Origin: Escherichia coli
Lineage (GTDB): Bacteria > Pseudomonadota > Gammaproteobacteria > Enterobacterales > Enterobacteriaceae
NCBI RefSeq assembly: GCF_024298765.1
Contig: NZ_CP101210.1
DNA: 64,000 nucleotides
Direction: 5' to 3' (one strand)
In this document: positions 1-64,000 of the stretch, one piece after another
Position numbering within the stretch: position 1 is the stretch's first letter
How the letters are laid out: each line of letters opens with the position of its first letter
Made by a program: the position numbers and the translations under genes
The notes under the pieces: generated by a model
What the model was told of the DNA's origin: nothing
Database searches by the model: none
The model's input: the letters and a program-made list of their open reading frames with translations, nothing else

Positions 1-17
1 CGTTTAACGGTAACGGT

Positions 18-43
18 GTCCCGAAACGAAGCCGTTTCGGGAC
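18..43 (+). other. Perfect 11-bp stem-loop (gtcccgaaacg / cgtttcgggac) in the region upstream of gadC, presumably the gadB-gadC intercistronic spacer
   Basis: Inverted repeat read directly from the sequence; position is 110 bp upstream of the gadC start. Role (mRNA processing or stability element versus attenuator) not determinable from sequence. Confidence 0.4.
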
Positions 44-152
44 AATTTCCAAAGTCTGTTCACTGGCATTAGCAACGGAAAATATTGTTCTGAATACGCT
101 TCAGAACAAAACAGGTGCGGTTCCGACAGGAATACCGTTTTAGGGGGATAAT

Positions 153-1688
153 ATGGCTACATCAGTACAGACAGGTAAAGCTAAGCAGCTCACATTACTC
201 GGATTTTTTGCCATAACGGCATCGATGGTAATGGCTGTTTATGAATACCCTACCTTCGCAACATCGGGCTTTTCATTAGTCTTCTTCCTGCTATTAGGCG
301 GGATTTTATGGTTTATTCCCGTGGGACTTTGTGCTGCGGAAATGGCTACCGTCGACGGCTGGGAAGAAGGTGGCGTCTTCGCCTGGGTATCAAATACTCT
401 GGGGCCGAGATGGGGATTTGCAGCGATCTCATTTGGCTATCTGCAAATCGCCATTGGTTTTATTCCGATGCTCTATTTCGTGTTAGGGGCACTCTCCTAC
501 ATCCTGAAATGGCCAGCGCTGAATGAAGACCCCATTACCAAAACTATTGCAGCACTCATCATTCTTTGGGCGCTGGCATTAACGCAGTTTGGTGGCACGA
601 AATACACGGCGCGAATTGCTAAAGTTGGCTTCTTCGCCGGTATCCTGTTACCTGCATTTATTTTGATCGCATTAGCGGCTATTTATCTGCACTCCGGTGC
701 CCCCGTTGCTATCGAAATGGATTCGAAGACCTTCTTCCCTGACTTCTCTAAAGTGGGCACCCTGGTTGTATTTGTTGCCTTCATTTTGAGTTATATGGGC
801 GTTGAAGCTTCCGCAACCCACGTCAATGAAATGAGCAATCCAGGGCGCGACTATCCACTGGCTATGTTACTGCTGATGGTGGCGGCAATCTGCTTAAGCT
901 CTGTTGGCGGTTTGTCTATTGCGATGGTCATTCCGGGTAATGAAATCAACCTCTCCGCAGGGGTAATGCAAACCTTTACCGTTCTGATGTCACATGTGGC
1001 ACCGGAAATTGAGTGGACGGTTCGCGTGATCTCCGCACTGCTGTTGCTGGGTGTTCTGGCGGAAATCGCTTCCTGGATTGTTGGTCCTTCTCGCGGGATG
1101 TATGTCACAGCGCAGAAAAACCTGCTGCCAGCGGCATTCGCTAAAATGAACAAAAATGGCGTACCGGTAACGCTGGTCATTTCGCAGCTGGTGATTACTT
1201 CTACCGCGTTGATCATCCTCACCAATACCGGTGGCGGTAACAACATGTCCTTCCTGATCGCACTGGCGCTGACGGTGGTGATTTATCTGTGTGCTTATTT
1301 CATGCTGTTTATTGGCTACATTGTGTTGGTTCTTAAACATCCTGACTTAAAACGCACATTTAATATCCCTGGTGGTAAAGGGGTGAAACTGGTCGTGGCT
1401 ATTGTCGGTCTGCTGACTTCAATTATGGCGTTTATTGTTTCCTTCCTGCCGCCGGATAACATCCAGGGTGACTCTACCGATATGTATGTTGAATTACTGG
1501 TCGTTAGTTTCCTGGTGGTACTTGCCCTGCCCTTTATTCTCTATGCTGTTCATGATCGTAAAAGCAAAGCGAATACCGGCGTCACTCTGGAGCCAATCAA
1601 CAGTCAGAACGCACCAAAAGGTCACTTCTTCCTGCACCCGCGTGCACGTTCACCACACTATATTGTGATGAATGACAAGAAACACTAA
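153..1688 (+). CDS. gadC: Glutamate:GABA antiporter (APC-family permease)
   Basis: 511-aa ORF with a polytopic membrane profile; translation recognised as GadC; synteny with yddW-dosCP. Confidence 0.93.
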
Positions 1689-1712
1689 CCATGTCTGAAT
1701 GGTTATAAGATA

Positions 1713-1745
1713 AGGGAGCGATAATTCATCGCTCCCTTTTTCGTG
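1713..1745 (+). terminator. Rho-independent terminator after gadC
   Basis: GC-rich hairpin agggagcg...cgctccct followed by a T-run, 25 bp after the gadC stop. Confidence 0.7.
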
Positions 1746-1818
1746 CTTGCTGTCGTATTGACTTAACCGGGATAAGTACGAGAATGAGCGCACATCTGTT
1801 TACCGGAAACCAGCACAT

Positions 1819-3138
1819 ATGGATATCTGCTCCCGAAACGAGAAATTAGCGATTAGAAGACCAGCGATACTGGTTGCACTGGCACTTTTACTGTGTAGTT
1901 GCAAAAGCACGCCTCCAGAGTCAATGGTGACACCACCAACAGGTTCGAAGCCACCAGCTACGACGCAACAATCGTCACAACCGATGCGTGGCATCTGGCT
2001 GGCCACAGTGTCTCGCCTCGACTGGCCACCGGTTTCCTCGGTTAACATTAGTAACCCCACCAGCCGGGCCCGTGTACAACAACAGGCGATGGTCGACAAA
2101 CTGGATCATCTGCAACGTCTCGGCATCAACACGGTCTTTTTCCAGGTCAAGCCGGACGGTACCGCCCTGTGGCCATCGAAAATTTTGCCGTGGTCCGATC
2201 TTATGACCGGAAAGATTGGTGAAAATCCAGGTTACGATCCGCTGCAATTTATGCTCGACGAAGCCCACAAGCGTGGGATGAAAGTACACGCCTGGTTTAA
2301 CCCCTATCGCGTATCGGTTAATACGAAGCCCGGTACTATCAGGGAACTGAATAGCACTCTGTCTCAACAACCAGCGAGCGTCTATGTGCAACACCGCGAC
2401 TGGATCAGAACGTCCGGCGATCGCTTTGTCCTCGACCCGGGCATACCTGAGGTTCAGGACTGGATCACATCAATAGTCGCGGAAGTGGTTTCCCGCTATC
2501 CGGTAGATGGCGTGCAGTTTGACGACTATTTCTATACTGAGTCACCAGGTTCACGGCTAAATGATAACGAAACGTACCGCAAATACGGAGGCGCATTTGC
2601 GTCAAAAGCAGACTGGCGGCGCAACAATACTCAGCAGTTAATTGCAAAGGTATCGCACACTATTAAAAGCATTAAGCCGGAAGTCGAATTTGGCGTTAGC
2701 CCGGCAGGCGTGTGGCGTAACCGATCACACGATCCGCTCGGTTCCGATACCCGAGGCGCGGCAGCCTATGACGAATCCTACGCTGACACCCGTCGATGGG
2801 TGGAACAAGGATTGCTGGATTACATTGCTCCCCAAATTTACTGGCCGTTCTCACGGAGTGCCGCACGTTATGACGTTTTGGCAAAATGGTGGGCGGATGT
2901 CGTTAAACCGACCAGGACCCGCCTGTATATCGGTATCGCCTTCTATAAAGTAGGAGAACCTTCAAAGATAGAGCCAGACTGGATGATTAACGGCGGCGTA
3001 CCGGAACTGAAAAAGCAGCTCGATCTTAACGATGCCGTGCCAGAAATTAGCGGCACAATCTTGTTCCGTGAGGACTATCTGAATAAGCCACAGACTCAAC
3101 AAGCGGTCAGCTATCTGCAAAGTCGTTGGGGCAGTTAA
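1819..3138 (+). CDS. yddW: Lipoprotein YddW, glycoside-hydrolase-like
   Basis: 439-aa ORF; signal peptide with a lipobox (LLLCSCKS); recognised by translation and position between gadC and dosC. Confidence 0.85.
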   Translation: MDICSRNEKLAIRRPAILVALALLLCSCKSTPPESMVTPPTGSKPPATTQQSSQPMRGIWLATVSRLDWPPVSSVNISNPTSRARVQQQAMVDKLDHLQRLGINTVFFQVKPDGTALWPSKILPWSDLMTGKIGENPGYDPLQFMLDEAHKRGMKVHAWFNPYRVSVNTKPGTIRELNSTLSQQPASVYVQHRDWIRTSGDRFVLDPGIPEVQDWITSIVAEVVSRYPVDGVQFDDYFYTESPGSRLNDNETYRKYGGAFASKADWRRNNTQQLIAKVSHTIKSIKPEVEFGVSPAGVWRNRSHDPLGSDTRGAAAYDESYADTRRWVEQGLLDYIAPQIYWPFSRSAARYDVLAKWWADVVKPTRTRLYIGIAFYKVGEPSKIEPDWMINGGVPELKKQLDLNDAVPEISGTILFREDYLNKPQTQQAVSYLQSRWGS

Positions 3139-3513
3139 ACTCCCATTCTTACTTTGTAACAAGCCGGTGCTTTCCCCCCGGCTTGTTACCCTCTTGAAAT
3201 ATCCCACTAGTAATCATGCTTACTTAAGTCAAATTAACTACGCAATTAACCACACTTAGTTAAACAGTCATAAATCCCCTAATAAAAATGTATGAATATG
3301 AAAAAACATACGATATTCGCTGTCACCGAAAAATAATTACGATGGGCTATACTCTTCTGAAGAACAGTAGCGTAGATTGAAACTGTCCTAAGTCGCTTAT
3401 TTGTTTTCAGTATATCTTCATATTTCAGGAGAATATGGTGCAGTTAGTCGATCTCGCACATTGCGTTTCGTTTTGATTCCGTCTGCTTTCCCAGCCTTAT
3501 AAGGGTGTGAATT

Positions 3514-4896
3514 ATGGAGATGTATTTTAAAAGAATGAAAGATGAGTGGACCGGGCTTGTCGAACAAGCAGATCCGCTCATTCGTGCTAAAGCCGCGGAA
3601 ATTGCCGTTGCGCATGCCCATTATCTGAGTATTGAGTTTTACCGAATTGTCCGTATCGACCCGCATGCCGAAGAATTCTTGAGTAATGAACAAGTTGAGC
3701 GGCAGTTGAAAAGTGCGATGGAACGCTGGATTATTAACGTGCTTTCTGCCCAGGTTGACGATGTCGAAAGGCTAATACAAATCCAGCATACCGTTGCGGA
3801 AGTGCATGCCCGCATAGGAATTCCGGTAGAAATTGTCGAGATGGGGTTTCGGGTGCTGAAAAAAATCCTCTATCCAGTCATCTTCTCTTCGGATTATTCC
3901 GCCGCAGAAAAACTTCAGGTCTACCATTTCTCGATTAACAGTATTGATATCGCTATGGAAGTGATGACCCGCGCGTTTACCTTTAGTGACAATAGTGCCT
4001 CAAAGGAAGATGAAAACTATCGTATCTTCTCGTTACTGGAAAATGCCGAAGAAGAAAAAGAACGGCAAATAGCCTCATTACTTTCATGGGAAATAGATAT
4101 TATCTATAAAGTCCTGCTGGATTCTGATTTAGGCAGTAGTTTGCCTTTAAGCCAGGCTGATTTTGGCCTGTGGTTTAACCATAAAGGTCGACATTATTTT
4201 AGCGGCATAGCCGAAGTGGGCCATATCTCCCGTCTGATTCAGGATTTCGACGGTATTTTCAATCAAACCATGCGTAATACCAGGAATTTGAATAACAGAA
4301 GTTTGCGGGTGAAATTTTTATTACAGATAAGAAATACCGTATCGCAAATTATTACCTTGCTGCGTGAATTGTTTGAAGAAGTATCGCGCCACGAAGTCGG
4401 TATGGATGTCCTGACGAAATTACTTAACCGCCGTTTCCTGCCGACGATCTTCAAACGCGAAATTGCCCATGCCAACCGGACCGGTACACCGCTGTCAGTG
4501 CTGATTATTGACGTTGATAAATTCAAAGAGATCAACGATACGTGGGGCCATAACACTGGCGATGAAATTCTGCGTAAAGTCTCTCAGGCCTTTTATGACA
4601 ACGTCCGCAGTAGTGATTATGTTTTCCGCTACGGGGGCGATGAATTTATCATTGTTTTGACTGAAGCTTCGGAAAACGAAACGTTACGTACCGCAGAACG
4701 TATTCGCAGTCGGGTGGAGAAAACCAAACTGAAAGCCGCAAACGGCGAGGATATTGCCCTCTCACTTTCCATCGGTGCCGCCATGTTTAATGGTCATCCT
4801 GACTATGAGCGCCTCATTCAAATAGCCGATGAAGCTCTGTATATCGCCAAAAGACGAGGTAGAAACCGTGTTGAACTCTGGAAAGCCAGTCTTTAG
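3514..4896 (+). CDS. dosC: Globin-coupled diguanylate cyclase DosC
   Basis: 460-aa ORF; N-terminal globin-like sensor and C-terminal GGDEF domain (RYGGDEF motif); immediately upstream of dosP. Confidence 0.92.
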   Translation: MEMYFKRMKDEWTGLVEQADPLIRAKAAEIAVAHAHYLSIEFYRIVRIDPHAEEFLSNEQVERQLKSAMERWIINVLSAQVDDVERLIQIQHTVAEVHARIGIPVEIVEMGFRVLKKILYPVIFSSDYSAAEKLQVYHFSINSIDIAMEVMTRAFTFSDNSASKEDENYRIFSLLENAEEEKERQIASLLSWEIDIIYKVLLDSDLGSSLPLSQADFGLWFNHKGRHYFSGIAEVGHISRLIQDFDGIFNQTMRNTRNLNNRSLRVKFLLQIRNTVSQIITLLRELFEEVSRHEVGMDVLTKLLNRRFLPTIFKREIAHANRTGTPLSVLIIDVDKFKEINDTWGHNTGDEILRKVSQAFYDNVRSSDYVFRYGGDEFIIVLTEASENETLRTAERIRSRVEKTKLKAANGEDIALSLSIGAAMFNGHPDYERLIQIADEALYIAKRRGRNRVELWKASL

Positions 4897-4920
4897 ATGC
4901 GCCAGGATGCAGAGGTAATC

Positions 4921-7320
4921 ATGAAGCTAACCGATGCGGATAATGCCGCCGATGGCATTTTTTTCCCCGCCCTTGAGCAAAATATGATGGGCGCGGTGTT
5001 AATTAACGAAAATGATGAAGTGATGTTTTTCAACCCCGCCGCAGAGAAGCTCTGGGGGTACAAACGTGAAGAAGTCATTGGCAATAACATTGATATGCTG
5101 ATTCCGCGGGATTTGCGTCCTGCGCATCCTCAATACATTCGTCACAACCGTGAAGGTGGTAAAGCTCGCGTCGAGGGGATGAGTCGGGAGCTGCAGCTGG
5201 AGAAAAAAGACGGCAGTAAAATCTGGACCCGTTTTGCGCTATCGAAAGTGAGCGCCGAGGGGAAAGTTTATTACCTGGCGCTGGTACGGGATGCCAGCGT
5301 AGAAATGGCGCAAAAAGAACAGACCCGACAATTGATTATTGCCGTTGACCATCTCGACCGACCGGTGATTGTCCTCGATCCGGAACGCCATATTGTGCAG
5401 TGCAATCGCGCATTTACCGAAATGTTTGGTTACTGCATTAACGAAGCCAGCGGTATGCAGCCCGATACACTCCTGAACATTCCAGAATTCCCTGCTGATA
5501 ACCGTATTCGTTTACAGCAGTTGCTATGGAAAACCGCCCGCGATCAGGACGAATTTCTGCTGTTGACGCGCACCGGTGAAAAAATCTGGATTAAAGCCTC
5601 TATCAGCCCGGTTTATGACGTGCTCGCGCATCTGCAGAACCTGGTAATGACATTCTCGGATATCACCGAAGAAAGGCAAATCCGCCAGCTTGAAGGCAAT
5701 ATTCTCGCCGCCATGTGCAGCAGCCCCCCATTTCATGAAATGGGGGAAATCATTTGTCGTAACATCGAATCTGTTCTCAACGAATCGCATGTTTCGCTGT
5801 TCGCGCTGCGCAACGGGATGCCGATACACTGGGCGTCATCTTCGCACGGTGCAGAAGTTCAAAATGCGCAAAGCTGGTCAGCGACCATTCGTCAGCGCGA
5901 TGGCACGCCTGCGGGGATCCTGCAAATTAAAACCTCGTCAGGAGCAGAAACCAGCGCCTTTATCGAACGCGTGGCAGATATCAGCCAGCATATGGCCGCG
6001 CTGGCGCTGGAACAGGAAAAAAGCCGTCAGCATATTGAACAACTCATCCAATTTGATCCGATGACCGGTCTGCCAAATCGCAATAACCTGCACAATTACC
6101 TCGATGACCTGGTCGACAAAGCCGTCTCTCCGGTGGTGTATCTCATCGGTGTTGACCATATTCAGGATGTGATTGATAGCCTTGGCTATGCGTGGACCGA
6201 TCAGGCATTGCTGGAAGTGGTCAATCGCTTTCGTGAAAAACTCAAACCGGATCAGTATCTCTGTCGTATTGAAGGTGCGTCTTTTGTCCTCGTGAGCCTG
6301 GAAAACGATGTCAGTAACATTACCCAGATCGCCGATGAGCTACGGAATGTGGTCAGCAAGCCGATAATGATTGACGATAAACCATTCCCGCTCACCTTGA
6401 GCATTGGCATCAGCTACGACGAGGGTAAAAACCGCGATTACCTGCTCTCCACTGCTCACAATGCAATGGATTTTATTCGCAAAAATGGCGGTAACGGCTG
6501 GCAGTTCTTCAGCCCGGCGATGAACGAAATGGTAAAAGAGCGTTTGGTTTTAGGCGCAGCGCTAAAAGAAGCGATTAGTAATAACCAACTTAAACTGGTT
6601 TATCAGCCGCAAATCTTCGCAGAAACGGGTGAACTGTACGGCATCGAAGCCCTTGCTCGCTGGTACGATCCCCTGCATGGTCATGTGCCCCCTTCACGGT
6701 TTATTCCTCTCGCAGAAGAGATTGGTGAAATCGAAAATATTGGGCGCTGGGTCATCGCGGAAGCTTGCCGTCAGTTAGCAGAATGGCGTAGCCAGAATAT
6801 TCATATCCCGGCGTTATCCGTTAACTTGTCTGCGCTGCACTTTCGCAGTAATCAGCTGCCTAATCAGGTATCTGATGCAATGCACGCCTGGGGTATTGAC
6901 GGCCACCAGCTGACGGTGGAAATCACGGAAAGCATGATGATGGAACACGATACCGAAATCTTTAAGCGCATTCAGATCCTGCGCGATATGGGCATCGGTT
7001 TATCGGTAGATGATTTTGGTACAGGCTTTTCCGGATTATCCCGCTTAGTCAGTCTTCCGGTAACGGAAATCAAAATTGATAAAAGTTTTGTCGATCGTTG
7101 TCTGACCGAAAAACGCATCCTTGCCTTACTCGAAGCCATTACCAGCATTGGGCAAAGCCTCAATTTAACCGTCGTGGCGGAAGGCATCGAAACCAAAGAG
7201 CAATTTGAGATGCTACGCAAGATCCACTGTCGCGTTATTCAGGGATATTTCTTTTCCCGCCCCCTGCCCGCCGAAGAAATTCCAGGCTGGATGAGCAGCG
7301 TGTTACCGCTGAAAATCTGA
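4921..7320 (+). CDS. dosP: Heme-PAS c-di-GMP phosphodiesterase DosP (PAS-GGDEF-EAL)
   Basis: ORF track gives 4897..7320; start moved to the ATG at 4921 (RBS gaggtaa 6 nt upstream), giving the 799-aa product; degenerate GGDEF plus an EAL domain (EAL at EALAR); forms an operon with dosC. Confidence 0.9.
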   Translation: MKLTDADNAADGIFFPALEQNMMGAVLINENDEVMFFNPAAEKLWGYKREEVIGNNIDMLIPRDLRPAHPQYIRHNREGGKARVEGMSRELQLEKKDGSKIWTRFALSKVSAEGKVYYLALVRDASVEMAQKEQTRQLIIAVDHLDRPVIVLDPERHIVQCNRAFTEMFGYCINEASGMQPDTLLNIPEFPADNRIRLQQLLWKTARDQDEFLLLTRTGEKIWIKASISPVYDVLAHLQNLVMTFSDITEERQIRQLEGNILAAMCSSPPFHEMGEIICRNIESVLNESHVSLFALRNGMPIHWASSSHGAEVQNAQSWSATIRQRDGTPAGILQIKTSSGAETSAFIERVADISQHMAALALEQEKSRQHIEQLIQFDPMTGLPNRNNLHNYLDDLVDKAVSPVVYLIGVDHIQDVIDSLGYAWTDQALLEVVNRFREKLKPDQYLCRIEGASFVLVSLENDVSNITQIADELRNVVSKPIMIDDKPFPLTLSIGISYDEGKNRDYLLSTAHNAMDFIRKNGGNGWQFFSPAMNEMVKERLVLGAALKEAISNNQLKLVYQPQIFAETGELYGIEALARWYDPLHGHVPPSRFIPLAEEIGEIENIGRWVIAEACRQLAEWRSQNIHIPALSVNLSALHFRSNQLPNQVSDAMHAWGIDGHQLTVEITESMMMEHDTEIFKRIQILRDMGIGLSVDDFGTGFSGLSRLVSLPVTEIKIDKSFVDRCLTEKRILALLEAITSIGQSLNLTVVAEGIETKEQFEMLRKIHCRVIQGYFFSRPLPAEEIPGWMSSVLPLKI

Positions 7321-7333
7321 TAAATTCCTCTCG

Positions 7334-7352
7334 CCCGCACTCGCGGGTTTTT
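7334..7352 (+). terminator. Rho-independent terminator after dosP
   Basis: Hairpin cccgc-actc-gcggg followed by ttttt, 14 bp after the dosP stop. Confidence 0.75.
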
Positions 7353-7445
7353 ATTTAACGTGACACTGTCACTTAAATACTGTGATTTCCGCTACGTTTA
7401 GTTGGACAACGACAACGCATAGCCATGTCACAACAATCCCTTCTC

Positions 7446-7505
7446 AGCCTGATGTGATTGTGCTGACGCATCAGGCAATCACGCGCCTGACGCGTCATCC
7501 GGCAA
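7446..7505. repeat. REP-like palindromic element(s) in the dosP-osmC spacer
   Basis: Imperfect palindromes cctgatg...catcagg and gcctgacgcgtcatccggca resemble the REP consensus; located where the ddp operon sits in K-12. Confidence 0.5.
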
Positions 7506-7509
7506 CACT

Positions 7510-7941
7510 TTACGATTTCAACTGGTAATCAAGCGTAATTTCAGCTTTCAGTACCTGAGAAACCGGGCATCCTGCTTTTGCTTTCTGGATAATGCCGTCA
7601 AAAGTAGAGGCATCAATACCCGGCACCGCAACTTCGCTTTTCAGTGCGATTTTAGTAATCGCAAAACCGGCATCCACTTTATCCAGCGACACATCTGCGG
7701 TGGTATCAATCGATGTTGGCGTGAATCCCGCTTCCCCCAGCATTAATGAAAGCGCCATTGAGAAACATGCGGCATGCGCTGCGCCAATCAGTTCTTCAGG
7801 GTTGGTTCCTTTTTCGCCTTCAAAACGCGTGTTAAATCCATACGGCTGTTGGTTCAGCACGCCGCTCTCGGTGGATACAGTTCCCTTCCCGCGTTTGATA
7901 TCGCCTTCCCAGTGTGCCTGACCTTTCTTATGGATTGTCAT
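7510..7941 (-). CDS. osmC: Osmotically inducible peroxiredoxin OsmC
   Basis: 143-aa ORF; OsmC/Ohr family; translation recognised. Confidence 0.93.
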   Translation of the reverse strand: MTIHKKGQAHWEGDIKRGKGTVSTESGVLNQQPYGFNTRFEGEKGTNPEELIGAAHAACFSMALSLMLGEAGFTPTSIDTTADVSLDKVDAGFAITKIALKSEVAVPGIDASTFDGIIQKAKAGCPVSQVLKAEITLDYQLKS

Positions 7942-8285
7942 TGTTGCTCTCCTGTGGGCTTAAAAAGGAAATTATAGACTACGTGAGAAACAGCACGAGG
8001 ATAAGCAGGATATTCCGAATAAAATCCGGCGAAAACATTATCTCTGTACTTAAATTAAATTCCCACAATAGATAACAGGAAATATATGACTCAAAAGATA
8101 TTGTATCAATATTAATCGATTCACACCAATAACAATCCCTATCAATATCATAGTGTTAAAATATAAAACTCATCAACCAGGACTAATCTTAACAACGAAG
8201 CGGCAAATATTTGCCATGCTGAATGTGCTTTATAAATCTGCGATCCGTAGCAGACACCATAAATACACAGACACGGAGAATCACT

Positions 8286-8501
8286 ATGTTTACTTATTAT
8301 CAGGCAGAAAATTCAACAGCAGAACCCGCTCTGGTTAATGCCATTGAGCAAGGCCTTCGGGCAGAGCACGGTGTTGTCACTGAAGATGACATTCTCATGG
8401 AGCTGACCAAATGGGTGGAAGCTTCTGATAACGACATCCTCAGTGATATCTACCAGCAAACGATCAATTATGTGGTCAGTGGCCAGCACCCTACGCTTTA
8501 A
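8286..8501 (+). CDS. bdm: Biofilm-dependent modulation protein Bdm
   Basis: 71-aa product from the internal ATG at 8286 (MFTYYQAENSTAEP...); the ORF-track entry 8223..8501 is an upstream extension. Confidence 0.85.
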   Translation: MFTYYQAENSTAEPALVNAIEQGLRAEHGVVTEDDILMELTKWVEASDNDILSDIYQQTINYVVSGQHPTL

Positions 8502-8602
8502 GGTGCTATGCTTGATCGGCAACCTAATTTAGGGGTTTAGCACGTGTTTCTTCGCTACGGCGATGTTGTCCTTAAAACTAGCAACAGGATTGAGGAGTTA
8601 AA

Positions 8603-8740
8603 ATGAAATCGAACCGTCAGGCACGTCATATTCTTGGACTGGACCATAAAATTTCTAACCAGCGCAAAATAGTTACCGAAGGTGACAAATCCAGCGTGGT
8701 AAATAACCCAACCGGCAGAAAACGCCCCGCTGAAAAGTAA
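8603..8740 (+). CDS. sra: Stationary-phase ribosome-associated protein Sra (RpsV)
   Basis: 45-aa ORF ([22 protein letters not shown]...) with RBS ggag; below the ORF-track size cutoff; found by reading the bdm-maeA spacer. Confidence 0.85.
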
Positions 8741-8770
8741 TTCATAACCATCAGTCCTCAATGACGATTA

Positions 8771-8800
8771 AACACCATTGCCTGCGCAATGGTGTTTTTG
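8771..8800 (+). terminator. Rho-independent terminator after sra
   Basis: Hairpin aacaccattg-cctgcg-caatggtgtt followed by tttttgttttt. Confidence 0.7.
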
Positions 8801-8896
8801 TTTTTATCTGCTTTATACTTGGGGCCGACGCCCTGGCGGTAAAGCAAAGACGATAAAAGCACCCCAGGGATGGATATTCAAAAAAGAGTGAGTGAC

Positions 8897-10594
8897 ATGG
8901 AACCAAAAACAAAAAAACAGCGTTCGCTTTATATTCCTTACGCTGGCCCTGTACTGCTGGAATTTCCGTTGTTGAATAAAGGCAGCGCCTTCAGCATGGA
9001 AGAACGCCGTAACTTCAACCTGCTGGGGTTACTGCCGGAAGTGGTCGAAACCATCGAAGAACAAGCGGAACGAGCATGGATCCAGTATCAGGGATTCAAA
9101 ACCGAAATCGACAAACACATCTACCTGCGTAACATCCAGGACACTAACGAAACCCTCTTCTACCGTCTGGTAAACAATCATCTTGATGAGATGATGCCTG
9201 TTATTTATACCCCAACCGTCGGCGCAGCCTGTGAGCGTTTTTCTGAGATCTACCGCCGTTCACGCGGCGTGTTTATCTCTTACCAGAACCGCCACAATAT
9301 GGACGATATTCTGCAAAACGTGCCGAACCATAATATTAAAGTGATTGTGGTGACTGACGGTGAACGTATTCTGGGGCTTGGTGACCAGGGCATCGGCGGG
9401 ATGGGCATTCCGATCGGTAAACTGTCACTCTATACCGCCTGTGGCGGCATCAGCCCGGCGTATACCCTTCCGGTGGTGCTGGATGTCGGGACGAACAACC
9501 AACAGCTGCTTAATGATCCGCTGTATATGGGCTGGCGTAATCCGCGTATCACTGACGACGAATACTATGAATTCGTTGATGAATTTATCCAGGCTGTGAA
9601 ACAACGCTGGCCGGACGTACTGTTGCAGTTTGAAGACTTCGCACAAAAAAATGCGATGCCGTTACTTAACCGCTATCGCAATGAAATTTGTTCTTTTAAC
9701 GATGACATTCAGGGCACTGCGGCGGTAACAGTCGGCACACTGATCGCAGCCAGCCGCGCAGCAGGTGGTCAACTGAGCGAGAAAAAGATTGTCTTCCTCG
9801 GCGCAGGCTCTGCGGGGTGCGGCATTGCCGAAATGATCATCGCCCAGACTCAGCGTGAAGGATTAAGCGAGGAAGCGGCGCGGCAGAAAGTCTTTATGGT
9901 TGATCGCTTTGGCCTGCTGACCGACAAGATGCCGAACCTGCTGCCTTTCCAGACCAAACTGGTGCAGAAGCGCGAAAACCTCAGTGACTGGGATACCGAC
10001 AGCGATGTGCTGTCACTGCTGGATGTGGTGCGTAATGTAAAACCAGATATTCTGATTGGCGTCTCAGGACAGACCGGGCTGTTTACGGAAGAGATTATCC
10101 GTGAGATGCATAAACACTGTCCGCGTCCGATCGTGATGCCGCTGTCTAACCCGACTTCACGCGTGGAAGCCACACCGCAGGACATTATCGCCTGGACTGA
10201 AGGTAACGCGCTGGTCGCCACTGGCAGTCCGTTTAACCCAGTGGTATGGAAAGATAAAATCTACCCTATCGCCCAGTGTAACAACGCCTTTATTTTCCCG
10301 GGCATCGGGCTGGGCGTTATTGCTTCCGGCGCGTCACGTATCACCGATGAGATGCTGATGTCGGCAAGTGAAACGCTTGCTCAGTATTCGCCGCTGGTCC
10401 TGAACGGCGAAGGTCTGGTACTACCGGAACTGAAAGATATTCAGAAAGTCTCCCGCGCAATTGCCTTTGCGGTTGGCAAAATGGCGCAGCAGCAAGGCGT
10501 GGCGGTGAAAACGTCTGCCGAAGCTCTGCAACAGGCCATTGATGATAATTTCTGGCACGCCGAATACCGCGACTACCGCCGTACCTCCATCTAA
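8897..10594 (+). CDS. maeA: NAD-dependent malic enzyme
   Basis: 565-aa product from the ATG at 8897 ([18 protein letters not shown]...); malic enzyme family; the ORF-track start at 8870 is an N-terminal extension. Confidence 0.92.
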
Positions 10595-10600
10595 GCCTGC

Positions 10601-10630
10601 GCCCGGTGGTGAAAGCTGCCGGGCAATTTT
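10601..10630 (+). terminator. Probable terminator after maeA
   Basis: Hairpin gcccggtggtgaaagctgccgggc followed by aatttt. Confidence 0.55.
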
Positions 10631-10727
10631 CCTCTCCCTTTTTCAGATCTCATCCATACTGGGTAGTGGCGAATAAATCTCATTTGCCTCACCTGCTATG
10701 CAGAACATCATCCGAAAAGGAGGAACT

Positions 10728-11738
10728 ATGAAGGCTGCAGTTGTTACGAAGGATCATCATGTTGACGTTACGGATAAAACACTGCGCTCACTGAAACATG
10801 GCGAAGCCCTGCTGAAAATGGAGTGTTGTGGTGTATGTCATACCGATCTTCATGTTAAGAATGGCGATTTTGGTGACAAAACCGGCGTAATTCTGGGCCA
10901 TGAAGGCATCGGTGTGGTGGCAGAAGTTGGCCCAGGTGTCACCTCATTAAAACCAGGCGATCGTGCCAGCGTGGCGTGGTTTTACGAAGGATGCGGTCAT
11001 TGCGAATACTGTAACAGTGGTAACGAAACGCTCTGCCGTTCAGTTAAAAATGCCGGATACAGCGTTGATGGCGGGATGGCGGAAGAGTGCATCGTGGTCG
11101 CCGATTACGCGGTAAAAGTGCCAGATGGCCTGGACTCGGCGGCGGCCAGCAGCATTACCTGTGCGGGGGTCACCACCTATAAAGCGGTGAAACTGTCAAA
11201 AATTCGTCCCGGTCAGTGGATTGCTATCTACGGTCTTGGCGGTCTGGGTAACCTCGCCCTGCAATACGCGAAGAATGTCTTTAACGCCAAAGTGATCGCC
11301 ATTGATGTCAATGATGAGCAGTTAAAACTGGCAACCGAAATGGGCGCTGATTTAGCGATTAACTCACGCACTGAAGACGCCGCCAAAATTGTGCAAGAAA
11401 AAACCGGTGGCGCTCACGCCGCGGTGGTGACAGCGGTAGCTAAAGCTGCGTTTAACTCGGCGGTTGATGCTGTACGAGCAGGCGGTCGTGTTGTGGCTGT
11501 CGGTCTGCCGCCGGAGTCTATGAGCCTGGACATCCCACGCCTTGTGCTGGATGGTATTGAAGTGGTCGGTTCGCTGGTCGGCACGCGCCAGGATCTAACC
11601 GAAGCCTTCCAGTTTGCCGCCGAAGGCAAAGTGGTGCCGAAAGTCGCCCTGCGTCCGTTAGCGGACATCAACACCATCTTTACCGAGATGGAAGAAGGCA
11701 AAATCCGTGGCCGTATGGTGATTGATTTCCGCCGCTAA
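10728..11738 (+). CDS. adhP: Zn-dependent alcohol dehydrogenase (propanol-preferring)
   Basis: 336-aa product from the ATG at 10728 preceded by RBS aaaggagg; medium-chain dehydrogenase motifs (GHEGIG, Cys-rich Zn site). Confidence 0.92.
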
Positions 11739-11883
11739 GAGGCCTTTGCTGCGACTGCCATGTTTGGGTCGCAGCATCACACACTCTCCAACATGAAATG
11801 GCTAAATGGATTATTGTTGCGTAGGAAGGAACAATAATGATAGTGTTCCTGGTGAAGGAACGCTACTGAGAGTAAAGACACTA

Positions 11884-12168
11884 ATGAAAATGGCCAATCA
11901 TCCCCGCCCGGGGGACATTATTCAGGAATCACTGGACGAACTTAATGTCAGCCTGCGCGAGTTTGCCAGAGCAATGGAAATTGCGCCCTCAACGGCAAGC
12001 CGATTGCTGACCGGAAAAGCAGCTTTGACGCCAGAAATGGCGATTAAACTTTCCGTGGTGATCGGCAGTTCGCCGCAAATGTGGCTGAATCTGCAAAACG
12101 CCTGGAGCCTGGCAGAGGCTGAAAAAACGGTGGATGTGTCGCGACTGCGCCGTCTGGTTACGCAATAA
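11884..12168 (+). CDS. yddM: HTH (XRE/HigA-like) DNA-binding protein YddM
   Basis: 94-aa product from the ATG at 11884; helix-turn-helix region ([22 protein letters not shown]). Confidence 0.8.
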
Positions 12169-12175
12169 TAAATAT

Positions 12176-12199
12176 CCTCCGGCATAGCCGGAGGTTTTT
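12176..12199 (+). terminator. Rho-independent terminator after yddM
   Basis: Hairpin cctccgg-cata-gccggagg followed by ttttt. Confidence 0.7.
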
Positions 12200-12202
12200 C
12201 AA

Positions 12203-12875
12203 ATGCGCCTATAAGGCTCTCTTACCAGCCGCGCCCTAACAGGCGCACACGATCTGACATTTGCATCCAACTTCGTTACTTACGGCCCGTAAACGGGCTG
12301 CCCGGATAGGGAATCGATAACTGCTCTCCCATTTTATCCTCTTCAAGCTGGTGCTTTATGTAATCCTGTATCTTCGCCGTGTTCTTACCCACCGTATCGA
12401 CGTAGTACCCTCTGCACCAGAACTCTCTGTTCCTGTATTTGAATTTCAAATCACCAAACTGCTCGTAAAGCATCAGACTGCTTTTCCCTTTCAGATATCC
12501 CATAAAGCCGGATACACTCATTTTGGGCGGGATCTCCACAAGCATATGGATATGATCTGCACAGCATTCAGCTTCAAGAATCCGTACGCTTTTCCACTCA
12601 CACAGCTTTCTCAAAATACTGCCTATTGCTCTACGCTTCTCTCTGTAGAACACTTGTCTTCGGTATTTTGGCGCAAAAACTATGTGATATTTACAGTTCC
12701 ATCGGGTGTGCGCTAAGCTCTTTTCGTTCCCCATTGGGACCCCCTTTTGATTTCTTGTTTGACACTTGCAGTTGCCAGACCGCAAGGTGTTTTAACAAAT
12801 CAAAAGGGGTTTTAATAACTGGCTCAAAGCTGAAAGCTTTCCGGAACCCCCAGCCTAGCTGGGGGTTTTCTGTGC
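12203..12875 (-). mobile_element. IS200 insertion sequence (IS200/IS605 family); boundaries approximate
   Basis: Contains the Y1 (HUH) transposase gene, an RBS-sequestering stem upstream of tnpA, and the left-end hairpin (aaacccccagctaggctgggggtt on the minus strand, + coordinates 12843..12870); ends not mapped to the base. Confidence 0.8.
12276..12734 (-). CDS. tnpA: IS200 transposase TnpA (Y1 HUH transposase)
   Basis: 152-aa product starting MGNEKSLAHTRWNCKYHIVFAPKYRR with the HIHMLVEIPP (HuH) motif; recognised as essentially the Salmonella/E. coli IS200 TnpA. Confidence 0.9.
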   Translation of the reverse strand: MGNEKSLAHTRWNCKYHIVFAPKYRRQVFYREKRRAIGSILRKLCEWKSVRILEAECCADHIHMLVEIPPKMSVSGFMGYLKGKSSLMLYEQFGDLKFKYRNREFWCRGYYVDTVGKNTAKIQDYIKHQLEEDKMGEQLSIPYPGSPFTGRK

Positions 12876-12878
12876 ACA

Positions 12879-12909
12879 AAAAAATGGCGCTTCTTAAAGC
12901 GCCATTTTC
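12879..12909 (-). terminator. Rho-independent terminator of the fdnGHI operon
   Basis: On the minus strand, hairpin aaaatggcgctttaagaagcgccatttt followed by a T-run, 20 bp past the fdnI stop. Confidence 0.7.
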
Positions 12910-12929
12910 AGCTTAAAGTTCAAAAGAGA

Positions 12930-13583
12930 TTATATCCCTTCTTCACTCTCTTTTTTCGCTTCTGCCTTCTCGATTTCACGATACCAGCGCGGATGGTGTT
13001 TCTTCGCCCAGCGACGGCTCACCTTCCCTTCGATCATCCCTTTAATCGATCCTTTCACCCAGAATGCCATATACATATGGATCAGGATGGCGTGGATCAG
13101 GATGATACCCGCAGCCGCATGGATCAGCAGGCTATAACGGACAACCTGTATCGGGAAGTACTGCGCAAAGTACGGACGCCAGATAATCACCCCGGTCACC
13201 AGCAGCACGAAAATCATGCTCATGATCGACCAGAACATCATCTTTTGCCCGGCGTTGTACTTACCGACATCCGCCACTTTATGCTCATTGCCTTTCAATA
13301 CTTCGACAATGTTCAACAGCCACGGAATATCTTTCTTATCCGGGATGTTGTGATGCACAAAACGCACAAACATAAACATCAGTGCGACGAAAATCGCAAT
13401 GCCGAAGAACGGGTGCAAAATGCGTCCCATCTGCGGCGTACCGAAGGTTTGCGTCAGCCATTGCAGCGTCGGGAAGAAGAACGAAATCCCGGACAGCGCC
13501 ACCAGGAAGAAGCAAATCACCACGGTCCAGTGACAGGCGCGATCAATAAATTTGGTGCGCACAATCATTTTCGACTTACTCAT
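12930..13583 (-). CDS. fdnI: Formate dehydrogenase-N cytochrome b556 gamma subunit
   Basis: 217-aa product from the ATG at 13583 ([19 protein letters not shown]...); 4-TM heme-binding subunit. Confidence 0.9.
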
Positions 13584-14460
13584 GATGATCCTCCTCGTCA
13601 TCGTCCACTTCCTTATTCGGGCCAATACCGATGTAGTGGAAAATCAACCCGGCAAAAGTGGCAATAAAGCCAGCCGCTGCCAGCGGTTTCAACGCGCCTT
13701 TCCACAGGCTTACCGAGGTGTCGATCTTCGGATCTTTCGGCAGACCGTGATACAGCTCCGGCTGATCGGCGTGATGCAGCACGTACATAACGTGCGTACC
13801 ACCGACCCCTTCCGGGTTGTAGACGCCAGCATGTTCGTAACCACGCGCTTTCAGTTTCGCCACGCGCTGTTCCGCCAGCTCCAGCATCTCCTTCTTGGTG
13901 CCGAAGTGGATAGCCCCGGTCGGACAGGTTTTCACACAAGCCGGTTCCTGGCCGACGCTGACGCGATCGACGCAGAGCGTGCATTTATATACCCGGTTAT
14001 CCTCTTTGTTGAGGCGCGGAATATTAAACGGACACCCGGCAATGCAGTAACCACAGCCGATGCAGTTTTCCGACTGGAAATCGACAATCCCGTTAGCGTA
14101 CTGAATGATTGCACCAGCAGACGGGCACGCCTTCAGGCAGCCCGGATCTTCACAGTGCATACAGCCGTCTTTACGGATCAGCCACTCCAGCTTGCCGTTC
14201 TGTTCGGTTTCGCTAAAGCGCATCACCGTCCAGGACTTGGCGCTCAGATCGGCGGGGTTATCGTAAACCCCGACGCAGTGCCCCACTTCATCACGGATGT
14301 CGTTCCACTCTGAACACGCCACCTGACAGGCTTTACAGCCGATACAGGTGGAAACGTCGATAAGTTTCGCGACTTCTGCTTTGTAATCACGCACCTGAGA
14401 AGGCGGCGTGATGGAGTTAGTTGCGGACCTTTTGATAATGTCCTGCGTTTCCATAGCCAT
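13576..14460 (-). CDS. fdnH: Formate dehydrogenase-N iron-sulfur beta subunit
   Basis: 294-aa ORF with four ferredoxin-type Cys clusters (CxxCxxCxxxCP) and a C-terminal TM helix; overlaps the fdnI start by 8 nt. Confidence 0.93.
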
Positions 14461-14472
14461 CTGTTCGCCCCC

Positions 14473-17400
14473 TTACGCCTTCTCGATGTTGACTAAGAAC
14501 GCTTTATATTCCGGCGTTTGCGAGTTTGCATCACCGACATTCGGCGTCAGAGTGTTAGCGATATAACCTTTACGCGCGACACCCTCAAAGCCCCAGTGGA
14601 TTGGAATACCCACCGTTTCAACCTGCTGACCGTTTACATTCAGCGGTTTCAGACGGCGCGTTACCACAGCCACCGCGCGGATAAAGCCACGCTTGCTGGA
14701 GACAGTGACACGATCGCCATTGGCAATGCCTTTCGCCGCCGCCAGCGTTTCGCTGATTTCCACAAACTGTTCCGGCTGAGCAATTGCGTTGAGCAATGCG
14801 TGCTTGGTCCAGGTGTGGAAGTGCTCGGTCAGACGATAGGTCGTACCCACATACGGGAACTGCTCTTTTTTACCCATCCGCAGCGCGTCTTGTTCATACA
14901 GACGAACAACCGGGTTAGACACCACGTTCGGATGCAGCGGGTTAGTGCCCAGCGGCGTTTCGATTGGCTCGTAGTGTTCCGGGAACGGACCTTCCGCCAT
15001 TTTGTTGATGGCAAACAGGCGTCCCATCCCTTCCGGCTGCATGATAAACGGCCCGGTTGGCGTACCCGGTGCGGCATTGCCGAAGTCCGGAATATCGTTA
15101 CCCGTCCACTTGCTGCCGTTCCACTGGATCAGCATCCGTTTCGGATCCCACGGTTTACCGTTGATATCCGCCGAAGCACGGTTGTACAGCACGCGACGGT
15201 TGAGCGGCCACGCCCAGGCCCATCCCAGCGTATTCCCCAGACCGGACGGGTCGGAGTTATCGCGGTTAGCCATCTGGTTGCCCTGCTCTGTCCAGCTACC
15301 GGTGTAGATCCAGCAAGAAGATGCGGTTGTACCATCATCACGCAGATGCGCAAAGCTACTCAGCAACTGACCTTTCTTCGCAATCAGCACGCCATTAGCG
15401 TCATAGAGATCTTCCAGCGCATAGCCGTTGTTCTCTTTCGCCACTTCGTCAGATTGCGGTTCGTGCGGCTGCTTGTAGTTCCAGCTCATCTTCATCAGCG
15501 GTTCTACGCCTTTACCACCCTCGGCCTGGTACAGCTCGCGCAGATGATGGTAGATACCCGCCAGAATTTCGCCGTCGTTACGTGCTTCGCCCGGCGCGTC
15601 CTGACCTTTCCAGTGCCACTGCAACCAGCGACCGGAGTTAGCAATAGAACCATCTTCTTCAGCAAAGCAGGTCGAAGGCAGACGGAATACTTCAGTCTGA
15701 ATGGACGCCGGATCGACATCGTTCGACTCGCCGTGGTTCTGCCAGAAGGTAGAGGTTTCAGTCACCAGCGGATCGATAACCACCATGTACTTCAGCTTGC
15801 TCAGGCAGCTCACCACTTTGTTTTTGTCCGGGAAGGACGCAACCGGGTTAAAGCCCTGGCAGAAATAACCGGTGACTTTGCCTTCGTCCATCATGTTGAA
15901 ATACTTGATGACGTCGTAGGTCTGGTCCCACTTCGGCAGCCAGTCGTAGCCCCAGTTGTTCTCTTTTTGCGCGGCATCGCCGTAGAAAGATTTCATCAGG
16001 CTAACGAAGAACTTCGGATAGTTGCTCCAGTAGTTCACCTGATCAGCCAGCGTCGCTTTCGGCGTATTCGCTTCCAGATACGACTGCAAATCAACCTGTT
16101 TTTCTGACGGCAGCGTCAGATAACCCGGCAGGCTGGTTGAGAGCAGACCTAAGTCGGTCAGGCCCTGAATGTTGGAGTGACCACGCAATGCGTTCACGCC
16201 GCCACCGGCCATACCCATGTTACCGAGCAGCAACTGGATCATCGCCATAGTACGGATGTTCTGCGCACCCACGGTGTGCTGCGTCCAGCCCAGCGCGTAC
16301 AGGAAGGTGGTTGTGCGATCCGGTGCGCTGGTGGAGGCCAGCACTTCACACACTTTCAGGAAGTCGGCTTTTGGCGTACCGCAGATGTTTTCTACTACGT
16401 CCGGCGTGTAGCGGGAAACGTGCGCTTTCAGCAGGTTCCACACACAGCGCGGATGAGTCAGTGTTTCATCGCGTTTCGCATAGCCGTTTTCATCGAACTG
16501 ATAGTTCCAGGACGATTTATCGTATTGCCGTTTTTCAGCGTCGTAGCCGCTGAACAGACCGTCTTCGAAAGCAAAATCATCACGCACCAGCAGGCTGGCG
16601 TTGGTGTAATGCTTAACGTATTCGGCGTTGATTTTGTTGTTTTCGATCAGGTAGCGCAAAACGCCAGACAGGAACGTAATGTCCGTACCGGAACGAATAG
16701 GTGCGTAAATATCCGCCACAGAAGCGGTACGCGTAAAACGGGGATCGACAACGATCAAGGTTGCATCGTTGTTGTTTTTCGCTTCCATCGCCCAGCGGAA
16801 ACCGACGGGATGCGCTTCAGCAGCGTTACCGCCCATCACCATTACGACGTTAGCGTTTTTGATATCCACCCAGTGGTTGGTCATCGCACCGCGACCAAAT
16901 GTTGGAGCAAGACTTGCTACCGTTGGTCCGTGTCAGACGCGCGCCTGGTTGTCTACCGCCAGCATCCCGAGGGAGCGGGCAAATTTTTGAGTCAGCATCC
17001 CGGTTTCGTTGCTGGCACCGGAGGCACACAGCATACCGGTAGAAAGCCAACGGTTTACCGTTACGCCCTGCTCGTTCTTTTCAATAAAGTTAGCGTCACG
17101 GTCAGCTTTCATCAGCTTCGCAATACGGGAGAATGCTTCTTCCCAGCTAATGCGCTGCCATTTGTCAGAACCTGGCGCACGATATTCCGGGTAGCGCAGA
17201 CGGTTTTCGCTGTTGACGTAATCCAGCAAACCGGCCCCTTTCGGGCACAGCGCACCACGGCTTACCGGATGATCCGGGTCACCTTCAATGTGATAAATCG
17301 CTTCTCTGGCGTTTTTCGCGCCATCACCCAGGCTATACATCAATAGCCCGCAACCTACGGAACAGTATGTGCAGGTGTTACGGATCTCTTTCGCGCGTAA

Positions 17401-17520
17401 TAATTTGTAGTTTCGCGCCTGAGCCAGTGCTTGCTTCGGGGCAAAGCCCAATGCTGCTACTGTTGTTCCCGCCATACCGCCCGCGCAGATTTTAAAAAAT
17501 TGTCTGCGACTGACGTCCAT
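14473..17520 (-). CDS. fdnG: Formate dehydrogenase-N catalytic alpha subunit (selenoprotein, molybdopterin enzyme)
   Basis: Two consecutive in-frame ORFs (16933..17520 and 14473..16884) joined across a single in-frame TGA at 16933..16935, giving a 1015-aa protein; Tat signal peptide (SRRQFFK); TGA followed by a SECIS-like hairpin. Confidence 0.92.
16890..16935 (-). promoter_or_regulatory. Selenocysteine recoding site of fdnG: UGA codon plus 3' SECIS-like stem-loop
   Basis: mRNA reads UGA-CAC-GGA-CCA-ACG-GUA-GCA-AGU-CUU-GCU-CCA...; a stem-loop lies immediately 3' of the UGA, at the position typical of bacterial SECIS elements. Confidence 0.7.
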
Positions 17521-17639
17521 TGCTTTCCTCTTTTTTCAGGGGTATTACTGCGCGAGGAAACTAACAGTAAAATTCTGAATCTTTTTGCGCGAAATCAAAA
17601 AGAACACGTGTTTGCCACAAAATAATCCGCCTGCGCAAA

Positions 17640-17653
17640 TTGACCTACCTCAA
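17640..17653. promoter_or_regulatory. Candidate FNR box in the fdnG-yddG divergent promoter region
   Basis: ttgacctacctcaa matches TTGAT-N4-ATCAA at 8 of 10 positions, about 125 bp upstream of the fdnG start codon; distance to the transcription start unknown. Confidence 0.3.
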
Positions 17654-17751
17654 TAGCGGTAGAAAAACGCACCACTGCCTGACAGGCCAGTTAAAAAAAT
17701 GCTATAAAATTCAGCTTAATTTTTAACGGCAAGAGAGACAAAACAGCGAGC

Positions 17752-18633
17752 ATGACACGACAAAAAGCAACGCTCATAGGGCTAATAGCGATCGTCCTGT
17801 GGAGCACGATGGTAGGATTGATTCGCGGTGTCAGTGAGGGACTCGGCCCGGTCGGCGGCGCAGCTGCTATCTATTCATTAAGCGGGCTGCTGTTAATCTT
17901 CACGGTTGGATTTCCGCGTATTCGGCAGATCCCGAAAGGCTATTTACTCGCCGGGAGTCTGTTATTCGTCAGCTATGAAATCTGTCTGGCGCTTTCCTTA
18001 GGGTATGCGGCGACCCGTCATCAGGCGATTGAAGTGGGGATGGTGAACTATCTATGGCCCAGCCTGACAATTCTCTTTGCCATTCTGTTTAATGGTCAGA
18101 AAACCAACTGGCTGATTGTACCAGGATTATTATTAGCCCTGGTCGGCGTCTGCTGGGTGTTAGGCGGTGACAATGGGTTACATTATGATGAAATTATCAA
18201 TAATATCACCACCAGCCCATTGAGTTATTTCCTGGCGTTCATTGGGGCGTTTATCTGGGCAGCCTACTGCACAGTAACGAATAAATACGCACGCGGATTT
18301 AATGGAATTACCGTTTTTGTCCTGCTAACGGGAGCAAGTCTGTGGGTTTACTATTTTCTTACGCCACAACCAGAAATGGTATTTAGCACGCCCGTCATGA
18401 TTAAACTCATCTCTGCGGCATTTACCTTAGGATTTGCTTATGCTGCATGGAATGTCGGTATATTACATGGCAACGTCACCATAATGGCGGTAGGTTCGTA
18501 TTTTACGCCCGTCCTTTCCTCAGCGCTTGCAGCCGTGCTGCTCAGCGCCCCGCTGTCGTTCTCGTTCTGGCAAGGCGCGCTAATGGTCTGCGGCGGTTCC
18601 CTGCTCTGCTGGCTGGCGACACGTCGTGGCTAA
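17752..18633 (+). CDS. yddG: Aromatic amino acid exporter (DMT superfamily)
   Basis: 293-aa ORF; 10-TM EamA-like membrane protein; divergent from fdnG. Confidence 0.9.
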   Translation: MTRQKATLIGLIAIVLWSTMVGLIRGVSEGLGPVGGAAAIYSLSGLLLIFTVGFPRIRQIPKGYLLAGSLLFVSYEICLALSLGYAATRHQAIEVGMVNYLWPSLTILFAILFNGQKTNWLIVPGLLLALVGVCWVLGGDNGLHYDEIINNITTSPLSYFLAFIGAFIWAAYCTVTNKYARGFNGITVFVLLTGASLWVYYFLTPQPEMVFSTPVMIKLISAAFTLGFAYAAWNVGILHGNVTIMAVGSYFTPVLSSALAAVLLSAPLSFSFWQGALMVCGGSLLCWLATRRG

Positions 18634-18905
18634 AATAATTGTCGGGTCTACGGCCCGGCAGTTAATCAGATAAACTCTGACAATATTAAAAAATAAATTT
18701 CAAATACCAGAAAGTCATTTTAGTTACATTTAGTAACACATATCTGTCTGTTTAATCCACATTCTGCCCCCGCAGTTACGCTTTCTTATCTATTCTTCTA
18801 ATCAGCACTTCACCTGATTCATCCTTAATTCTAATAACTGGCTATTGCGCCTTACCTCCTGTTTTGTCTTTTTTTCATTACCAATGTGTGCATGTGAGGA
18901 ACAAT

Positions 18906-20294
18906 ATGGCACTGCAAAATGAGAAAAATAGTCGTTATCTTTTACGCGACTGGAAACCAGAAAATCCGGCCTTCTGGGAAAATAAAGGAAAGCACATTGC
19001 ACGAAGAAACCTCTGGATATCAGTCAGTTGTCTACTTCTTGCCTTCTGTGTCTGGATGCTATTTAGCGCAGTTACTGTTAATCTCAATAAAATCGGTTTT
19101 AATTTCACTACCGATCAACTCTTTTTATTAACCGCATTACCCTCCGTTTCTGGCGCATTATTGCGTGTCCCCTACTCCTTTATGGTGCCTATATTCGGTG
19201 GACGCCGATGGACGGTTTTTAGTACTGCAATCCTGATTATTCCTTGCGTCTGGCTCGGAATTGCCGTGCAAAATCCGAATACCCCTTTTGGGATATTTAT
19301 CGTTATCGCTTTGCTATGCGGTTTTGCAGGTGCGAACTTTGCTTCGAGCATGGGCAATATCAGTTTCTTCTTTCCAAAAGCCAAACAAGGGAGCGCTCTT
19401 GGGATTAATGGCGGATTAGGAAACTTAGGTGTAAGTGTGATGCAGCTGGTTGCACCGCTGGTCATTTTTGTCCCCGTATTTGCCTTTCTCGGCGTCAATG
19501 GCGTACCGCAGGCCGACGGTTCGGTGATGTCGCTGGCGAATGCCGCATGGATTTGGGTGCCATTACTGGCGATTGCCACGATCGCCGCCTGGTCAGGGAT
19601 GAATGATATCGCCAGTTCACGCGCCTCAATTGCCGACCAGCTGCCAGTGTTACAACGCCTGCATCTCTGGCTGCTGAGCCTGCTTTACCTTGCCACCTTC
19701 GGTTCGTTTATCGGTTTTTCTGCGGGTTTTGCCATGCTGGCGAAAACTCAGTTCCCTGATGTGAATATTCTGCGCCTGGCGTTCTTTGGCCCATTTATTG
19801 GTGCCATCGCGCGGTCGGTTGGTGGTGCTATTTCCGATAAATTCGGCGGCGTGCGGGTGACGTTGATCAACTTTATTTTTATGGCGATTTTCAGCGCCCT
19901 GCTGTTCCTTACCTTACCGGGCACAGGCTCCGGTAATTTCATCGCATTTTACGCCGTATTTATGGGGTTGTTTCTGACCGCAGGTCTGGGAAGTGGTTCT
20001 ACTTTCCAGATGATCGCCGTCATCTTTCGCCAGATAACCATTTATCGGGTGAAGATGAAAGGCGGTAGTGATGAGCAAGCTCAGAGAGAAGCCGTCACCG
20101 AAACGGCGGCGGCTCTGGGCTTTATCTCAGCCATTGGCGCAGTGGGCGGCTTTTTCATTCCGCAGGCGTTTGGCATGTCGCTCAATATGACCGGCTCTCC
20201 GGTGGGCGCGATGAAAGTGTTTTTAATCTTCTACATCGTTTGTGTGCTGCTGACCTGGCTGGTTTATGGTCGGCGGAAGTTCAGCCAAAAATAA
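18906..20294 (+). CDS. narU: Nitrate/nitrite transporter (MFS, NarK family)
   Basis: 462-aa product from the ATG at 18906 (MALQNEKNSRYLLRDWKPENPAFWEN...); MFS membrane protein upstream of narZYWV. Confidence 0.9.
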   Translation: MALQNEKNSRYLLRDWKPENPAFWENKGKHIARRNLWISVSCLLLAFCVWMLFSAVTVNLNKIGFNFTTDQLFLLTALPSVSGALLRVPYSFMVPIFGGRRWTVFSTAILIIPCVWLGIAVQNPNTPFGIFIVIALLCGFAGANFASSMGNISFFFPKAKQGSALGINGGLGNLGVSVMQLVAPLVIFVPVFAFLGVNGVPQADGSVMSLANAAWIWVPLLAIATIAAWSGMNDIASSRASIADQLPVLQRLHLWLLSLLYLATFGSFIGFSAGFAMLAKTQFPDVNILRLAFFGPFIGAIARSVGGAISDKFGGVRVTLINFIFMAIFSALLFLTLPGTGSGNFIAFYAVFMGLFLTAGLGSGSTFQMIAVIFRQITIYRVKMKGGSDEQAQREAVTETAAALGFISAIGAVGGFFIPQAFGMSLNMTGSPVGAMKVFLIFYIVCVLLTWLVYGRRKFSQK

Positions 20295-20388
20295 GAGATC
20301 GATGCCTGACACGTCTTATCAGGCTACAACCGTGTCGCATCCGACAAGGCATCAGATCCCAATTCATTCCTGGAGCAGGAGTTATGTC

Positions 20389-23300
20389 ATGAGTAAACTT
20401 TTGGATCGCTTTCGCTACTTTAAACAAAAGGGCGAAACCTTTGCCGATGGTCACGGACAGGTGATGCACAGCAACCGCGACTGGGAGGACAGCTATCGCC
20501 AGCGTTGGCAGTTCGACAAAATCGTGCGTTCCACCCACGGTGTTAACTGTACAGGCTCCTGTAGCTGGAAAATCTACGTTAAAAATGGTCTGGTGACCTG
20601 GGAAATCCAACAGACCGACTACCCGCGCACTCGCCCTGACCTGCCAAATCATGAACCTCGCGGCTGCCCGCGTGGCGCAAGTTACTCCTGGTATCTCTAC
20701 AGCGCTAACCGCCTGAAATACCCGCTCATTCGTAAACGACTGATTGAACTGTGGCGCGAAGCCCTCAAGCAACACAGCGATCCGGTACTGGCGTGGGCAT
20801 CGATTATGAACGATCCGCAAAAGTGCCTGAGCTATAAACAAGTGCGTGGACGCGGTGGCTTTATCCGCTCCAACTGGCAGGAGCTAAATCAGCTGATTGC
20901 CGCCGCTAACGTCTGGACCATCAAAACTTACGGCCCGGATCGCGTTGCCGGGTTCTCGCCGATTCCGGCGATGTCGATGGTTTCTTACGCCGCCGGAACA
21001 CGCTATCTGTCGCTGTTAGGTGGCACCTGTTTAAGCTTCTACGACTGGTATTGCGACCTGCCGCCCGCCTCGCCGATGACCTGGGGTGAGCAAACCGACG
21101 TGCCAGAATCTGCCGACTGGTATAACTCCAGTTACATCATCGCCTGGGGGTCTAACGTACCGCAGACACGTACGCCGGACGCCCATTTCTTTACCGAAGT
21201 ACGCTACAAAGGCACTAAAACCATCGCAATTACCCCTGACTACTCTGAAGTGGCCAAATTGTGCGACCAGTGGCTGGCACCAAAACAAGGCACTGATAGC
21301 GCCCTGGCGATGGCAATGGGCCATGTGATTTTAAAAGAGTTTCATCTCGATAATCCCAGCGACTACTTTATCAACTACTGCCGCCGCTACAGCGACATGC
21401 CGATGCTGGTAATGCTGGAACCTCGCGACGATGGCAGCTACGTACCCGGGCGCATGATCCGCGCGTCTGACCTGGTAGATGGACTGGGCGAAAGCAACAA
21501 TCCGCAGTGGAAAACCGTAGCAGTTAATACAGCAGGCGAACTGGTGGTGCCGAACGGTTCGATTGGTTTTCGCTGGGGAGAAAAAGGCAAATGGAATCTG
21601 GAATCCATTGCCGCCGGTACGGAAACCGAATTGTCGTTAACTCTGCTCGGTCAACATGATGCCGTTGCAGGCGTGGCCTTCCCCTACTTTGGCGGCATTG
21701 AAAATCCGCATTTTCGCAGCGTAAAACACAATCCGGTCCTGGTGCGCCAATTGCCCGTTAAAAACCTGACATTAGCCGATGGCAACACCTGTCCGGTGGT
21801 CAGCGTTTATGATTTGGTACTGGCGAATTACGGCCTCGATCGCGGGCTGGAAGATGAAAACAGCGCGAAAGATTACGCTGAAATCAAACCGTACACCCCA
21901 GCCTGGGGTGAGCAAATTACCGGTGTGCCGCGCCAGTATATTGAAACCATCGCTCGTGAATTTGCCGATACTGCCCATAAAACGCATGGGCGCTCGATGA
22001 TTATCCTCGGCGCAGGTGTTAACCACTGGTACCACATGGACATGAACTACCGGGGAATGATCAATATGCTGATCTTCTGCGGTTGTGTCGGGCAAAGCGG
22101 TGGCGGATGGGCACACTATGTCGGTCAGGAAAAACTGCGCCCACAAACTGGCTGGTTGCCGCTGGCCTTTGCGCTCGACTGGAACCGCCCACCGCGCCAG
22201 ATGAACAGCACCTCGTTTTTCTACAATCATTCCAGTCAATGGCGCTATGAAAAAGTCTCTGCTCAGGAGTTACTTTCACCGCTCGCCGATGCCAGTAAGT
22301 ACAGCGGTCATCTGATTGATTTCAACGTTCGTGCCGAACGTATGGGCTGGCTACCTTCTGCGCCGCAGCTGGGGTGTAACCCGCTCGGGATTAAAGCTGA
22401 AGCCGACAAGGCCGGATTATCCCCCACAGAATTTACCGCCCAGGCGCTGAAATCGGGCGATTTACGCATGGCCTGCGAACAACCAGATAGCGGCAGCAAT
22501 CATCCGCGTAATTTGTTTGTCTGGCGTTCTAACCTGCTTGGCTCCTCCGGCAAAGGCCACGAGTATATGCAGAAGTATCTGCTGGGAACCGAAAGTGGGA
22601 TTCAGGGTCAGGAACTCGGTGCCAGCGACGGGATCAAACCAGAAGAAGTCGAGTGGCAAACTGCGGCGATTGAAGGCAAGCTCGACCTGCTGGTGACGCT
22701 CGACTTCCGTATGTCCAGTACCTGCCTGTTCTCCGATATCGTTCTGCCCACCGCCACCTGGTACGAAAAAGACGATATGAACACCTCGGATATGCATCCG
22801 TTTATTCATCCCCTATCTGCGGCGGTCGATCCGGCGTGGGAATCACGCAGCGACTGGGAAATCTACAAAGGTATTGCCAAAGCCTTTTCGCAAGTGTGCG
22901 TGGGCCATCTTGGCAAAGAAACCGACGTGGTATTACAACCACTGCTGCATGACTCTCCGGCAGAACTCTCACAGCCGTGTGAAGTGCTCGACTGGCGCAA
23001 AGGCGAATGCGATCTGATTCCAGGTAAAACCGCGCCCAATATTGTGGCGGTGGAACGCGACTACCCTGCTACCTATGAACGCTTTACCTCGCTCGGGCCA
23101 TTGATGGACAAACTTGGCAACGGCGGTAAAGGGATTTCGTGGAATACCCAGGATGAAATCGATTTCCTCGGCAAACTCAACTACACCAAGCGTGAAGGCC
23201 CGGCACAGGGGCGTCCGCTGATTGACACCGCCATTGACGCATCAGAAGTGATTCTGGCTCTTGCACCGGAAACCAATGGTCATGTTGCAGTCAAAGCGTG

Positions 23301-24129
23301 GCAGGCGCTGGGCGAGATCACCGGACGCGAACATACCCATCTGGCGCTGCACAAAGAGGACGAGAAGATTCGCTTTCGCGATATTCAGGCGCAGCCACGT
23401 AAAATTATCTCCAGCCCCACATGGTCTGGTCTGGAAAGCGATCACGTCTCCTATAACGCGGGATACACCAACGTTCATGAGTTAATTCCGTGGCGCACGC
23501 TGTCGGGACGCCAGCAGCTCTATCAGGATCATCCGTGGATGCGTGCTTTTGGTGAAAGCCTGGTGGCTTATCGCCCGCCTATTGACACCCGTAGCGTCAG
23601 TGAAATGCGCCAGATACCGCCAAACGGCTTCCCGGAAAAAGCACTTAACTTCCTGACGCCGCACCAGAAATGGGGCATTCACTCAACCTACAGTGAAAAC
23701 CTGCTAATGCTGACGCTCTCTCGCGGTGGACCAATTGTCTGGATTAGCGAAACCGATGCCCGTGAACTGACCATTGTCGATAACGACTGGGTGGAAGTGT
23801 TTAACGCCAACGGCGCGCTGACGGCCCGCGCGGTGGTCAGCCAACGTGTACCGCCGGGTATGACCATGATGTATCACGCCCAGGAACGCATTATGAATAT
23901 TCCTGGTTCGGAAGTAACTGGCATGCGCGGCGGCATTCATAACTCGGTCACCCGCGTTTGTCCGAAACCAACGCATATGATTGGCGGTTACGCGCAGCTG
24001 GCCTGGGGCTTTAATTACTACGGCACCGTCGGCTCGAACCGTGACGAATTCATCATGATCCGCAAGATGAAGAACGTTAACTGGCTGGATGATGAAGGTC
24101 GCGATCAGGTACAGGAGGCGAAAAAATGA
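20389..24129 (+). CDS. narZ: Respiratory nitrate reductase Z alpha subunit
   Basis: 1246-aa product from the ATG at 20389 (MSKLLDRFRYFKQKGETF...); molybdopterin oxidoreductase; the ORF-track 1287-aa version is an upstream extension. Confidence 0.92.
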   Translation: MSKLLDRFRYFKQKGETFADGHGQVMHSNRDWEDSYRQRWQFDKIVRSTHGVNCTGSCSWKIYVKNGLVTWEIQQTDYPRTRPDLPNHEPRGCPRGASYSWYLYSANRLKYPLIRKRLIELWREALKQHSDPVLAWASIMNDPQKCLSYKQVRGRGGFIRSNWQELNQLIAAANVWTIKTYGPDRVAGFSPIPAMSMVSYAAGTRYLSLLGGTCLSFYDWYCDLPPASPMTWGEQTDVPESADWYNSSYIIAWGSNVPQTRTPDAHFFTEVRYKGTKTIAITPDYSEVAKLCDQWLAPKQGTDSALAMAMGHVILKEFHLDNPSDYFINYCRRYSDMPMLVMLEPRDDGSYVPGRMIRASDLVDGLGESNNPQWKTVAVNTAGELVVPNGSIGFRWGEKGKWNLESIAAGTETELSLTLLGQHDAVAGVAFPYFGGIENPHFRSVKHNPVLVRQLPVKNLTLADGNTCPVVSVYDLVLANYGLDRGLEDENSAKDYAEIKPYTPAWGEQITGVPRQYIETIAREFADTAHKTHGRSMIILGAGVNHWYHMDMNYRGMINMLIFCGCVGQSGGGWAHYVGQEKLRPQTGWLPLAFALDWNRPPRQMNSTSFFYNHSSQWRYEKVSAQELLSPLADASKYSGHLIDFNVRAERMGWLPSAPQLGCNPLGIKAEADKAGLSPTEFTAQALKSGDLRMACEQPDSGSNHPRNLFVWRSNLLGSSGKGHEYMQKYLLGTESGIQGQELGASDGIKPEEVEWQTAAIEGKLDLLVTLDFRMSSTCLFSDIVLPTATWYEKDDMNTSDMHPFIHPLSAAVDPAWESRSDWEIYKGIAKAFSQVCVGHLGKETDVVLQPLLHDSPAELSQPCEVLDWRKGECDLIPGKTAPNIVAVERDYPATYERFTSLGPLMDKLGNGGKGISWNTQDEIDFLGKLNYTKREGPAQGRPLIDTAIDASEVILALAPETNGHVAVKAWQALGEITGREHTHLALHKEDEKIRFRDIQAQPRKIISSPTWSGLESDHVSYNAGYTNVHELIPWRTLSGRQQLYQDHPWMRAFGESLVAYRPPIDTRSVSEMRQIPPNGFPEKALNFLTPHQKWGIHSTYSENLLMLTLSRGGPIVWISETDARELTIVDNDWVEVFNANGALTARAVVSQRVPPGMTMMYHAQERIMNIPGSEVTGMRGGIHNSVTRVCPKPTHMIGGYAQLAWGFNYYGTVGSNRDEFIMIRKMKNVNWLDDEGRDQVQEAKK

Positions 24130-25670
24130 AAATACGTTCGCAAGTCGGCATGGTGCTTAACCTCGATAAATGTATCGGCTGCCATACCTGTTCGGTGACC
24201 TGTAAAAACGTCTGGACCGGACGCGAAGGCATGGAGTACGCATGGTTTAACAACGTCGAAACCAAACCGGGCATTGGTTATCCGAAAAACTGGGAAGATC
24301 AGGAAGAGTGGCAAGGCGGCTGGGTGCGTGATGTGAATGGCAAGATCCGCCCGCGTCTGGGCAGCAAGATGGGCGTAATAACCAAAATCTTCGCCAACCC
24401 GGTGGTGCCGCAGATTGATGATTACTACGAACCTTTCACCTTCGACTACGAACATTTGCATAACGCACCGGAAGGCAAACATATCCCTACTGCTCGCCCG
24501 CGTTCACTGATTGACGGCAAACGGATGGACAAAGTGATCTGGGGGCCAAACTGGGAAGAATTGTTGGGCGGCGAATTCGAAAAACGCGCCCGTGACCGCA
24601 ACTTCGAGGCCATGCAAAAGGAGATGTACGGGCAGTTTGAAAACACCTTCATGATGTACCTGCCGCGCCTGTGCGAACACTGCCTCAATCCCAGTTGCGT
24701 GGCGACCTGCCCAAGCGGCGCTATCTACAAACGCGAAGAAGACGGCATTGTGCTGATCGATCAGGATAAATGCCGTGGCTGGCGTTTGTGCATTAGCGGT
24801 TGTCCGTACAAAAAAATCTACTTCAACTGGAAAAGCGGCAAGTCAGAAAAATGTATCTTCTGTTACCCACGAATTGAGTCAGGCCAACCCACCGTGTGCT
24901 CAGAAACCTGCGTGGGTCGCATCCGGTATCTGGGCGTGCTGCTTTACGACGCCGACCGCATCGAGGAAGCGGCGAGCACCGAGCGCGAAGTTGACCTCTA
25001 TGAACGCCAGTGCGAAGTGTTCCTCGATCCGCACGATCCCTCAGTGATCGAAGAAGCCCTGAAACAAGGTATTCCACAAAACGTGATTGAAGCTGCCCAG
25101 CGTTCGCCAGTCTACAAAATGGCGATGGACTGGAAACTGGCGTTACCGCTGCACCCTGAATACCGCACCCTGCCGATGGTCTGGTACGTTCCTCCGCTGT
25201 CACCGATTCAGTCTTACGCTGATGCGGGCGGTTTGCCGAAAAGCGAAGGCGTGCTGCCCGCCATCGAAAGCCTGCGTATTCCGGTGCAATATCTCGCCAA
25301 TATGTTGAGTGCTGGCGATACCGGTCCGGTACTGCGGGCGCTGAAACGGATGATGGCGATGCGCCACTATATGCGTTCACAAACCGTGGAAGGCGTTACC
25401 GATACCCGCGCCATTGACGAAGTAGGCCTGAGCGTCGCCCAGGTCGAAGAGATGTATCGCTACCTCGCCATTGCCAACTATGAAGACCGTTTTGTCATTC
25501 CAACCAGTCATCGGGAAATGGCGGGCGATGCCTTCGCAGAACGCAATGGCTGCGGTTTTACCTTTGGCGACGGTTGCCACGGTTCGGACAGCAAATTCAA
25601 CCTGTTCAACAGTAGCCGTATCGATGCCATCAACATCACCGAAGTGCGCGACAAAGCGGAGGGCGAATAA
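24126..25670 (+). CDS. narY: Respiratory nitrate reductase Z beta subunit (Fe-S)
   Basis: 514-aa ORF with multiple Cys clusters; overlaps the narZ stop by 4 nt. Confidence 0.93.
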   Translation: MKIRSQVGMVLNLDKCIGCHTCSVTCKNVWTGREGMEYAWFNNVETKPGIGYPKNWEDQEEWQGGWVRDVNGKIRPRLGSKMGVITKIFANPVVPQIDDYYEPFTFDYEHLHNAPEGKHIPTARPRSLIDGKRMDKVIWGPNWEELLGGEFEKRARDRNFEAMQKEMYGQFENTFMMYLPRLCEHCLNPSCVATCPSGAIYKREEDGIVLIDQDKCRGWRLCISGCPYKKIYFNWKSGKSEKCIFCYPRIESGQPTVCSETCVGRIRYLGVLLYDADRIEEAASTEREVDLYERQCEVFLDPHDPSVIEEALKQGIPQNVIEAAQRSPVYKMAMDWKLALPLHPEYRTLPMVWYVPPLSPIQSYADAGGLPKSEGVLPAIESLRIPVQYLANMLSAGDTGPVLRALKRMMAMRHYMRSQTVEGVTDTRAIDEVGLSVAQVEEMYRYLAIANYEDRFVIPTSHREMAGDAFAERNGCGFTFGDGCHGSDSKFNLFNSSRIDAINITEVRDKAEGE

Positions 25671-26365
25671 TGCAGATCCTCAAAGTGATCGGCCTGTTGA
25701 TGGAGTATCCGGACGAGCTGTTGTGGGAATGTAAGGAGGACGCGCTGGCGTTGATCCGCCGCGACGCACCGATGCTCACCGATTTTGCACTCGACCTGCT
25801 CAACGCGCCGCTGCTGGATAAACAGGCCGAATGGTGTGAAGTGTTTGACCGCGGGCGCACCACGTCGCTGCTGCTGTTTGAACATGTTCATGCCGAGTCC
25901 CGCGATCGCGGCCAGGCAATGGTGGACCTGCTGGCGGAGTATGAAAAGGTCGGTCTGCAACTGAATTGTAGGGAACTGCCCGATTATCTACCGCTGTATC
26001 TGGAGTATTTAAGCATACTTCCGGACGATCAGGCGAAAGAAGGATTACTCAACGTTGCGCCGATCCTCGCCCTGCTTGGCGGACGCTTAAAACAACGCGA
26101 GGCACCGTGGTACGCGTTATTTGACGCCCTGTTGCAACTGGCAGGAAGCCCTCTATCAAGTGACAGTGTCACAAAACAGATTCGCAGTGAAGAGCGTGAC
26201 GACACCCGCCAGGCGCTGGATGCGGTGTGGGAAGAAGAACAGGTGAAGTTTATTGAAGATAACGCCACGGCGTGTGACAGCTCGCCGCTTAATCAATATC
26301 AGCGACGCTTTAGCCAGGATGTCGCGCCGCAGTATGTCGACATCAGTGCGGGAGGTGGGAAATGA
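25670..26365 (+). CDS. narW: Nitrate reductase Z assembly chaperone
   Basis: 231-aa ORF; NarJ-like; translationally coupled between narY and narV. Confidence 0.9.
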
Positions 26366-27042
26366 TTCAGTATCTGAACGTCTTTTTTTACGATATCTAC
26401 CCGTACTTGTGTGGCACGGTTTTTATCCTTGGAAGCTGGCTGCGCTACGATTACGGGCAGTATACCTGGCGTGCCGCCTCCAGCCAGATGCTGGATAAAC
26501 GCGGGATGGTGCTATGGTCGAACTTGTTCCATATCGGCATTCTGGGGATCTTCTTCGGTCATCTGTTCGGCATGTTAACGCCGCACTGGATGTACGCGTG
26601 GTTTCTGCCGGTGGCGGTAAAACAGCAGATGGCGATGATCCTCGGCGGAATATGCGGGGTATTGACGCTGATTGGCGGTGCGGGGCTACTGGTGCGTCGT
26701 TTAACAAATCCGCGTATCAGGGCGACGTCTTCTGGTGCGGATATCCTGATCCTCGCCATTTTGTTAATTCAGTGCATTCTTGGGTTAACCACCATTCCTT
26801 TTTCAGCACAACATCCGGACGGCAGTGAAATGATGAAGCTGGTGGGCTGGGCGCAAAGCATTGTCACTTTCCAGGGCGGTGCATCTACGCATCTTGATGG
26901 TGTCGCCTTTATATTCCGCGTTCATCTGGTGCTTGGAATGACCATCTTCCTGCTCTTCCCGTTCACCCGACTGGTGCATGTCTGGAGCGCGCCGTTTGAG
27001 TACTTTACTCGTCGGTATCAGATTGTGCGTTCGCGGCGTTAA
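26362..27042 (+). CDS. narV: Respiratory nitrate reductase Z gamma subunit (cytochrome b)
   Basis: 226-aa ORF; 5-TM heme-b subunit. Confidence 0.92.
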
Positions 27043-27121
27043 TTCTCACGCGGGCCGGACAGCCCTTCGCTCTCCGGCCACTTGCAGGCTATGATAGTTC
27101 TCCAGCCACAGGAGAACATTA

Positions 27122-28015
27122 ATGAAACCGCAGGTTTACCACGTCGATGCTTTTACCTCTCAACCGTTTCGCGGCAATTCTGCCGGTGTTGTTTTCCCCG
27201 CCGATAATCTCAGTGAAGCGCAAATGCAGCTTATCGCCCGCGAGTTAGGTCATTCGGAAACTGCTTTTCTGCTGCACAGCGACGACAGCGATGTGCGCAT
27301 CCGCTACTTTACGCCAACGGTTGAAGTTCCGATTTGTGGTCACGCGACAGTAGCTGCGCACTATGTACGTGCAAAGGTGTTAGGTTTAGGAAATTGCACG
27401 GTCTGGCAAACATCGCTGGCAGGAAAACACCGCGTGACTATCGAAAAGCATAACGATGATTATCGTATTTCGCTGGAACAAGGTACGCCGGGCTTTGAGC
27501 CACCGCTGGAAGGTGAAACATGTGCGGCGATTATCAACGCGCTTCATCTCACTGAAGACGATATTCTGCCAGGCTTACCAATTCAGGTGGCAACCACAGG
27601 ACACTCAAAAGTGATGATCCCACTGAAACCGGAAGTGGATATCGACGCCCTTTCGCCTGACCTTAATGCGCTGACCGCTATCAGCAAACAGATTGGCTGC
27701 AATGGTTTCTTCCCGTTCCAGATCCGCCCAGACAAAAACGAAACCGACGGTCGTATGTTCTCGCCTGCGATTGGTATTGTGGAAGATCCGGTGACCGGCA
27801 ATGCCAATGGCCCGATGGGTGCATGGTTGGTACATCACAACGTATTATCCCACGATGGCAACGTGTTGCGTGTTAAAGGCCATCAGGGGCGCGCATTGGG
27901 GCGTGATGGTGTAATTGATGTGACGGTGACAATTCGAGATAACCAACCGGAGAAAGTTACCATTTCCGGCACGGCGGTGATTCTATTCCATGCTGAATGG
28001 GCCATTGATTTTTGA
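27122..28015 (+). CDS. yddE: PhzF-family isomerase-like protein
   Basis: 297-aa ORF; PhzF/DapF-like fold. Confidence 0.88.
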   Translation: MKPQVYHVDAFTSQPFRGNSAGVVFPADNLSEAQMQLIARELGHSETAFLLHSDDSDVRIRYFTPTVEVPICGHATVAAHYVRAKVLGLGNCTVWQTSLAGKHRVTIEKHNDDYRISLEQGTPGFEPPLEGETCAAIINALHLTEDDILPGLPIQVATTGHSKVMIPLKPEVDIDALSPDLNALTAISKQIGCNGFFPFQIRPDKNETDGRMFSPAIGIVEDPVTGNANGPMGAWLVHHNVLSHDGNVLRVKGHQGRALGRDGVIDVTVTIRDNQPEKVTISGTAVILFHAEWAIDF

Positions 28016-28021
28016 TGCCGT

Positions 28022-28100
28022 TGCCTGATGCGCTTCGCTTATCAGGCCTACAACCGGACTAATGTAGGCCGGATAAGGCGTTTACGCCACATCCGGCAAC
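28022..28100. repeat. REP elements (BIME-like pair) between yddE and nhoA
   Basis: Two palindromic units, gcctgatgcgcttcgcttatcaggcctac and gtaggccggataaggcgtttacgccacatccggca, matching the REP consensus. Confidence 0.75.
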
Positions 28101-28110
28101 CTGACATAAA

Positions 28111-28956
28111 TTATTTTCCCGCCTCCGGGTGCGTATCAAACGCCGCCATCACCAGCGCTAACTCATCCACAGTAAAGCCATGTTTCGCATCATCTACGCC
28201 CAGACCAAACTGTTCCTGCATCACGGCATATAACGACGCCACATCTGGTAGATTTCGCTGCTCAACTGCGTGCCCATTTTCATAATGGGTAAAATGAAAA
28301 TTGGTCAGCGTTAGCTTGCCACCGTCCGGCAAATGGCGACACATCAGCAAATGATGGCGAAAATGCGACTGCGGCCAGTGCGCCGACCAGAAATTGCCCA
28401 TCACATAATCGTTTTGTTGCTGCTCGCAGAGATCAAAACGGTACATCGACTGCCAGTGCTGATGATGATTAAACTGCAACACCCAATCATCACCCTCCTG
28501 TAACAACCGATACTCTCCGTGTGGCGTGATCTGCACGAGATCGGGAACTAAACGAATCGGCGCGGTTAGCGTCTGTCCACCGAAACCGACATCAGCAATC
28601 CATTTTTCCCCTTCCAGTTCCACCAACAACAAACGATGGGTGCGCGGCGGTAATGCTGGCGGATTTGATAACACTACGCGCCCTAACAAGCTGCGAACGT
28701 TAAACCCCAGCTCGCGTAACACCCGCTCAAACACGCCATTCTGCTCAAAACAGTAACCGCCACGATGGGCTGTCACCAGTTTCTCTTCCAGCGATTGATC
28801 ATCAAGCTGTATTTCCCTCGGCAGCAAAACGTCGAGGTTTTCAAACGGAATAGTGCAATTGTGTTTCAGGTGCAATGCACGCAGCGTATCAATATTGACC
28901 GCAGCAGCTCCCGACCAGTTAATACGGGCAAAATAATGATTCAGAATGGGCGTCAT
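28111..28956 (-). CDS. nhoA: Arylamine N-acetyltransferase / N-hydroxyarylamine O-acetyltransferase
   Basis: 281-aa ORF; NAT-family Cys-His-Asp enzyme. Confidence 0.92.
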   Translation of the reverse strand: MTPILNHYFARINWSGAAAVNIDTLRALHLKHNCTIPFENLDVLLPREIQLDDQSLEEKLVTAHRGGYCFEQNGVFERVLRELGFNVRSLLGRVVLSNPPALPPRTHRLLLVELEGEKWIADVGFGGQTLTAPIRLVPDLVQITPHGEYRLLQEGDDWVLQFNHHQHWQSMYRFDLCEQQQNDYVMGNFWSAHWPQSHFRHHLLMCRHLPDGGKLTLTNFHFTHYENGHAVEQRNLPDVASLYAVMQEQFGLGVDDAKHGFTVDELALVMAAFDTHPEAGK

Positions 28957-29130
28957 CAGGCGTTTCCCTTAGTGGTTTTCTCAACTTATAACCTGGAATA
29001 GGCGCCGCACCGGCTATTTTGTGCGATCGCGGACATGCATCACGTTCGCAAATCGCCAATCCCGTTAATTTCGTTACTTATTGCGTTACGAGCTACGCTT
29101 TTAAAACACCCTTCATAGCGAGGCGATATC

Positions 29131-29700
29131 GTGAGCCAATTCATTCCCGTCGAATTACACCATGCCAGCCGTCTGTTAAATCATGGCCCAACTGTCTTGA
29201 TCACCAGTTTCGATGAGCAATCCCAGCGGCGTAACATTATGGCTGCAGCCTGGTCAATGCCGGTGGAGTTTGAACCTCCACGCGTGGCGATTGTGGTAGA
29301 TAAGTCGACATGGACCAGGGAGTTGATTGAGCGTAACGGTAAATTTGGCATCGTTATCCCAGGCGTTGCAGCGACTAACTGGACGTGGGCAGTGGGAAGT
29401 GTATCTGGGCGTGAAGAGGATAAATTTTATTGCTATGGCATTCCGGTGGTGAAAGGTCCGGTGCTTGGTTTGCCACTTGTTGAAGAGAAATGTCTGGCGT
29501 GGATGGAGTGCCGATTGCTACCAGCGACTTCCGCGCAAGAGAAATACGACACGCTGTTTGGCGAAGTGGTATCAGCAGCGGCAGACGCACGGGTATTTGT
29601 CGAAGGCCGCTGGCAGTTTGATGATGATAAGCTCAATACGTTGCATCATTTAGGCGCTGGCACGTTTGTTACCAGCGGCAAGCGTGTTACGGCAGGTTAA
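29131..29700 (+). CDS. yddH: Flavin reductase-like domain protein
   Basis: 189-aa ORF. Confidence 0.88.
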   Translation: MSQFIPVELHHASRLLNHGPTVLITSFDEQSQRRNIMAAAWSMPVEFEPPRVAIVVDKSTWTRELIERNGKFGIVIPGVAATNWTWAVGSVSGREEDKFYCYGIPVVKGPVLGLPLVEEKCLAWMECRLLPATSAQEKYDTLFGEVVSAAADARVFVEGRWQFDDDKLNTLHHLGAGTFVTSGKRVTAG

Positions 29701-29703
29701 GCA

Positions 29704-29931
29704 TTACATGCTGTAACCGGGTTTCTTTATCAAAGCCTCCATTTGGGGCTCGATTTCGGCATCCCAGATAGCTTGCCAAGATTCTGGTTGAATCTGCTGT
29801 AGAGAAATGCTTATCGAGCTATCTTTACTGTTCAGATGGCGAATAATAACGTCGGTAATATCTGCAGCAAGTGCTGCTTTTTGTTGTTCGTCCAGTTCAC
29901 GCGGAAAACATTTAATGTCTATGTGCGGCAT
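29704..29931 (-). CDS. pptA: Tautomerase PptA (4-oxalocrotonate tautomerase family)
   Basis: 75-aa product from the ATG at 29931 ([21 protein letters not shown]...), with Pro at position 2 as the catalytic N-terminal residue after Met removal. Confidence 0.88.
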
Positions 29932-30236
29932 GATTGTGCTCCTTTTGAAAGATGTCAGTAAAATTAACACACGTTGTGAATGTCGTGTGTCCGGTAATGC
30001 GTTTTTACGGCAATAATGCCTACTTGAAATTGTACATATTTGTACTACACACTTTTAAATAAAGCGCCAATGAAAACGTTAACTTGCAGAATATATTCTT
30101 CGCCAACATGCCATTAAGAAAACATCAAGTTCCCGGCTTGCCAATTTGTTAACGCCCATTATAGTTATTCTTGCCCTCACTAAAAATTTTCATCCGTAAT
30201 TACCCCCAATAAAAATCCATTCTGGAGACGCTTAAG

Positions 30237-32213
30237 ATGCAGCTTAATCATATCGTTAAAAGTCTGCTAATAACGGGATTATTCACCACCAGTTCTTTAC
30301 CTCTCCTCGCGGCGGAAGCTCCTAAAGACGCCACCGCAGCCACACAACAAGCAAACAATTTACTCTACAACCAGTTGCCGTTTGCCGATAACACTGACTT
30401 TACTGATGCCCATAAAGGTTTTATTGCCCCTATCCCTCAAGACGTGATTAAGGGCGAACAAGGGAATGTTATCTGGGATCCACAACATTACGCTTTTATC
30501 AAAGAAGGCGATAAAGCCCCTGATACGGTGAATCCGAGTTTATGGCGTCAGGCGCAACTGATAAATATCAGCGGGTTATTCGAAGTAACTGAAGGTGTCT
30601 ATCAGATTCGCAATCTCGATCTATCAAATATGACCATCATTGAAGGCAAAGAGGGTATTACCGTCGTTGATCCCCTTGTTTCAGCAGAAACAGCCAAAGT
30701 GGGTATGGATCTCTATTACAAAAATCGCGGCAAAAAACCGGTAGTGGCGGTTATCTATACACACAGTCATGTCGATCACTACGGTGGTGTTCGTGGCGTA
30801 ATTGATGAAGCTGACGTTAAATCAGGCAAAGTTAAAATCTATGCGCCAGCCGGATTTTTGGAGGAAGCCGTTTCCGAAAACATCATGGCTGGCAATGTTA
30901 TGAGCCGACGAGCCAGTTATATGTATGGCAACTTATTGAAACCTGATGTTAAAGGCCAGGTGGGGGCTGGACTGGGAACGACTACTTCAGCAGGAACAGT
31001 CACGTTGATTGCTCCTACTAACTACATCACCAAAACCGGACAAATAGAAACTATTGACGGGTTGACTTATGATTTCCTGATGGCGCCAGGTTCTGAAGCG
31101 CCTTCTGAAATGCTGTGGTTTATTGAAGAAAAGAAACTGATCGAAACCGCTGAAGATGTCACGCACACCCTTCATAACACCTATTCGCTGCGTGGGGCTA
31201 AAATTCGCCAACCGCTGCCGTGGTCAAAATATATTAATGAAGCTCTCAATTTGTGGGGTGATAAAGCCGAGATTATTCTCGCTCAACATCACTGGCCAAC
31301 CTGGGGCAACGATAACGTGGTCAAACTGCTTAAAAGCCAGCGTGATTTGTATCGTTACATCAATGATCAAACTCTGCGCATGGCAAATCAAGGGATGACC
31401 CGTGATGAAATTGCCGCAAACTTTAAACTTCCCTCTTCACTGGCTAACACCTGGGCGAATCGCGGCTATTACGGTTCGGTAAGTCATGACGTGAAAGCAA
31501 CTTACGTGCTTTATCTCGGCTGGTTTGATGGTAACCCCGCGACGCTTGATGAACTGCCGCCAGAAGAAGGCGCAAAAAAATTCGTCGAGTATATGGGCGG
31601 TGCTGATGCCATTTTACAGAAAGCCAAACAGGATTATGACCAGGGTAATTTCCGCTGGGTTGCCCAAGTTGTTAGTAAGGTGGTGTTTGCCGATCCAAAC
31701 AACCAGGCAGCGAGAGATCTGGAAGCTGATGCGCTTGAGCAGTTAGGCTATCAGGCTGAATCTGGGCCGTGGCGTAATTTCTATCTCACTGGCGCACAGG
31801 AATTGCGTAATGGTGTACAAAAATTACCAACACCAAATACTGCCAGCCCAGACACCGTGCGTGCGATGACGCCGGAGATGTTCTTTGATTATCTTGCCGT
31901 CCATATTAATGGTGAGAAAGCGGCAGATGCCAAAACCGTGTTGAATTTCGATTTTGGTGAAGATGGCGGCACCTATAAAGTGGAGCTTGAAAATGGTGTT
32001 CTCAATCATACAGCTGGTGTAGAGGCTTCGGATGCTGATGCCACTATCACTCTGTCTCGTGATGTATTGAACAAAATTGTACTGAAAGAAGAGACGCTGA
32101 AAGAAGCCACGGCCAAAGGAGATGTCAAAATTACTGGCAATGCGGAAAAACTCAACGAGCTGTTAGGTTATATGGATAATTTTGAATTTTGGTTCAATAT
32201 AGTGACACCATAA
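30237..32213 (+). CDS. Secreted MBL-fold alkyl/aryl-sulfatase-like protein (SdsA1/YjcS family)
   Basis: 658-aa ORF; N-terminal signal peptide; metallo-beta-lactamase motif THSHVDHYGG; C-terminal SCP2-like region; not part of the K-12 gene order at this position as I recall it. Confidence 0.8.
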   Translation: MQLNHIVKSLLITGLFTTSSLPLLAAEAPKDATAATQQANNLLYNQLPFADNTDFTDAHKGFIAPIPQDVIKGEQGNVIWDPQHYAFIKEGDKAPDTVNPSLWRQAQLINISGLFEVTEGVYQIRNLDLSNMTIIEGKEGITVVDPLVSAETAKVGMDLYYKNRGKKPVVAVIYTHSHVDHYGGVRGVIDEADVKSGKVKIYAPAGFLEEAVSENIMAGNVMSRRASYMYGNLLKPDVKGQVGAGLGTTTSAGTVTLIAPTNYITKTGQIETIDGLTYDFLMAPGSEAPSEMLWFIEEKKLIETAEDVTHTLHNTYSLRGAKIRQPLPWSKYINEALNLWGDKAEIILAQHHWPTWGNDNVVKLLKSQRDLYRYINDQTLRMANQGMTRDEIAANFKLPSSLANTWANRGYYGSVSHDVKATYVLYLGWFDGNPATLDELPPEEGAKKFVEYMGGADAILQKAKQDYDQGNFRWVAQVVSKVVFADPNNQAARDLEADALEQLGYQAESGPWRNFYLTGAQELRNGVQKLPTPNTASPDTVRAMTPEMFFDYLAVHINGEKAADAKTVLNFDFGEDGGTYKVELENGVLNHTAGVEASDADATITLSRDVLNKIVLKEETLKEATAKGDVKITGNAEKLNELLGYMDNFEFWFNIVTP

Positions 32214-32227
32214 ATTTACTGCATACC

Positions 32228-32250
32228 GGGCAGGTATCCTGCCCTTTTTT
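32228..32250 (+). terminator. Rho-independent terminator after the sulfatase-like gene
   Basis: Hairpin gggcagg-tatc-ctgccc followed by tttttt. Confidence 0.75.
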
Positions 32251-32307
32251 GGTTAAAAAATGGCTGAACGAAGAAAAACGCATCACTCATGGAAAACCCG
32301 CCGCGAT

Positions 32308-33357
32308 ATGGTTATTCGCGGCATGACGATTAGTTTGCCATGGTTTGCTTTTATCAATGTCAGTTTTGCATTGATAATTTTGCTGCGCCGTGTTCTGTTT
32401 AATGACCTTACTCCACCCTGGTTAAATGAAAAAAGCCTTATACATTCTATTGATATATCTGCAACGGGTATTCTGCTAATTTGCAGTGGTTTACTACTCA
32501 TCCCTCGGCAAAAAACATTACCTATCCAGGTGCTATTAGTTGCCCTGAGCCTGCTATGGTCATGGTGTAGTTATCACTTTATTGCGTACTGGACGCTGCA
32601 GTTTGCTTATCCACTATGTGTATTATTAATGCTTAGTGGCGTTGTCGCACTTTATTTCCATACCCCATCATTGCTCGCATTTGTCATTCCCTTATGGTTC
32701 ACCACTCCAATAGCGAGTCTTATGCTTAATCAACAGATCAATATTCATTTTGCTGTTGTATGGTGTATTTTTTCACTGGCGCTATATGGTGGGCGACTCA
32801 TTTTGTTACGTTGGTTTGAAGAAGCATGGGTACAAAACAGTTATAACAACCAGTTAATTAATCGCCTTGATGCATTAGCACATCGTGATCCTTTAACTGG
32901 GATAGCAAACCGACGTGCAATGAACAGTATCTTACACGACGCGATAGATAACGGCGGGTCATTTGCTCTTATTATGCTGGATGTCGATTTTTTTAAACGT
33001 TACAACGACACTTACGGGCATCCTGCTGGGGATCGTTGTCTAATACAAGTTGCCGACGCTCTACAGCGTTCAACTCGCCAGTCGGAGGATGTTGTTGTCC
33101 GTTATGGTGGCGAAGAGTTTGCCATCATACTTTTTAATGCAACATTGCCGGAAGCAGAGACGGTAGCAGCCAGAGTGAAGCAAGAACTTAAACTGGCAGC
33201 TATCCCACATCAGGCATCTGCTGTTAATGCATTCGTTACGGTTAGTCAGGGGATTACCTGTTCTGCTCCCGCAAAAACGGCTGAACAAATTATTTCAGAT
33301 GCCGACGCTGCGTTATACCGGGCGAAAGAAAGTGGGCGAAATCGATGGGCTTTATAA
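32308..33357 (+). CDS. Membrane-anchored diguanylate cyclase (GGEEF), accessory
   Basis: ORF track gives 32260..33357 (365 aa); about 200 aa of polytopic membrane N-terminus followed by a GGDEF domain with an RYGGEEF active site and an I-site-like RxxD. Start uncertain because the ATG at 32260 directly abuts the upstream terminator; 32308 (MVIRGM...) is an alternative. Confidence 0.8.
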   Translation: MVIRGMTISLPWFAFINVSFALIILLRRVLFNDLTPPWLNEKSLIHSIDISATGILLICSGLLLIPRQKTLPIQVLLVALSLLWSWCSYHFIAYWTLQFAYPLCVLLMLSGVVALYFHTPSLLAFVIPLWFTTPIASLMLNQQINIHFAVVWCIFSLALYGGRLILLRWFEEAWVQNSYNNQLINRLDALAHRDPLTGIANRRAMNSILHDAIDNGGSFALIMLDVDFFKRYNDTYGHPAGDRCLIQVADALQRSTRQSEDVVVRYGGEEFAIILFNATLPEAETVAARVKQELKLAAIPHQASAVNAFVTVSQGITCSAPAKTAEQIISDADAALYRAKESGRNRWAL

Positions 33358-33430
33358 GCATTAGGGGACTGGACAGATTACGTCTCTCCTCGCTTAACAA
33401 GGGCTGACGGAGGGTAATAATTGTCTATAG

Positions 33431-33982
33431 CTATCTTCTTAGCGATGTCTTTCTGGTATCACATTGGATCGGTGCAATTATTTTTCCTTTAATACCCATT
33501 ATGTTAAGAAATTCAGAAACAGCTGTAATCTCATTGGTTTTTTCATTCGTCTTGATCTTCCAAGGAATCTGACTGTGCATTATTGAGAACACACTAATAA
33601 CGTGAATCGCTCCCTTGCGACGACTCTTGTCATAAGAGTACCGGAGCGTTTTTCCATCAATTGCAATGACGTCTTTATCATCTGAAGAATGGCAGTCAAG
33701 CATCCAGTTAATAAAGCACTCATGAAATTTTGCAGGACTGATACAGGATACAACTCTGGCAATGGTATCGTGAACAGGAATACCATTATCAAAATCACCA
33801 TATTGCTTCAAAAAATCGAGATGTGTTTCCCCAAAATCCTCTATATCTTCCCAGCCTTCTGCACCCGAAATAACGGCACAAATAGTCAACAGTAGAATAT
33901 CCGATAATTTATGTTCCACTTTCCAGGCTTGTCTGTAATCGGGGATAATAGAAATATGTTCCATCAATTTTTTAAGTTCCAT
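33431..33982 (-). pseudogene. ydcC: Truncated H-repeat-associated (ISAs1-family transposase-like) gene, N-terminal fragment
   Basis: 183-aa ORF matching only the N-terminal half of the roughly 378-aa H-repeat protein; the remainder is missing where the DGC gene begins. Confidence 0.7.
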
Positions 33983-34222
33983 TTTGTTCTCCTTAATTAT
34001 GTAAGGAGTATTTGATCATGTATAAGCAATAAAAAACAGCTTTAGATAATGAGGAATATCTCAATTTTTAAACATAAAATGCGAATTATTTAGTACAAAA
34101 AAGCAGCGTTACGTGATCTTTCCATGGAAAAGAGAGTAATACACTGATTTTTAACGCAGATTGCCAGTGCTACCAACACTGACAATCTGCTCACCACAAG
34201 CAACTAACAGAGGTAGTTAATC

Positions 34223-34552
34223 ATGGCTGAACACGATATTACGCCAGAAGTCGCCATTTCCAAAACACAGCGCCGCTATAAAGTCGGCTATGTCAGAGCC
34301 CGCCACATAAACAGCAAAACCTACATGACCACGTACTACTCACGACACCCCAGCCTGAACCTTAAGGGCGACTGGCTGAAAGAGGCCGGATTTGATACCG
34401 GACGGGGTGTCACGGTGAAGATTTCGGAGGGGTGCCTGACCATCATCGCTGACAGTGACGAGGTGCAGGAACTGCGGGAGGAACTTTATCAGGTTAAACA
34501 GGTGGTTAAGGGGATGCGGAACGGGATGTTTAGTGTGCTGAACGAGAATTAA
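34223..34552 (+). CDS. SymE-family type I toxin-like protein (AbrB/SpoVT-fold)
   Basis: 109-aa ORF with RBS agagg; core LKGDWLKEAGFDTGRGVTVKISEGCLTIIA closely parallels E. coli SymE as I recall it ([30 protein letters not shown]). Confidence 0.65.
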   Translation: MAEHDITPEVAISKTQRRYKVGYVRARHINSKTYMTTYYSRHPSLNLKGDWLKEAGFDTGRGVTVKISEGCLTIIADSDEVQELREELYQVKQVVKGMRNGMFSVLNEN

Positions 34553-34602
34553 ATAATAAAAAAGCCGGGGAGATTTAAAATCTTCCCGGCTTTCTTTATC
34601 AT

Positions 34603-34905
34603 CTAAAAAGGTAATAATCCTCTAATAGGAGAAAATTTTGTAATATCAATACCTTGTAATTTAAAGTAATTAAAAGCATCTTCTATATTGGAAAACGCAC
34701 TAATTTCTTCAGTTGCATAATCTTCGAACACTTCCATTTTATTTTCTGGTATTTTGAAAAAATAGGTATTGTATTTTTCATCCTGTTTTTTAATGGCATA
34801 TTGGAAAAAATAACTTTCACCATTTATTTCCTTTATCTCATCAAAACCTCTAACCTTACCATTCTCTATAGCAACAATTAATTTTTCAATAGACAAATCA
34901 ACCAT
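34603..34905 (-). CDS. Putative Rhs toxin immunity protein
   Basis: 100-aa acidic, AT-rich ORF; start overlaps the toxin-tip stop by 8 nt; strong RBS (gagga). Confidence 0.6.
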   Translation of the reverse strand: MVDLSIEKLIVAIENGKVRGFDEIKEINGESYFFQYAIKKQDEKYNTYFFKIPENKMEVFEDYATEEISAFSNIEDAFNYFKLQGIDITKFSPIRGLLPF

Positions 34906-35312
34906 CTATATCTATCCTCACCATTGTCCCATCAGAACGTTTAATATTTATATGAGGCAAAGAACCATGCCCTGTGCCTTTATGGTCATCATGACCATAT
35001 ACACGACCAGTATTAGAATCAATAGGGTAACCTTTCCTATAACGGACAGTACCATCTCTTTTCTTAAATTGTTCCATCTTATGTTTTTTTCTAATACCGG
35101 CGGCATCCTGCGAACCGATCCCTCTTACTTTTTGAGCATCAGGAAAGGCCTCCATCAATAAATCATGGGCTTCCTGTTTTGATTTAACTGTGACAACGGT
35201 TCCTTGAGGCCCCTCTCGCAAAGATTTCGCGTTTTTGGAACATGCAGTCAGTCCCAGCGGATCGATCCAAGAGAGCGGATTCGGCGCGTATTGGTAGAGG
35301 TTTATTCCCCCC
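34898..35312 (-). CDS. Rhs C-terminal segment (core end INLYQYAPNPLSWIDPLGL plus variable toxin tip), out of frame with the Rhs core ORF
   Basis: Reading frame B on the minus strand gives GGINLYQYAPNPLSWIDPLGL followed by about 117 aa of His-rich variable tip (YGHDDHKGTGHGSLPH); it is joined to the core only if the G7 run at 35307..35313 is read as G6. Confidence 0.65.
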
Positions 35313-38300
35313 CGCTAACCCTATCGGATCCGTTACCATGAACCGCCCGACATCCGGATCATAGTACCTGTGCAGATTGTAATGCAGTCCCGTTTCCCTG
35401 TCGAGGTACTGTCCCTGGTAGCGCAGGTTCTGCGCCACCCCGCCGTGGTCCTTCTCCTGTATCGTGTTACCCCAGACCTGATACCCCGTCTCCCACACGA
35501 TTTTCCCGTCACTGTCCGTCATCTCTTCCGGCGCGCCGTTCACATCCGTGTGAAAATACAGTATCCGGTTCGGGCCCTCTTTGCCCGCCTTATCCACCCG
35601 CGCCAGCGGTTCATAACTCCCCGGGTCCCTGTAGATGTACAGGCTGTCTGTTCCCTCCGGCCTGCTCTCCTGCGCCAGCCGCATTCCGTCCCATAAAAAT
35701 GCCGTCCGGTTGTACGGTTTACCGTCAGGGCTGATGTGCTGTTTTTCCGTCCGCCTCCCCAGCGCATCGTACACATACCGGTACGTTCCCCGCGCTGTCG
35801 TCACTTCCACCATCCGGTGTTCCGCATCATAACGGTAACTCTGCGTGCCGCTCCGCCCCTCCTTTTCCACCGCACGGCCAAATTCGTCGTAACGGTAGTG
35901 CACACCACGGTAAGACATCAGCCGGTTGAACGGCACCACGCTGTTTTCTGCCGTGGCCCTTTCCCCCGCGCGCCGCCCCAGCAGGTTTCCCGCCGCGTCG
36001 TACTGCCAGCTCGCCAGATACCCCTCATCCTCCGAGCGGCACGCCGTGATGCGCCCCGTGGGGTCGTAGAAGTAATCCGTTTCCCCCCGCCGGCTGTGCC
36101 GCGTCTTCAGCAGTTCATCCTCGCCACTGTAGCTGTACTGCCGGTCCGTGAACGTCTCCGGTACCACCCCGCGCATCCCGCTGTATGTCTCCCTGCGCTT
36201 CAGCCGCCCGGCGGGGTCGTAAAGCTGCCGCGTGCTCAGTCGCCCCTGACTTCTGAGCACTTCACGGTGCAGGGCGTCACGAGTGAACTCGCTGATGACC
36301 TCCCGGTCCAGATTTATCTGCTGGAGATGGCCGCTGCCGTAGTACAGATGACGCTGCGTTCTGCCGTCCGGAAAGGTGGTGGCTGTCCGGTTGCTGAGTT
36401 CATCGTACTGATGGGTCAGGACGCCCTGCGCCGTCTCCTCAGTCAGCATCCGCCCCAGTCTGTCGTAACTGAAACGGATAATCTCCGGTGCGTCTGTTTC
36501 CCCGGCATCCGACCGTCGGCGGCGGATTTCCAGTAACTGGTCTGCCGCATCATGGACGTATTCCGTACGGCTATCGGCTGTCTCCTTTGCCGTGAGCCGG
36601 CCCGCCGCATCACGTGCCAGCCGGTGGCGGATTTCACCGCCCCGGTCCCCGGTGAACACCACTTCCGTGACCGCGTTCAGCGCGTTGTAGCGGTACGTCT
36701 GGCGGCAGCCGTCCGGATTTATCTGCTCCGCCAGACGGTCCAGCACGTCATGGCGGAACCGGTAGCTTTCTCCGTTCTCGTTTGTCAGCGTGACCAGACG
36801 CCCGTAAGCATCGTACCCGAACGCCGTCCTGCGCCCCGTCGCGTCTGTCCGGCTGCGCACCCGGCCCTGCCCGTCCCGCTGCCAGCGCGTTATCCTCCCC
36901 ATCGGGCTGGTGTACTTCACCAGCCTGCCCGCCGCGTCCGACTGGTAATTCACCGTGCGGCCGTCCGCCAGTATCACCTCCGTCAGGTGGCCGCTGTCGT
37001 CATACCCGTAGCGCGTGCTGTGGCTCTGCGCGTCTGTCATCCGTATCAGCCGCGTGCGTTCGTCGTAGAACCAGGCCGTCTGCGAGCCGGAACAGTCCGT
37101 GTGCCGCATGAGCTGCCCGTCTTCGTTCCACTGAAGGTATTTATTCCCCCCGCGCGCATCGGTTATCTGCACCACCTGGCCGTGGCGGTCATACTGATAC
37201 CGGGTGTTCTGCTGCAGCGGGTCGGTCACCGCAAGAAGATTGCCGCGTTCATCGTACTCACAGCACCAGCTGTTCCCCGCCGCGTCCACCTCCGTTTCCG
37301 GCTGGTGCCACACCGGGTGCCACTGTGTCTGTGCCACCCGCCCCAGCGGGTCGTGCGTCTCCGTGATATGCCCCTGCCGGTCATACACATAGCGCCATTT
37401 GCCGCCCTGCGCATCGGTCATTCCCAGTAACAGCCGTTCTTCGTCGCTCCAGCGGAACGTCGTCACCTGCCCGGCTTCGTCCTGGTACGCCGTCACCTGA
37501 TTCTGCGCGTCCCACTGATGATAACGCGTGCGCCCCAGCCCGTCCGTCACGCACAGCCTGCGTGACGCCAGGCTCCACGCCAGCCGGTACTGTTCACCGC
37601 TGTCCGTGTGGTGCCCCGTCACCCGCCACGCTGCGTCATCCGGGCCTTCATACCAGCTCCACTGGTAATAATACCCTTCGCCGCCCGGCTGGCGGTGCAG
37701 GGTCATGCAGTGGTTTTCGTCGTAAGCAAACTCGCGCAGCAGGTGTCCCGTGCTGTCGTACACGCCGTTCAGGTCGCCGGCCTCGTCATAGCGGTAACGA
37801 CGCAGCAGTAAAGGAGCCGTCTCAGGGAAATGCTGATAAATCTGTGTCACCCGCCGGGGATGCGCCGCCAGTTCATAATGCAGACGGATGCACGGACGCT
37901 GCTGTTCACCGCTGATTTGCGTGATGCGCCCCAGCTCGTCGTAGTACAGATTCAGACAGTTGCTGTTGCGGTCGCCCAGCATTTTCAGCCGCTGGCGCTG
38001 CGGGTGATGCGGGTCGGCTTCAAACAGAAAAAACTGCCCGTCATCGCTGCTGATAAGCCAGTGCCCCTGCTCACCCCGCCTTACCGCCAGTCCTTCGCCG
38101 GGGCTGTAAAACCCGCTCCCCGGCAGCACGGCCTCCATATCCAGGCGTCGCCCCATGCCCGACACAAAGGTCATGCAGTTTTCGTCAGCAGTACCCGGCG
38201 TGCGCCCGAGGCTGACTTCATACATCACGCTCCAGCCCTGCCCGAACATCCCTTCCGTGCGGTCGTCACGACTGCTGTACACGCGCTGCCAGTCCAGCGG

Positions 38301-39560
38301 AAAGTGGCCCGGCAGACTGAAATCGAAGTCATCGTCATCGGCCAGATATTTGGCTCCGGTGGCGGCATTGACCGGATGCGGAAGGGCACTGATGGCCTTC
38401 TGCGTCATCACCCCCATCCCGACACTGGCAGCAAAACAGGCGATTTTAGAAAGCATTTTGCCCGGGCGAAGAAACATCAGCGCCACGGTTGCCACCAGGG
38501 TTATCTGCGACCTGCCGCTTCTGATATCCCTGACCACCAGTAACGGACCGCCAATGCGGACATCCGGTGACACAAACGCCCCGTTCCCCGGCTCATTCAC
38601 CACCCTGGCCTCGCAGGTGCAGCGTGCCCCGCTGCGTGCCGCCGGCTGGCTGTTGATACGCACATCCCGCGCGCCTTCCGCGATATATTCCGCTGCGGGC
38701 GGTTCATCATCGCCTTTGAACAGATTACTGATGCTGCCAATAACCGCATTCACTCCCTGAAAGGCGGTTTCCAGCATACCGTCCGGACTCAGCAGGTTAA
38801 GGGCCGTTCCCAGGGGGTCATCCAGAAAGGCGGCTTTTTTTTGTGCGAGAAACTGCGTCAGTGAGGAGGGATGTTTATGGCAGTCGATTTTATCGTCAGG
38901 GGTCGGGGTGGAGCCCGGGGCCGCACTGGCCACGGTGGGCTGCCATAGTTCCGACACAAAATGTGTCACGCCATCCACCATTTCAGAACGCCCTTCTTCC
39001 GTACTGAGCTGGTCGTGCAGCGCCCGGGACATCAGCACAGGCCCTGTCACCGGGTTAACCGCCAGGGCTATGGCCCCCGCCATTTCCAGATATTCCCCGG
39101 CCACATCCAGGAACGTTCTGGCATCCTCCTGACGCTGCGCTTCTTCCTGTTCCGCCTTCGCCTGCGCCTCCTGCGCCTCAATGTCCTGCCGCGATGCCGC
39201 AGTCGCCGCGGCCCGCGCGGCAGGTTTGCTGTTGATCCATGTGTCGCCAGAGCCGGTGAGGATGTAACCTTCAATCTGAGGCGGGAAAAGCATATTTGCG
39301 AGGTCTGAACAGACTTCGCTGACCGTGTCTGTCACGCCGGTGTACACCATCGCCACACCCGCCACAAAACCGGTCAGCACGACGGCCGTGCACCCCATCG
39401 TGATCCCCACTGACGCCGCCAGTAACGAGGTTGTGCCGACAATGAGGGCATCAATAACGACATTTGCGGCCACCTCCAGCACCGCCCCCAGCACATCTGC
39501 CATAAACGACGTATGCAGCAGGGCATCACCCTGCCTTGCCGCCCAGAATGCCTCTTCCAT
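35184..39560 (-). CDS. Rhs-family T6SS effector core (prePAAR motif, TM helices, PAAR, YD repeats), as the ORF in the present frame
   Basis: 1458-aa ORF; N-terminus MEEAFWAARQGDALLH matches the prePAAR AARxxDxxxH motif; hydrophobic helices follow; literal PAAR motifs; numerous YD/RHS repeats; core end RYYDPDVGRFMVTDPIGLAGG; after the G-run the frame runs 41 unrelated codons to a stop at 35184. Occupies the K-12 rhsE position by synteny. Confidence 0.85.
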   Translation of the reverse strand: MEEAFWAARQGDALLHTSFMADVLGAVLEVAANVVIDALIVGTTSLLAASVGITMGCTAVVLTGFVAGVAMVYTGVTDTVSEVCSDLANMLFPPQIEGYILTGSGDTWINSKPAARAAATAASRQDIEAQEAQAKAEQEEAQRQEDARTFLDVAGEYLEMAGAIALAVNPVTGPVLMSRALHDQLSTEEGRSEMVDGVTHFVSELWQPTVASAAPGSTPTPDDKIDCHKHPSSLTQFLAQKKAAFLDDPLGTALNLLSPDGMLETAFQGVNAVIGSISNLFKGDDEPPAAEYIAEGARDVRINSQPAARSGARCTCEARVVNEPGNGAFVSPDVRIGGPLLVVRDIRSGRSQITLVATVALMFLRPGKMLSKIACFAASVGMGVMTQKAISALPHPVNAATGAKYLADDDDFDFSLPGHFPLDWQRVYSSRDDRTEGMFGQGWSVMYEVSLGRTPGTADENCMTFVSGMGRRLDMEAVLPGSGFYSPGEGLAVRRGEQGHWLISSDDGQFFLFEADPHHPQRQRLKMLGDRNSNCLNLYYDELGRITQISGEQQRPCIRLHYELAAHPRRVTQIYQHFPETAPLLLRRYRYDEAGDLNGVYDSTGHLLREFAYDENHCMTLHRQPGGEGYYYQWSWYEGPDDAAWRVTGHHTDSGEQYRLAWSLASRRLCVTDGLGRTRYHQWDAQNQVTAYQDEAGQVTTFRWSDEERLLLGMTDAQGGKWRYVYDRQGHITETHDPLGRVAQTQWHPVWHQPETEVDAAGNSWCCEYDERGNLLAVTDPLQQNTRYQYDRHGQVVQITDARGGNKYLQWNEDGQLMRHTDCSGSQTAWFYDERTRLIRMTDAQSHSTRYGYDDSGHLTEVILADGRTVNYQSDAAGRLVKYTSPMGRITRWQRDGQGRVRSRTDATGRRTAFGYDAYGRLVTLTNENGESYRFRHDVLDRLAEQINPDGCRQTYRYNALNAVTEVVFTGDRGGEIRHRLARDAAGRLTAKETADSRTEYVHDAADQLLEIRRRRSDAGETDAPEIIRFSYDRLGRMLTEETAQGVLTHQYDELSNRTATTFPDGRTQRHLYYGSGHLQQINLDREVISEFTRDALHREVLRSQGRLSTRQLYDPAGRLKRRETYSGMRGVVPETFTDRQYSYSGEDELLKTRHSRRGETDYFYDPTGRITACRSEDEGYLASWQYDAAGNLLGRRAGERATAENSVVPFNRLMSYRGVHYRYDEFGRAVEKEGRSGTQSYRYDAEHRMVEVTTARGTYRYVYDALGRRTEKQHISPDGKPYNRTAFLWDGMRLAQESRPEGTDSLYIYRDPGSYEPLARVDKAGKEGPNRILYFHTDVNGAPEEMTDSDGKIVWETGYQVWGNTIQEKDHGGVAQNLRYQGQYLDRETGLHYNLHRYYDPDVGRFMVTDPIGLAGGNKPLPIRAESALLDRSAGTDCMFQKREIFARGASRNRCHS

Positions 39561-39578
39561 GTCCCGTTCCCTGTGTGA

Positions 39579-40031
39579 TTAATTCGTCCCGGCTTCCTGC
39601 CGCATCCTGAAGCGCAGATTCTTTTTAATTTCAGCCCAGCGCGTCATATCTGCCGGGGTCAGCGGTGTGGTTCGGGCGTAGGTGAAGGCCATCATGACCC
39701 GCTCACCCGGCAATACAAATGCCACCTGACACTGGTACACCTGCTCGTTACCCCGGAGAAACTGGCTCTGTATTTCCAGTCCTTCTTCACCGTCATTAAT
39801 CCCCACCCGTGTTACCTGAACGGGCGTGTAGTGAAGATCCTTTACCTGTTTCTCCAGTTTTTTCATTTGCTGTTCAATCTGGGAGGCTAATTCGTCTCCT
39901 TCCTGCATCTGGCCCCGGCTGATAATGAGTGCAGCGTCGGGATCGCTGAGGCGCAGCATATTAATAGTACTGTCCTGAATAATATTCCCGGAAAAAGTTA
40001 CAACAGTTTCATTGAGATAATACTCCGTCAT
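39579..40031 (-). CDS. DUF1795 (Eag-family) effector chaperone
   Basis: 150-aa ORF immediately upstream of the prePAAR Rhs gene; size and position typical of Eag chaperones. Confidence 0.7.
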   Translation of the reverse strand: MTEYYLNETVVTFSGNIIQDSTINMLRLSDPDAALIISRGQMQEGDELASQIEQQMKKLEKQVKDLHYTPVQVTRVGINDGEEGLEIQSQFLRGNEQVYQCQVAFVLPGERVMMAFTYARTTPLTPADMTRWAEIKKNLRFRMRQEAGTN

Positions 40032-40081
40032 AATGATATGAGTCCTTTTAAATTAATAAATTATTTAATGATGGTTTTTGT

Positions 40082-42076
40082 TTATTTTTTAGTCATGAAG
40101 GCGACATCTATCGCCAATTGAAGGGCTGTTTTTTCCGATGTTCCTGGCGGAAGTATATCTGCCGCCCTGTTATTCATATTTAAATCAAGCTGACCTGATT
40201 GTGTATTTATCTTTCCATTTTCTGTTGCAGTAATATTAAAATTCTTACAGGTTATATTAAATATTCCGTCACTGGTCATTTGCAGGATAGTGTTCCCACA
40301 ACTAAGAATTATGGAATCTCCCGCAGCAAGGCGTAAATTCTGTACGGCCTGAATCGTTTTATTTTGTCCGGCAAGGGAGGTATCATCCATCTGAACTGTA
40401 AGAGAACGTTCCTCACCAATTATCGCTGTTTCTGTTTTATCAATGACTTTAAGGCGATTATTGCCCACCCAGTGGCTTTCATTATTATTTACTTCAATGC
40501 GTTGATCTTTCTCGGCATGCAACCAGATTTCTTCTCCGCCAGTTTTATCCTCAAAACGCAAGGCGTTAGCATTGGTCGGGCCGCCGCCGATAGTGTGGCT
40601 GTAAAACCCGCTTTGCGTCGCTGCGCCCGGTAGTCCCCACGGTGGCATGGTGTCCTGATTGTAGGTACGCCCAACGATTATCGGTAAATCCGGATCACCG
40701 TTTTTGAAATCCACCAGTACTTCCTGACCAATGCGCGGGATCTGAATGCCACCGAATCCTTTACCCGCCCACGGATAACTGACACGGACCCAGCAGGAAC
40801 TATTTTCGTCATTCTTACCGTAACGATCCCAGCCAAACTGAACTTTCACCCGGCCATATTTATCTGTCCAGATTTCCTGCCCTGCCGGGCCGGTGACGAT
40901 GGCGCTCTGCGGGCCTTTAGTGTGGGGTTTGCTCAGGGTTCGTTGTGGGCGGTAAACTTCGCTGGTGGGATGCAGTTCAAAGCTGGTTGAGTAAGAGAAA
41001 TGCTGCTCCTGGCCGCTGTGTTGCGCATTGTCCTGTATAAATAGCGTGGTCTGTACCAGCAGATATTCCCGGTTCACTTCGGCTGTCGGATAGTTTTCCA
41101 GGGTGAAGGTAAAACCTGTCATCAGGGTACGAATATTGCCGCTGCCCTGTACCCGACTACCTGGGCTACGCTGTTCTTCCATGCGAATGCGTGTCAGCAT
41201 TTCACCTTCACTCTTTGTGAAGTAATCTCCCGGCCATTCGTAGTGCTCATATTCAGCAAGGCCGGTTTCACGCGGATTAGCCACGGTGCTCTTCAGCAGT
41301 GAACGCGGCTTCATAAAGTCGAAATCATTCAGCACCCACTGTCCGCTGCGCAGACTTTCATTTGCTGTGATGGTATGGATAAACTCCTTGTCCAGTTTCA
41401 GCCCTTTCTGGTAATAACACACCAGCGGCGAATCTGCGCATGCCTTGTGGACATTAATGGCATCAGCCAGCACTAACGTGTGACTGTTCTCGCTGTGCTC
41501 AAACCACCAGTAGATACCCCACTCCTGCATCAGGCGCTGAACAAAATCGAAATCTGTTTCACCGTACTGCACCTGCCAGGCGCGAGTCGGATAATTTTCC
41601 ACCAGTCGTTTTTCCACTGGCCAGGGGTACTCATCCAGTACCTCATCCAGGATCTCCACCACGTTTTTATTCTGAAACGCTTTGTAGTCACTAGTGTGGG
41701 TCAGTATTTTTAACCACGGTTCGAGCCGCAGTTCATACACCACCGAACGTCCTTGATGACCAGCCACGCGTGCCGCCGTCACCAGCCCGCTGATATAACG
41801 TTTTCCGCCGCCATCCAATTCGATATTGACGCACAGATCTTTGCCCACCATCGGTTTGAGCTGCAGGTTGGCTGCGGGGGAAACATAGCCCAGGTTCAGG
41901 ATGTCAGGAGTTTTTAATTTAATAGAATAAGTAAATAGTTCCCCTACTGTTTCTGTACCCCCTAAGCTTGCAAACAGTAACATTCCATCAGGAACTGCGC
42001 TGCCGCTCAAAGTCACGTTATGTGTACCCGATCCAGTTAGTGCGCCGGATGGATAATCTGTAGCTGCAAAACTCAT
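40082..42076 (-). CDS. vgrG: Type VI secretion spike protein VgrG
   Basis: 664-aa ORF; gp27/gp5-like architecture; directly precedes the Eag-Rhs genes. Confidence 0.85.
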
Positions 42077-42297
42077 AATTAATCCTTTTAACTAGAAATG
42101 GATAAGTGCTAATAAGAAATCTTACAGAGAATAAAATATGCAATATATTCGTAGCTGGCATAAAACATCTCAATACTTATGCGTGCTACTGAAGATACTA
42201 TCAACCATATATGCCTTGAAGAATGCACCGTCATGTTAACCTGGTGGAAACATTCACCTAAAGTACATTAATAAAACTAATAAAATTATTTAATTTG

Positions 42298-42654
42298 TTA
42301 TTTGATATGATTATCATCAAGTCTTAAAATACGTTCTCCGGTTCTAATTATGCTAAAACCATAGTATTCTTTTTTACTTCCGGAAGAGAGCATATATTTC
42401 CCTATATACATAACATCTGAAGATAGCTCACTTATATCAATACATACGGGTTCGAACTGACCTGTCACTCTTTTCAACTTTATTGCATTGCCATATTTAC
42501 CTTCATATAAAACATAATTTGAAATAATATTCCCATCGTCTGGTTTTGAACAAATCTGTCCGTCTTGCAAATATACACTACCGGGTAACAATGGGCGAAC
42601 ATAATCACCAACAGTGCATCCCGACAAAAAGAAAAACAAAAAGAATCTCTTCAT
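42298..42654 (-). CDS. Small lipoprotein of unknown function (candidate immunity protein)
   Basis: 118-aa ORF; signal peptide with lipobox FLSGC; AT-rich; start overlaps the stop of the upstream HExxH gene (ATGA). Confidence 0.6.
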   Translation of the reverse strand: MKRFFLFFFLSGCTVGDYVRPLLPGSVYLQDGQICSKPDDGNIISNYVLYEGKYGNAIKLKRVTGQFEPVCIDISELSSDVMYIGKYMLSSGSKKEYYGFSIIRTGERILRLDDNHIK

Positions 42655-43220
42655 ATGACACCCGCAGGAAATAAATTAAGCACCTTTTTGTATTTTTCCG
42701 ATAGAGTGTTCACTGATTCAGTTGTATCACCTACATAGTTAACATTTGCCAAATCAGCCACCAGTCCATAGTTAATTAATAGCCAATAATCAACAACTAT
42801 AGATGCTTGTTGTTCCATGGAATAAGAAGAAATTGACTGTAAATTAAGATCGTAATGATAATTTGCCGCCCAAGAAAATAAACCACGCAACTTAACTGCA
42901 TACCCTTTCTGATATTGCCAAACATGCATCATTTCATGAATAAACAAGTGAGAAGCACCTGCTACTGTTTCACGATCACCAGGCATTGCTTGCGATGAAT
43001 AATCTGAACTATAAACAGCATCAGGATAATACATTTCCCCGTTTGGGGTCATCGCTGTTCTTTCCCCTTGACCAGGCAAATATTTTTCATTGTGGATCCA
43101 TACCTTGCTATAATCAATTGTATTCTCAAAAATCGATCTGGCCAATGTTAATTCACCAGATGTCATTCTCCTTAATGACATATCCTTTCCCCTGGAAATA
43201 ATATCTTTCAGATAAAACAC
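42651..43220 (-). CDS. Cysteine-free HExxH zincin-like protein (candidate T6SS cargo effector)
   Basis: 189-aa ORF (alternative start at Met14, position 43181); single HEMMH motif within ASHLFIHEMMHVWQYQ; no signal peptide; AT-rich; translationally coupled to the lipoprotein gene. Confidence 0.55.
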   Translation of the reverse strand: MFYLKDIISRGKDMSLRRMTSGELTLARSIFENTIDYSKVWIHNEKYLPGQGERTAMTPNGEMYYPDAVYSSDYSSQAMPGDRETVAGASHLFIHEMMHVWQYQKGYAVKLRGLFSWAANYHYDLNLQSISSYSMEQQASIVVDYWLLINYGLVADLANVNYVGDTTESVNTLSEKYKKVLNLFPAGVI

Positions 43221-44118
43221 AAACGCCCTTTGATGTTCAATATTCCCACTTTATACAGTATTGATGACATCATCTTCATAGAAAATAAAATCAAAGCAAG
43301 TTATCAACGTTTCCCGTTATGATTTCTTAACATTAATTCTCAGCATTTTTATTAATCTATCTTCAATATCAATAACCGATGCAAATGATTACGCAGCTAA
43401 CATAATTCTCATCAATTGATTAATATCTGTAAACGCTACCGCCCCACCCTGATATCTTAATCTGCACATAGCAATCTTAACGTTATGCCCCATACATTAG
43501 TAATGTAAATTAAGAATTCGGAATATATCAAATTCACTTCATAAATTAATATCGGGAATGATATACACATTAATTATATTGAAGTAATGTTTTAAGAGTT
43601 GTAATGACCATGGAACAGGACTAATTCCAGAAACTCCTGTTGGGCAATAGCGCGTTTATCATCCTACATGCCTCTTACATTTTTTAGCCTTTTCTTTAAC
43701 GTCAGCAATTGGCTCATTTAATCAGCAATGGTATTGGTATTTGGCGTATTACCCCTGAAACCCGTCATGTGCTAGCACCTCACTATTCAATGAGCCAACC
43801 ACGCCAGTGTCCACTGCAACCACTGGCGTTCAGAGCGACGAACGAGTGGCGCAAGAGTAGGACTGCCGTCGGGCATCATCAAACCAATAGTGGTTGTTTC
43901 CGTCAAAATTTCATCAGGTTGCTATTTGGTTGCCGGCCGCCTTTATCCCCACATATTTATAGCGGGATTATTTTGCATCGTTACACGATAAAAGGTAGGA
44001 TTCTGCGCCGACAGTTATACCCATAAAGAATAATGGTGAATCTTGTCATCGCCAGGATGAATAAACATTGTTCATGGCAACTTATATGACTTTTTCATTA
44101 AAGCAATCAGGGAGAGCA

Positions 44119-45618
44119 ATGAGTAAACACGACACCGACACTTCAGATCAACACGCCGCGAAACGCCGCTGGCTTAATGCCCACGAAGAGGGGTATCACA
44201 AAGCGATGGGCAATCGCCAGGTGCAGATGATCGCCATTGGCGGCGCGATTGGTACGGGTTTGTTTTTAGGCGCGGGAGCCCGACTGCAAATGGCGGGGCC
44301 AGCACTGGCACTGGTCTATTTAATCTGCGGCTTGTTTTCGTTTTTTATTCTGCGTGCATTGGGTGAGCTGGTGCTACACCGCCCTTCCAGTGGCAGTTTT
44401 GTCTCTTATGCCCGTGAGTTTTTGGGTGAGAAAGCCGCTTATGTTGCAGGCTGGATGTACTTCATCAACTGGGCGATGACGGGGATTGTCGATATTACCG
44501 CCGTTGCACTGTATATGCATTACTGGGGCGCATTTGGTGGTGTACCGCAGTGGGTCTTTGCGCTCGCTGCGCTGACCATCGTTGGCACCATGAATATGAT
44601 TGGTGTGAAATGGTTTGCCGAGATGGAGTTCTGGTTTGCGCTTATTAAAGTGCTCGCCATTGTGACCTTTTTGGTCGTGGGTACAGTGTTCCTCGGTAGT
44701 GGTCAGCCGCTGGATGGCAACACCACTGGCTTTCATTTAATTACCGATAACGGCGGCTTCTTCCCCCACGGTTTGCTACCTGCGCTGGTGTTGATTCAGG
44801 GCGTAGTGTTTGCTTTTGCCTCCATTGAAATGGTGGGTACAGCTGCCGGAGAATGTAAAGATCCGCAGACCATGGTGCCTAAAGCGATTAACAGTGTGAT
44901 TTGGCGTATTGGCCTGTTTTACGTCGGCTCCGTGGTGTTGCTGGTTATGTTATTGCCGTGGAGCGCGTATCAGGCGGGGCAAAGTCCGTTCGTGACGTTT
45001 TTCTCTAAACTGGGTGTGCCGTACATCGGCAGCATTATGAACATTGTGGTGCTGACCGCTGCCCTCTCCAGCCTGAACTCAGGTCTGTACTGCACCGGAC
45101 GTATTCTGCGCTCGATGGCGATGGGCGGTTCCGCACCGAGTTTTATGGCGAAAATGAGTCGTCAGCATGTGCCGTATGCCGGGATTCTGGCGACACTGGT
45201 TGTGTATGTCGTCGGCGTATTCCTCAACTATCTGGTGCCGTCGCGCGTATTTGAGATTGTGTTGAACTTCGCGTCGCTGGGAATCATCGCTTCATGGGCG
45301 TTTATCATCGTGTGCCAGATGCGCCTGCGTAAAGCGATTAAAGAAGGCAAAGCAGCGGATGTCAGTTTTAAACTGCCTGGCGCGCCCTTCACTTCCTGGC
45401 TGACATTACTGTTTTTGCTGAGCGTCCTTGTGCTGATGGCGTTCGATTACCCGAACGGGACTTATACTATCGCGGCGCTGCCGATTATCGGTATTCTGCT
45501 GGTTATAGGCTGGTTTGGTGTGCGCAAACGCGTTGCTGAAATTCACAGCACTGCGCCAGTCGTCGAGGAAGATGAAGAAAAACAGGAAATTGTGTTTAAG
45601 CCTGAAACGGCGAGCTAA
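44119..45618 (+). CDS. ansP: L-asparagine permease (APC family)
   Basis: 499-aa product from the ATG at 44119 (MSKHDTDTSDQHAAKRRWLNAHEEGYHK...). Confidence 0.92.
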   Translation: MSKHDTDTSDQHAAKRRWLNAHEEGYHKAMGNRQVQMIAIGGAIGTGLFLGAGARLQMAGPALALVYLICGLFSFFILRALGELVLHRPSSGSFVSYAREFLGEKAAYVAGWMYFINWAMTGIVDITAVALYMHYWGAFGGVPQWVFALAALTIVGTMNMIGVKWFAEMEFWFALIKVLAIVTFLVVGTVFLGSGQPLDGNTTGFHLITDNGGFFPHGLLPALVLIQGVVFAFASIEMVGTAAGECKDPQTMVPKAINSVIWRIGLFYVGSVVLLVMLLPWSAYQAGQSPFVTFFSKLGVPYIGSIMNIVVLTAALSSLNSGLYCTGRILRSMAMGGSAPSFMAKMSRQHVPYAGILATLVVYVVGVFLNYLVPSRVFEIVLNFASLGIIASWAFIIVCQMRLRKAIKEGKAADVSFKLPGAPFTSWLTLLFLLSVLVLMAFDYPNGTYTIAALPIIGILLVIGWFGVRKRVAEIHSTAPVVEEDEEKQEIVFKPETAS

Positions 45619-45626
45619 TTGCAAAA

Positions 45627-45649
45627 TTGCCCGGCTACGTGCCGGGCAA
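45627..45649. terminator. Probable bidirectional terminator between ansP and yncE
   Basis: Hairpin ttgcccggc-tacg-tgccgggcaa flanked by A/T-rich runs on both sides. Confidence 0.5.
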
Positions 45650-45730
45650 ATTCAAATTACTGACGAAGGTGCCGGATACGGCGTGATAAAAGTCAGGCAA
45701 GTCTCTCCATTTTCACCCTCGCCATATCTA

Positions 45731-46792
45731 TTACAGCGCAATACGAATCACATCGTCCGGCTGGGTAGCTTCCTGCTGTTTAGTGGATTTTTGTTTCACA
45801 CTGACATACAGCGTTTTGCCATCGGCAGACAGTGCCAGGCTGTTCGGATGAGTCGGCGTATCGAACGTTTTCACCACTTTATAGCTTTTCGCGTCAATCA
45901 CACTGACTTTACCTGCCTGACGATGCGTCACGTAGGCTTCATTACGCGCGGGGTTAAACAGCACAGCCAGTGATTCCGGTGCCGCAACCTTCGCCAGAAT
46001 ATTGCCATTACGGGTATCGACCACTAACACTTCTGCCGCTTTAGAGTCGGTGATAAATGCACGCTGCCTTGCGGTATCAAGGCTGATGTTGATAAAGAAG
46101 TGCTCTTTGCCGTCATCCAGCAGCTTTTTACGGCTGAGGATTTTATTGTCGGCGGTGTCGATGGTAATCAATTCGCCGTCAGCGTTAGTGGTGTAAAGAC
46201 GTTTGCCTTTGCTATCCAGCGCTAAACCGGTACTCATTTTACCGGTGTTCTGGATGGCGGTTTTCAGTTTGATATTCTCGCCATCAACGACCCAAATCAC
46301 GCTCTCTTTACCAATACCACTGATGTAAACGGTGTTCGTGGCATCGTCTGCCACCAGCTCACGCGGTTGCAGCGGGCGCACCTCTTCAGTGCGCTTACGA
46401 TCATCCAGCACCAGACGGCCTTTCACTTCGCCCGTTTTGGCATCTATCGCCGTGACCGCGCTGTTTACAGTGTTACCAAACCACAACGTCTGAGTCGTGT
46501 TATTGATGGTAGCACCAAACGGCTTGAGATCGTTATGGATCGCCTGCGTCACTTCCAGAGTAACCGGATCAAGACGATAAACCACGCCGCCTTTATCCAG
46601 TTTGCGGCTTTGCGAAGTGGCGAGCCACAGCGCGTTTTCTTGCTGGCTATAAGCCATTTCGTAGGCACCTTTACCTACCGCTTTACGCAGCATTTCTTCT
46701 GCGGCCTGCGTACTGAATGATGAAGCAACAAGCAATGAACCTAACAGTAATGAACCACGCAGGCGCGATGAAAACAGATGACGTAAATGCAT
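45731..46792 (-). CDS. yncE: Periplasmic beta-propeller protein YncE
   Basis: 353-aa ORF with signal peptide and repeated propeller-blade motifs. Confidence 0.9.
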   Translation of the reverse strand: MHLRHLFSSRLRGSLLLGSLLVASSFSTQAAEEMLRKAVGKGAYEMAYSQQENALWLATSQSRKLDKGGVVYRLDPVTLEVTQAIHNDLKPFGATINNTTQTLWFGNTVNSAVTAIDAKTGEVKGRLVLDDRKRTEEVRPLQPRELVADDATNTVYISGIGKESVIWVVDGENIKLKTAIQNTGKMSTGLALDSKGKRLYTTNADGELITIDTADNKILSRKKLLDDGKEHFFINISLDTARQRAFITDSKAAEVLVVDTRNGNILAKVAAPESLAVLFNPARNEAYVTHRQAGKVSVIDAKSYKVVKTFDTPTHPNSLALSADGKTLYVSVKQKSTKQQEATQPDDVIRIAL

Positions 46793-46866
46793 GACGACTC
46801 CCTTTGATGAACCGATATTTTTGCTGCTTCACAATGCTTCGCTAAGCGTAATCATCGTTACGCTCT

Positions 46867-46885
46867 TGTTATAAATGGGAATGGT
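46867..46885. promoter_or_regulatory. Fur box in the yncE-yncD divergent promoter region
   Basis: gggaatggtaatcattatt matches GATAATGATAATCATTATC at about 15 of 19 positions, 75 to 95 bp upstream of yncE; consistent with known iron regulation of yncE. Confidence 0.6.
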
Positions 46886-47033
46886 AATCATTATTTTCTC
46901 AAATGTGGAGCATTTCTTGCCGTTACGACTACAATTTTCTCAATTACTTAACATATCGTGCCGTTTCGTTTTCCATAAATTTACAATTTTATTACCATGA
47001 CGGTGTTTTCCCATTCTTAACCTGGCTTTTTTC

Positions 47034-49136
47034 ATGAAGATTTTTTCCGTCCGACAGACCGTTTTTCCCGCGCTGCTTGTCCTTTCCCCCACCGTTTTTG
47101 CCGCTGATGAACAGACCATGATTGTCAGTGCCGCGCCGCAGGTGATTTCAGAACTGGATACCCCAGCAGCCGTGAGCGTGGTGGATGGCGAGGAGATGCG
47201 CCTGGCAACACCGCGCATTAACTTGTCTGAATCACTGACTGGCGTGCCTGGTTTGCAGGTACAAAACCGGCAGAACTATGCGCAAGATTTACAGCTGTCG
47301 ATTCGCGGATTTGGCTCCCGCTCCACTTACGGAATTCGCGGTATTCGCCTGTATGTTGACGGTATTCCCGCTACCATGCCCGACGGACAAGGGCAGACAT
47401 CCAATATCGATTTAAGCAGTGTGCAAAATGTGGAAGTGCTGCGTGGCCCCTTCTCTGCTCTGTATGGCAACGCGTCTGGCGGTGTAATGAATGTCATCAC
47501 CCAGACCGGACAACAGCCACCAACCATTGAAGCCAGTAGTTACTACGGCAGTTTTGGCAGCTGGCGCTATGGGCTGAAAGCAACGGGCGCAACGGGAGAC
47601 GGCACACAGCCAGGCGATGTCGATTACACCGTCTCAACCACGCGCTTTACGACCCACGGCTATCGTGATCATAGTGGCGCACAGAAAAATTTAGCCAATG
47701 CCAAACTGGGCGTTCGCATTGATGACGCCAGCAAATTAAGCCTGATTTTCAATAGTGTGGATATCAAAGCAGATGACCCAGGTGGGCTAACCGAAGCAGA
47801 ATGGAAGGCGAATCCACAACAAGCGCCCCGTGCAGAACAGTACGACACGCGAAAAACCATCAAGCAAACTCAGGCTGGGTTGCGCTATGAACGTAGCCTG
47901 AGCGCGCAAGATGATATGAGTGTAATGATGTATGCCGGAGAGCGAGAAACGACCCAGTACCAGTCAATCCCCATGTCCCCGCAACTTAACCCGTCACATG
48001 CGGGCGGCGTGATTACCCTGCAACGCCATTACCAGGGGATAGACAGCCGCTGGACACACCGTGGTGAATTGGGCGTTCCAGTCACGTTCACAACCGGCCT
48101 GAACTACGAAAACATGAGTGAAAACCGCAAGGGTTACAATAACTTCCGCCTGAATCGCGGCGTGCCGGAATACGGGCAAAAAGGTGAGTTGCGCCGCGAC
48201 GAACGCAATTTGATGTGGAACGTCGATCCCTATTTACAAACCCAGTGGCAACTGACCGACAAACTTTCGCTGGATGCTGGCGTGCGCTACAGCTCTGTGT
48301 GGTTTGATTCCAATGATCATTACGTTACTCCGGGTAACGGCGACGACAGCGGTGATGCCAGTTATCACAAATGGCTACCAGCCGGATCGTTAAAATATGC
48401 AATGACCGATGCCTGGAATGTCTATCTGGCAGCCGGGCGCGGTTTTGAAACGCCGACGATTAATGAGCTGTCTTATCGCGCTGATGGGCAAAGCGGTATG
48501 AACTTTGGTTTAAAACCCTCCACCAACGATACAATTGAGATCGGCAGTAAAACGCGTATTGGTGATGGGCTGCTTAGTCTCGCATTGTTCCAGACCGACA
48601 CCGATGATGAAATTGTTGTCGATAGCAGTAGCGGTGGGCGTACGACTTACAAAAATGCCGGAAAGACCCGTCGTCAAGGCGCTGAACTGGCATGGGATCA
48701 ACGTTTCGCGGGAGATTTTCGCGTAAAAGCGTCCTGGACCTGGCTTGATGCGACCTATCGCAGCAATGTTTGCAATGAACAGGATTGTAACGGTAACCGG
48801 ATGCCAGGGATCGCCCGTAATATGGGCTTTGCGTCGATAGGTTATGTACCGGAAGATGGCTGGTATGCAGGTACGGAAGCGCGTTATATGGGCGATATTA
48901 TGGCAGATGATGAAAATACGGCCAAAGCGCCGTCTTATACTCTCGTCGGCTTATTCACCGGGTATAAATACAATTACCACAATTTAACTGTGGATTTATT
49001 TGGTCGTGTCGATAATTTATTCGATAAAGAATACGTTGGCTCTGTCATTGTCAATGAGTCAAACGGGCGATATTACGAACCTGCGCCCGGGCGAAATTAT
49101 GGTGTCGGCATGAATATTGCGTGGCGATTTGAGTAA
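47034..49136 (+). CDS. yncD: TonB-dependent outer-membrane receptor
   Basis: 700-aa ORF; signal peptide, plug and beta-barrel regions, C-terminal aromatic residue (WRFE). Confidence 0.9.
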   Translation: MKIFSVRQTVFPALLVLSPTVFAADEQTMIVSAAPQVISELDTPAAVSVVDGEEMRLATPRINLSESLTGVPGLQVQNRQNYAQDLQLSIRGFGSRSTYGIRGIRLYVDGIPATMPDGQGQTSNIDLSSVQNVEVLRGPFSALYGNASGGVMNVITQTGQQPPTIEASSYYGSFGSWRYGLKATGATGDGTQPGDVDYTVSTTRFTTHGYRDHSGAQKNLANAKLGVRIDDASKLSLIFNSVDIKADDPGGLTEAEWKANPQQAPRAEQYDTRKTIKQTQAGLRYERSLSAQDDMSVMMYAGERETTQYQSIPMSPQLNPSHAGGVITLQRHYQGIDSRWTHRGELGVPVTFTTGLNYENMSENRKGYNNFRLNRGVPEYGQKGELRRDERNLMWNVDPYLQTQWQLTDKLSLDAGVRYSSVWFDSNDHYVTPGNGDDSGDASYHKWLPAGSLKYAMTDAWNVYLAAGRGFETPTINELSYRADGQSGMNFGLKPSTNDTIEIGSKTRIGDGLLSLALFQTDTDDEIVVDSSSGGRTTYKNAGKTRRQGAELAWDQRFAGDFRVKASWTWLDATYRSNVCNEQDCNGNRMPGIARNMGFASIGYVPEDGWYAGTEARYMGDIMADDENTAKAPSYTLVGLFTGYKYNYHNLTVDLFGRVDNLFDKEYVGSVIVNESNGRYYEPAPGRNYGVGMNIAWRFE

Positions 49137-49143
49137 TTACCTT

Positions 49144-49170
49144 GATGCCCGGTATTTGCCGGGCATTTAA
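49144..49170. terminator. Bidirectional terminator between yncD and mcbR
   Basis: Hairpin gatgcccgg-tattt-gccgggcat followed by ttaattt. Confidence 0.6.
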
Positions 49171-49171
49171 T

Positions 49172-49837
49172 TTAACGATTGTATTGCTGGTATAAAATAG
49201 CAATATTTTGTTGCATAATTTCAGCAAGACAATGTCTGCATCCCTCTTTGTCTTTTGCTTTTAACGCGGCGAGTAATAGACGATAGTTTTCTATACGCTC
49301 CCGTAATTCCGCTGGATTAATCGCTTCATAGAGATAATGTAAACCAGGTCCCATCCTGACCCACAGTTGCTCAATCATCTCACACAGGATGGGCATATTT
49401 GAACGATGATAAATCGCTAAGCGAAATAGCCTGTTCGCATTAATGATTTGTTCCATGTCGCCCTTTTCTTGCGCCTGCTGTAATTTCTCGAGCAATTCCT
49501 CGAGTTCCGCCAGGTCTTGCGGGGTGAGGTTTTCAACAGCCAGAGTAACTGCCATTAATTCCAGCTCGTAGCGGATCCGATTGATTTCGTCTAATTGACG
49601 TTTCCCCACTTCCGGAACTGTAAATGCTTGCGCTGGTGCGACAGAAAGCGCATTCACCGAAACCAGACGTAATAATGCTTCACGCACAGGTGTAATACTC
49701 ATACCTAATTGCTCCGCCAGATTTTTAGTAATCAGGCGTGCGCCAGGTTTTAATGCGCCAATACTAAGCTGATGTTTCAGGTCGTTCTCAACCTGCAGAG
49801 TCAAACTGACATGTTTCATTTTTTCCGTTCCAGGCAT
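49172..49837 (-). CDS. mcbR: GntR-family transcriptional regulator McbR
   Basis: 221-aa product from the ATG at 49837 (MPGTEKMKHVSLTLQVENDL...); winged HTH plus FCD domain. Confidence 0.88.
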   Translation of the reverse strand: MPGTEKMKHVSLTLQVENDLKHQLSIGALKPGARLITKNLAEQLGMSITPVREALLRLVSVNALSVAPAQAFTVPEVGKRQLDEINRIRYELELMAVTLAVENLTPQDLAELEELLEKLQQAQEKGDMEQIINANRLFRLAIYHRSNMPILCEMIEQLWVRMGPGLHYLYEAINPAELRERIENYRLLLAALKAKDKEGCRHCLAEIMQQNIAILYQQYNR

Positions 49838-50034
49838 TTTAATTCCTTCGCGTGTTTTCTGTCCAACCCTGCCTGCATGGCAGAAGGAGTTCACCTGGTG
49901 TATTAAAGTGAATAATCATAAACCACTCACCTTTGTTGTTATTAGCAGCAGAACAATGACGTGGTTAGTTAATTAAAGCTGAAAATAAGCTTTTTGCCTG
50001 GATTTTTATGGCGGCTTACGCCGCCGTTGAAACT

Positions 50035-51072
50035 TTAATCATCAACCGCCACGCGGATCACCACTTTGCCGAAGTTTTTACCCTTCAGCAGGCCGATAAA
50101 CGTCTGTGGCGCATTCTCTAAACCGTCAGTAATTTCTTCGCGGTAGTGGATTTTATCCTCTTTCACCCATTGCCCCATCTCCTTCTGAAACTCTTGGATG
50201 CGGTGACCATAATCCTGAGCGATAATAAATCCTTGCAAGCGAATACGTTTTTTCAGCACCGTAGCCATCAGCAGAGGTAAACGATCCGGACCGGGTGGTA
50301 GCTCTGTAGCGTTATAGCTGCTCACTAAGCCACAAACGGGAATGCGCGCAGATGTATTAAGTAAAGGTAGCACTGCATCAAATACCTTACCGCCCACGTT
50401 TTCATAATAGATATCAATACCTTTTGGGCACGCTTTCGCCAGTTGTTCGGCAAAATCATCCGCGTGATGGTCAAGACAAACATCGAAGCCCAGCACCTCA
50501 GTAGCATGGCGGCATTTTTCCACGCCACCGGCCACCCCCACCACCCTGCAACCTTTAAGTTTGCCGATTTGACCCACCGTCGCCCCCACAGGACCTGTCG
50601 CCGCAGCAACAACCAATGTTTCGCCCTCTTTGGGCTGACCGATATCCAGCAGCCCCATATAAGCGGTAAAGCCTGGCATCCCCAGCACACCCAGCGACCA
50701 CGATGGATTTTGCGGATGATCGCCAAGTTTCACCAGATCATCACCACTGGATATGTCATAGTCCTGCCATCCACTGTAGCCCAGCACCCAGTCGCCAGGC
50801 TGGTAATCAGGATGATTCGACTCCACAACACGGCTCACCGTACCGCCGACCATTACGCCACCAATATCAACCGGCGGTGAATAAGATGGCTCATCGCTCA
50901 TACGTCCACGCATATACGGGTCCAGTGACAAATAAACTGTGCGCAGTAACACCTGTCCTTCACCCGGTGTGGCGATATCATCTTCTTCAAGACGGAAATT
51001 CTCCGGAACCGGCGCGCCATGCGGACGCGAGGCCAGAACCCAACGTCGATTACGCTGCTTTTGTTGCCCCAT
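50035..51072 (-). CDS. curA: NADPH-dependent curcumin/enone reductase (MDR family)
   Basis: 345-aa product from the ATG at 51072 (MGQQKQRNRRWVLASRPHG...). Confidence 0.88.
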   Translation of the reverse strand: MGQQKQRNRRWVLASRPHGAPVPENFRLEEDDIATPGEGQVLLRTVYLSLDPYMRGRMSDEPSYSPPVDIGGVMVGGTVSRVVESNHPDYQPGDWVLGYSGWQDYDISSGDDLVKLGDHPQNPSWSLGVLGMPGFTAYMGLLDIGQPKEGETLVVAAATGPVGATVGQIGKLKGCRVVGVAGGVEKCRHATEVLGFDVCLDHHADDFAEQLAKACPKGIDIYYENVGGKVFDAVLPLLNTSARIPVCGLVSSYNATELPPGPDRLPLLMATVLKKRIRLQGFIIAQDYGHRIQEFQKEMGQWVKEDKIHYREEITDGLENAPQTFIGLLKGKNFGKVVIRVAVDD

Positions 51073-51252
51073 AATGCTCTCCTGTGCTTTTGGCATGAAT
51101 CCATCAATAGTAGCAGGCTCGCAGGAATGGTTTTGTTTGCAGCCGTCACATCCCCTCTGCAACACGCAATAATTTCATCGAGGAATCCGTTGCTTCGGGC
51201 TGTTTTCGATAGTATTGATAACGTCATCATCATTATTTAATCGAGGCCAAAC

Positions 51253-51768
51253 ATGTCCATCCGTTTTGCCCGCAAAGCCGACTGTGCTGCCATTGCGGAA
51301 ATTTATAACCACGCCGTGTTGTATACGGCGGCTATCTGGAATGACCAAACGGTGGATGCAGATAACCGCATTGCCTGGTTTGAAGCGCGGACCATAGCAG
51401 GTTATCCAGTGCTGGTGAGCGAAGAAGATGGCGTAGTGACGGGATATGCCTCGTTTGGCGACTGGCGTAGTTTCGATGGTTTTCGCCATACCGTGGAACA
51501 TTCGGTTTATGTCCATCCCGATCATCAGGGCAAAGGTCTGGGGCGTAAATTGTTAAGCCGATTGATTGATGAAGCGCGGGATTGCGGGAAGCATGTCATG
51601 GTCGCCGGGATCGAATCGCAAAATCAGGCGTCTTTGCATCTGCACCAGTCGCTGGGATTTGTCGTCACCGCGCAAATGCCGCAGGTGGGCACTAAATTTG
51701 GGCGCTGGCTGGACCTGACATTTATGCAGTTGCAACTCGACGAACGCAGTGAACCGGACGCAATCTGA
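51253..51768 (+). CDS. mnaT: GNAT-family L-amino acid N-acyltransferase
   Basis: 171-aa ORF; GNAT acetyltransferase fold motifs. Confidence 0.88.
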   Translation: MSIRFARKADCAAIAEIYNHAVLYTAAIWNDQTVDADNRIAWFEARTIAGYPVLVSEEDGVVTGYASFGDWRSFDGFRHTVEHSVYVHPDHQGKGLGRKLLSRLIDEARDCGKHVMVAGIESQNQASLHLHQSLGFVVTAQMPQVGTKFGRWLDLTFMQLQLDERSEPDAI

Positions 51769-52217
51769 TGAATCAGTCGCTCACCCTTGCTTTTTTGATT
51801 GCCGCCGGGATTGGTCTGGTAGTCCAGAACACGCTGATGGTGCGCATCACCCAGACCTCCTCTACCATTCTCATCGCCATGTTGCTGAACTCTTTGGTAG
51901 GAATTGTGCTCTTTGTTTCTATTTTATGGTTTAAACAAGGTATGGCGGGGTTTGGCGAACTGGTGTCCAACGTGCGCTGGTGGACACTTATACCTGGCTT
52001 GCTGGGATCGTTTTTTGTCTTCGCCAGTATCAGCGGATATCAGAATGTGGGAGCGGCGACAACTATTGCGGTACTGGTCGCCAGCCAGCTGATTGGCGGT
52101 CTGGTGCTGGATATCTTCCGCAGCCATGGCGTACCACTACGGGCGTTGATCGGCCCAATTTGTGGCGCAATTTTACTTGTGGTTGGTGCCTGGCTGGTGG
52201 CCAGGCGCACATTTTAA
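51768..52217 (+). CDS. ydcZ: Inner membrane protein YdcZ (DMT-like)
   Basis: 149-aa hydrophobic ORF; overlaps the mnaT stop by 1 nt. Confidence 0.85.
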   Translation: MNQSLTLAFLIAAGIGLVVQNTLMVRITQTSSTILIAMLLNSLVGIVLFVSILWFKQGMAGFGELVSNVRWWTLIPGLLGSFFVFASISGYQNVGAATTIAVLVASQLIGGLVLDIFRSHGVPLRALIGPICGAILLVVGAWLVARRTF

Positions 52218-52451
52218 TCAGAGGATGGTGCCACCTTTGGTTAACTGTTCGTGGCGCGCTTCCATATCTTCTTTATGTTTGCGACCGTGATGGGCGATCG
52301 CTGTGCGAAGACGCTGCTGCTGGGTATAGCGTTCTTCCCGACTTAACTCCGCATCATCGCTCAGGGCGATTAATAATTCGTTCATATGGGCAATGACGCT
52401 CTCTTCAATCGCGGCATCCACGCGCGCGATGACTTCATCCAGATGCGACAT
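52218..52451 (-). CDS. ydcY: Small conserved protein YdcY
   Basis: 77-aa ORF. Confidence 0.8.
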   Translation of the reverse strand: MSHLDEVIARVDAAIEESVIAHMNELLIALSDDAELSREERYTQQQRLRTAIAHHGRKHKEDMEARHEQLTKGGTIL

Positions 52452-52536
52452 ACTTTCTCCTTAGCCACTTGTGAAATTTATCGATTCATCCAAATGATAT
52501 AAGTCTGCGTGGTGCCGTCAAGCCAGTGAGTAAGAT

Positions 52537-52710
52537 TTAAAACAGTGAAAACAACAGCGCCACCGGGAAACTCATCGGCCATGTTGCCCCCACCAGAAAG
52601 GCGCTTAAGAAACGGATGCGTTTCTTATCGTGAGAAAGAAACCAGGTGATAAGAAATGCGATTGCTGCCATAACCGCATAAAAAACAAGCATGTGTTGAT
52701 AGAGAGACAT
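52537..52710 (-). CDS. ortT: Orphan membrane toxin OrtT (YdcX; GhoT-like)
   Basis: 57-aa product from the ATG at 52710 (MSLYQHMLVFYAVMAAIAFLITWF...); two predicted TM helices. Confidence 0.8.
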   Translation of the reverse strand: MSLYQHMLVFYAVMAAIAFLITWFLSHDKKRIRFLSAFLVGATWPMSFPVALLFSLF

Positions 52711-52904
52711 GTACGGGCGTCCAGCCAGATGAATAAAACGCGCGCAAATATGCGTCATTTTTTGACGTACATCAAGTTTTTTAACCGGTTTGAGAAAAAA
52801 ACATCAAACAGCAACTTGCCCTTATCCATCTTCAGAATGAGTATTATTGTGGATTTTCTTAACCCGTACTATACACATAGGGGCAATGATAAAAGGTGGC
52901 AAAA

Positions 52905-53000
52905 ATGAATGTTTCCAGTAGAACTGTAGTACTGATAAATGTCTTTGCTGCTGTTGGTTTGTTTACTCTTATCTCTATGAGATTTGGCTGGTTTATTTGA
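52905..53000 (+). CDS. yncL: Small membrane protein YncL
   Basis: 31-aa ORF MNVSSRTVVLINVFAAVGLFTLISMRFGWFI preceded by RBS aaggtgg; found by reading the ortT-patD spacer. Confidence 0.75.
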   Translation: MNVSSRTVVLINVFAAVGLFTLISMRFGWFI

Positions 53001-53096
53001 TGTAGTGATTTTGCACGCAGCACGTACTGTCAGAGAAATCAGTGCTCTGACAGTACGCAAGATCATCTCATACTCTTACGATCTGCAATATTATCC

Positions 53097-54521
53097 TTAA
53101 TGTTTAACCATGACGTGGCGGACGACGGTGTAATCCTCCAGCCCATAAAGTGACATATCCTTGCCGTAACCAGAAAGTTTCTGCCCACCGTGCGGCATTT
53201 CACTTACCAGCATGAAATGGGTATTGACCCAGGTACAACCATATTGCAGCCGTGCGCTGACGCGATGCGCCCTGCCCACATCTTTCGTCCATACCGAAGA
53301 TGCAAGTCCGTACTGGCTGTCATTCGCCCAGTTTACCACCTGTTCTTCGTTGTCGAAGAGTGTAACACTCACTACTGGACCAAATACCTCTTTTTGCACG
53401 ATGGCATCGTCCTGTAATGCGCCAGCCAGCAGCGTCGGCGCATAGTAATAGCCATTACCCTTGCGCTTTTCACCGCCAGTGATCACTTTGATGTGCCCTG
53501 TCGCTTTCGCCTCTTCTACTGCCTTGCTGACGCGTTCGAGATGCGCCAGCGAGCTTAAAGGTCCAAGCTCCGTAGACTCGTCATCCGGCGCACCAGATTT
53601 TAACGTTGCCACCGCAGCACCCAGTTTTTCCACCAGCGTATCGTAAATGCCTTTTTGCGCGTAGATCCGACAAGCCGCTGTACAATCCTGTCCGGCATTG
53701 TAATAGCCAAATGTACGTACACCTTCGACCACTGCCTCAATATCCGCATCATCAAAAACAATCACTGGCGCTTTGCCACCAAGTTCCATATGAGTACGCT
53801 TTATGGACGGCGCGGTATGGCTGATGATGTGTTCCCCAGTGGCGATAGAGCCCGTCAGCGACACCATCCGCACTTTGGGATGACCGGTCAGCGGATCGCC
53901 CACCGTTTTGCCTCTGCCAAACAGTACATTAATCACGCCAGCCGGGAAGATATCTTTCGCCAACTCTGCCAACTTCAACGCTGTCAGCGGGGTAATTTCT
54001 GATGGTTTAAGCACTACGCAGTTCCCTGCCGCCAGCGCCGGAGCCAGTTTCCACGCAGCCATCATCAGCGGATAATTCCACGGTGCGATAGAAGCCACGA
54101 CCCCCAACGGATCGCGACGGATCATCGAAGTATGACCTTCAAGATATTCACCTGCCGCCAGACCATTCAGACAGCGCGCCGCACCAGCGAAAAAGCGAAA
54201 AACATCGACAATCGCCGGGATTTCATCATTGAACGCACTATGCAGCGGTTTGCCACAATTACGGGACTCCAGTTCGGCAAAAACCTGACCATTTTCTTCG
54301 ATAACATCAGCCAGTTTCAGCAGACATTCCGCACGCACTTTCGGCGTGGTTTGCCCCCATTCGGCAAATGCTGCATCTGCCGCGCGAACAGCAGCATCGA
54401 CCTGCTCTGCGGATGCCTCGGCAATCTCCAGTAAAACGTCCCCCGTTGCCGGATTATAGACAGGCTGTTTTTCCCCTTCGCCGCTAACCAGTTCTCCGTT
54501 AATCAGTAACTTATGTTGCAT
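53097..54521 (-). CDS. patD: Gamma-aminobutyraldehyde dehydrogenase (ALDH family)
   Basis: 474-aa ORF; aldehyde dehydrogenase with catalytic Cys/Glu motifs. Confidence 0.92.
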
Positions 54522-54542
54522 AGCATATTCCTGTATCAGTGG

Positions 54543-55337
54543 TTATTGACCATTGTCGCCTTCGCGGGTTAGCCACCAGGCCCCCAGGATCGGCAAGGTT
54601 GTTACCAACATAACCAGCAGTGCCACCACGTTAGTTACCGGTACATCACGCGGTCGCCCAAGCTGATTGAGCAACCACAACGGTAACGTTCGTTCATGAC
54701 CTGCCGTAAAGGTCGTAACGATGATTTCATCGAACGACAAGGCAAACGCCAGCATTCCTCCTGCCAGTAACGCCGAACTGAGATTCGGCAACACTACGTA
54801 GCGGAAGGTTTGCCAGCCATTAGCCCCAAGATCCATTGACGCCTCAACCAGACTCCACGAGGTGCGGCGAAAACGGGCGATGACATTGTTAAAGACCACC
54901 ACTACACAAAAAGTCGCATGACCGACCACGATGGTGAAAAATCCCGGCTCCAGATTGATGGTTTTAAAGGCGGTTAATAACGCCAGACCAGTGACAATGC
55001 CCGGCAGCGCAATGGGCAGCAGCAGTAACAGCGAAATGGCGTTTTTGCCGAAAAAGTCTCGTCGCCACAGCGCGGCAGCGGCCAGCGTCCCTAACACCAG
55101 CGCGATTAATGTCGCCAGCGCCGCCACTTTAAGTGACAGTGTCACGGCATCAAGAATATCACTACGCTGTGCTGCCACGCTAAACCAGCGCAGCGTCAGG
55201 CCTTGCGGTGGAAAACTAAACGCCGCATCTTCAGTGTTAAACGCATAAACGGCGATAATCAGAATGGGAAAATGTAAGAAAACCACGCCGCCCCAGGCCG
55301 CCAGTTTGAGGAAAAACGGTGCGCGTTCAGAGTGCAT
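54543..55337 (-). CDS. ydcV: ABC transporter permease
   Basis: 264-aa ORF; binding-protein-dependent permease fold. Confidence 0.9.
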
Positions 55338-56268
55338 CGAACGCTCCCAGACGTTTCACGAACGCCAGGTAAAGTGCGATGAGTACAATCGGCACTAGGG
55401 TGAATGCCGCCGCCATCGGCATATTGCCAATCGCCCCCTGCTGGGAATAAACCATATTGCCGATAAAATATCCTGGAGGGCCAACCAGCTGCGGGACAAT
55501 AAAATCGCCCAGCGTGAGTGAGAAGGTAAAGATAGAGCCAGCGGCAATACCCGGGATTGCCAGCGGCAGCACCACATAGCGAAAGGTTTGTCGTGGACGT
55601 GCGCCGAGATCAGCTGACGCCTGCAACAATGACGGCGGCAAACGCTCAAGCGCCGCCTGCACCGGGAGGATCATGAACGGCAACCAGATATAGAGAAACA
55701 CCAGAAAGCGCCCCAGCCCGGAAGTTGACAGCGTATTACCTCCCACCGCCGGTAGCGTGAGGAACGCAGTCAGCAGTGGTTCCAGCCCCAGATGTTGTAA
55801 AAACCACTGCGCCACGCCATCTTTTGCCAGCAATAACGTCCAGGCATAGGCTTTCACAATGTAGCTCGCCCACATCGGCAACATTACCGCGATATAAAAA
55901 AACGCTTTCATTTTCCCGCTGGTATAGCGCGCCATATACCACGCCATTGGAAAAGCCAGAATGGCGCTGGCGATAGTGACTGCCACAGCCATAATCAGCG
56001 TGCGGAGAATGATGTCGTAATTCGCCGGATTAAACAGCGCACGGATATTCGCCAGCGTCAGTTCCGGCGTTACCGACATGGTGAAATCGTCAAAGGTATA
56101 AAAGCCCTGCCATAACAGCGTTAGCAGCGAGCCGAAATAGACAATGCCAAACCACATTAGCGGGCCAAGCAGCAGCAAAAACAGCCCCAGCCCCGGATTA
56201 CGCCAGAAGAAACCGGACACCTTACCCAGACCTGGACGTGAAGGTGATTGCAATACGTTCATCGCCAT
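55327..56268 (-). CDS. ydcU: ABC transporter permease
   Basis: 313-aa ORF; overlaps the ydcV start by 11 nt. Confidence 0.9.
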
Positions 56269-57282
56269 TCACCTCTCCTCAACCAGCGGTACCATCACAT
56301 CACGCGACCAGGAAACCATCACCTGTTGTCCGGGCGTGAGCGTGGCGGGCAGTTCTTCGCCTGTCATATTGGCCTGACTCACCAGCAGTTTTTCACCGCC
56401 GTTCAGTCTCAGTTCAAAACGGGTCGCCGCGCCCTGATACTGCACCGCCTGGATCGTGCCATTAGCCTGCACTTCGCCGGGGATGTTGAAGCGGATATGT
56501 TCCGGTCGCAGGGCGAAGCTTCCCGTCATGCCACAAAGTTTGTCTGCCATCAGTGCATCAAAAACATTCGATGTCCCGACAAACCCGGCAACAAACGGCG
56601 TGCGCGGGCGCATATAGAGATCACGCGGGGAATCGACCTGCTCAATGCGTCCATTATTGAAAACCGCCACACGATCGGACATCGATAACGCTTCGCCCTG
56701 ATCGTGGGTAACGAAGATAAAAGTGATACCGAGAGACTGTTGCAGCTTTTTCAGCTCAAGCTGCATTTGCTCTCGCAATTTGAGATCCAGCGCGCCGAGC
56801 GGTTCATCCAGCAACAACACACGCGGTTCGTTCACCAGTGCTCTGGCGATAGCAACCCGCTGGCGCTGACCACCAGAAAGTTGTGACGGTTTACGTTGCT
56901 GAACAAAACCAAGCGCCACTTTCTCAAGCGCCTCTTGCGCCATTGCGTGCCGCTGCTTTTTATTCACGCCTTTGACCATCAGCCCATAGGCTACGTTGTC
57001 AAGAATCGACATATGCGGAAATAGCGCGTAGTCCTGGAAGACAGTATTCACGTCCCGCTCCCACGGTGGCAGATTGCTGGCGGATTTACCAAAGATAGAG
57101 ATAGCCCCGCCGGAAAGCTGTTCGAAGCCAGCAATCAGGCGCAGGCAGGTGGTTTTGCCGGAGCCGGACGGCCCCAGCATAGAGAAGAACTCACCATCTT
57201 TTATCGCAACACTGACGCCATCTACTGCGCGCACGTCACCGTACAACCGTGAGACGTTGTCAAACTCCACTGCGTACGTCAT
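56269..57282 (-). CDS. ydcT: ABC transporter ATP-binding protein
   Basis: 337-aa ORF; Walker A GPSGSGKTT, ABC signature LSGGQRQR, Walker B LLLDEP. Confidence 0.92.
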   Translation of the reverse strand: MTYAVEFDNVSRLYGDVRAVDGVSVAIKDGEFFSMLGPSGSGKTTCLRLIAGFEQLSGGAISIFGKSASNLPPWERDVNTVFQDYALFPHMSILDNVAYGLMVKGVNKKQRHAMAQEALEKVALGFVQQRKPSQLSGGQRQRVAIARALVNEPRVLLLDEPLGALDLKLREQMQLELKKLQQSLGITFIFVTHDQGEALSMSDRVAVFNNGRIEQVDSPRDLYMRPRTPFVAGFVGTSNVFDALMADKLCGMTGSFALRPEHIRFNIPGEVQANGTIQAVQYQGAATRFELRLNGGEKLLVSQANMTGEELPATLTPGQQVMVSWSRDVMVPLVEER

Positions 57283-57299
57283 AAAACACCCCAGCGAAG

Positions 57300-58445
57300 T
57301 TAGCGACCGCCCATAATGGCAATGTAATCCTGCGTCCAGCGACTGTAGGGAACAAACTTGCCCCCTTCTGCTATAGGCGTTTTCCAGAAGGCGATTTTAT
57401 CGAAATAGTTAAAACCGTTTGTTTCACAACCTTTCTCGCCTAATAACGGACTGGCTTTACACCCTTGCGGCACTACTGGTAACGAGCCAAACCAGGCCGC
57501 CACATCGCCCTGCACTTTTGGGGTTAATGACCAGTTCATCCATTTGTAGGCGCAAACCGGATGTTTCGCTTCGCTATGTAGCATGGTGGTGTCAGCCCAA
57601 CCGGTAACGCCCTCCTTCGGGAAAACGGTAGCGACAGGCTGGCCTTCGGCTTTCAGGGCGTTGGCCTGATAAGGCCATGCACTGGAAGCAACCACACCCT
57701 CGTTTTTGAAATCGCTCATTTGCACGGTAGTGTCATGCCAGTAGCGATGGATCAAACTATGTTGATCGCGCAGCACTTTCAGCACCGCCTGGTACTGTTC
57801 TTCGGTGAGTTGATACGGATCGCTGATGCCCAACTGCGGCTGCGTGGCTTTAACGAACAACGCAGCGTCCGCAATGTAGATAGGGCCATCATAAGCCTGT
57901 ACCCGGCCTTTATTGCTCTTGCCGTCCGGCAGATTCTGCTCAACAAAAACCACTTGCCAGCTATCCGGCGGCGTCGGGAAGGTTTTAGTGTTGTACATCA
58001 GCAGGTTCGGCCCCCATTGGTAAGGTGTGCCGTAAACTTTGCCGCCAACGTTAAACCAGTCGCCTTTAACCACGCGCGGATCGAGCGCTTTCCAGTTGGG
58101 AATCAAGGCGGTATTAATTGGCTGCACGCGTTTACCCATAATCAAACGCAGCGAGGCATCGCCGGATGCCGTAACCAGATCGTAACCCCCTTTGGCCATC
58201 AGACTGACCATTTCATCGGAAGTCGCGGCGGTTTTAACATTCACCGCGCAGCCTGTCTCTTTTTCGAATTGCGTTACCCAGTCGTATTGTTTATCAGTTT
58301 GTCCGCGTTCGATGTATCCCGGCCAGGCGATAATATCCAGTCGCCCTTCCGGTTTATCTAAATTGGTAGGTGGTTCGGCGGCGTGAGCGGTCATTATTGT
58401 CATGGTGAGCGCACACAGGCTGCTGCGGGCAAATGTCTTGCTCAT
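57300..58445 (-). CDS. ydcS: Periplasmic substrate-binding protein (polyamine-type)
   Basis: 381-aa ORF with signal peptide; first gene of the ydcSTUV-patD cluster. Confidence 0.9.
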   Translation of the reverse strand: MSKTFARSSLCALTMTIMTAHAAEPPTNLDKPEGRLDIIAWPGYIERGQTDKQYDWVTQFEKETGCAVNVKTAATSDEMVSLMAKGGYDLVTASGDASLRLIMGKRVQPINTALIPNWKALDPRVVKGDWFNVGGKVYGTPYQWGPNLLMYNTKTFPTPPDSWQVVFVEQNLPDGKSNKGRVQAYDGPIYIADAALFVKATQPQLGISDPYQLTEEQYQAVLKVLRDQHSLIHRYWHDTTVQMSDFKNEGVVASSAWPYQANALKAEGQPVATVFPKEGVTGWADTTMLHSEAKHPVCAYKWMNWSLTPKVQGDVAAWFGSLPVVPQGCKASPLLGEKGCETNGFNYFDKIAFWKTPIAEGGKFVPYSRWTQDYIAIMGGR

Positions 58446-58689
58446 AAAGTCTTACTCCTGTCGTAATTAATTGTTCAGCCGCCGTGCCGTAAAAATATCT
58501 CCTTGTTTAACCATAGACGGCGGCTAGCAGGCACACCTTCGCCCCTGAGAAAATTTAATCAGGTTGTGAGCTACCGCGCATTATGCCGTATGTAAGGTTA
58601 TCTTCTGGAGTATAGACAAGGAGTTAGGAAATATGACTGCTATTCGAAATTCATATTACCCAACCTGAGAGGAATTTAATTAAACGCTA

Positions 58690-60096
58690 TTACAGCCGTT
58701 CTTGAATAAGTTTGCCTAATTGTTTAACCGCCTGTTCTTCACGTTCTCCCCACTGCCACGCGGTATTAAAACGGAAAAAACGTGACCAGTTTTCACCGGT
58801 AGAAAACATTTTACCCGGCGCAATACTGATATGATGCGTCAGTGCTGCCAGGCTTAATTCGCCCGCATCTAACGGCTCGGGGAGCTCCAGCCAGAGAAAA
58901 TAACCGCTGTCATTATGATGAATTTTCACTTCCGCAGGCAGATAACGCAGCAGTGCTTGCCAGGCACGTTGTTTACGTTCCGCAAGCTGGCGACGCAGGC
59001 GACGAAGATGGGCGTCGTATCGGCGCGTGGAAAGGTAATCCACCAGCGCAAGCTGCATCGGTGAGCTGGTGGAAAGCGTACTCATCAACTGCAAGCGTTG
59101 AATTTTACGTGCATGTTTTCCGGCGGCGACCCAACCAATACGAAAACCAGGCACCAGACATTTCGAAAACGAAGAGCAATGCAAAACACCATCGTGGCGA
59201 TCCCACGCTTTCGCAGGCAGCGGTTTTTCCCGTCCAAAATAAAGTTCGCTGTAAACGTCATCTTCAATCAGCGTTACGTTGTACTGATTGAGCAACGCTA
59301 CCAGCCGCGCTTTTTTCTGCGGCGTTAAGGTAAATCCGAGTGGATTCTGGCTATTAGTCATCAGCCAGCACGCTTTCACCGGATACTCCTGCAACGCCAG
59401 TTCCAGCGCCTTGAGATCAATCCCTTCTTTAACGTCCGTCGCCACCGATAACGCCTTCAGCCGTAACCGCTCCAGCGCCTGCAACGCACCGTAGAAACAA
59501 GGATTCTCTACTATCACCCAATCGCCCGGTTCAGTGACCGCTTGTAAACTGAGGTTTAATGCCTCTAACGCCCCGGCAGTAATGACAATTTCATCGGGTG
59601 AAATGGTGATGCCCTGTAAGGCATAGCGACGAGCTATAGCCTGACGCAGTTCAGCGTTTCCTGGCGGTAAGTTTTCAATCACGCTCATCGCCGTGGCGGT
59701 TTTGCTTACCTGTGCCAGCGAGCGGTTGAGTTGTTGGAGGGGGAAAAGTCGCGGGTCGGGAAAGGCCGAGGCAAACGGAACTACCGACGGATCGCGACTG
59801 GCCTGCAACATATCAAAAATATAGGTGTTGATATCGACTGCTTCATCTCGAGTGACTGGAATGACTGGCGCTTTCGGCATTTTTATTGCCTGTGTCGCAA
59901 CGTAATAACCCGACTGCCGTCGCGCGATAATATGTCCCTGACTTTCGAGCAACTGATAGGCATGGCTGACAGTCATAAAGCTCATGCCAGAAAGCGCCAC
60001 CTGGTCACGCAACGAAGGCAAACGATCGCCAGGTTGCCAGATACCCGACGCAATCTGCTCGCGTAATTGTTCTGCAAGCTGCTGGTATTTTTTCAT
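58690..60096 (-). CDS. ydcR: MocR-type regulator (GntR HTH fused to an aminotransferase-like domain)
   Basis: 468-aa ORF; N-terminal winged HTH and C-terminal fold-type I PLP domain. Confidence 0.9.
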   Translation of the reverse strand: MKKYQQLAEQLREQIASGIWQPGDRLPSLRDQVALSGMSFMTVSHAYQLLESQGHIIARRQSGYYVATQAIKMPKAPVIPVTRDEAVDINTYIFDMLQASRDPSVVPFASAFPDPRLFPLQQLNRSLAQVSKTATAMSVIENLPPGNAELRQAIARRYALQGITISPDEIVITAGALEALNLSLQAVTEPGDWVIVENPCFYGALQALERLRLKALSVATDVKEGIDLKALELALQEYPVKACWLMTNSQNPLGFTLTPQKKARLVALLNQYNVTLIEDDVYSELYFGREKPLPAKAWDRHDGVLHCSSFSKCLVPGFRIGWVAAGKHARKIQRLQLMSTLSTSSPMQLALVDYLSTRRYDAHLRRLRRQLAERKQRAWQALLRYLPAEVKIHHNDSGYFLWLELPEPLDAGELSLAALTHHISIAPGKMFSTGENWSRFFRFNTAWQWGEREEQAVKQLGKLIQERL

Positions 60097-60174
60097 TATC
60101 GAATCGTAATTATGTGCAGATGATTCGGCAGTCTATATCAGTTGTTAAAAATGACAACTTTTCATTAACTGTTA

Positions 60175-60591
60175 TCAAACCATCACCAGTGATAACTCTT
60201 TGCCAAGCGCCTTAGCCGCAAGCTGGACGGCGTCGATTTTTGTAGCATGGTGCAAGTTAAATAAGCGAGTAATCTCCTGTTTAGGTTTGCCAATTCGTCT
60301 GGCTAACTCTTGCTGAGTGATTTCTGACTGTAAAAAAGCATTTAACAGCAATACTTTAGAGGCGATACTTAAAGGCACTTCAATAAAGTGATCGTTGTTA
60401 GTTAATGGCGAAGGCAACGGGATTAGCTCATTATCTTCAAAATAAAAATCAAATGCGGTGAGTAAGGCATCTTTTGCTGCTTCCATCGCTTCAGCAACAG
60501 TTTCTCCCTGCGTCAACGCTTCAGGGATATCTACAAAAGAAACCACATAACCGCCTTCCGGCGCAGGAGTAAGAGTGACGGGATAACGCAT
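60175..60591 (-). CDS. hicB: HicB antitoxin
   Basis: 138-aa product from the ATG at 60591 (MRYPVTLTPAPEGGY...); the ORF-track start at 60612 is an alternative. Confidence 0.85.
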   Translation of the reverse strand: MRYPVTLTPAPEGGYVVSFVDIPEALTQGETVAEAMEAAKDALLTAFDFYFEDNELIPLPSPLTNNDHFIEVPLSIASKVLLLNAFLQSEITQQELARRIGKPKQEITRLFNLHHATKIDAVQLAAKALGKELSLVMV

Positions 60592-60634
60592 AATTTTGAC
60601 TGTCTCTCGCATGTCATTAACCTTCTTATGGCGA

Positions 60635-60811
60635 TTAATTTAAACCGAGTTGCTTCAGGATTGCTTTACGCAATGGTTCTTTTATCTCATCACTGGGGTG
60701 ACGCGGCATGACACTGCGTCGCCCTTGAAACCTGAGTTTCAAATGGTTGCTGCCATTCGCCACATCGACGCCCTGAGATTCGAGCCAACGTCTGAACTCG
60801 CTTTGTTTCAC
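60635..60811 (-). CDS. hicA: HicA mRNA-interferase toxin
   Basis: 58-aa ORF (VKQSEFRRWLESQGV...GRRSVMPRHP...) starting at GTG with RBS ggagg; below the ORF-track cutoff. Confidence 0.8.
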   Translation of the reverse strand: MKQSEFRRWLESQGVDVANGSNHLKLRFQGRRSVMPRHPSDEIKEPLRKAILKQLGLN

Positions 60812-61032
60812 ATCGCCTCCCTGCCGCTGAGTATATCAACAAAGTAAACATTAGTGTTTACCTCCGTGTGTAATTTGCTCGAAAATAGCACTAAATCGCC
60901 GCAACGGCAGAATGCAATGCAAAATCAGGAAGGAAGATTCCAGAATTTCTTTGCGCTAATTTGCAAAACTGAATAATAACCTCAAGAAACGATCGGCATC
61001 ATAGCGACAAAAGGTAAGAAAAAGGTGGCAGG

Positions 61033-61263
61033 ATGTTTACGAAGGCGTTATCAGTTGTCTTATTAACGTGTGCGCTGTTCTCAGGACAACTCATGGCAGG
61101 GCACAAAGGACATGAATTTGTGTGGGTAAAGAATGTGGATCATCAGCTGCGTCATGAAGCGGACAGCGATGAATTGCGTGCTGTGGCGGAAGAGTCGGCG
61201 GAAGGTTTGCGCGAGCATTTTTACTGGCAAAAATCGCGCAAACCAGAAGCGGGACATCGTTGA
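61033..61263 (+). CDS. yncJ: Small secreted protein YncJ
   Basis: 76-aa ORF with signal peptide. Confidence 0.85.
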   Translation: MFTKALSVVLLTCALFSGQLMAGHKGHEFVWVKNVDHQLRHEADSDELRAVAEESAEGLREHFYWQKSRKPEAGHR

Positions 61264-61354
61264 GTCATTTGTTGCCGGATGCGGCATGACGCCTTACCCG
61301 GCAGGCAATATCATGCAGATTTGATGAGTTGTGAGTAACCAGAAAACTGGCGTT

Positions 61355-63316
61355 TTACCCTTTTCGCTTCGGTAAAGTTTTCAGCAGCTCATCCGGACTT
61401 ACGGATGCCACTACGCTTCCCGGTAACGGCATTTTCAGTATGTGATTTTTGATTTTGCCAATGACGTGCATCTCGCATGGGCGGCAATCAAACTTTAGCG
61501 TTAATACTTCATCGCCGTTAACCAGTTGCATTGGCGTCGCCTTCCAGCTTTTGATATTGCCTTTCGCCTGTTTCGGGCACAGATTGAAGGCAAAGCGCAG
61601 ACAATGCTTAGTGATCATCACCGGGACTTCGCCCTTCTCTTCATGCGCTTCATACGCCGCATCAATCAGTTGCACACCATAGCGATGATAAAATTCACGC
61701 GCTTTCTGGTTGTAAACGTTCGCGAGGAAACTCAAATGCGTTTGCGGATAAACCGGCGCAGGATCAGCAACCGGTTTACGGCTGCCGCGCTGGTAACTGG
61801 CAAGACGCGCAGCATCTAGCATGTCGGCGGCTTCACGGCGGAACTGGTTTAACAGACTGTTTGGTACAAACAGCGCACCCGGCAAATTAATTTGCACATC
61901 GCGGGCGTAATAGATGGTTTGCCCCAGTTTTGCCAGACCATCCTTTAGATTGTTCATTGCTTTTTCGGCGTTATTGGCTTCGTCGAACTGCCCGTCCAGC
62001 GTATGCGTGATGCTGACACCCTCTTCACTGGTGAGGGTCAGAATCAGTTGTTCCTGCCAGCCGCCCAGTTCAATGTCTACCGCCACCCGACGTTCGCTGG
62101 AAGTTTTTGTCAGTGCCTGCTGCCAGTTATGATCAAGATTACGGTTTAGTGGGTGATGCGGGCGAATTTTGTGCAACTCTGCTGGCATTTCATTGGGCCA
62201 GACGCGGTACTGATTTTCTCCGGTTTTCTCGACCGTATTGGCACGAAAGCCGACGACTTCACGTTTAATCATCACGTTCAGGCCATCGCCATTTGCCAGT
62301 GGCTCGGTAACGGCAACATCGAGATGATCTTTCGCCACTTTCAATACTTCACCCACCGGCAGGCCGATAAATTTCGGCGAATCGAACGCGCCAATATCGC
62401 CTTTACGGGCATTCACAAAATAATCTGTGCTACCACGGTGGAAAGTCTTTTCCGTCGATGGAACAAAGAAATGTTCAGTACGACCTGATGAAGCACGCGT
62501 CAGATCGCCACGTTCTTCAATAATGGCATCCAGCATCTGGCGATAATGGGCGGTGATATTCTTCACGTAGCTCATATCTTTGTAACGCCCTTCAATCTTG
62601 AAGGAGCGTACGCCAGCATCAATCAGCGCGCCGAGGTTGGCAGTCTGATCGTTATCTTTCATCGACAGCAGATGTTTTTCATAGGAAACCACCCGCCCCT
62701 GATCGTCTTTCAATGTGTATGGCAAACGGCACGCCTGCGAGCAATCGCCACGGTTGGCGCTACGCCCTGTTTGCGCATGAGAAATGTAGCACTGACCCGA
62801 ATAGGCCACGCACAGTGCGCCATGAATAAAGAATTCAATGGTCGCGTCCGTGGCCTGGTGAATCGCGCGGATCTGCTCAAGATTCAGCTCTCGCGCCAGC
62901 ACAATCTGCGTGAAGCCAACATCAGAGAGGAACTTCGCTTTTTCTACTGTACGAATGTCGCACTGCGTACTGGCGTGCAGTTCAATCGGCGGAATATCAA
63001 GTTCCAGAATCCCCATATCCTGAACAATCAGCGCGTCGACGCCGGTCTGGTAGAGGTCGGTAATCAGCCGTTGCGCAGGTTCCAGCTCATCATCATGCAA
63101 AATGGTGTTAAGCGTGACGAAAATTTTTGCACCATAACGATGGGCAAATGGCACCAGTTCGGCAATATCTTTCAGGCTATTACTGGCATTATGACGGGCA
63201 CCAAAACCAGGGCCGCCGATATAAACAGCATCGGCACCGTGCAAAATAGCTTCGCGGGCAATGGCGGCATCGCGTGCCGGGCTTAACAGTTCAAGTCGAT
63301 GAGAAGATACGGTCAC
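61355..63316 (-). CDS. rlhA: U32-family peptidase-like protein (23S rRNA 5-hydroxycytidine synthase RlhA/YdcP)
   Basis: ORF track gives 61355..63358 from a GTG; the internal GTG at 63316 gives a 653-aa product; U32-type N-terminus (ELLSPA); start uncertain. Confidence 0.85.
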   Translation of the reverse strand: MTVSSHRLELLSPARDAAIAREAILHGADAVYIGGPGFGARHNASNSLKDIAELVPFAHRYGAKIFVTLNTILHDDELEPAQRLITDLYQTGVDALIVQDMGILELDIPPIELHASTQCDIRTVEKAKFLSDVGFTQIVLARELNLEQIRAIHQATDATIEFFIHGALCVAYSGQCYISHAQTGRSANRGDCSQACRLPYTLKDDQGRVVSYEKHLLSMKDNDQTANLGALIDAGVRSFKIEGRYKDMSYVKNITAHYRQMLDAIIEERGDLTRASSGRTEHFFVPSTEKTFHRGSTDYFVNARKGDIGAFDSPKFIGLPVGEVLKVAKDHLDVAVTEPLANGDGLNVMIKREVVGFRANTVEKTGENQYRVWPNEMPAELHKIRPHHPLNRNLDHNWQQALTKTSSERRVAVDIELGGWQEQLILTLTSEEGVSITHTLDGQFDEANNAEKAMNNLKDGLAKLGQTIYYARDVQINLPGALFVPNSLLNQFRREAADMLDAARLASYQRGSRKPVADPAPVYPQTHLSFLANVYNQKAREFYHRYGVQLIDAAYEAHEEKGEVPVMITKHCLRFAFNLCPKQAKGNIKSWKATPMQLVNGDEVLTLKFDCRPCEMHVIGKIKNHILKMPLPGSVVASVSPDELLKTLPKRKG

Positions 63317-63388
63317 ATTCTTATCCAGTAGCTGAAAAATGGCGGCTATTTTAGCCACAAGCGCGACGTTGCGAAATAGTTTTCCCGC

Positions 63389-63925
63389 TTAACTGCGTGG
63401 GTAATGGATGAGGGAATGAAAATGTACGATTTGCTCCCCACCATTACGATAGATATGCGTAACGTCTGCAGCAAATCGAGCGCCTTCTCCACAATTAAGG
63501 CTCTGCCATTCACCATCAACGCACAGATCAAGTTGCCCATCAATGACGACAACATGTTCGATTACTCCCTTCTCATGGGGCGTCGATTCACTTATTGCAC
63601 CAGGTGCCATCTGAATCGAGAAGTGTTCAAAGCAGAGTTGTGGATCATAAGGAAACAGCGAAGTGATCACCATCGCCTGCTGTTGAGGATCATAAACTGA
63701 AGGCGTAGCGGACTGCGGCGGAGAAATAAATGTCGAAAATGGCACATTCAACCCGGTGGCAATTTTCCATAATGTCGCGACCGTCGGGCTGGACTCATTA
63801 CGCTCAATCTGCCCTAACATCGCTTTAGAAACGCCCGTCGCTTCTGCCAGTCGCGAAAGACTCCAGCCGCGCTGCTGACGTAGTTGTTTAAGTGTGGTGG
63901 ATAAAAAGCGAGCGAGATTTTCCAT
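63389..63925 (-). CDS. ydcN: XRE-HTH plus cupin transcriptional regulator (SutR/YdcN)
   Basis: 178-aa ORF; N-terminal HTH and C-terminal cupin. Confidence 0.88.
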   Translation of the reverse strand: MENLARFLSTTLKQLRQQRGWSLSRLAEATGVSKAMLGQIERNESSPTVATLWKIATGLNVPFSTFISPPQSATPSVYDPQQQAMVITSLFPYDPQLCFEHFSIQMAPGAISESTPHEKGVIEHVVVIDGQLDLCVDGEWQSLNCGEGARFAADVTHIYRNGGEQIVHFHSLIHYPRS

Positions 63926-64000
63926 GCGACTCCTCCGGCAAAACGTAAGTTTATCACTTGTGCGTTATAACGGACAAATGCTACGGTGCCTGTATGCTAT

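Follow-up and report, generated by a model that had tools for sequence, protein, structure and literature searches.

Does the symE-like gene at the 3' flank of an Rhs locus in Escherichia coli belong to a toxin and antisense RNA pair of the SymE/SymR type, and if so, how does that pair relate to the one in K-12 and to the Rhs genes beside it? We examined this in a 64,000-nucleotide stretch of E. coli chromosome (contig NZ_CP101210.1, hereafter the window), which contains an rhsE-type locus. The gene order is narH-narW-narI, yddE, nhoA, yddH, pptA and a GGDEF gene, followed by an insertion sequence (IS), symE, an immunity candidate, Rhs, a DcrB-like gene and VgrG (Table 1). In our reading, to which we assign a probability of about 0.8, the locus is a SymE/SymR-type module from an Rhs-linked clade of its own within the SymE family.

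Table 1. Features at and around the symE-like gene, in window coordinates, with the basis for each assignment.
Feature	Position	Strand	Basis
Truncated ISAs1-family (ISEc1/H-repeat) transposase ORF, N-terminal 183 aa	33431..33982	-	Pfam, NCBIfam, RefSeq
Terminal non-coding stretch of ISEc1 copy	33983..34127		Edge of megablast homology
Final codons and TAA of XRE-type HTH gene	34128..34139	+	Alignment with loci L070, L082 and L046
CTG-N10-CAG palindrome (CACTGATTTTTAACGCAGAT), candidate LexA box	34142..34161		Judged not credible
SymR-like cis-antisense RNA, about 76-80 nt (predicted)	34148..34228	-	Rfam symR, covariance model, covariation, G·U bias
symE-like CDS, 109 aa, WP_000807556.1	34223..34552	+	Intact ORF, ATG start, Pfam, RefSeq
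Predicted promoter of SymR-like RNA, in codons 5-14	34236..34264	-	Invariant -10, K-12 position
Rfam isrA match (RF01385, Salmonella island sRNA)	34294..34422	-	118.8 bits, gathering score 51
15-bp GC-rich hairpin between A-run and T-run, bidirectional-terminator-like	34561..34593		Terminator scan, + strand
100-aa ORF, putative immunity gene	34603..34905	-	Position only, directly after Rhs tip
Rhs C-terminal toxin tip, in another frame than the core	34898..35221	-	Frame +1 reads GGINLYQYAPNPLSWIDPLGL... to 34898
PAAR-DUF6531-RHS core protein gene, frameshifted at core/tip junction	35184..39560	-	Pfam

The original prediction described a 109-aa ORF with a good ribosome binding site and a core that parallels E. 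coli SymE, and the sequence data agree on both points. The ATG at 34223 is preceded by the Shine-Dalgarno sequence GAGG (34210-34213, 9 nt upstream). The Pfam family SymE_toxin (PF08845) matches residues 16-75 of the protein over profile positions 1-53 of 54 (73.2 bits, gathering score 29, E 1.8e-20), and in a BLASTP alignment of 72 aa, 42% of residues are identical to K-12 SymE (E 4e-17). RefSeq had already named the product "SymE family type I addiction module toxin". All 372 homologues that we found are named SymE family, and PF08845 is present in 120 of 120 homologues among the matches listed. The pooled pN/pS of symE-like homologues (0.41, from 18 distinct 109-codon sequences) indicates protein-coding constraint on the ORF. 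The gene is a member of the SymE family and a paralogue of K-12 symE.

To the reading that the gene is orthologous to K-12 symE, and like it induced in the SOS response through LexA, we give almost no credence. K-12 SymE, characterised with SymR by Kawano, Aravind and Storz (2007, PMC1891008), also falls in PF08845. However, alignment of the window protein to the SymE family profiles separates the family from the equivalog: PF08845 is above its cut-off, whereas the NCBIfam equivalog NF010128 scores 50.9 bits, below its cut-off of 132. Protein identity to K-12 SymE is just 42% in the core, the C-terminal helix is different, and no DNA similarity to K-12 symE was detectable in the gene. The genomic positions also differ, with the window gene at the rhsE locus and K-12 symE in the hsd/mcr region, between mcrB and hsdS.

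The original prediction called for a LexA-box search upstream of the gene. We identified no credible LexA box there, and the SOS part of the K-12 analogy is not supported. The one candidate is the palindrome at 34142-34161, which overlaps the likely -10/+1 region and on that account favours LexA control. Its heterology index is approximately 15.5, beyond the range of known LexA boxes (0.7-9.6, with 7.6 for the box of K-12 symE); these values come from a reconstructed matrix and are approximate. Equally good scores were obtained for 41 20-mers in the window, which is the chance level. Relatives mostly have CGG in place of the CAG of the palindrome, and this CAG belongs to a covarying hairpin stem of the antisense RNA described below. 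We therefore rejected the site on its index, its chance frequency and its lack of conservation. A search for CTGT-N8-ACAG with at most one mismatch found no site in the symE-like region. The absence of a credible LexA box is a further difference from K-12 symE.

An antisense RNA had been expected at the 5' end of the gene, at around 34180-34300 on the minus strand. A predicted SymR-homologous RNA gene does overlap the ribosome binding site and start codon of the ORF, extending from 34228 to about 34150 with its promoter reaching to about 34264, inside the expected interval, as supported by Rfam and by a covariance model of our own. The Rfam symR model (RF01809) matches 34153-34228 on the minus strand with 48.3 bits (E 7e-7), which is below the gathering score of 61; K-12 SymR itself scores 95.3. 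Among 12 full-length loci, the Rfam model matched only those of the window and Buttiauxella. Because it missed clear two-hairpin relatives, such as the Erwinia locus L035, we built a symR covariance model from which the window was left out. This model scores the window RNA at 74.4 bits (E 1.1e-16), and the antisense RNA over the symE-like start is its sole significant match within the 64 kb. The Rfam model thus overlooks a large and structurally conserved set of SymR relatives. What is new here is the predicted SymR-like RNA gene, unannotated, opposite a SymE-family gene that already had its name.

The predicted 5' end of the RNA is the A at 34228, 3 nt beyond the ATG, and the RNA pairs without a mismatch with the start codon, with the Shine-Dalgarno sequence and with all of the proximal 5' UTR of the symE-like gene. 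It is predicted to form two hairpins, the first at 34227-34193, with the anti-Shine-Dalgarno sequence CCUC in its loop, and the second at 34190-34156 (minimum free energy -35.3 kcal/mol, z -5.5). This is the shape of K-12 SymR, an antisense RNA of about 77 nt that also starts 3 nt behind the start codon, has two hairpins with the anti-Shine-Dalgarno sequence in the loop of hairpin 1 and has its -10 element on nucleotides 14-19 of the CDS. Neither RNA has a U-tract past hairpin 2, where both read GCGYUAAA. The two-hairpin fold is common to the window, Buttiauxella, Erwinia and K-12 sequences (z -3.6 to -8.5) and is absent from copies in which the upstream region has been replaced.

Covariation was assessed across 49 distinct sequences. 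Over both hairpins, 19 of 28 pairs have changes on both sides. The outer stem of hairpin 1 was preset by the search pattern that gathered the relatives, so hairpin 2 is the sole unbiased test, and there 14 of 15 pairs have changes on both sides. Paired cells make up 91.8%, compared with 30-54% when the partners are slid, and the shuffle control ignores sequence kinship. Wobble pairs are biased towards the antisense strand, with 227 G·U against 25 A·C. Hairpin 2 has been lost, or the 5' end is gone, in most Rhs-linked copies of other genomes, so the antisense RNA is not indispensable for carrying the gene.

The promoter of the antisense RNA rests on comparative evidence, because a consensus promoter scan called no promoter for either the antisense RNA or the symE-like gene. 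The expectation of an antisense promoter across the start codon is therefore not borne out by the scan but is upheld by the comparison, in which a -10 element is conserved at the K-12 position. This element, TAATAT at 34241-34236, lies 7 nt from +1 on nucleotides 14-19 of the CDS, matching the location of TAGAAT in K-12 symR, and is accompanied by a candidate -35 element (TTGGAA or TTTGGA, at about 34264-34258). Together they match the consensus at 8 of 12 positions. CDS positions 14, 15, 18 and 19 (TAnnAT) are invariant in 49-51 of 51 distinct N-termini, although the encoded residues differ. The synonymous diversity of symE-like homologues is 0.02-0.07 in codons 1-16 and 0.16-0.46 elsewhere. 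In K-12, mutation of the -10 element abolished SymR (Kawano et al. 2007, PMC1891008). Covariation, strand-specific wobble pairs and a promoter kept despite changing codons make the comparative support for the SymR-like gene unusually clean.

Two longer RNAs are known from loci of this kind, and we considered whether the functional product could be an antisense sRNA of the IsrA/Ssr1 type, with the ORF incidental. We regard this as very unlikely. In its favour, the Rfam isrA score is far above the gathering score on the antisense strand, a Salmonella homologue has an isrA match of 141 bits at the corresponding place, and both IsrA (Salmonella) and Ssr1 (Shigella) were detected experimentally at homologous loci. 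Padalon-Brauch et al. (2008, PMC2330248) reported that IsrA is cis-antisense to STM0294.1n and that the two are inversely expressed, and this locus is of homologous type, a symE-like gene beside the SPI-6 Rhs. However, the reported IsrA is 423 nt long, and the Rfam model lies on the middle of the CDS, away from the start-codon region. Synonymous diversity peaks in codons 25-44, so that the isrA-matched region is the most diverse of all, synonymous change clearly exceeds non-synonymous change, and we saw no nucleotide-level or structural constraint there. The ORF, moreover, is a true member of its Pfam family, with conservation in many genera.

Ssr1 of Shigella flexneri lies between the Rhs-family gene SF0268 and SF0269 (Wang et al. 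2016, PMC4782007), an interval of the same kind as that in the window. The 3' half of its Rfam model (RF02627) can be aligned with the symE-like CDS on the antisense strand, whereas no relationship exists in the 5' part, which covers the immunity region. The score of 112.5 bits is below the gathering score of 820, and we rejected membership of the window in the Ssr1 family. As IsrA and Ssr1 are antisense to, or beside, this clade of genes, the phenotypes attributed to them may need re-reading.

Upstream of the symE-like gene lies a remnant of an IS. The H-repeat remnant noted in the original prediction is the truncated ISAs1/ISEc1 transposase ORF on the minus strand (Pfam DDE_Tnp_1_assoc, 117 bits; NCBIfam transpos_ISAs1, 168 bits), which RefSeq annotates as 'ISAs1 family transposase, frameshifted, incomplete'. 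A megablast search with 33900-34230 retrieved ISEc1 copies in 5338 of 5426 genomes, aligned only up to query position 224-228. The homology to thousands of ISEc1 copies thus ends at 34123-34127, and homology to loci L070, L082 and L046 begins at about 34128. In L070, an intact 143-aa helix-turn-helix (HTH) ORF ends in ...AAKKRE* at that point. The identical IS end is joined to symE-like genes at other points in L065, L076 and L081. Of 32 full-length metagenomic relatives, 22 have an XRE-type HTH gene upstream, as do four of four Erwinia loci, and in the relatives this gene is probably co-transcribed with symE. No intact XRE/cI-type HTH gene lies directly upstream on the symE strand in the window, where only the last codons remain. 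These alignments indicate that the XRE-type HTH gene found ahead of symE in relatives was removed here by an ISEc1 insertion ending at about 34127; the ancestor of the window copy presumably also had this gene.

The HTH gene sets the relatives of the window gene apart from K-12 symE/symR, as it is added to the antisense RNA. Kawano et al. (2007, PMC1891008) show a transcription-factor type and an sRNA type of SymE locus as alternatives. Unlike in that scheme, HTH and SymR-like genes co-occur in six of our loci (L035, L039, L046, L057, L058 and L070). The neighbourhood of the relatives otherwise matches the cHTH-SymE neighbourhood in Fig. 7A of that paper, next to RHS genes and sometimes with a DnaG-primase/helicase gene, and the window copy departs from cHTH-SymE operons in having lost its HTH gene to the IS.

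With the HTH gene cut off, and with no credible LexA box or consensus promoter upstream, the symE-like gene of the window probably has little or no transcription, whereas the antisense gene is intact. A stronger version of this reading would make the gene a silent, decaying passenger, with ISEc1 having taken both its promoter and its HTH partner and neither strand functional now. The end of ISEc1 is just 95 nt from the ATG, the interval between them contains neither a consensus-like promoter nor a credible LexA box, the neighbouring Rhs gene is itself frameshifted, and the locus is clonal, with copies that are 100% identical. On the other hand, no damage is seen in the ORF, its ribosome binding site, the predicted antisense promoter or either hairpin, and IS ends can provide an outward -35 element; here TTTCCA at 34119-34124 is followed by TACACT after 15 nt. 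We consider complete loss of function on both strands a possibility worth keeping in view, although we doubt it. Many complete E. coli genomes share a 638-bp stretch of the locus with 100% identity, and in 81 genomes at least 80% of this stretch is covered. As some 70-80 genomes have the identical copy, its intactness may reflect just recent clonal spread.

If the locus is a SymE/SymR-type module, its working can be sketched by analogy with K-12 symE/symR. A constitutive antisense RNA would pair with the symE-like mRNA and block ribosome binding, and the pairing would also lower the level of the mRNA. The protein, if it accumulated, would bind DNA through an AbrB/MazE-like domain and arrest growth, as the work of Kawano et al. 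(2007) and Thompson et al. (2022) on K-12 SymE would lead one to expect. Antisense repression combined with growth arrest upon accumulation would make the module an addiction or stabilisation element of the cassette, or of whichever mobile element brought it.

The proposed domain draws on structure prediction and on earlier classification. Kawano et al. (2007, PMC1891008) placed the SymE family in the AbrB superfamily from profile and threading evidence. An AlphaFold2 monomer model of the 109-aa protein, built from a 23-sequence alignment, has low confidence (pLDDT 61.8), and its order of elements (strands 18-29 and 36-48, helix 50-55, strands 63-68 and 71-76, helix 79-107) would fit a swapped-hairpin fold of the AbrB/MazE kind. 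The predicted beta-beta-alpha-beta-beta order followed by a long helix agrees with MazE/AbrB domains. PDB searches yielded no match to these domains by sequence or fold: Foldseek with the low-confidence model gave nothing with E below 0.001 and no MazE/AbrB match, and phmmer and hmmsearch of PDB sequences with the protein and its profile found no relative. MazE is an antitoxin, so any toxin role of the SymE-like protein would be the opposite one.

An alternative is that the protein is no toxin and serves the Rhs cassette, or the mobile element carrying it, as an AbrB-fold DNA-binding regulator or a nucleoid-associated factor, its level simply set by the HTH gene and the antisense RNA. We consider this unlikely. 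K-12 SymE is now seen as a non-specific DNA binder whose RNase activity is not demonstrable (PMC11894785), and the RNase mechanism first proposed for it has given way to one of DNA binding with nucleoid condensation (Thompson et al. 2022, cited from the summary in that article). In the relatives, symE comes second in an HTH-symE unit divergent from primase-integrase genes, like the control region of a mobile element, and many copies persist without a complete SymR-like gene, which would be unexpected if the product were strongly toxic. Set against this, overproduction of K-12 SymE inhibits growth (Kawano et al. 2007, PMC1891008; PMC11894785), and tight repression in several layers, by antisense RNA and HTH protein, is typical for toxic products. 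Many symE-like copies are also 5'-truncated, frameshifted or hit by an IS, which fits selection against an active toxin.

The module is closely tied to Rhs genes. The core gene of the window matches Pfam RHS_repeat (264 bits) as well as DUF6531, RHS and PAAR, and the ATG of the 100-aa ORF overlaps the stop codon of the Rhs tip ORF. This ORF, on the minus strand, is the immunity gene with which the symE-like gene had been described as convergent. The orientation is as stated and a terminator-like hairpin lies between the two genes, whereas the immunity role is putative; the 100-aa ORF has no Pfam or NCBIfam match and is a hypothetical protein in RefSeq. The hairpin, whose reverse complement is followed by TTTTTTATTATTT, looks like a terminator common to both genes.

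A SymE gene beside RHS genes was already on record in Kawano et al. (2007, PMC1891008). In other species, 37 of 39 symE-like copies face the end of an Rhs core, and the tip-immunity-symE unit is repeated in arrays. This accords with the view that the gene travels with the Rhs accessory cassette, and indicates from gene order that the symE module is inherited with tip/immunity cassettes across Enterobacterales. Within E. coli, the gene occurs in approximately 4% of complete genomes (224 of 5426), mostly in several copies each. In Enterobacterales, this SymE clade almost universally marks where Rhs tip/immunity cassettes end distally, and could serve to delimit Rhs cassettes and trace their movement.

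A wider interpretation, which we offer tentatively and think more doubtful than probable, is that HTH-SymE-SymR is the control and addiction module of a family of integrase/primase mobile elements that carry Rhs tip and immunity cassettes. One end of such elements would lie precisely at the conserved core/tip junction (...NPLxWIDPLGL), and the E. coli copy would be a stranded cargo end, clipped at a later time by ISEc1. If true, such elements would be one means by which the 'C-terminal displacement' behind Rhs toxin diversity takes place. In Erwinia pyrifoliae, the int-primase-HTH-symE-immunity-tip unit is found both joined to a complete Rhs core and in tandem copies that stand alone with no core, and the similarity between the core-fused and stand-alone units stops 24 nt upstream of the tip ORF.

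The original prediction of a SymE-like toxin gene with a ribosome-binding site was borne out (see table), as was its homology in profile alignment: the protein matches Pfam SymE_toxin with 73.2 bits (gathering score 29) and is 42% identical to SymE of E. coli K-12 over 72 residues (BLASTP, E 4e-17). It scores 50.9 bits against the NCBIfam equivalog for SymE proper, short of the cut-off of 132, and blastn revealed no link at all between the gene and K-12 symE. Judged by its sequence, the gene is a SymE-family paralogue, not an orthologue of the SOS gene K-12 symE. Among 5.8 billion proteins searched, 372 homologues were recovered, every one named SymE family, from Escherichia, Shigella, Salmonella, Citrobacter, Kosakonia, Erwinia, Yersinia and Xenorhabdus. 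Of 5426 complete E. coli genomes, only 224 carry this clade, at a median of three places each. Pooled pN/pS was 0.41 across 18 distinct homologues of 109 codons, indicating that the ORF evolves as a protein. RefSeq already names the product (WP_000807556.1) 'SymE family type I addiction module toxin', and this type of neighbourhood is already in the literature. A 638-bp query over the locus matches many complete E. coli chromosomes at 100% identity, and the gene order there is narH-narW-narI, yddE, nhoA, yddH, pptA, sulfatase, GGDEF gene, ISAs1 remnant, symE-like gene, two hypothetical proteins, Rhs, DcrB-like gene and VgrG.

Features at the symE-like locus
Feature	Position	Strand	Remarks
Truncated ISAs1-family transposase ORF	33431-33982	-	5' of symE-like ORF
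End of ISEc1/H-repeat homology	34123-34127		
HTH gene remnant	34128-34139		last codons and stop
CTG-N10-CAG site	34142-34161		rejected as LexA operator
Covariance model match	34148-34228	-	
Rfam SymR match	34153-34228	-	
GAGG ribosome-binding site	34210-34213	+	9 nt 5' of symE-like ATG
symE-like ORF	34223-34552	+	ORF call; 109 codons, ATG start, intact
Ssr1 family	34253-34849	-	
Rfam isrA match	34294-34422	-	
15-bp GC-rich hairpin	34561-34593		A and T runs at its sides; 3' of symE-like ORF
ORF for putative immunity protein	34603-34905	-	100 aa; beyond the hairpin
Toxin tip ORF	34898-35221	-	107 aa
PAAR-DUF6531-RHS protein gene	35184-39560	-	1458 aa

An antisense RNA had been predicted over the 5' end of the gene, at 34180-34300. 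Rfam SymR, covariation and a covariance model place a SymR-like RNA there which, with its predicted promoter, spans ~34148-34264. The Rfam match scores 48.3 bits (E 7e-7), below the family gathering score of 61. The RNA 5' end lies 3 nt behind the symE-like start codon, and K-12 symR is annotated alike. When folded, the 79 nt of minus strand form two hairpins (-35.3 kcal/mol, z -5.5), with an anti-Shine-Dalgarno CCUC in the hairpin 1 loop. K-12 SymR and the loci of Buttiauxella (L011) and an Erwinia MAG (L022) have an identical two-hairpin shape, which is absent from L003, L006, L007, L008 and L020, copies with unrelated upstream DNA. Metagenome contigs were scanned for independent relatives using a pattern constrained at the start region and at the 3' side of hairpin 1 alone, yielding 74 loci. 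In an alignment of 49 distinct antisense sequences, K-12 SymR among them, 91.8% of cells were paired, compared with 30-54% when the 3' partners were slid by 1-3 columns, and 19 of 28 pairs had changed on both sides. For hairpin 2, untouched by the search pattern, this was true of 14 of 15 pairs, and a position could have as many as six pair types. On the antisense strand we counted 227 G·U cells versus 25 A·C cells, the latter being would-be G·U on the sense strand; hairpin 2 alone had 70 versus 15 (six rows with a replaced 3' arm left out). This excess indicates that selection on the structure acts in the minus-strand RNA. A covariance model trained on 27 relatives, excluding the window sequence, matched at 74.4 bits (E ~1e-16) and had no match below E 0.4 elsewhere in the 64 kb. 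On this comparative evidence, the RNA gene, which lacks an annotation, belongs to a known family as a divergent member.

Homology to the window starts at differing points among copies. At the ybgA border of the E. coli/Escherichia rhsC locus (L003, L004, L005, L014) it starts 34 nt 5' of the ATG, retaining hairpin 1 but not hairpin 2 (~25 bits with the covariance model), and in L006, L007, L008 and L020 conservation begins only at the ribosome-binding site. The conserved block thus has a variable left boundary, which often falls within the antisense gene.

The predicted antisense promoter overlaps the coding sequence. Minus-strand TAATAT lies 7 nt 5' of the +1 A, at CDS nucleotides 14-19, exactly where K-12 has TAGAAT (assigned as -10 by position). 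Point mutations in the -10 of symR that kept the SymE protein sequence abolished SymR (Kawano et al. 2007, PMC1891008). CDS positions 14, 15, 18 and 19 are A, T, T and A in 49-51 of 51 distinct N-terminal sequences, so that the antisense strand reads TAnnAT; the residues encoded there vary (HDIT, HHKS, KHSK and others). Codons 1-16 show a synonymous diversity of 0.02-0.07, as against 0.16-0.46 in the rest of the gene.

A longer antisense sRNA could instead be the real product. The Rfam isrA match reaches 118.8 bits (gathering score 51), and a Salmonella homologue scores 141 bits. IsrA was described as 423 nt long, cis-antisense to STM0294.1n and inversely expressed (PMC2330248), which lends experimental support, in a relative, to antisense transcription across symE-like genes. 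Synonymous diversity peaks in the isrA-matched codons and gives no sign of structured RNA in that region, and the Ssr1 model matches weakly (112 bits, gathering score 820). We consider a long antisense sRNA as the real product very unlikely. Both families appear to have been modelled on the reverse complement of the symE-like CDS, Ssr1 additionally covering the immunity interval. Shigella Ssr1 maps between an Rhs gene and SF0269, an interval that its paper calls intergenic, with the symE-like and immunity genes unmentioned (PMC4782007). Shigella Ssr1 deletion phenotypes may involve either gene.

The proposed K-12 analogy holds for the antisense gene, but the gene is not an orthologue and SOS control is not supported. 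The sole upstream CTG-N10-CAG is not a credible LexA operator: its heterology index is ~15.5 on an approximate matrix of E. coli boxes (0.7-9.6 for known boxes, 7.6 for K-12 symE), and 41 20-mers in the window score as well. Its CAG, at the base of a covarying hairpin, is CGG in most relatives. That the gene is the true SOS symE is extremely improbable.

The predicted H-repeat remnant is present, and ISEc1 copies occur in 5338 of 5426 genomes. From ~34128 on, the window aligns with relatives carrying an XRE-type HTH gene of ~130-145 aa that ends 64-86 nt 5' of the symE ATG. Of 32 full-length metagenomic relatives, 22 have this gene ahead of symE, as do the four Erwinia pyrifoliae copies without exception; it is accompanied there by a perfect two-hairpin sequence of SymR type (L035, z -8.5). 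HTH-symE, with the SymR-like gene between, is therefore the usual arrangement of the clade. Kawano et al. 2007 (PMC1891008) presented the transcription-factor and sRNA types as alternatives; in contrast to K-12, relatives here have both, and the window copy is without a credible LexA operator. From these alignments, the IS took away the window's HTH gene and presumably the operon promoter as well. A scan of the remaining upstream DNA found no consensus promoter, and in the window strain expression of the sense gene is probably weak or absent. A silent relic is a possible but less likely reading; the ORF is intact.

ISEc1/H-repeat ends meet symE-like genes at various points: 95 nt 5' of the ATG in the window (34119-34127), within SymR hairpin 2 (L076, L065, L081) and within the CDS (L004, 6195-7601; homology match H50). 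These scattered junctions may help account for the long-known H-repeat/Rhs association, or may reflect selection disabling the module. Another SymE clade (35-55% identical, with the N-terminus MADMHHKSGT...; metagenome loci L041, L047, L050, L059-L068 and others) has a conserved AGGTGTATATTTAAACAGGT ~105-115 nt 5' of the symE ATG, whose heterology index of ~9.3 is inside the functional LexA box range of the approximate matrix. Its copies also have a SymR-like two-hairpin gene.

The original observation is thus confirmed and its interpretation supported, with corrections (paralogue, no LexA operator, HTH gene lost). As read from sequence, the locus is a SymE-family ORF whose ribosome-binding site and start codon are complementary to an antisense RNA gene that is intact and conserved. 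By analogy with K-12, the RNA would block symE-like translation and lower the mRNA level, and the protein, if made, would bind DNA non-specifically and arrest growth; an earlier RNase model of SymE was not confirmed (PMC11894785). A role for the product as a regulator rather than a toxin is unlikely. Given its context, this module may serve to stabilise either the Rhs tip/immunity cassette or its delivering element.

The suggested link to the Rhs cassette recurs widely. An opposite-strand Rhs core end lies within 3.5 kb of 37 of the 39 symE-like copies with adequate downstream sequence (29 loci of other species). At E. coli rhsC-type loci a symE-like gene follows every tip/immunity module, part of these copies being truncated or frameshifted; several contigs of other species carry arrays of tip-immunity-symE fragments, and Salmonella loci are arranged alike. 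No Rhs core was found downstream in the distant SymE clade (~35-55% identity, metagenomic matches, including the MADMHHKSGT... clade). This association was known before: Kawano et al. 2007 (PMC1891008) drew SymE in RHS/haemagglutinin neighbourhoods and beside a primase-helicase gene, and later genome papers place it adjoining T6SS genes in Erwinia and Pantoea.

L035-L038 (Erwinia pyrifoliae), L007 (Citrobacter sedlakii) and L022 contain a unit of integrase and DnaG-primase/helicase genes on one strand, divergent XRE-HTH and symE genes, and SUKH immunity and Tox-HNH-HHH tip genes convergent with symE. The unit is joined to a full Rhs core in L037 and L038 and forms tandem stand-alone copies without a core in L035 and L036; the two forms are homologous as far as the NPLTWIDPLGL junction, 24 nt 5' of the tip ORF. 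The HTH-symE-SymR module may belong to integrase/primase elements ferrying Rhs tips.

Neither the window's tip (...GHDDHKGTGHGSLPHINIKRSDGTMVRIDIDG) nor its putative immunity protein has a Pfam or NCBIfam match, and the pair is uncharacterised. A frameshift in the Rhs gene sits exactly at the core/tip junction (GCGGGGGGGAATAAACC), near 35290, within 35184-35330 (-). The core ORF stops 40 codons past the junction, and frame +1 (GGINLYQYAPNPLSWIDPLGL) runs on through the tip to 34898. Some 70 complete E. coli genomes share this allele at 100% identity; in strain A37 (H88) it is 1 nt shorter and annotated by RefSeq as a single Rhs protein.

Follow-up and report, generated by a model that had tools for sequence, protein, structure and literature searches.

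A single-G insertion separates the Rhs protein from its toxin in a probably degenerate auxiliary T6SS effector island of Escherichia coli

The window analysed here, a 64-kb stretch of Escherichia coli DNA taken as a whole, aligns colinearly with E. coli APEC17 along its entire length, with 99.98-99.99% identity. The annotation of that genome places no T6SS core genes within the window, in agreement with a preliminary description of the same DNA. Co-directional ORFs for a VgrG, a chaperone, an Rhs protein, a toxin remnant and an immunity candidate all lie on the minus strand. Their common orientation and their coordinates had been recognized correctly, as had three of the four gene identities, but the Rhs module has five ORFs rather than the four genes counted before: the ORF at 34898-35221 is the cut-off toxin, and the immunity candidate lies at 34603-34905. 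The island and its downstream flank contain the following features.

33431-33982, minus strand: ISAs1/H-repeat transposase remnant that closes the island (RefSeq 'ISAs1 family transposase, frameshifted, incomplete')
34223-34552, plus strand: type I toxin gene of the SymE family that converges on the immunity gene (NF010128, E 1e-13, under the cut-off; RefSeq name)
34294-34422, minus strand: isrA antisense sRNA (Rfam RF01385, 118.8 bits; gathering score 51)
34603-34905, minus strand: immunity protein candidate, 100 aa (overlaps the toxin stop; co-varying homologs)
34898-35306, minus strand: cut-off 3' part of the Rhs gene, read in the +1 frame, with the second DPxGL motif (PLSWIDPLGL) and a 116-aa toxin domain of an unnamed family
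35184-39560, minus strand: class I prePAAR-TMD-PAAR-Rhs gene, frameshifted, 1458-aa ORF (Pfam, NCBIfam, motif and hydropathy)
35307-35313, minus strand: G7 homopolymer, site of the +1-nt frameshift (three-frame translation)
39579-40031, minus strand: Eag-family chaperone (DUF1795/DcrB), 150 aa, intact (PF08786)
40082-42076, minus strand: VgrG spike protein, 664 aa, intact (Phage_GPD, Phage_base_V, Gp5_trimer_C, TIGR03361)
42298-42654, minus strand: 118-aa lipoprotein-like protein, candidate immunity to the metallopeptidase (signal peptide, lipobox ...FFLSGC)
42651-43181, minus strand: zinc-metallopeptidase, cargo effector candidate, 176 aa from ATG (VgrG2b C-terminal domain family, HEMMH motif)

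HMM searches bear out the calling of the spike gene. VgrG carries gp27-like and gp5-like domains, with Pfam matches to Phage_GPD (E 2e-98), Phage_base_V and Gp5_trimer_C, and scores 561 bits on TIGR03361 (cut-off 186). The gene that adjoins the effector gene encodes an Eag chaperone of the DUF1795/DcrB family, as its DUF1795-like size of 150 aa had suggested: residues 19-137 match Pfam DcrB (PF08786, E 1e-18), and the same protein is named 'DUF1795 domain-containing protein' in source databases. The identical protein WP_000141612.1 adjoins an intact Rhs gene in strain MEI003.

The Rhs ORF consists of 1418 in-frame residues followed by 40 out-of-frame residues. Its in-frame part runs from a prePAAR motif through a TMD region, a putative PAAR domain, DUF6531 and the YD shell to a first DPIGL motif at residue 1411. 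The motif AARQGDALLH (residues 7-16) fits AARxxDxxxH, the prePAAR motif as defined in PMC7773334. Kyte-Doolittle hydropathy (window 19), a simple measure rather than a trained TM predictor, gives residues 18-78 as the sole hydrophobic region of the ORF, ahead of PAAR as in class I proteins. PAAR strings occur at residues 113 and 306; since they are some 190 residues apart, the PAAR domain appears to be split or divergent. Pfam PAAR_motif matches at residues 291-321 (E 4e-5) and 97-118 (E 2.9), and NCBIfam T6SS_PAAR_dom gives 18.5 bits, far under its cut-off of 124. DUF6531 and RHS repeats (RHS_repeat, RHS PF03527) are also matched, with YD_repeat_2x in 11 stretches and Rhs_assc_core at 68.8 bits. 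The prePAAR motif, a hydrophobic region and the YD repeats previously ascribed to the 1458-aa ORF are present, as are PAAR strings.

The claim that the module is complete did not hold. Three-frame translation located a frame switch at the G7 run of the Rhs gene, between DPIGL (1411) and DPLGL (1433), motifs that lie 17 residues apart. The change of frame at the run, after the first DPxGL motif and before the second, is what ends the 1458-aa ORF early. Past the run, the +1 frame continues as GGINLYQYAPNPLSWIDPLGL and the 116-aa toxin domain, and removal of one G (the 6-G version) yields a single 1553-aa ORF. No single ORF spans the core, both DPxGL motifs and the toxin, which lies in the other frame. 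RefSeq annotates identical loci in APEC17 and 2009C-3133 as a 'frameshifted' Rhs pseudogene. The single frameshift aside, the 4.6-kb gene has no further stop or indel.

Exact matches to the 7G allele occur in 66 complete E. coli genomes, whose sources are chicken, turkey, pig, dog, human and water; it is therefore not a sequencing error. A 6G form joined to the full Rhs core was found as an exact match in 0 of 5426 complete genomes, and the repaired, in-frame protein is missing from a collection of 15 billion proteins. Six G occur only in orphan copies, in strain MEI003 and on metagenome contig L017. Contig L018 has the same 7G junction with a different toxin tip, and contig L019 reads G6A3, a shorter G run that retains the frameshift. 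The sole deviant in tract length, the assembly of strain 181.1, owes its deviation to assembly error, because six homopolymer or dinucleotide tracts in this region are each 1-2 bases short in it. In 40 kb of flanking DNA, two 7G carriers share 99.96% identity with the window, compared with 93.6-96.8% for K-12, which points to one clonal lineage of carriers; it would include ST117, the sequence type of the carrier APEC O2-211 (PMC6256689).

The ORF that overlaps the end of the Rhs ORF (34898-35221), described earlier as immunity-like, was rejected as an immunity gene: deletion of one G joins it to Rhs in the single long ORF, so it is the severed toxin domain itself, in the +1 frame of the Rhs gene. 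Called mechanically from a TTG, it is 107 aa long, and RefSeq calls an 85-aa ORF. The PLSWIDPLGL string in the severed 3' end is the remaining part of the autoprotease region. In other organisms the toxin domain is found in frame behind DPxGL...DPxGL or Hint domains. Comparison with named polymorphic-toxin families (Pfam) and with solved toxin folds gave no significant sequence or fold match; the type of system is known and the toxin domain family is uncharacterised. The window toxin has Gly at the near-invariant Asp73, whereas in-frame orphan copies retain Asp; judged by this conservation, the substitution may impair toxin activity.

The 100-aa ORF at 34603-34905, which overlaps the toxin stop (ATGGTTGA), is the likely immunity gene of the severed toxin. 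It has no signal peptide, a GC content of 0.32 and no Pfam or NCBIfam match. ORFs directly downstream of diverged toxin homologs are homologs of this protein and vary together with the toxin: where the toxin is 84% identical the downstream ORF is 68% identical, and where the toxin is 75% identical the downstream ORF is 45% identical. In one homolog (P0013), toxin and immunity form a read-through ORF.

An intact effector/immunity pair directly upstream of vgrG, absent from the preliminary description, also belongs to the island. The 176-aa protein (whose mechanical ORF from GTG reaches 43220) has no match in Pfam. A profile built from 35 homologs finds PDB 6H56 (E 2e-33; 'Effector domain of P. 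aeruginosa VgrG2b'), and a Foldseek comparison of its AF2 model (pLDDT 93) with 6H56 gave prob 1.00, TM 0.65 and 34% identity. H82, E83 and H86 are invariant among homologs, one of which is fused to a PAAR domain. By profile and predicted fold, then, this protein is an intact candidate effector of the VgrG2b metallopeptidase type. Its gene is overlapped by 4 nt by that of the lipoprotein candidate, which matches NCBIfam NF045617, 'putative T6SS immunity periplasmic lipoprotein', at E 2e-7, under the curated cut-off. The pair has its counterpart in VgrG2b/PA0261 of Pseudomonas aeruginosa (PMC6899460; 6H56): the 176-aa protein resembles the VgrG2b domain in sequence, fold and HExxH motif, and a small lipoprotein gene follows it. 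Wood et al. 2019 (PMC6899460) described a small ORF downstream of each homolog. The window protein is a stand-alone cargo, whereas the P. aeruginosa domain is a VgrG extension; the stand-alone arrangement in Enterobacteriaceae was noted by the same authors.

The preliminary description also held that the module relies on a T6SS encoded elsewhere. A search of the aspV and metV islands of APEC17, which is 99.98% identical to the window, found a core cluster at metV, in keeping with that proposal, but its tssH (clpV) carries an 11-bp frameshifting deletion. This allele is 100% identical in at least 40 genomes among the matches listed, with 75 genomes at 99% identity or more, and many of the genomes listed are also 7G carriers. 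The description would have taken the module for a relic if no functional T6SS existed anywhere in the genome; with a frameshifted tssH in the only cluster found in these two islands, this may be close to being the case. In some species, however, some T6SS activity does not depend on ClpV. The literature searched gave no report of either the tssH 11-bp deletion or the rhs 1-nt insertion. Lineage-specific T6SS decay in E. coli has been described for ST131, with tssM::ISEc12 (PMC10711316), and degeneration of the T6SS for O157:H7 (PMC12981562). Those cases likewise combine a successful pathogenic lineage, one broken core gene and broken effectors; the lesions differ, being here the tssH deletion and the rhs insertion.

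The locus shares many features with the class I prePAAR Rhs systems Rhs1/SciW of Salmonella, RhsA/EagR1 of Pseudomonas protegens (Ahmad et al. 2020, PMC7773334) and Rhs1/EagR of Photorhabdus (Jurenas et al. 2021, PMC8636562). These include the gene order vgrG-eag-rhs-immunity, an N-terminal AARxxDxxxH, a single N-terminal TMD region, a cage of YD repeats and, ahead of the toxin, a pair of DPxGL motifs spaced 17 residues apart; the PAAR domain of those systems has a putative, split or divergent counterpart here. It differs in that the frame breaks between the DPxGL motifs, leaving the toxin outside the protein, and in that the toxin domain belongs to no named family. Judging from these families, VgrG would form the spike, the PAAR domain of Rhs would cap it, and the Eag chaperone would shield the N-terminal transmembrane helices of the class I prePAAR Rhs protein. 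Inside the YD-repeat cage would sit the C-terminal toxin, to be freed in the target cell cytoplasm by an aspartyl autoprotease with the two DPxGL motifs, and sister cells would be protected by the downstream 100-aa protein. Jurenas et al. 2021 (PMC8636562) place the catalytic Asp in the second DPxGL motif and find that cleavage is needed for toxicity. With an extra G in the G6 run, the second motif and the whole toxin are out of frame, so that the only possible Rhs product is a toxin-less cage ending in 40 nonsense residues. Any toxin translated from an internal TTG or ATG would be a cytoplasmic fragment outside the cage and could not be loaded.

With its toxin split from the Rhs protein by one inserted G, the Rhs module is not complete and is best read as the disarmed remnant of a familiar bacterial weapon. 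The frameshift and the Asp73Gly substitution have spread through one lineage, and we infer from both lesions that toxin delivery is lost. The immunity gene, VgrG, Eag and the upstream metallopeptidase with its lipoprotein immunity all remain intact. Since further stops and indels are absent from the Rhs gene, and since VgrG, Eag and immunity are preserved, either the inactivation may be recent or the truncated cage may still be useful. The locus as a whole is probably a degenerate auxiliary T6SS effector island of an E. coli lineage that includes ST117; the earlier description was right as to its kind, VgrG with Eag and a prePAAR Rhs protein, and wrong as to its completeness. If the VgrG-Eag-Rhs-immunity module were complete and functional, with its toxin delivered by a T6SS encoded elsewhere, this would account for the strong domain matches to all four protein families and for the core cluster in a near-identical genome. 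Such a reading is very unlikely, being contradicted already by the reading frames: Rhs is frameshifted ahead of the toxin and the supposed immunity ORF is the toxin, which moreover has Gly at a near-invariant Asp, while tssH of the T6SS is itself frameshifted. An intact gene into which sequencing or assembly introduced the extra G is a practically negligible possibility. Homopolymer errors are common, and one assembly of the lineage (181.1) shows them, but the same 7G recurs in 66 independent complete genomes and two metagenome contigs, and database records place the 85-aa toxin ORF on >1000 contigs and the 107-aa one on 284; recurrence across independent assemblies already refutes this explanation.

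Two further alternatives concern what the truncated gene might still do. The G run could be a switch that yields a toxin-bearing Rhs in some cells or transcripts, by 7G/6G phase variation or by +1 ribosomal or transcriptional slippage. The frameshift does lie in a homopolymer in an otherwise intact gene, contig L018 has the same junction with another tip, and a +1 slip of tRNA-Gly on GGG-GGG-G would, without mismatch, give the exact ancestral peptide AGGINLY. In principle, therefore, such slippage (GGG to GGG, restoring A-G-G-I-N) or polymerase slippage could bypass G7 at low frequency. We nevertheless consider a switch distinctly unlikely, as tract length is constant (7G in 66/66 good matches, attached 6G in 0/5426 genomes), the single departure from this length comes from an assembly with homopolymer errors throughout, and the G6A3 of L019 shortens the run yet keeps the frameshift. 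Seven G are also short for efficient slippage, no stimulatory element was noticed on inspection of the sequence, and the toxin also carries Asp73Gly. Neither tract variation among close isolates nor a conserved stimulatory element, the signs of a phase-variable or programmed frameshift, was noticed. It is likewise unlikely that the toxin-less cage and PAAR are kept for a structural role, capping VgrG so that the spike is fired with other cargo such as the metallopeptidase. The 1418 in-frame Rhs residues, VgrG, Eag and the metallopeptidase/immunity pair are all intact, and T6SS activity in Enterobacter cloacae is said to need the Rhs cage itself. Set against it are the frameshifted tssH in the T6SS found in the lineage and the 40-residue nonsense tail, which, with loss of half of the C-terminal plug and autoprotease, may destabilise the cage; the carriers, at 99.96-100% identity, are too alike for a test of purifying selection.

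For the disarmed module, a relation to Rhs orphan arrays is suggested by strain MEI003, where the order is an intact Rhs gene, another orphan and then a window-type toxin/immunity orphan. Orphan toxin/immunity arrays and C-terminal displacement are treated by Koskiniemi et al. 2014 (PLoS Genet), here as cited in PMC10761095, which deals with E. coli Rhs loci in ETEC. MEI003 has the same toxin/immunity pair as its last orphan, at the same chromosomal site. The window tip differs in being attached to a full-length core, out of frame by one G, whereas orphan copies have 6G and retain Asp73. By its arrangement, the window looks like a MEI003-type array in which the window-type tip has become joined to the main gene.

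The preliminary description had placed the module at the position of the degenerate K-12 rhsE locus, and K-12 does have the rhsE pseudogene at the same site between ansP and pptA. This hotspot and the H-repeat/ISAs1 element at its end are common to both; the ISAs1 remnant is 92% identical to the K-12 H-repeat region. The window gene was rejected as an intact counterpart of rhsE, with which it shares the site only: it belongs to another Rhs family, with protein identity of only 30-40% and no nucleotide match, and the K-12 rhsE locus lacks vgrG and eag. A SymE-type gene follows two of the three Rhs tip units in MEI003, those with the main tip and the window-type tip.

The module lies on the minus strand and comprises the following ORFs.

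40082-42076, minus strand: VgrG, 664 aa (Phage_GPD, E 2e-98; Phage_base_V; Gp5_trimer_C; TIGR03361, 561 bits)
39579-40031, minus strand: chaperone, 150 aa (Pfam DcrB PF08786, E 1e-18; DUF1795 in source databases)
35184-39560, minus strand: Rhs ORF, 1458 aa (PAAR_motif, DUF6531, RHS repeats)
34898-35221, minus strand: ORF overlapping the Rhs ORF by 38 nt
34603-34905, minus strand: immunity candidate, 100 aa, overlapping the stop codon of the preceding ORF

The domain matches agree with the coordinates and family calls that the preliminary description gave for the VgrG, chaperone and Rhs genes. At the Rhs N-terminus, AARQGDALLH occupies residues 7-16, a single hydrophobic region spans residues 18-78, and PAAR strings are found at 113 and 306; 11 YD-repeat stretches and an Rhs-associated core make up the core. 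These features place the ORF among the class I prePAAR Rhs effectors as Ahmad et al. 2020 (PMC7773334) define them. The two PAAR strings are ~190 residues apart, which is an unusually long spacing, and the linker of this split PAAR region (39291-39466) consists of low-complexity Ala/Glu/Gln sequence, AQEAQAKAEQEEAQRQE. Masking of this linker by BLAST explains why the Rhs matches fall in two pieces with 98% coverage. In some genomes the Rhs product is named DUF6531 domain-containing protein.

The preliminary description treated the module as complete, with four genes and with the small overlapping ORF as the immunity gene. The region contains five ORFs, however, and the Rhs gene is frameshifted, which cuts off the toxin. 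After ...VTDPIGLAGG the Rhs ORF reads NKPLPIRAESALLDRSAGTD... and meets a stop 40 codons on, and the +1 frame past the break reads GGINLYQYAPNPLSWIDPLGL-TACSKNAKSL... and ends with RIDIDG and a stop codon. The frame switches at a run of seven G residues (7G; 35307-35313), and removal of one G in silico produced a single uninterrupted ORF of 1553 aa. Apart from this single extra G, the rhs gene is undamaged. The repaired ORF contains DPIGL (1411) and DPLGL (1433) at a spacing of 17 residues, and the frameshift falls between the two motifs. This spacing corresponds to the signature that Jurenas et al. 2021 (PMC8636562) describe for the aspartyl autoprotease, in which the catalytic Asp lies in the second motif and toxicity needs cleavage. 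Because the frame breaks before the toxin, the ORF at 34898-35221 is the severed toxin domain, carried in the +1 frame of Rhs, and no immunity gene. The kind of locus was therefore recognized correctly, but neither its completeness nor the role given to the small ORF holds. RefSeq is inconsistent on identical sequence, annotating Rhs as an ordinary 1458-aa CDS in strain KKo009 and as a "frameshifted" pseudogene in strains APEC17 and 2009C-3133 (loci L005 15762-20138 versus L001 12740-17061).

A search of 1.84 billion representative proteins identified 91 relatives of the toxin domain, counted as clusters at 50% identity. The domain forms the extreme C-terminus of long carriers and is preceded there by Rhs DPxGL motifs, by Hint domains or by other carriers, and the junction is in frame in the close relatives P0004, P0007 and P0010. 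Diverged homologs of the toxin are directly followed by homologs of the 100-aa ORF, and the two change in parallel: a toxin of 84% identity is followed by an ORF of 68% identity, and a toxin of 75% identity by one of 45%. The toxin domain matched neither Pfam nor PDB sequences, and the 100-aa ORF matched no family in Pfam or NCBIfam. The Rhs C-terminal domain and its partner represent a small toxin-immunity family without a named domain or solved fold. The immunity candidate has no signal peptide and prePAAR effectors usually act in the cytoplasm (PMC8636562), and therefore the target of the toxin is likely to be cytoplasmic. Asp73 is kept in at least 90% of 50 aligned toxin domains, and in-frame orphan copies (toxin tips without a full Rhs core) also retain this Asp. 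The window has Gly at this position, a substitution that may be a further sign of decay. In the E. coli homolog P0003 (27 member sequences), the toxin is fused in frame to mid-core sequence, ...YRYDEFGRAVEKEG followed by PQGTVVTVKSK..., and this fusion removes the cage end and both DPxGL motifs.

Exact matches to the 96-nt junction with 7G came from 66 complete E. coli genomes, whose sources are poultry, pigs, a dog, humans and water, and the corresponding in-frame junction with six G residues (6G) matched exactly in one genome, that of strain MEI003. When the upstream sequence of the full Rhs core was included with the junction, 7G was exact in 66 and 6G in 0 of 5426 genomes. In MEI003, an intact 1552-aa Rhs gene occupies the same chromosomal site and is followed by two orphans, of which the 6G tip is the last. 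The pattern recurred in a metagenome scan, with tips attached to a full core carrying 7G or G6A3 and orphan tips carrying 6G. The repaired 1553-aa protein itself had no exact match in a look-up. An in-frame attached allele was also sought by word-based protein search, which returned short ORFs only (195 aa at most), and by a metagenome pattern scan, which returned 6G in the orphan arrangement only. Over 40 kb that include housekeeping genes, two aligned 7G carriers share 99.96% identity with the window, compared with 93.6-96.8% for K-12 and 98.7% for MEI003 in the same alignment, and APEC17 is 99.98-99.99% identical over all 64 kb. APEC O2-211, a member of ST117 (PMC6256689), carries the 7G allele. 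One lineage carries the 7G frameshift as a fixed allele, and it is not an error. Sequencing error, to which we assign virtually no probability, was ruled out as its cause because 7G is common to 66 independent genomes and two metagenome contigs.

A variant in strain 181.1 was discounted as biology, as that assembly is 1-2 bases short at six homopolymer/dinucleotide runs across the region. On metagenome contig OERJ01000659.1 (L018 5076-5112), the TTAGCGGGGGGGAATAAAC junction with 7 G is joined to a different Rhs toxin tip; a tip exchange that brought the junction with it, a second origin of the junction or a chimeric contig could each account for this. In genomes of the lineage, such as 13P477T (NZ_CP019273.1 2104978-2105199), a second locus shows 90% similarity to the decayed 5' leader of the MEI003 orphan, and its annotation is that of a polymorphic toxin with an HNH/endonuclease VII fold, indicating another Rhs orphan with a similar leader elsewhere in the chromosome.

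ST117 is a dominant clone of avian-pathogenic and extra-intestinal E. coli. As previously described, there are no T6SS core genes within the 64 kb. We looked for a core in the aspV and metV islands of the near-identical APEC17 genome, and a cluster is indeed present at metV, but its tssH is frameshifted. The aspV island has no T6SS and carries a decayed CDI locus together with other island genes. The full cluster at the metV tRNA genes includes tssB, C, K, L, tagL, hcp, tssH, vgrG, tssM, tssA, PAAR, tssF, G, J and E. Its tssH (clpV) gene (L012 22865-25490, corresponding to NZ_CP178203.1 3912864-3915489) is 2626 nt long, compared to 2637 nt in other E. coli, and an 11-bp deletion (GAGCAGGACAG) at nucleotide 1398 makes translation stop at residue 484 of 878. 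Not every species strictly requires ClpV. At least 40 of the genomes listed match the deletion allele at 100% identity, and tssH is at least 99% identical in 75 genomes. Our literature search, which was incomplete in coverage, found no report of a tssH or rhs frameshift in ST117. A large survey (bioRxiv 10.1101/2025.01.23.634537) records T6SS-i2 in ST117, and ST117 is not among its STs with several systems. Within the lineage that includes ST117, clpV is frameshifted in at least 40 complete genomes and the Rhs toxin is uncoupled in 66, with many genomes in both sets; thus, a presence/absence survey in which the ST117 T6SS counts as present may overstate function. The CDI locus in the aspV island of APEC17 (L009 48409 to L010 12305) has a frameshifted cdiB and a cdiA with an internal stop that is also split by an IS66 element, so a second contact-dependent weapon system is broken in this strain.

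We conclude that the locus is most probably a recently inactivated Rhs effector of the ST117 lineage. With the toxin cut off at the G run, a functional module is very improbable. The otherwise undamaged state of the rhs gene would suit a structural role for the empty cage, retained without its toxin, which we consider improbable, and it would also suit slippage or bypass at a low level, with the G run acting as a switch, for which the chances appear slim. Tentatively, and against the odds as we judge them, the ST117 lineage could have disarmed its contact-dependent weapons one step at a time and kept the immunity genes and an Rhs cage without toxin, the cage serving as a structural spike tip or standing behind a revertible G run. 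The lesions would be the 11-bp clpV deletion, the 1-nt insertion that uncouples the Rhs toxin and the substitution in the toxin active site. If true, stepwise disarming would illustrate, in nature, selection that acts on the firing of a weapon and not on its carriage, and the toxin-immunity family would gain defined inactive (Gly73) and active (Asp73) alleles.

The architecture of VgrG-Eag-Rhs islands is already well understood, and there is nothing new in that of this locus, which is a dead member of a well-known Rhs effector class. It does call for caution in annotation: a locus that is canonical by ORF sizes is a pseudogene, and an ORF that is immunity-like by size and overlap is a toxin.

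The island extends beyond the four genes first described, with additional genes upstream of vgrG and downstream of the module.

42651-43181, minus strand: metallopeptidase effector candidate, 176 aa, homolog of the VgrG2b C-terminal domain (PDB 6H56)
42298-42654, minus strand: lipoprotein, 118 aa, resembling T6SS periplasmic immunity lipoproteins
34223-34552, plus strand: SymE-family type I toxin gene, convergent with the Rhs immunity gene
34294-34422, minus strand: isrA Hfq-binding sRNA (Rfam, 118.8 bits), antisense inside the SymE-family gene

The 176-aa protein matches 6H56 with a profile E of 2e-33 and a Foldseek probability of 1.00, and its HExxH motif is invariant. Both genes of 42298-43181 are directly upstream of vgrG and apparently intact, and from their sequences they are candidates for a second effector and immunity pair, giving the island a putative intact metallopeptidase effector of the VgrG2b family. 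Wood et al. 2019 (PMC6899460) predicted this arrangement for Enterobacteriaceae. The effector family is mislabelled "type IV secretion protein Rhs" in source databases.

On the downstream side, 2 of the 3 Rhs tip units in MEI003 (the main tip and the window's tip) are followed by a SymE-family gene, which suggests that the toxin-antitoxin pair often travels with Rhs tips. An ISAs1/H-repeat remnant after the SymE-family gene closes the island. The module occupies the position of K-12 rhsE, as originally proposed, in the same ansP-pptA hotspot. We rejected the idea that it is an intact version of rhsE, which is only 30-40% identical at the protein level and hence belongs to a different Rhs family. 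The interval from pptA to the ISAs1 remnant contains an alkyl/aryl-sulfatase gene and a GGDEF diguanylate cyclase gene (30237-33357, plus strand). These two genes are missing from the ansP-pptA site of K-12, which instead has yncG and yncH, both absent from the window.

Follow-up and report, generated by a model that had tools for sequence, protein, structure and literature searches.

In Escherichia coli, a +1 frameshift at a run of seven G separates the delivery shell of an Rhs protein from its C-terminal toxin tip and very probably pseudogenises the toxin arm of a predicted vgrG-eag-rhs type VI secretion (T6SS) effector, with the neighboring immunity gene left intact. The lesion lies in a stretch of 64,000 nucleotides that was analysed as a whole and is from now on referred to as the window. 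An earlier note on this DNA had proposed three readings of the run: a homopolymer sequencing error, an inactivating mutation sparing the immunity gene and a slippage-prone switch. Of these, the inactivating mutation is borne out by a heritable G7 allele, an in-frame ancestor and the absence of in-frame revertants from 5,426 complete E. coli genomes.

A run of seven G breaks the rhs reading frame

The run consists of exactly seven G on the minus strand (35313..35307), as had been claimed. The minus-strand junction reads GAT CCG ATA GGG TTA GCG GGG GGG AAT AAA CCT, corresponding to DPIGLAGG-NKPLPIRAES, and the out-of-frame tail ends at the stop reported before, at 35184; its length is 40 codons, the earlier figure of 41 having included the stop. 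The conserved continuation of the core and the variable tip do lie in the adjacent frame, where 35305..34898 encodes INLYQYAPNPLSWIDPLGL followed by a tip of 116 aa. When one G was deleted in silico, the predicted AGG-INLYQY junction and a single ORF of 1553 aa were obtained. TIGR03696, the NCBIfam Rhs_assc_core model of 76 positions, is divided between the two frames: positions 1-56 match aa 1360-1418 at the core ORF's end, and positions 57-76 match aa 1-19, with which the +1-frame ORF begins. The splitting of one domain exactly at the run is independent proof of the frame break. The two DPxGL motifs behave in the same way, with the core frame containing the first (35330..35316) and the +1 frame the second (35263..35249), and they share one frame only once one G is deleted. 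The G7 tract is the only run of seven or more C or G in the 64-kb window, against about 6 that base composition alone would predict, so it is the coincidence with the frame break that matters and not the run itself.

Table 1 Features of the rhs locus in the window.
Feature	Position	Strand	Description
G7 homopolymer (C7 on the plus strand)	35307..35313	-	+1 insertion; frame break between two DPxGL motifs
rhs core ORF, 1458 aa	35184..39560	-	prePAAR, hydrophobic N-terminus, YD-repeat shell, first DPIGL, 40 out-of-frame codons, stop
+1-frame continuation	34898..35305	-	Last 19 aa of the Rhs core (INLYQYAPNPLSWIDPLGL) and 116-aa tip of an uncharacterised family
Candidate cognate immunity gene, 100 aa	34603..34905	-	Intact; 26% GC; 8-nt overlap with the tip stop
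Eag-type chaperone gene, 150 aa	39579..40031	-	DcrB/DUF1795-like; RefSeq 'DcrB-related protein'
vgrG, spike protein gene, 664 aa	40082..42076	-	Heads the vgrG-eag-rhs island; TIGR03361, E 2e-168
Sigma-70 promoter-like site inside the rhs ORF	35376..35404	-	TCGACA, 17-nt spacer, TACAAT; 10/12 matches
symE-like toxin gene	34223..34552	+	Convergent with the immunity gene; annotation, NCBIfam
ISAs1-family transposase remnant	33431..33982	-	Bounds the rhs element; annotation, NCBIfam

Organization of the predicted effector island

Based on its gene content, the locus is predicted to be a T6SS effector island composed of vgrG, an eag chaperone gene, a prePAAR Rhs gene and an immunity gene (Table 1). 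Rhs residues 7-16, AARQGDALLH, fit the prePAAR motif, defined as AARxxDxxxH (PMC7773334), and a hydrophobic stretch is seen by eye in the translation at residues ~20-80. The core matches the NCBIfam models RHS_core (E 3.5e-90) and YD_repeat (TIGR01643, in 11 stretches). The PAAR domain is matched by the NCBIfam model T6SS_PAAR_dom at E 0.0016, under its cut-off, and Pfam PAAR_motif gives only a 'faint' match on the Escherichia ruysiae orthologue described below, whose Eag counterpart matches Pfam DcrB (PF08786). GC content is 62% in the core and 41% in the tip continuation. An in-frame toxin fusion is absent, with the tip out of frame and the ORF at the immunity position intact. This 100-aa ORF is a candidate immunity gene, its function being read from position alone; the exact protein is encoded on at least 1000 public contigs. 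All related loci examined have a symE-like gene along with the tip-immunity module.

The island is flanked by ansP on one side and pptA-yddH-nhoA-nar on the other, a position that we take to be the rhsE site. The same neighborhood (ansP ... pptA, yddH, nhoA, nar operon) presumably harbors the rhsE pseudogene of E. coli K-12, a decayed rhs, and we assume that the K-12 site contains a truncated rhs only, with a different tip and immunity gene. The window differs from K-12 rhsE in that its vgrG-eag-rhs island is complete, with a lesion of one base.

The ancestral junction is in frame

G7 is a derived mutation and the ancestral state is in frame. Using the restored 1553-aa sequence as a protein query, an intact orthologue was identified in E. 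ruysiae; two other protein searches were confined to proteins no longer than roughly 1.75 times the query and were blind to full-length Rhs proteins. The orthologue (P0240; loci L010-L013) is present on 18 contigs, comprises 1553 aa and shows 92% identity over 100% of the restored length. Its length is the one predicted from removal of one G, which supports the frame reconstruction. The E. ruysiae junction, GCG GGT GGG ATA, is in frame without a homopolymer. In E. coli A37 and GF130, DPMGLLGGLNLYQY is in frame without a run, the A37 junction being CTT GGT GGA CTG, and distant homologues are likewise in frame at the junction. Orphan copies of the same tip have G6 in all eight cases (MEI003 and seven draft loci).

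The E. ruysiae locus resembles the window in encoding eag, a prePAAR-Rhs, a 100-aa immunity protein and a convergent symE, with the same tip and immunity gene. It differs in its location, between kdpA and phrB instead of at the ansP-nhoA site, and in that vgrG is not immediately upstream in the stretch seen. In addition, its tip keeps D and P at both positions that are changed in the window.

Distribution of the G7 allele

The G7 allele is heritable. About 65 complete E. coli genomes, sequenced independently by different laboratories, carry it, and an identical 901-nt segment is present in at least 30 complete genomes. Among public assemblies, the truncated Rhs product is encoded on 44 contigs, and the 85-aa downstream ORF with the G and H alleles described below on at least 1000. 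At the locus, the G7-lineage strains 104 and E04 show zero indels relative to the window. Strain 2020N21-246-1 carries G8, the run being its only indel relative to the window in 10 kb; G8 is also found in the assembly of 2020N21-246, related by name, and is out of frame too. In the flanks, identity to the window is at least 99.9% for three sampled lineage strains (two G7, one G8) and 95-97% for strains with other locus states, which argues for a single origin.

G6 junction queries of 239 nt and 80 nt had no exact match in full-length context among the 5,426 complete E. coli genomes. Neither G6 nor G9 attached to full-length rhs was found in these genomes or by exact look-up, and restored 1553-aa sequences were not found among 15 billion proteins. 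Cluster members of 1554, 1552 and 1541 aa were considered as G9 revertants and rejected, having unrelated tips. The comparison of run length in related loci, suggested in the earlier note, gave G7 in about 65 genomes, G6 in 8/8 orphans and G8 in one strain. No paper describing the G7 allele was found in the literature.

The toxin tip carries a putative second lesion

Two codons are substituted in tips of the G7 lineage: 35032..35030 has changed from D to G and 34984..34982 from P to H. The D, part of a KDY motif, is found in every close homologue and is replaced by G in the G7 lineage; relatives containing Tox-HNH-EHHH have E at the aligned position. D to G may reflect inactivation or relaxed selection. 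The earlier note had covered neither this lesion nor the fact that the tip is broken in other ways in other E. coli lineages. Comparing the tip of the G7 allele with the E. coli A37/FHI alleles yields 2 non-synonymous and 0 synonymous changes, and dN/dS on tip and immunity gene was uninformative due to too few substitutions.

Neither Pfam, run on the tip and 16 homologues, nor NCBIfam returned a family match for the toxin part, and a sequence search of solved structures did not yield a relative. The Tox-HNH-EHHH model (PF15657) was matched only by five distant sequences already known to carry it. When toxin-only profiles were compared with Tox-HNH-EHHH using hhalign, a weak link was obtained (probability 69%, E 4e-5, 50 columns).

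Decay of the locus in other lineages

The G7 lesion represents decay of an ordinary kind, for which this toxin locus is known. Other E. coli lineages have an internal deletion (EKEG|PQGTVV, L003), an rhs without its N-terminus (L002, L005), almost no rhs at all (L004) or mobile or insertion elements upstream (L008, L015), and the 100-aa immunity ORF is kept in all of them. The immunity ORF is itself broken in two orphan loci (L016, L021). Overall, the tip-immunity module is retained, in broken contexts, in 87 genomes. The crossover between fused and orphan forms falls within CCGATAGGG; formation of the fused haplotype from an orphan by deletion and the reverse both predict the same junction.

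Related arrangements are known from other systems. In the main and orphan rhs of Salmonella Typhimurium LT2 (PMC3967940; PMC7043789) and the C-terminal displacement arrays of Enterobacteriaceae (PMC2935791), silent tips and their immunity genes are located downstream of a main rhs, recombination in the conserved end of the core joins tips to it or removes them, and dissociated fragments decay via frameshifts and stops. Similar to the main and orphan rhs of Salmonella, the tip of the window occurs both as an orphan, in the eight G6 copies, and attached to a core. However, in the window the tip is joined to a full-length core and lies one base out of frame, whereas the Salmonella orphan is silent for another reason, lacking a start codon and a delivery region.

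A fixed frameshift would disarm the effector

We propose that synonymous changes converted the interrupted stretch seen in E. ruysiae, GCG GGT GGG ATA, into GCG GGG GGA ATA and thus G6, and that the tract would have become mutable because these changes created G6 from an interrupted glycine stretch. Slippage from G6 to G7 would then have been a single event, inherited since, in the ancestor of a group of closely related E. coli strains. The predicted product is an Rhs shell ending in 40 nonsense residues, which would stand in place of the toxin, the C-terminal autocleavage site and the second DPxGL with its catalytic Asp. The second DPLGL holds the catalytic Asp for C-terminal cleavage, and cleavage is required for toxicity (PMC8636562). 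The effector would be disarmed while the downstream immunity gene stayed intact, and toxin delivery has probably been lost in the G7 lineage. Several points weigh against this explanation: the 1418-codon core upstream of the run is uninterrupted and the tip ORF free of stops, which is also what a gene still in use would look like, within-lineage divergence (at most 0.1%) is too low to test relaxed selection, and ribosomal or RNA polymerase slippage on G7 may restore the frame at a low level. An uninterrupted core and an open tip ORF are expected if the mutation is recent.

Alternative explanations

An assembly or sequencing error, with a true run of G6 and an intact gene, is hardly credible. 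Homopolymers are error-prone and the complete genome of strain 181.1 has G5, but that assembly is itself faulty, with three further homopolymer deletions within 900 nt, and its G5 was dismissed as an assembly artefact. The same G7, with otherwise identical sequence, recurs in the complete genomes of many laboratories, draft assemblies contain the split ORFs too, on hundreds to thousands of contigs, and the restored protein is absent from the databases searched; given the ~65 independent genomes and the 44 contigs with the truncated product, the error proposed in the earlier note was rejected. A phase-variable switch, in which high-rate changes in G-tract length toggle toxin arming within populations, is very improbable as well. 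In its favor, tract length has changed in evolution, from G6 to G7 to G8, and G8 is the only indel in 10 kb of 2020N21-246-1 and was seen again in 2020N21-246. However, each haplotype has one length (G7 in ~65, G6 in 8/8 orphans, based on consensus assemblies, which are blind to minorities), the sole credible variant, G8, is also OFF, full-length rhs was never found with an in-frame run in the searches described above, and the tip additionally carries D to G at a conserved residue. For high-rate switching in mismatch-repair-proficient E. coli, a tract of seven G is short. The stability of run length within lineages argues against a phase switch, and the slippage-prone switch suggested before was not upheld.

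The remaining alternatives would preserve some use of the tip. Recoding, either by a +1 tRNA-Gly slip on GGG_G or by RNA polymerase slippage, could yield a small amount of full-length armed Rhs next to the truncated shell: a +1 slip on the first GGG re-pairs perfectly and yields exactly AGG-INLYQY, the tip ORF is still open, the immunity gene is kept and slippage rescue of a T6SS gene has precedent (PMC4256274). In Citrobacter rodentium tssM1, both products of transcriptional slippage at A11 were shown experimentally, and transcriptional frameshifting is likewise reported for Yersinia pseudotuberculosis tssM (PMC4256274). Like rhs in the window, tssM1 is a T6SS gene broken at a homopolymer with its essential C-terminal part in the downstream frame; however, the window has G7 instead of A11, the run is absent from orthologues and there is no sign of a second product. 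With E. coli RNA polymerase, slippage was not detected below T7 or A8, G runs being outside that study (PMC6260861). Moreover, AAT, which enters the A site once the run has been read, is neither a stop nor a rare codon, and any toxin produced would be without the conserved acidic residue. The orthologue and other alleles are in frame without the run; lack of conservation of the shift site speaks against programmed recoding, and we regard recoding as improbable. Similarly doubtful is a leaky G7, in which rare +1 slippage would arm few Rhs proteins and leave most as 'blank' shells capping the VgrG spike; if true, T6SS firing and a low toxin dose would be kept and retention of the immunity gene would be explained. 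Somewhat less unlikely, though still improbable, is expression of the tip-immunity pair from an internal promoter and an internal start downstream of the run, in a toxin-antitoxin-like manner, as reported for Salmonella rhs; the frameshift would then have no bearing on the present role of the tip. There, the internal P2 start site is located 89 nt upstream of PxxxxDPXGL (PMC7043789). The promoter-like site at 35404..35376 lies, by coordinate count, ~90 nt upstream of the PxxxxDPLGL coding sequence, a position corresponding to P2, in-frame CTG, TTG and ATG codons follow the run, and the module is retained in broken contexts in the 87 genomes mentioned above. On the other hand, the promoter match comes from a consensus scan only, D to G may abolish activity and the immunity ORFs of the two orphan loci L016 and L021 are broken. 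For the delivery function, internal expression is compatible with a fixed frameshift that disarms the effector.

Annotation and strain biology

The relevance of the G7 allele lies mainly in annotation and strain biology; the lesion itself is ordinary. All seven RefSeq annotations of lineage strains examined in full list the gene as an ordinary 'RHS repeat-associated core' or 'DUF6531' protein, with two hypothetical proteins after it. Strain 181.1 alone, whose assembly has the other homopolymer errors noted above, is flagged as frameshifted in RefSeq. Since the frameshift is unflagged in the lineage annotations, the effector repertoire of the lineage would be overstated by one toxin. Synonymous drift towards a homopolymer in the Ala-Gly-Gly junction may create a weak point exactly where the toxin joins its delivery shell. 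A natural 'blank' Rhs, without toxin or C-terminal cleavage site, could be used to address the role of the cage alone in T6SS function. For the tip family, which has no Pfam model, the intact E. ruysiae form would be the one to characterise. The G7 lineage is largely poultry- and human-associated.

Organization of the rhs island

The locus is an E. coli vgrG-eag-rhs-immunity effector island. The Rhs N-terminus carries the prePAAR motif (PMC7773334) AARQGDALLH; behind it come a hydrophobic region and the YD-repeat shell. As is usual for Rhs loci, GC content drops from core (62%) through tip (41%) to immunity ORF (26%).

Features of the rhs island
Feature	Coordinates	Strand	Details
Two small ORFs	42298..43220	minus	189 aa + 118 aa; upstream of vgrG
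vgrG	42076..40082	minus	TIGR03361, E 2e-168
Eag chaperone gene	40031..39579	minus	DcrB/DUF1795-type, 150 aa
rhs core ORF	39560..35184	minus	1458 aa
Divergent patch	39292..39465	minus	174 nt; Rhs residues 28-90, N-terminal transmembrane region
Promoter-like site	35404..35376	minus	TCGACA, 17-nt spacer, TACAAT; 10/12 matches
Seven-G run (G7)	35313..35307	minus	
+1 frame	35305 to 34898	minus	INLYQYAPNPLSWIDPLGL, then 116-aa tip
Tip-immunity module	34586..35215		
Positional immunity gene	34905..34603	minus	100-aa ORF; 8-nt overlap with tip stop
Hairpin	34561..34593		15-bp perfect, AAAGCCGGGGAGATTT...AAATCTTCCCGGCTTT; between convergent immunity and symE-like genes
Rfam isrA sRNA	34294..34422	minus	Hfq-binding; 118.8 bits, full length; antisense within symE-like gene
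symE-like gene	34223..34552	plus	downstream of rhs, convergent
ISAs1 remnant			downstream of rhs
pptA, yddH, nhoA, nar			housekeeping genes, downstream of rhs
ansP			opposite side of island from pptA, yddH, nhoA, nar

The isrA match suggests an antisense-controlled type I toxin adjoining the rhs tip module, and the hairpin is likely a bidirectional terminator. The two small ORFs may represent a vgrG or rhs fragment and a partner gene; RefSeq lists the longer one, at 176 aa, as 'type IV secretion protein Rhs', and the other is hypothetical.

Frame break at the G7 run

On the minus strand, 35330..35300 reads GAT CCG ATA GGG TTA GCG GGG GGG AAT AAA (DPIGLAGG, then NK...), and the last 40 residues of the core ORF (NKPLPIRAES...RCHS) are out-of-frame junk. 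Deletion of one G yields a single 1553-aa ORF. Positions 1-56 of TIGR03696 (NCBIfam Rhs_assc_core, 76 positions) match the end of the core ORF and 57-76 the start of the +1 ORF, so that a single domain is split exactly at G7, the only C or G run of at least seven in the 64-kb window. The earlier note had described a frameshift separating the Rhs core from its toxin tip, with this core reading and stop and a product of about 1553 aa if the run were six G; all of these details hold. The +1 frameshift is real and heritable, and very probably turns the toxin arm of this T6SS Rhs effector into a pseudogene in a single lineage of E. coli.

In Photorhabdus Rhs1, the C-terminal cleavage site comes after two DPLGL motifs, the second of which provides the catalytic aspartate, and toxicity needs cleavage (PMC8636562). 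The frameshift falls between the two motifs, so the product would have neither toxin nor cleavage site, and no catalytic Asp either; by analogy with Rhs1, what is made would be a blank shell ending in 40 nonsense residues.

Sequencing error, switching and internal expression

Of the three explanations that the earlier note offered for G7, homopolymer sequencing error is practically excluded. At least 30 complete E. coli genomes share the surrounding 901 nt at 100% identity, and G7 follows a full-length core in about 65 genomes, as counted by short junction queries. The G6 junction had no exact match in 5,426 genomes, the best 60 matches all carrying one extra base. In a collection of 15 billion proteins, the truncated 1458-aa product occurs on 44 contigs and an 85-aa ORF, placed by gene callers in the stranded tip, on at least 1000, while restored 1553-aa sequences were not found there. 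Relative to the window, strains 104 and E04 of the G7 lineage have no indels at the locus, and in strain 2020N21-246-1 (G8) the run is the sole indel in 10 kb. A G5 run in strain 181.1 (NZ_CP059907.1, a 'complete' RefSeq assembly) was rejected as a true variant: four homopolymers are shortened there within 900 nt around the rhs tip, the other three deletions marking the assembly as faulty and its frameshifts as unfit evidence of variation.

An ON/OFF phase switch at the G tract, another of these explanations, is exceedingly improbable. Over evolutionary time the tract shows some mutability. In consensus assemblies, which are blind to minority subpopulations, run length is uniform within haplotypes (about 65 G7; orphans 8/8 G6), and nothing points to switching. 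No in-frame run length attached to a full-length core was found, and the sole credible variant, G8 in strain 2020N21-246 and its derivative, reads AGGE-stop and is also OFF. Recoding that yields a low level of full-length Rhs is very unlikely, if marginally less so: tRNA-Gly slipping by +1 on GGG_G would restore precisely the AGG-INLYQY junction, and tssM of Citrobacter rodentium is rescued by slippage (PMC4256274), whereas here the run is G7 instead of a long stretch of A or T, an ordinary AAT occupies the A site after it, and the shift site is not conserved, orthologues being simply in frame. Slippage at a low background level may still occur. Internal expression of the tip-immunity pair as a toxin-antitoxin-like module, which is compatible with the frameshift, is somewhat less doubtful, though still unlikely. 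By coordinate count, the promoter-like site precedes the PxxxxDPLGL coding sequence by about 90 nt. The internal P2 start site that drives expression of Salmonella rhs tips as such modules has this same position (PMC7043789), and tip-frame start codons are present downstream of G7.

Decay of the tip across E. coli

The remaining explanation, an inactivating mutation that leaves the immunity gene intact, is the one supported: the tip is out of frame and the 100-aa ORF is whole. Among the E. coli complete-genome loci examined in detail, none encodes a fully intact effector with this tip (60 of the 87 tip-bearing genomes were listed individually). Besides the G7 frameshift and G8 (two assemblies of one strain), several other locus states occur: L003 has an internal in-frame deletion (EKEG|PQGTVV) removing the cage end, L002 and L005 lack eag as well as the rhs N-terminus, L004 is deleted almost entirely, L008 and L015 have upstream mobile elements, and in L007 the tip is displaced and sits as an orphan. 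Every one of these states keeps the 100-aa immunity ORF. Toxin loss with immunity kept is familiar at rhs loci (PMC2935791; PMC3967940), and the E. coli states fit this picture. The G7 frameshift is unremarkable at a kind of locus known for such decay; its value lies in correcting annotation and in providing a natural blank-shell allele. Immunity retention is not universal, since the ORF is broken in two orphan copies from draft E. coli genomes (L016 and L021), one of them reading 55 + 44 aa and the second 67 aa.

The G7-lineage tip also carries a D to G change in the conserved KDY, which sets it apart from all other tips; D is kept in every close homologue, and in the Tox-HNH-EHHH relatives the residue aligned with it is E. 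A P to H change is common to the G7 lineage and the orphan haplotype.

Origin of G7 and ancestral state

Flanks of the sampled lineage strains (two G7, one G8) match the window at 99.9% identity or more, against 95-97% for genomes with other locus states. G7 is a derived mutation of single origin. Three independent lines show that the ancestral state was in frame. In Escherichia ruysiae the protein is intact and exactly 1553 aa long (18 contigs; 92% identity to the restored sequence at 100% coverage); the same 100-aa ORF and symE come after it, and the in-frame junction lacks a homopolymer (CTG GCG GGT GGG ATA AAC). E. coli A37 and GF130 have DPMGLLGGLNLYQY in frame (codons CTT GGT GGA CTG), and orphan tips behind other rhs modules, in MEI003 and seven draft assemblies, have G6 in 8/8. 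The comparison of run lengths in related strains proposed in the earlier note returned G7 in about 65 genomes, G8 in one strain, G6 in the orphans and no run in E. ruysiae, A37 and GF130. Given these interrupted in-frame Gly-Gly stretches and G6 orphans, the likely path is synonymous drift to G6, then a one-base expansion to G7.

Strain 104 carries, at another locus (L009, kdp/ybf to phrB, ~6040..6060), an orphan tip with an in-frame seven-G run (GCG GGG GGG CTA) at the same Ala-Gly-Gly junction, annotated as 'HNH/endonuclease VII fold putative polymorphic toxin' and found in the same genomes. Long G runs at this junction are thus found repeatedly among rhs genes, where they pose a constant hazard.

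E. coli lineages with flanks that diverge by 3-5% share a tip-immunity module of 99% identity (comparison loci L002-L005); relative to E. ruysiae (L011), the module's dS is only 0.03-0.06, against an 8% difference across the whole locus. Lateral exchange seems to have reached the module more recently than its surroundings. The divergent patch is wholly different from that of strains 104 and 2020N21-246-1 of the same lineage and accounts for 40 of 41 amino acid differences from them, the remaining gene being ~99.9% identical. Since other E. coli Rhs proteins (P0243, P0364) have N-termini that match the version in the window, the patch looks like the result of gene conversion from a paralogue, at about the time of the frameshift or later.

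Follow-up and report, generated by a model that had tools for sequence, protein, structure and literature searches.

A stand-alone metallopeptidase of the VgrG2b C-terminal/Tpe family and its lipoprotein partner form a probable type VI secretion effector-immunity pair in a variable island of Escherichia coli

The stretch of DNA analysed here (the window; 64,000 nucleotides of contig NZ_CP101210.1) comes from an Escherichia coli chromosome and, over the region studied, is 100% identical to strain 14EC020 (NZ_CP024138). A variable island with pptA and ansP as its flanks, at the site of the rhsE remnant in K-12, carries on the minus strand, in this order, genes for a putative effector, a putative immunity protein, VgrG, a DcrB-related protein and a PAAR-Rhs protein. 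The first open reading frame reaches its greatest length (42651..43220, minus strand; 189 aa) when read from a GTG at 43220, and encodes 176 aa when read from the ATG at 43181 (42651..43181; RefSeq CDS WP_052263728.1; MSLRRMTSGE...). Because RefSeq and the N-termini of homologues agree on the ATG, the evidence supports this start over the GTG. The stop codon of this gene overlaps the start of a 118-aa open reading frame (42298..42654, minus strand) in an ATGA (GTC ATA TGA / ATG AAG), and 221 bp beyond the 3' end of the latter lies vgrG (40082..42076, minus strand; 664 aa; TIGR03361, E=2e-168), the spike gene that accompanies the pair. An earlier note on this DNA, made from the letters alone, had described two coupled ORFs directly upstream of vgrG on the same strand and in the most AT-rich part of the window; the coordinates are confirmed, and the GC content of 0.348 at 42001-43000 is indeed the lowest 1-kb value of the window.

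Beyond vgrG, the island encodes a DcrB-related (DUF1795/Eag-type) chaperone for the Rhs protein (39579..40031, minus strand; RefSeq annotation, with a Citrobacter counterpart that matches Pfam DcrB) and the PAAR-Rhs protein itself (35184..39560, minus strand), a second effector of the island with YD repeats and an RHS-associated core domain. The DcrB-like gene most plausibly serves this Rhs protein and not the HExxH effector encoded by the first gene; no adaptor gene for the latter is present beside the pair, and no hcp occurs in the window. Upstream of the pair, a non-coding stretch that presumably holds its promoter (43182..43446, minus strand) is confined to pair-carrying genomes, positions 43182-43446 being covered by only 229 of 5,426 complete E. 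coli genomes; the adjoining segment 43447-44118 is common to about 780 genomes, and its distal part, 43964-44118, to 5405 of the 5,426. Promoter and terminator scans around the pair gave nothing better than shuffled sequences, and Rfam returned no match within 42-44 kb. Because the two have been kept together in many genera of enterobacteria, both ORFs are, on comparative grounds, real genes and not chance ORFs.

The product of the first gene has no cysteine and a single HExxH motif (HEMMH, 42924..42938, minus strand, in the context HEMMHVWQYQ), of which about 0.007 would be expected by chance for a protein of its composition. Both features had been pointed out for the 189-aa form and stand; the start implied by that length gives way to the better-supported ATG at 43181. 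Its sequence, and an alignment to the VgrG2b domain that runs from residue 3 onward, suggest that the protein lacks a signal peptide. Neither Pfam (no match at E<=10) nor NCBIfam recognises it. A phmmer comparison with all PDB chains nevertheless gave one match, and one only, to 6H56 (E=2e-20, 76.6 bits; residues 16-151 of the 189-aa ORF), which is the effector domain of Pseudomonas aeruginosa VgrG2b, a domain whose structure has been solved and for which zinc binding has been shown (Wood et al. 2019, PMC6899460; PDB 6H56). In the phmmer alignment the counterpart of HEMMH in VgrG2b is HEMTH, and the Glu of MEQQ falls on that of IEQQ. Residues H82, E83 and H86 of the motif and Glu123 (42813..42815, minus strand; the predicted third zinc ligand), in the numbering of the 176-aa protein, align with H935, E936, H939 and E983 of VgrG2b (positions obtained by counting along the chain), residues that in the crystal structure make up the catalytic triad and the third ligand of the zinc.

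When 33 homologues are aligned, drawn from Citrobacter, Serratia, Pantoea, Yersinia, Enterobacter, Klebsiella and other genera, H82, E83, H86, Q89, E123, Q124 and Q125 prove invariant, so the HExxH motif is conserved in homologues. The AlphaFold2 model built on this alignment (pLDDT 90.4) likewise agrees with the zincin fold that had been proposed: in a Foldseek search of the PDB, 6h56 was the only significant match (E=1e-8, TM 0.63, 31% identity in the structural alignment), and besides it nothing fell below E=1, the non-significant tail consisting of gluzincins. Sequence similarity, an HExxH motif with a downstream Glu, the predicted fold, an envelope-targeted ORF immediately downstream and an association with T6SS genes are thus all found together, and they place the protein, to judge by sequence and model, as a stand-alone gluzincin of the VgrG2b C-terminal/Tpe metallopeptidase effector family. 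One relative (P0073) is fused to PAAR.

Two other affiliations were considered and rejected. The resemblance to DUF4157-type toxin domains, which had been suggested by the context of the motif, is only faint: PF13699 (DUF4157, now 'eCIS core domain') reaches 15 of the 33 relatives, only at E-values of 0.005-0.1, and its HExxH helix, like that of the effector, is followed by a conserved Gln. The effector itself, however, has no match to this profile at E<=10, and none of its 33 relatives has one at E<=0.001, so that filing under PF13699 was rejected and the relationship is remote at best. In the main T6SS cluster of E. coli the corresponding position is taken by a gene for a 242-aa HExxH protein, which BLASTP showed not to be a relative of the effector.

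The second gene encodes a protein with the N-terminus MKRFFLFFFLSGC, in which a lipobox, L-S-G-C (42616..42627, minus strand), can be read from the sequence with Cys13 as the predicted lipid-modified residue, in agreement with the lipobox reading of the earlier note; C35 and C71 are its only further cysteines. The residue at +2 is Thr, the Asp associated with Lol avoidance being absent here and from the +2 position of all 70 lipoprotein relatives (0/70). The protein has no Pfam match, DUF7480 included, and it matches NF045617 of NCBIfam ('putative T6SS immunity periplasmic lipoprotein') with E=2.3e-7 and 30.9 bits, which does not reach the curated cutoff of 43. A word-indexed homologue search retrieved E. 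coli copies only. An exhaustive phmmer search against 1.8 billion representatives returned nothing new except tandem-repeat proteins, which we discarded as spurious, their scores being sums of weak repeats.

More can be learned from gene position. Among ORFs lying directly 3' of effector homologues in 80 species-representative genomes, 70 of 77 from other species carry a lipobox; they encode 108-159 aa, and most overlap the effector stop in an ATGA. Exactly two cysteines occur in the mature part of 64 of these 70 relatives, and a profile built from the 70 with Escherichia excluded finds the lipoprotein of the window (38.5 bits, E=6e-14) with its cysteines aligned. In an alignment of 26 lipoproteins the sole invariant columns are G12, C13, C35 and C71. 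For PA0261, the immunity protein of VgrG2b, a disulfide is required for function. Pfam DUF7480, the domain of SARI_02726, is present in 14 of these 26 aligned relatives, and representatives of both lipoprotein sequence clusters pass the NF045617 cutoff (54 and 105.8 bits). The AlphaFold2 model of the window protein is all-beta (pLDDT 79.7), and its significant fold matches in the AlphaFold database are small lipoproteins from genera in which the effector also occurs (Tatumella, Enterobacter, Klebsiella and Pseudescherichia). Because the similarity is significant yet below threshold, and because the gene position agrees, the lipoprotein is best placed, from these comparisons, as a divergent relative of the NF045617/DUF7480 immunity family and not as a threshold member of it. 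The view of the earlier note that neither protein belongs to a named or described family therefore has to be given up: the effector falls in the VgrG2b C-ter/Tpe family and the lipoprotein beside NF045617/DUF7480, a combination described in PMC6899460 and tested in PMC12992299. Its functional proposal, a periplasm-acting T6SS zincin cargo effector with an exported lipoprotein as immunity protein, is at the same time supported by homology to experimentally characterised pairs.

We surveyed 80 species-level loci for T6SS genes within 6 kb, clustering the neighbours and annotating them via NCBIfam (a tblastn search with the VgrG of the window missed most VgrGs, which are only about 25% identical to it). 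About ten of the 80 loci, from about ten genera, lie in main T6SS clusters with the order tssL-tagL-(hcp)-clpV-effector-immunity-vgrG, and a further arrangement, at 16-18 loci, consists of effector-immunity-hcp units (hcp: TIGR03344, 100 bits) without vgrG nearby. Several loci have two to four immunity genes in tandem. The closest effector homologue outside Escherichia (67% identity) is that of Citrobacter farmeri, where the end of the main cluster reads tssM-tagF-...-vgrG fragment-effector-immunity-vgrG-DcrB-PAAR-Rhs, i.e., the cassette of the window in situ. The effector-immunity-vgrG order recurs with two very different types of VgrG; this, together with the PAAR fusion, makes us favour spike-associated delivery on sequence evidence, with loading into Hcp as the less likely route. 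VgrG-dependent loading stays a putative route, because 54 of the 80 loci are distant from T6SS genes and 16-18 have hcp instead of vgrG downstream. Occurrence mostly away from T6SS genes had been set down in advance as an observation that would speak against the proposal, and this is partly what was found: no T6SS gene lies within 6 kb at 54 of the 80 loci, although about 26 adjoin vgrG, clpV or hcp. The T6SS-distant loci do not overturn the homology, and the orphan pattern is already known from Serratia, in which copies lie in variable islands beside lipoprotein genes and are annotated as Rhs effectors (bioRxiv 10.1101/2024.01.28.577318).

Within E. coli, the pair is present in 230 of 5,426 complete genomes, in all of them on the chromosome, and the N-terminal part of the vgrG type of the window is present in 234, a near-identical distribution. 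In 223 genomes the DNA is unbroken from the vgrG leader through the pair, and in 223 the effector ORF is intact, with its catalytic residues kept and 94-100% identity. Between E. coli variants the immunity protein (89-91.5% identity) diverges faster than the effector (95.5-97%) or VgrG (96-97%). Many carrier strains are of avian, poultry, livestock or clinical origin. The nearest other vgrG (about 80% DNA identity) is part of a complete T6SS cluster next to dkgB that includes tae4-tai4, found in JML285 and in 40EC (NZ_CP070920), the latter of which also has the ansP island. Estimated from identity bands, this main-cluster vgrG accompanies the island in about 57 genomes and is missing from about 168 of the about 225 that carry the island.

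TssF and TssH are core components of the T6SS, and strain 14EC020 appears to lack an apparatus that contains both intact. Of its three candidate sites that we inspected (aspV, dkgB and metV), the aspV island and the dkgB site are devoid of T6SS genes, and in the metV cluster ISEc12 interrupts tssF, tssH is frameshifted and a stop codon lies within a VasL-domain gene; the genome has one vgrG of the window type. Because the related cluster is missing and the metV cluster is disrupted in core tssF and tssH, the module in 14EC020 is probably an orphaned weapon whose immunity has been retained: the toxin presumably cannot be fired, and the immunity gene alone is likely to be of use.

Homology, fold, catalytic residues, pairing and linkage to vgrG together make it highly probable that the pair belongs, as an E. 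coli representative, to the VgrG2b C-terminal/Tpe-Tpi family of T6SS effector-immunity modules. By analogy with the relatives of the pair, the effector would be expected to be toxic in the periplasm, to be neutralised when the immunity protein binds it and to depend on the T6SS. In a strain with a working apparatus, the 176-aa zinc-dependent gluzincin, having no export signal of its own, would leave the cell when the T6SS fires, most likely carried by the spike made from the vgrG that accompanies the pair in E. coli, and would reach the periplasm of a Gram-negative neighbour. If it behaves like VgrG2b, it would there act as a protease that disturbs envelope and division functions and lyses the target cell. 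The periplasmic toxicity of the VgrG2b C-terminal domain requires E936; hydrolysis of peptidoglycan was not seen, and intoxicated cells bleb at midcell (PMC6899460). The translationally coupled 118-aa protein would be exported, would receive its lipid at Cys13 and would probably end up in the outer membrane, so that its beta domain, presumably stabilised by a disulfide, would face the periplasm, where it is expected to bind and block toxin arriving from sister cells.

A possible alternative to spike delivery is that the same effector-immunity pair is loaded in the lumen of the Hcp tube. The effector is small enough to make this conceivable (about 20 kDa), hcp follows the pair immediately at the 16-18 loci without nearby vgrG, and the window pair is unaccompanied by an adaptor gene; however, the window itself contains no hcp, the E. 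coli pair co-distributes with one type of vgrG, the effector-immunity-vgrG order occurs in two unrelated types of cluster, and fusion of the domain to VgrG (in VgrG2b) and to PAAR (in P0073) argues for delivery at the tip (PMC6899460), so that we regard Hcp loading as unlikely, if still worth keeping in view. The module might also serve this lineage independently of the T6SS: it may be kept for its immunity gene alone, as protection from armed relatives, or it may act in addiction or against phages. The state of 14EC020, which lacks a related cluster and has a disrupted second one, would fit such a role, as would the absence of a related main-cluster vgrG from most island-bearing E. coli and the many loci of other species that lie well away from T6SS genes, some of which carry the immunity gene in two to four tandem copies. 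Yet addiction logic fails for an effector that, without an export signal, cannot reach the compartment in which its relatives are toxic. For an anti-phage role, PADLOC gave no match to either protein (E<=1), PHROGs gave none that was meaningful, and the orphan pair of Serratia showed no anti-phage activity (bioRxiv 10.1101/2024.01.28.577318); and if immunity alone mattered, an intact effector with its catalytic residues would not be expected in 223 genomes. We therefore consider T6SS-independent use improbable as an account of the module in this lineage. Retention for immunity alone would agree with the main explanation and does not compete with it.

That the effector acts mainly on eukaryotic cells, as was first proposed for VgrG2b with its microtubule-dependent uptake, seems very improbable. 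VgrG2b is described as trans-kingdom (PMC4453011, as cited in PMC6899460), and the E. coli carriers are often avian or clinical isolates; but a dedicated, tightly coupled gene for a periplasmic immunity protein is the signature of an antibacterial toxin, and the sequence offers no pointer to a host target.

How the immunity protein works may be hinted at by its own conservation. The best-conserved stretch of the immunity family is the tether that follows the lipid cysteine (consensus GC-P-x-x-G-D-R); 45 of 70 relatives have G[D/E] no more than 8 residues from the lipid cysteine, and the window protein reads C-T-V-G-D. Membrane-associated MltC, LolB and RcsF drop in vitro in the presence of the VgrG2b domain, and lipoprotein tethers are suspected to be the target of this toxin family (Wood et al., PMC6899460). 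Because the conserved tether is the very element that Wood et al. suspect the toxin of cutting, it is conceivable, though we hold it to be doubtful, that the immunity lipoprotein acts as a pseudosubstrate whose tether occupies the active site of the effector; if this were true, the pair would show which class of substrate, long sought, the toxin family attacks. A still weaker suggestion is that T6SS-independent use may explain the presence of intact effectors in the roughly three quarters of island-bearing E. coli without a related T6SS.

The present analysis does not point to a new kind of biology: it adds to a known family of T6SS toxins an E. coli representative, carried by about 4% of complete genomes, and it sets right a database name, 'type IV secretion protein Rhs', that misleads. 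Strains that have the island together with a related T6SS, and strains that have lost the T6SS, offer a natural comparison for asking why orphaned weapons and immunity genes persist.

Our literature searches brought up no publication on the pair in E. coli, and its closest points of reference are the systems characterised in other bacteria. The domain was already noted to be encoded as a putative cargo effector in many Enterobacteriaceae, and the VgrG2b-Cter family has been merged with Tpe1-Tpi1 of Acinetobacter baylyi (PMC6899460). With VgrG2b and PA0261 the E. coli pair shares the catalytic domain, the HExxH and Glu ligands and a small envelope-targeted immunity gene directly downstream. In VgrG2b, however, the domain is fused to the spike, whereas in E. 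coli it stands free, as a 176-aa protein whose gene precedes vgrG; and PA0261, the downstream periplasmic protein that neutralises VgrG2b C-ter and requires DsbA to do so, is soluble, whereas the E. coli immunity protein is a predicted lipoprotein, as are the enterobacterial homologues of PA0261, among which SARI_02726 has been located in the outer membrane (PMC6899460). The likeness to Tpe1-Tpi1 (ACIAD0053/0054) lies in membership of the same metallopeptidase effector-immunity family with a periplasm-acting cargo effector, following the placement by Wood et al.; unlike the E. coli lipoprotein, Tpi1 is anchored in the inner membrane by a helix.

A characterised counterpart in organisation is SARI_02727/SARI_02726 of Salmonella enterica subsp. 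arizonae (SPI-20). This too is a stand-alone cargo effector, of the same length class, whose gene overlaps that of a lipoprotein immunity protein, and vgrG follows the pair directly in the same orientation. SARI_02727 is toxic to E. coli when sent to the periplasm, SARI_02726 partly protects against it, and the pair matters in competition (2026, PMC12992299). The two systems differ in sequence (44% identity for the effector and about 19% for the immunity protein) and in setting, the Salmonella pair being located between clpV and vgrG in a main cluster whose VgrG is 24-29% identical to that of the window. [quoted passage not shown]

In several species with related loci, the immunity lipoprotein gene is present in two to four tandem copies behind one effector gene (locus L062, positions 6495-8100, together with loci L028, L058, L054 and L024), which suggests that immunity genes accumulate; an additional effector copy, full or partial, occurs in L049 and L058. 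Effector genes are themselves damaged in some E. coli: a 135-aa effector product (P0011), found on 49 contigs, terminates shortly before the MEQQ zinc-ligand motif, and in H49 (NZ_CP015229) the effector copy is disrupted near the position equivalent to 43057 of the window, with the immunity gene region still present.

The 937-bp AT-rich spacer that lies ahead of ansP (window 43182-44118) is layered by its distribution among genomes. Almost every E. coli has its ansP-proximal part (43964-44118; 5405 of 5426 complete genomes), about 780 genomes have the longer segment 43447-44118, and the rest of the spacer is restricted to 229 genomes, all of which carry the effector-lipoprotein pair. Searches of this spacer returned no Rfam match and no convincing open reading frame.

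In strain 14EC020 (NZ_CP024138.1), whose genome is identical to the window, a T6SS cluster lies outside the window at the metV tRNA site (1040166-1069012; L095) and is annotated as degenerate: according to this annotation, ISEc12 splits tssF, tssH carries a frameshift, and an internal stop lies in the gene with the VasL domain. We inspected two other sites in this genome, the aspV island and the site beside dkgB, and T6SS genes were absent at both.

The slot immediately 5' of vgrG can hold a pair that differs from that of the window, as it does in the main T6SS clusters of E. coli JML285 and 40EC and of Citrobacter farmeri (L085 21354-22450, minus strand; L087 21055-22151, minus strand; L089 5876-6975, plus strand). 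Here the two genes overlap, and they encode a protein of 242-244 aa that bears a HEIGH motif and one of 122-123 aa that has a Sec-type signal peptide. Sequence searches of Pfam, NCBIfam and the PDB with the larger protein gave no matches, and BLAST detected no similarity between it and the window effector; the two proteins may constitute an uncharacterised zincin effector-immunity pair.

Because the Rhs protein of the window stops about 43 residues past its DPIGL core-end motif (35184-35320, minus strand), it is without a toxin tip of normal size, and its toxin end looks truncated or rearranged. Two small overlapping ORFs of 85 and 100 aa follow the Rhs gene (34603-35155, minus strand), neither with a match in NCBIfam.

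Two ordinary Rfam matches in the window are STnc490 (12744-12867, minus strand), which adjoins an IS200 transposase gene, and a SECIS element within fdnG (16880-16938, minus strand). A further match, to the Hfq-binding RNA isrA (34294-34422, minus strand; 118.8 bits), is antisense to the 5' part of a SymE-family toxin gene (34223-34552, plus strand), and an ISAs1 transposase remnant (33432-33982) adjoins this locus. The arrangement looks like that of a type I toxin plus its antisense RNA.
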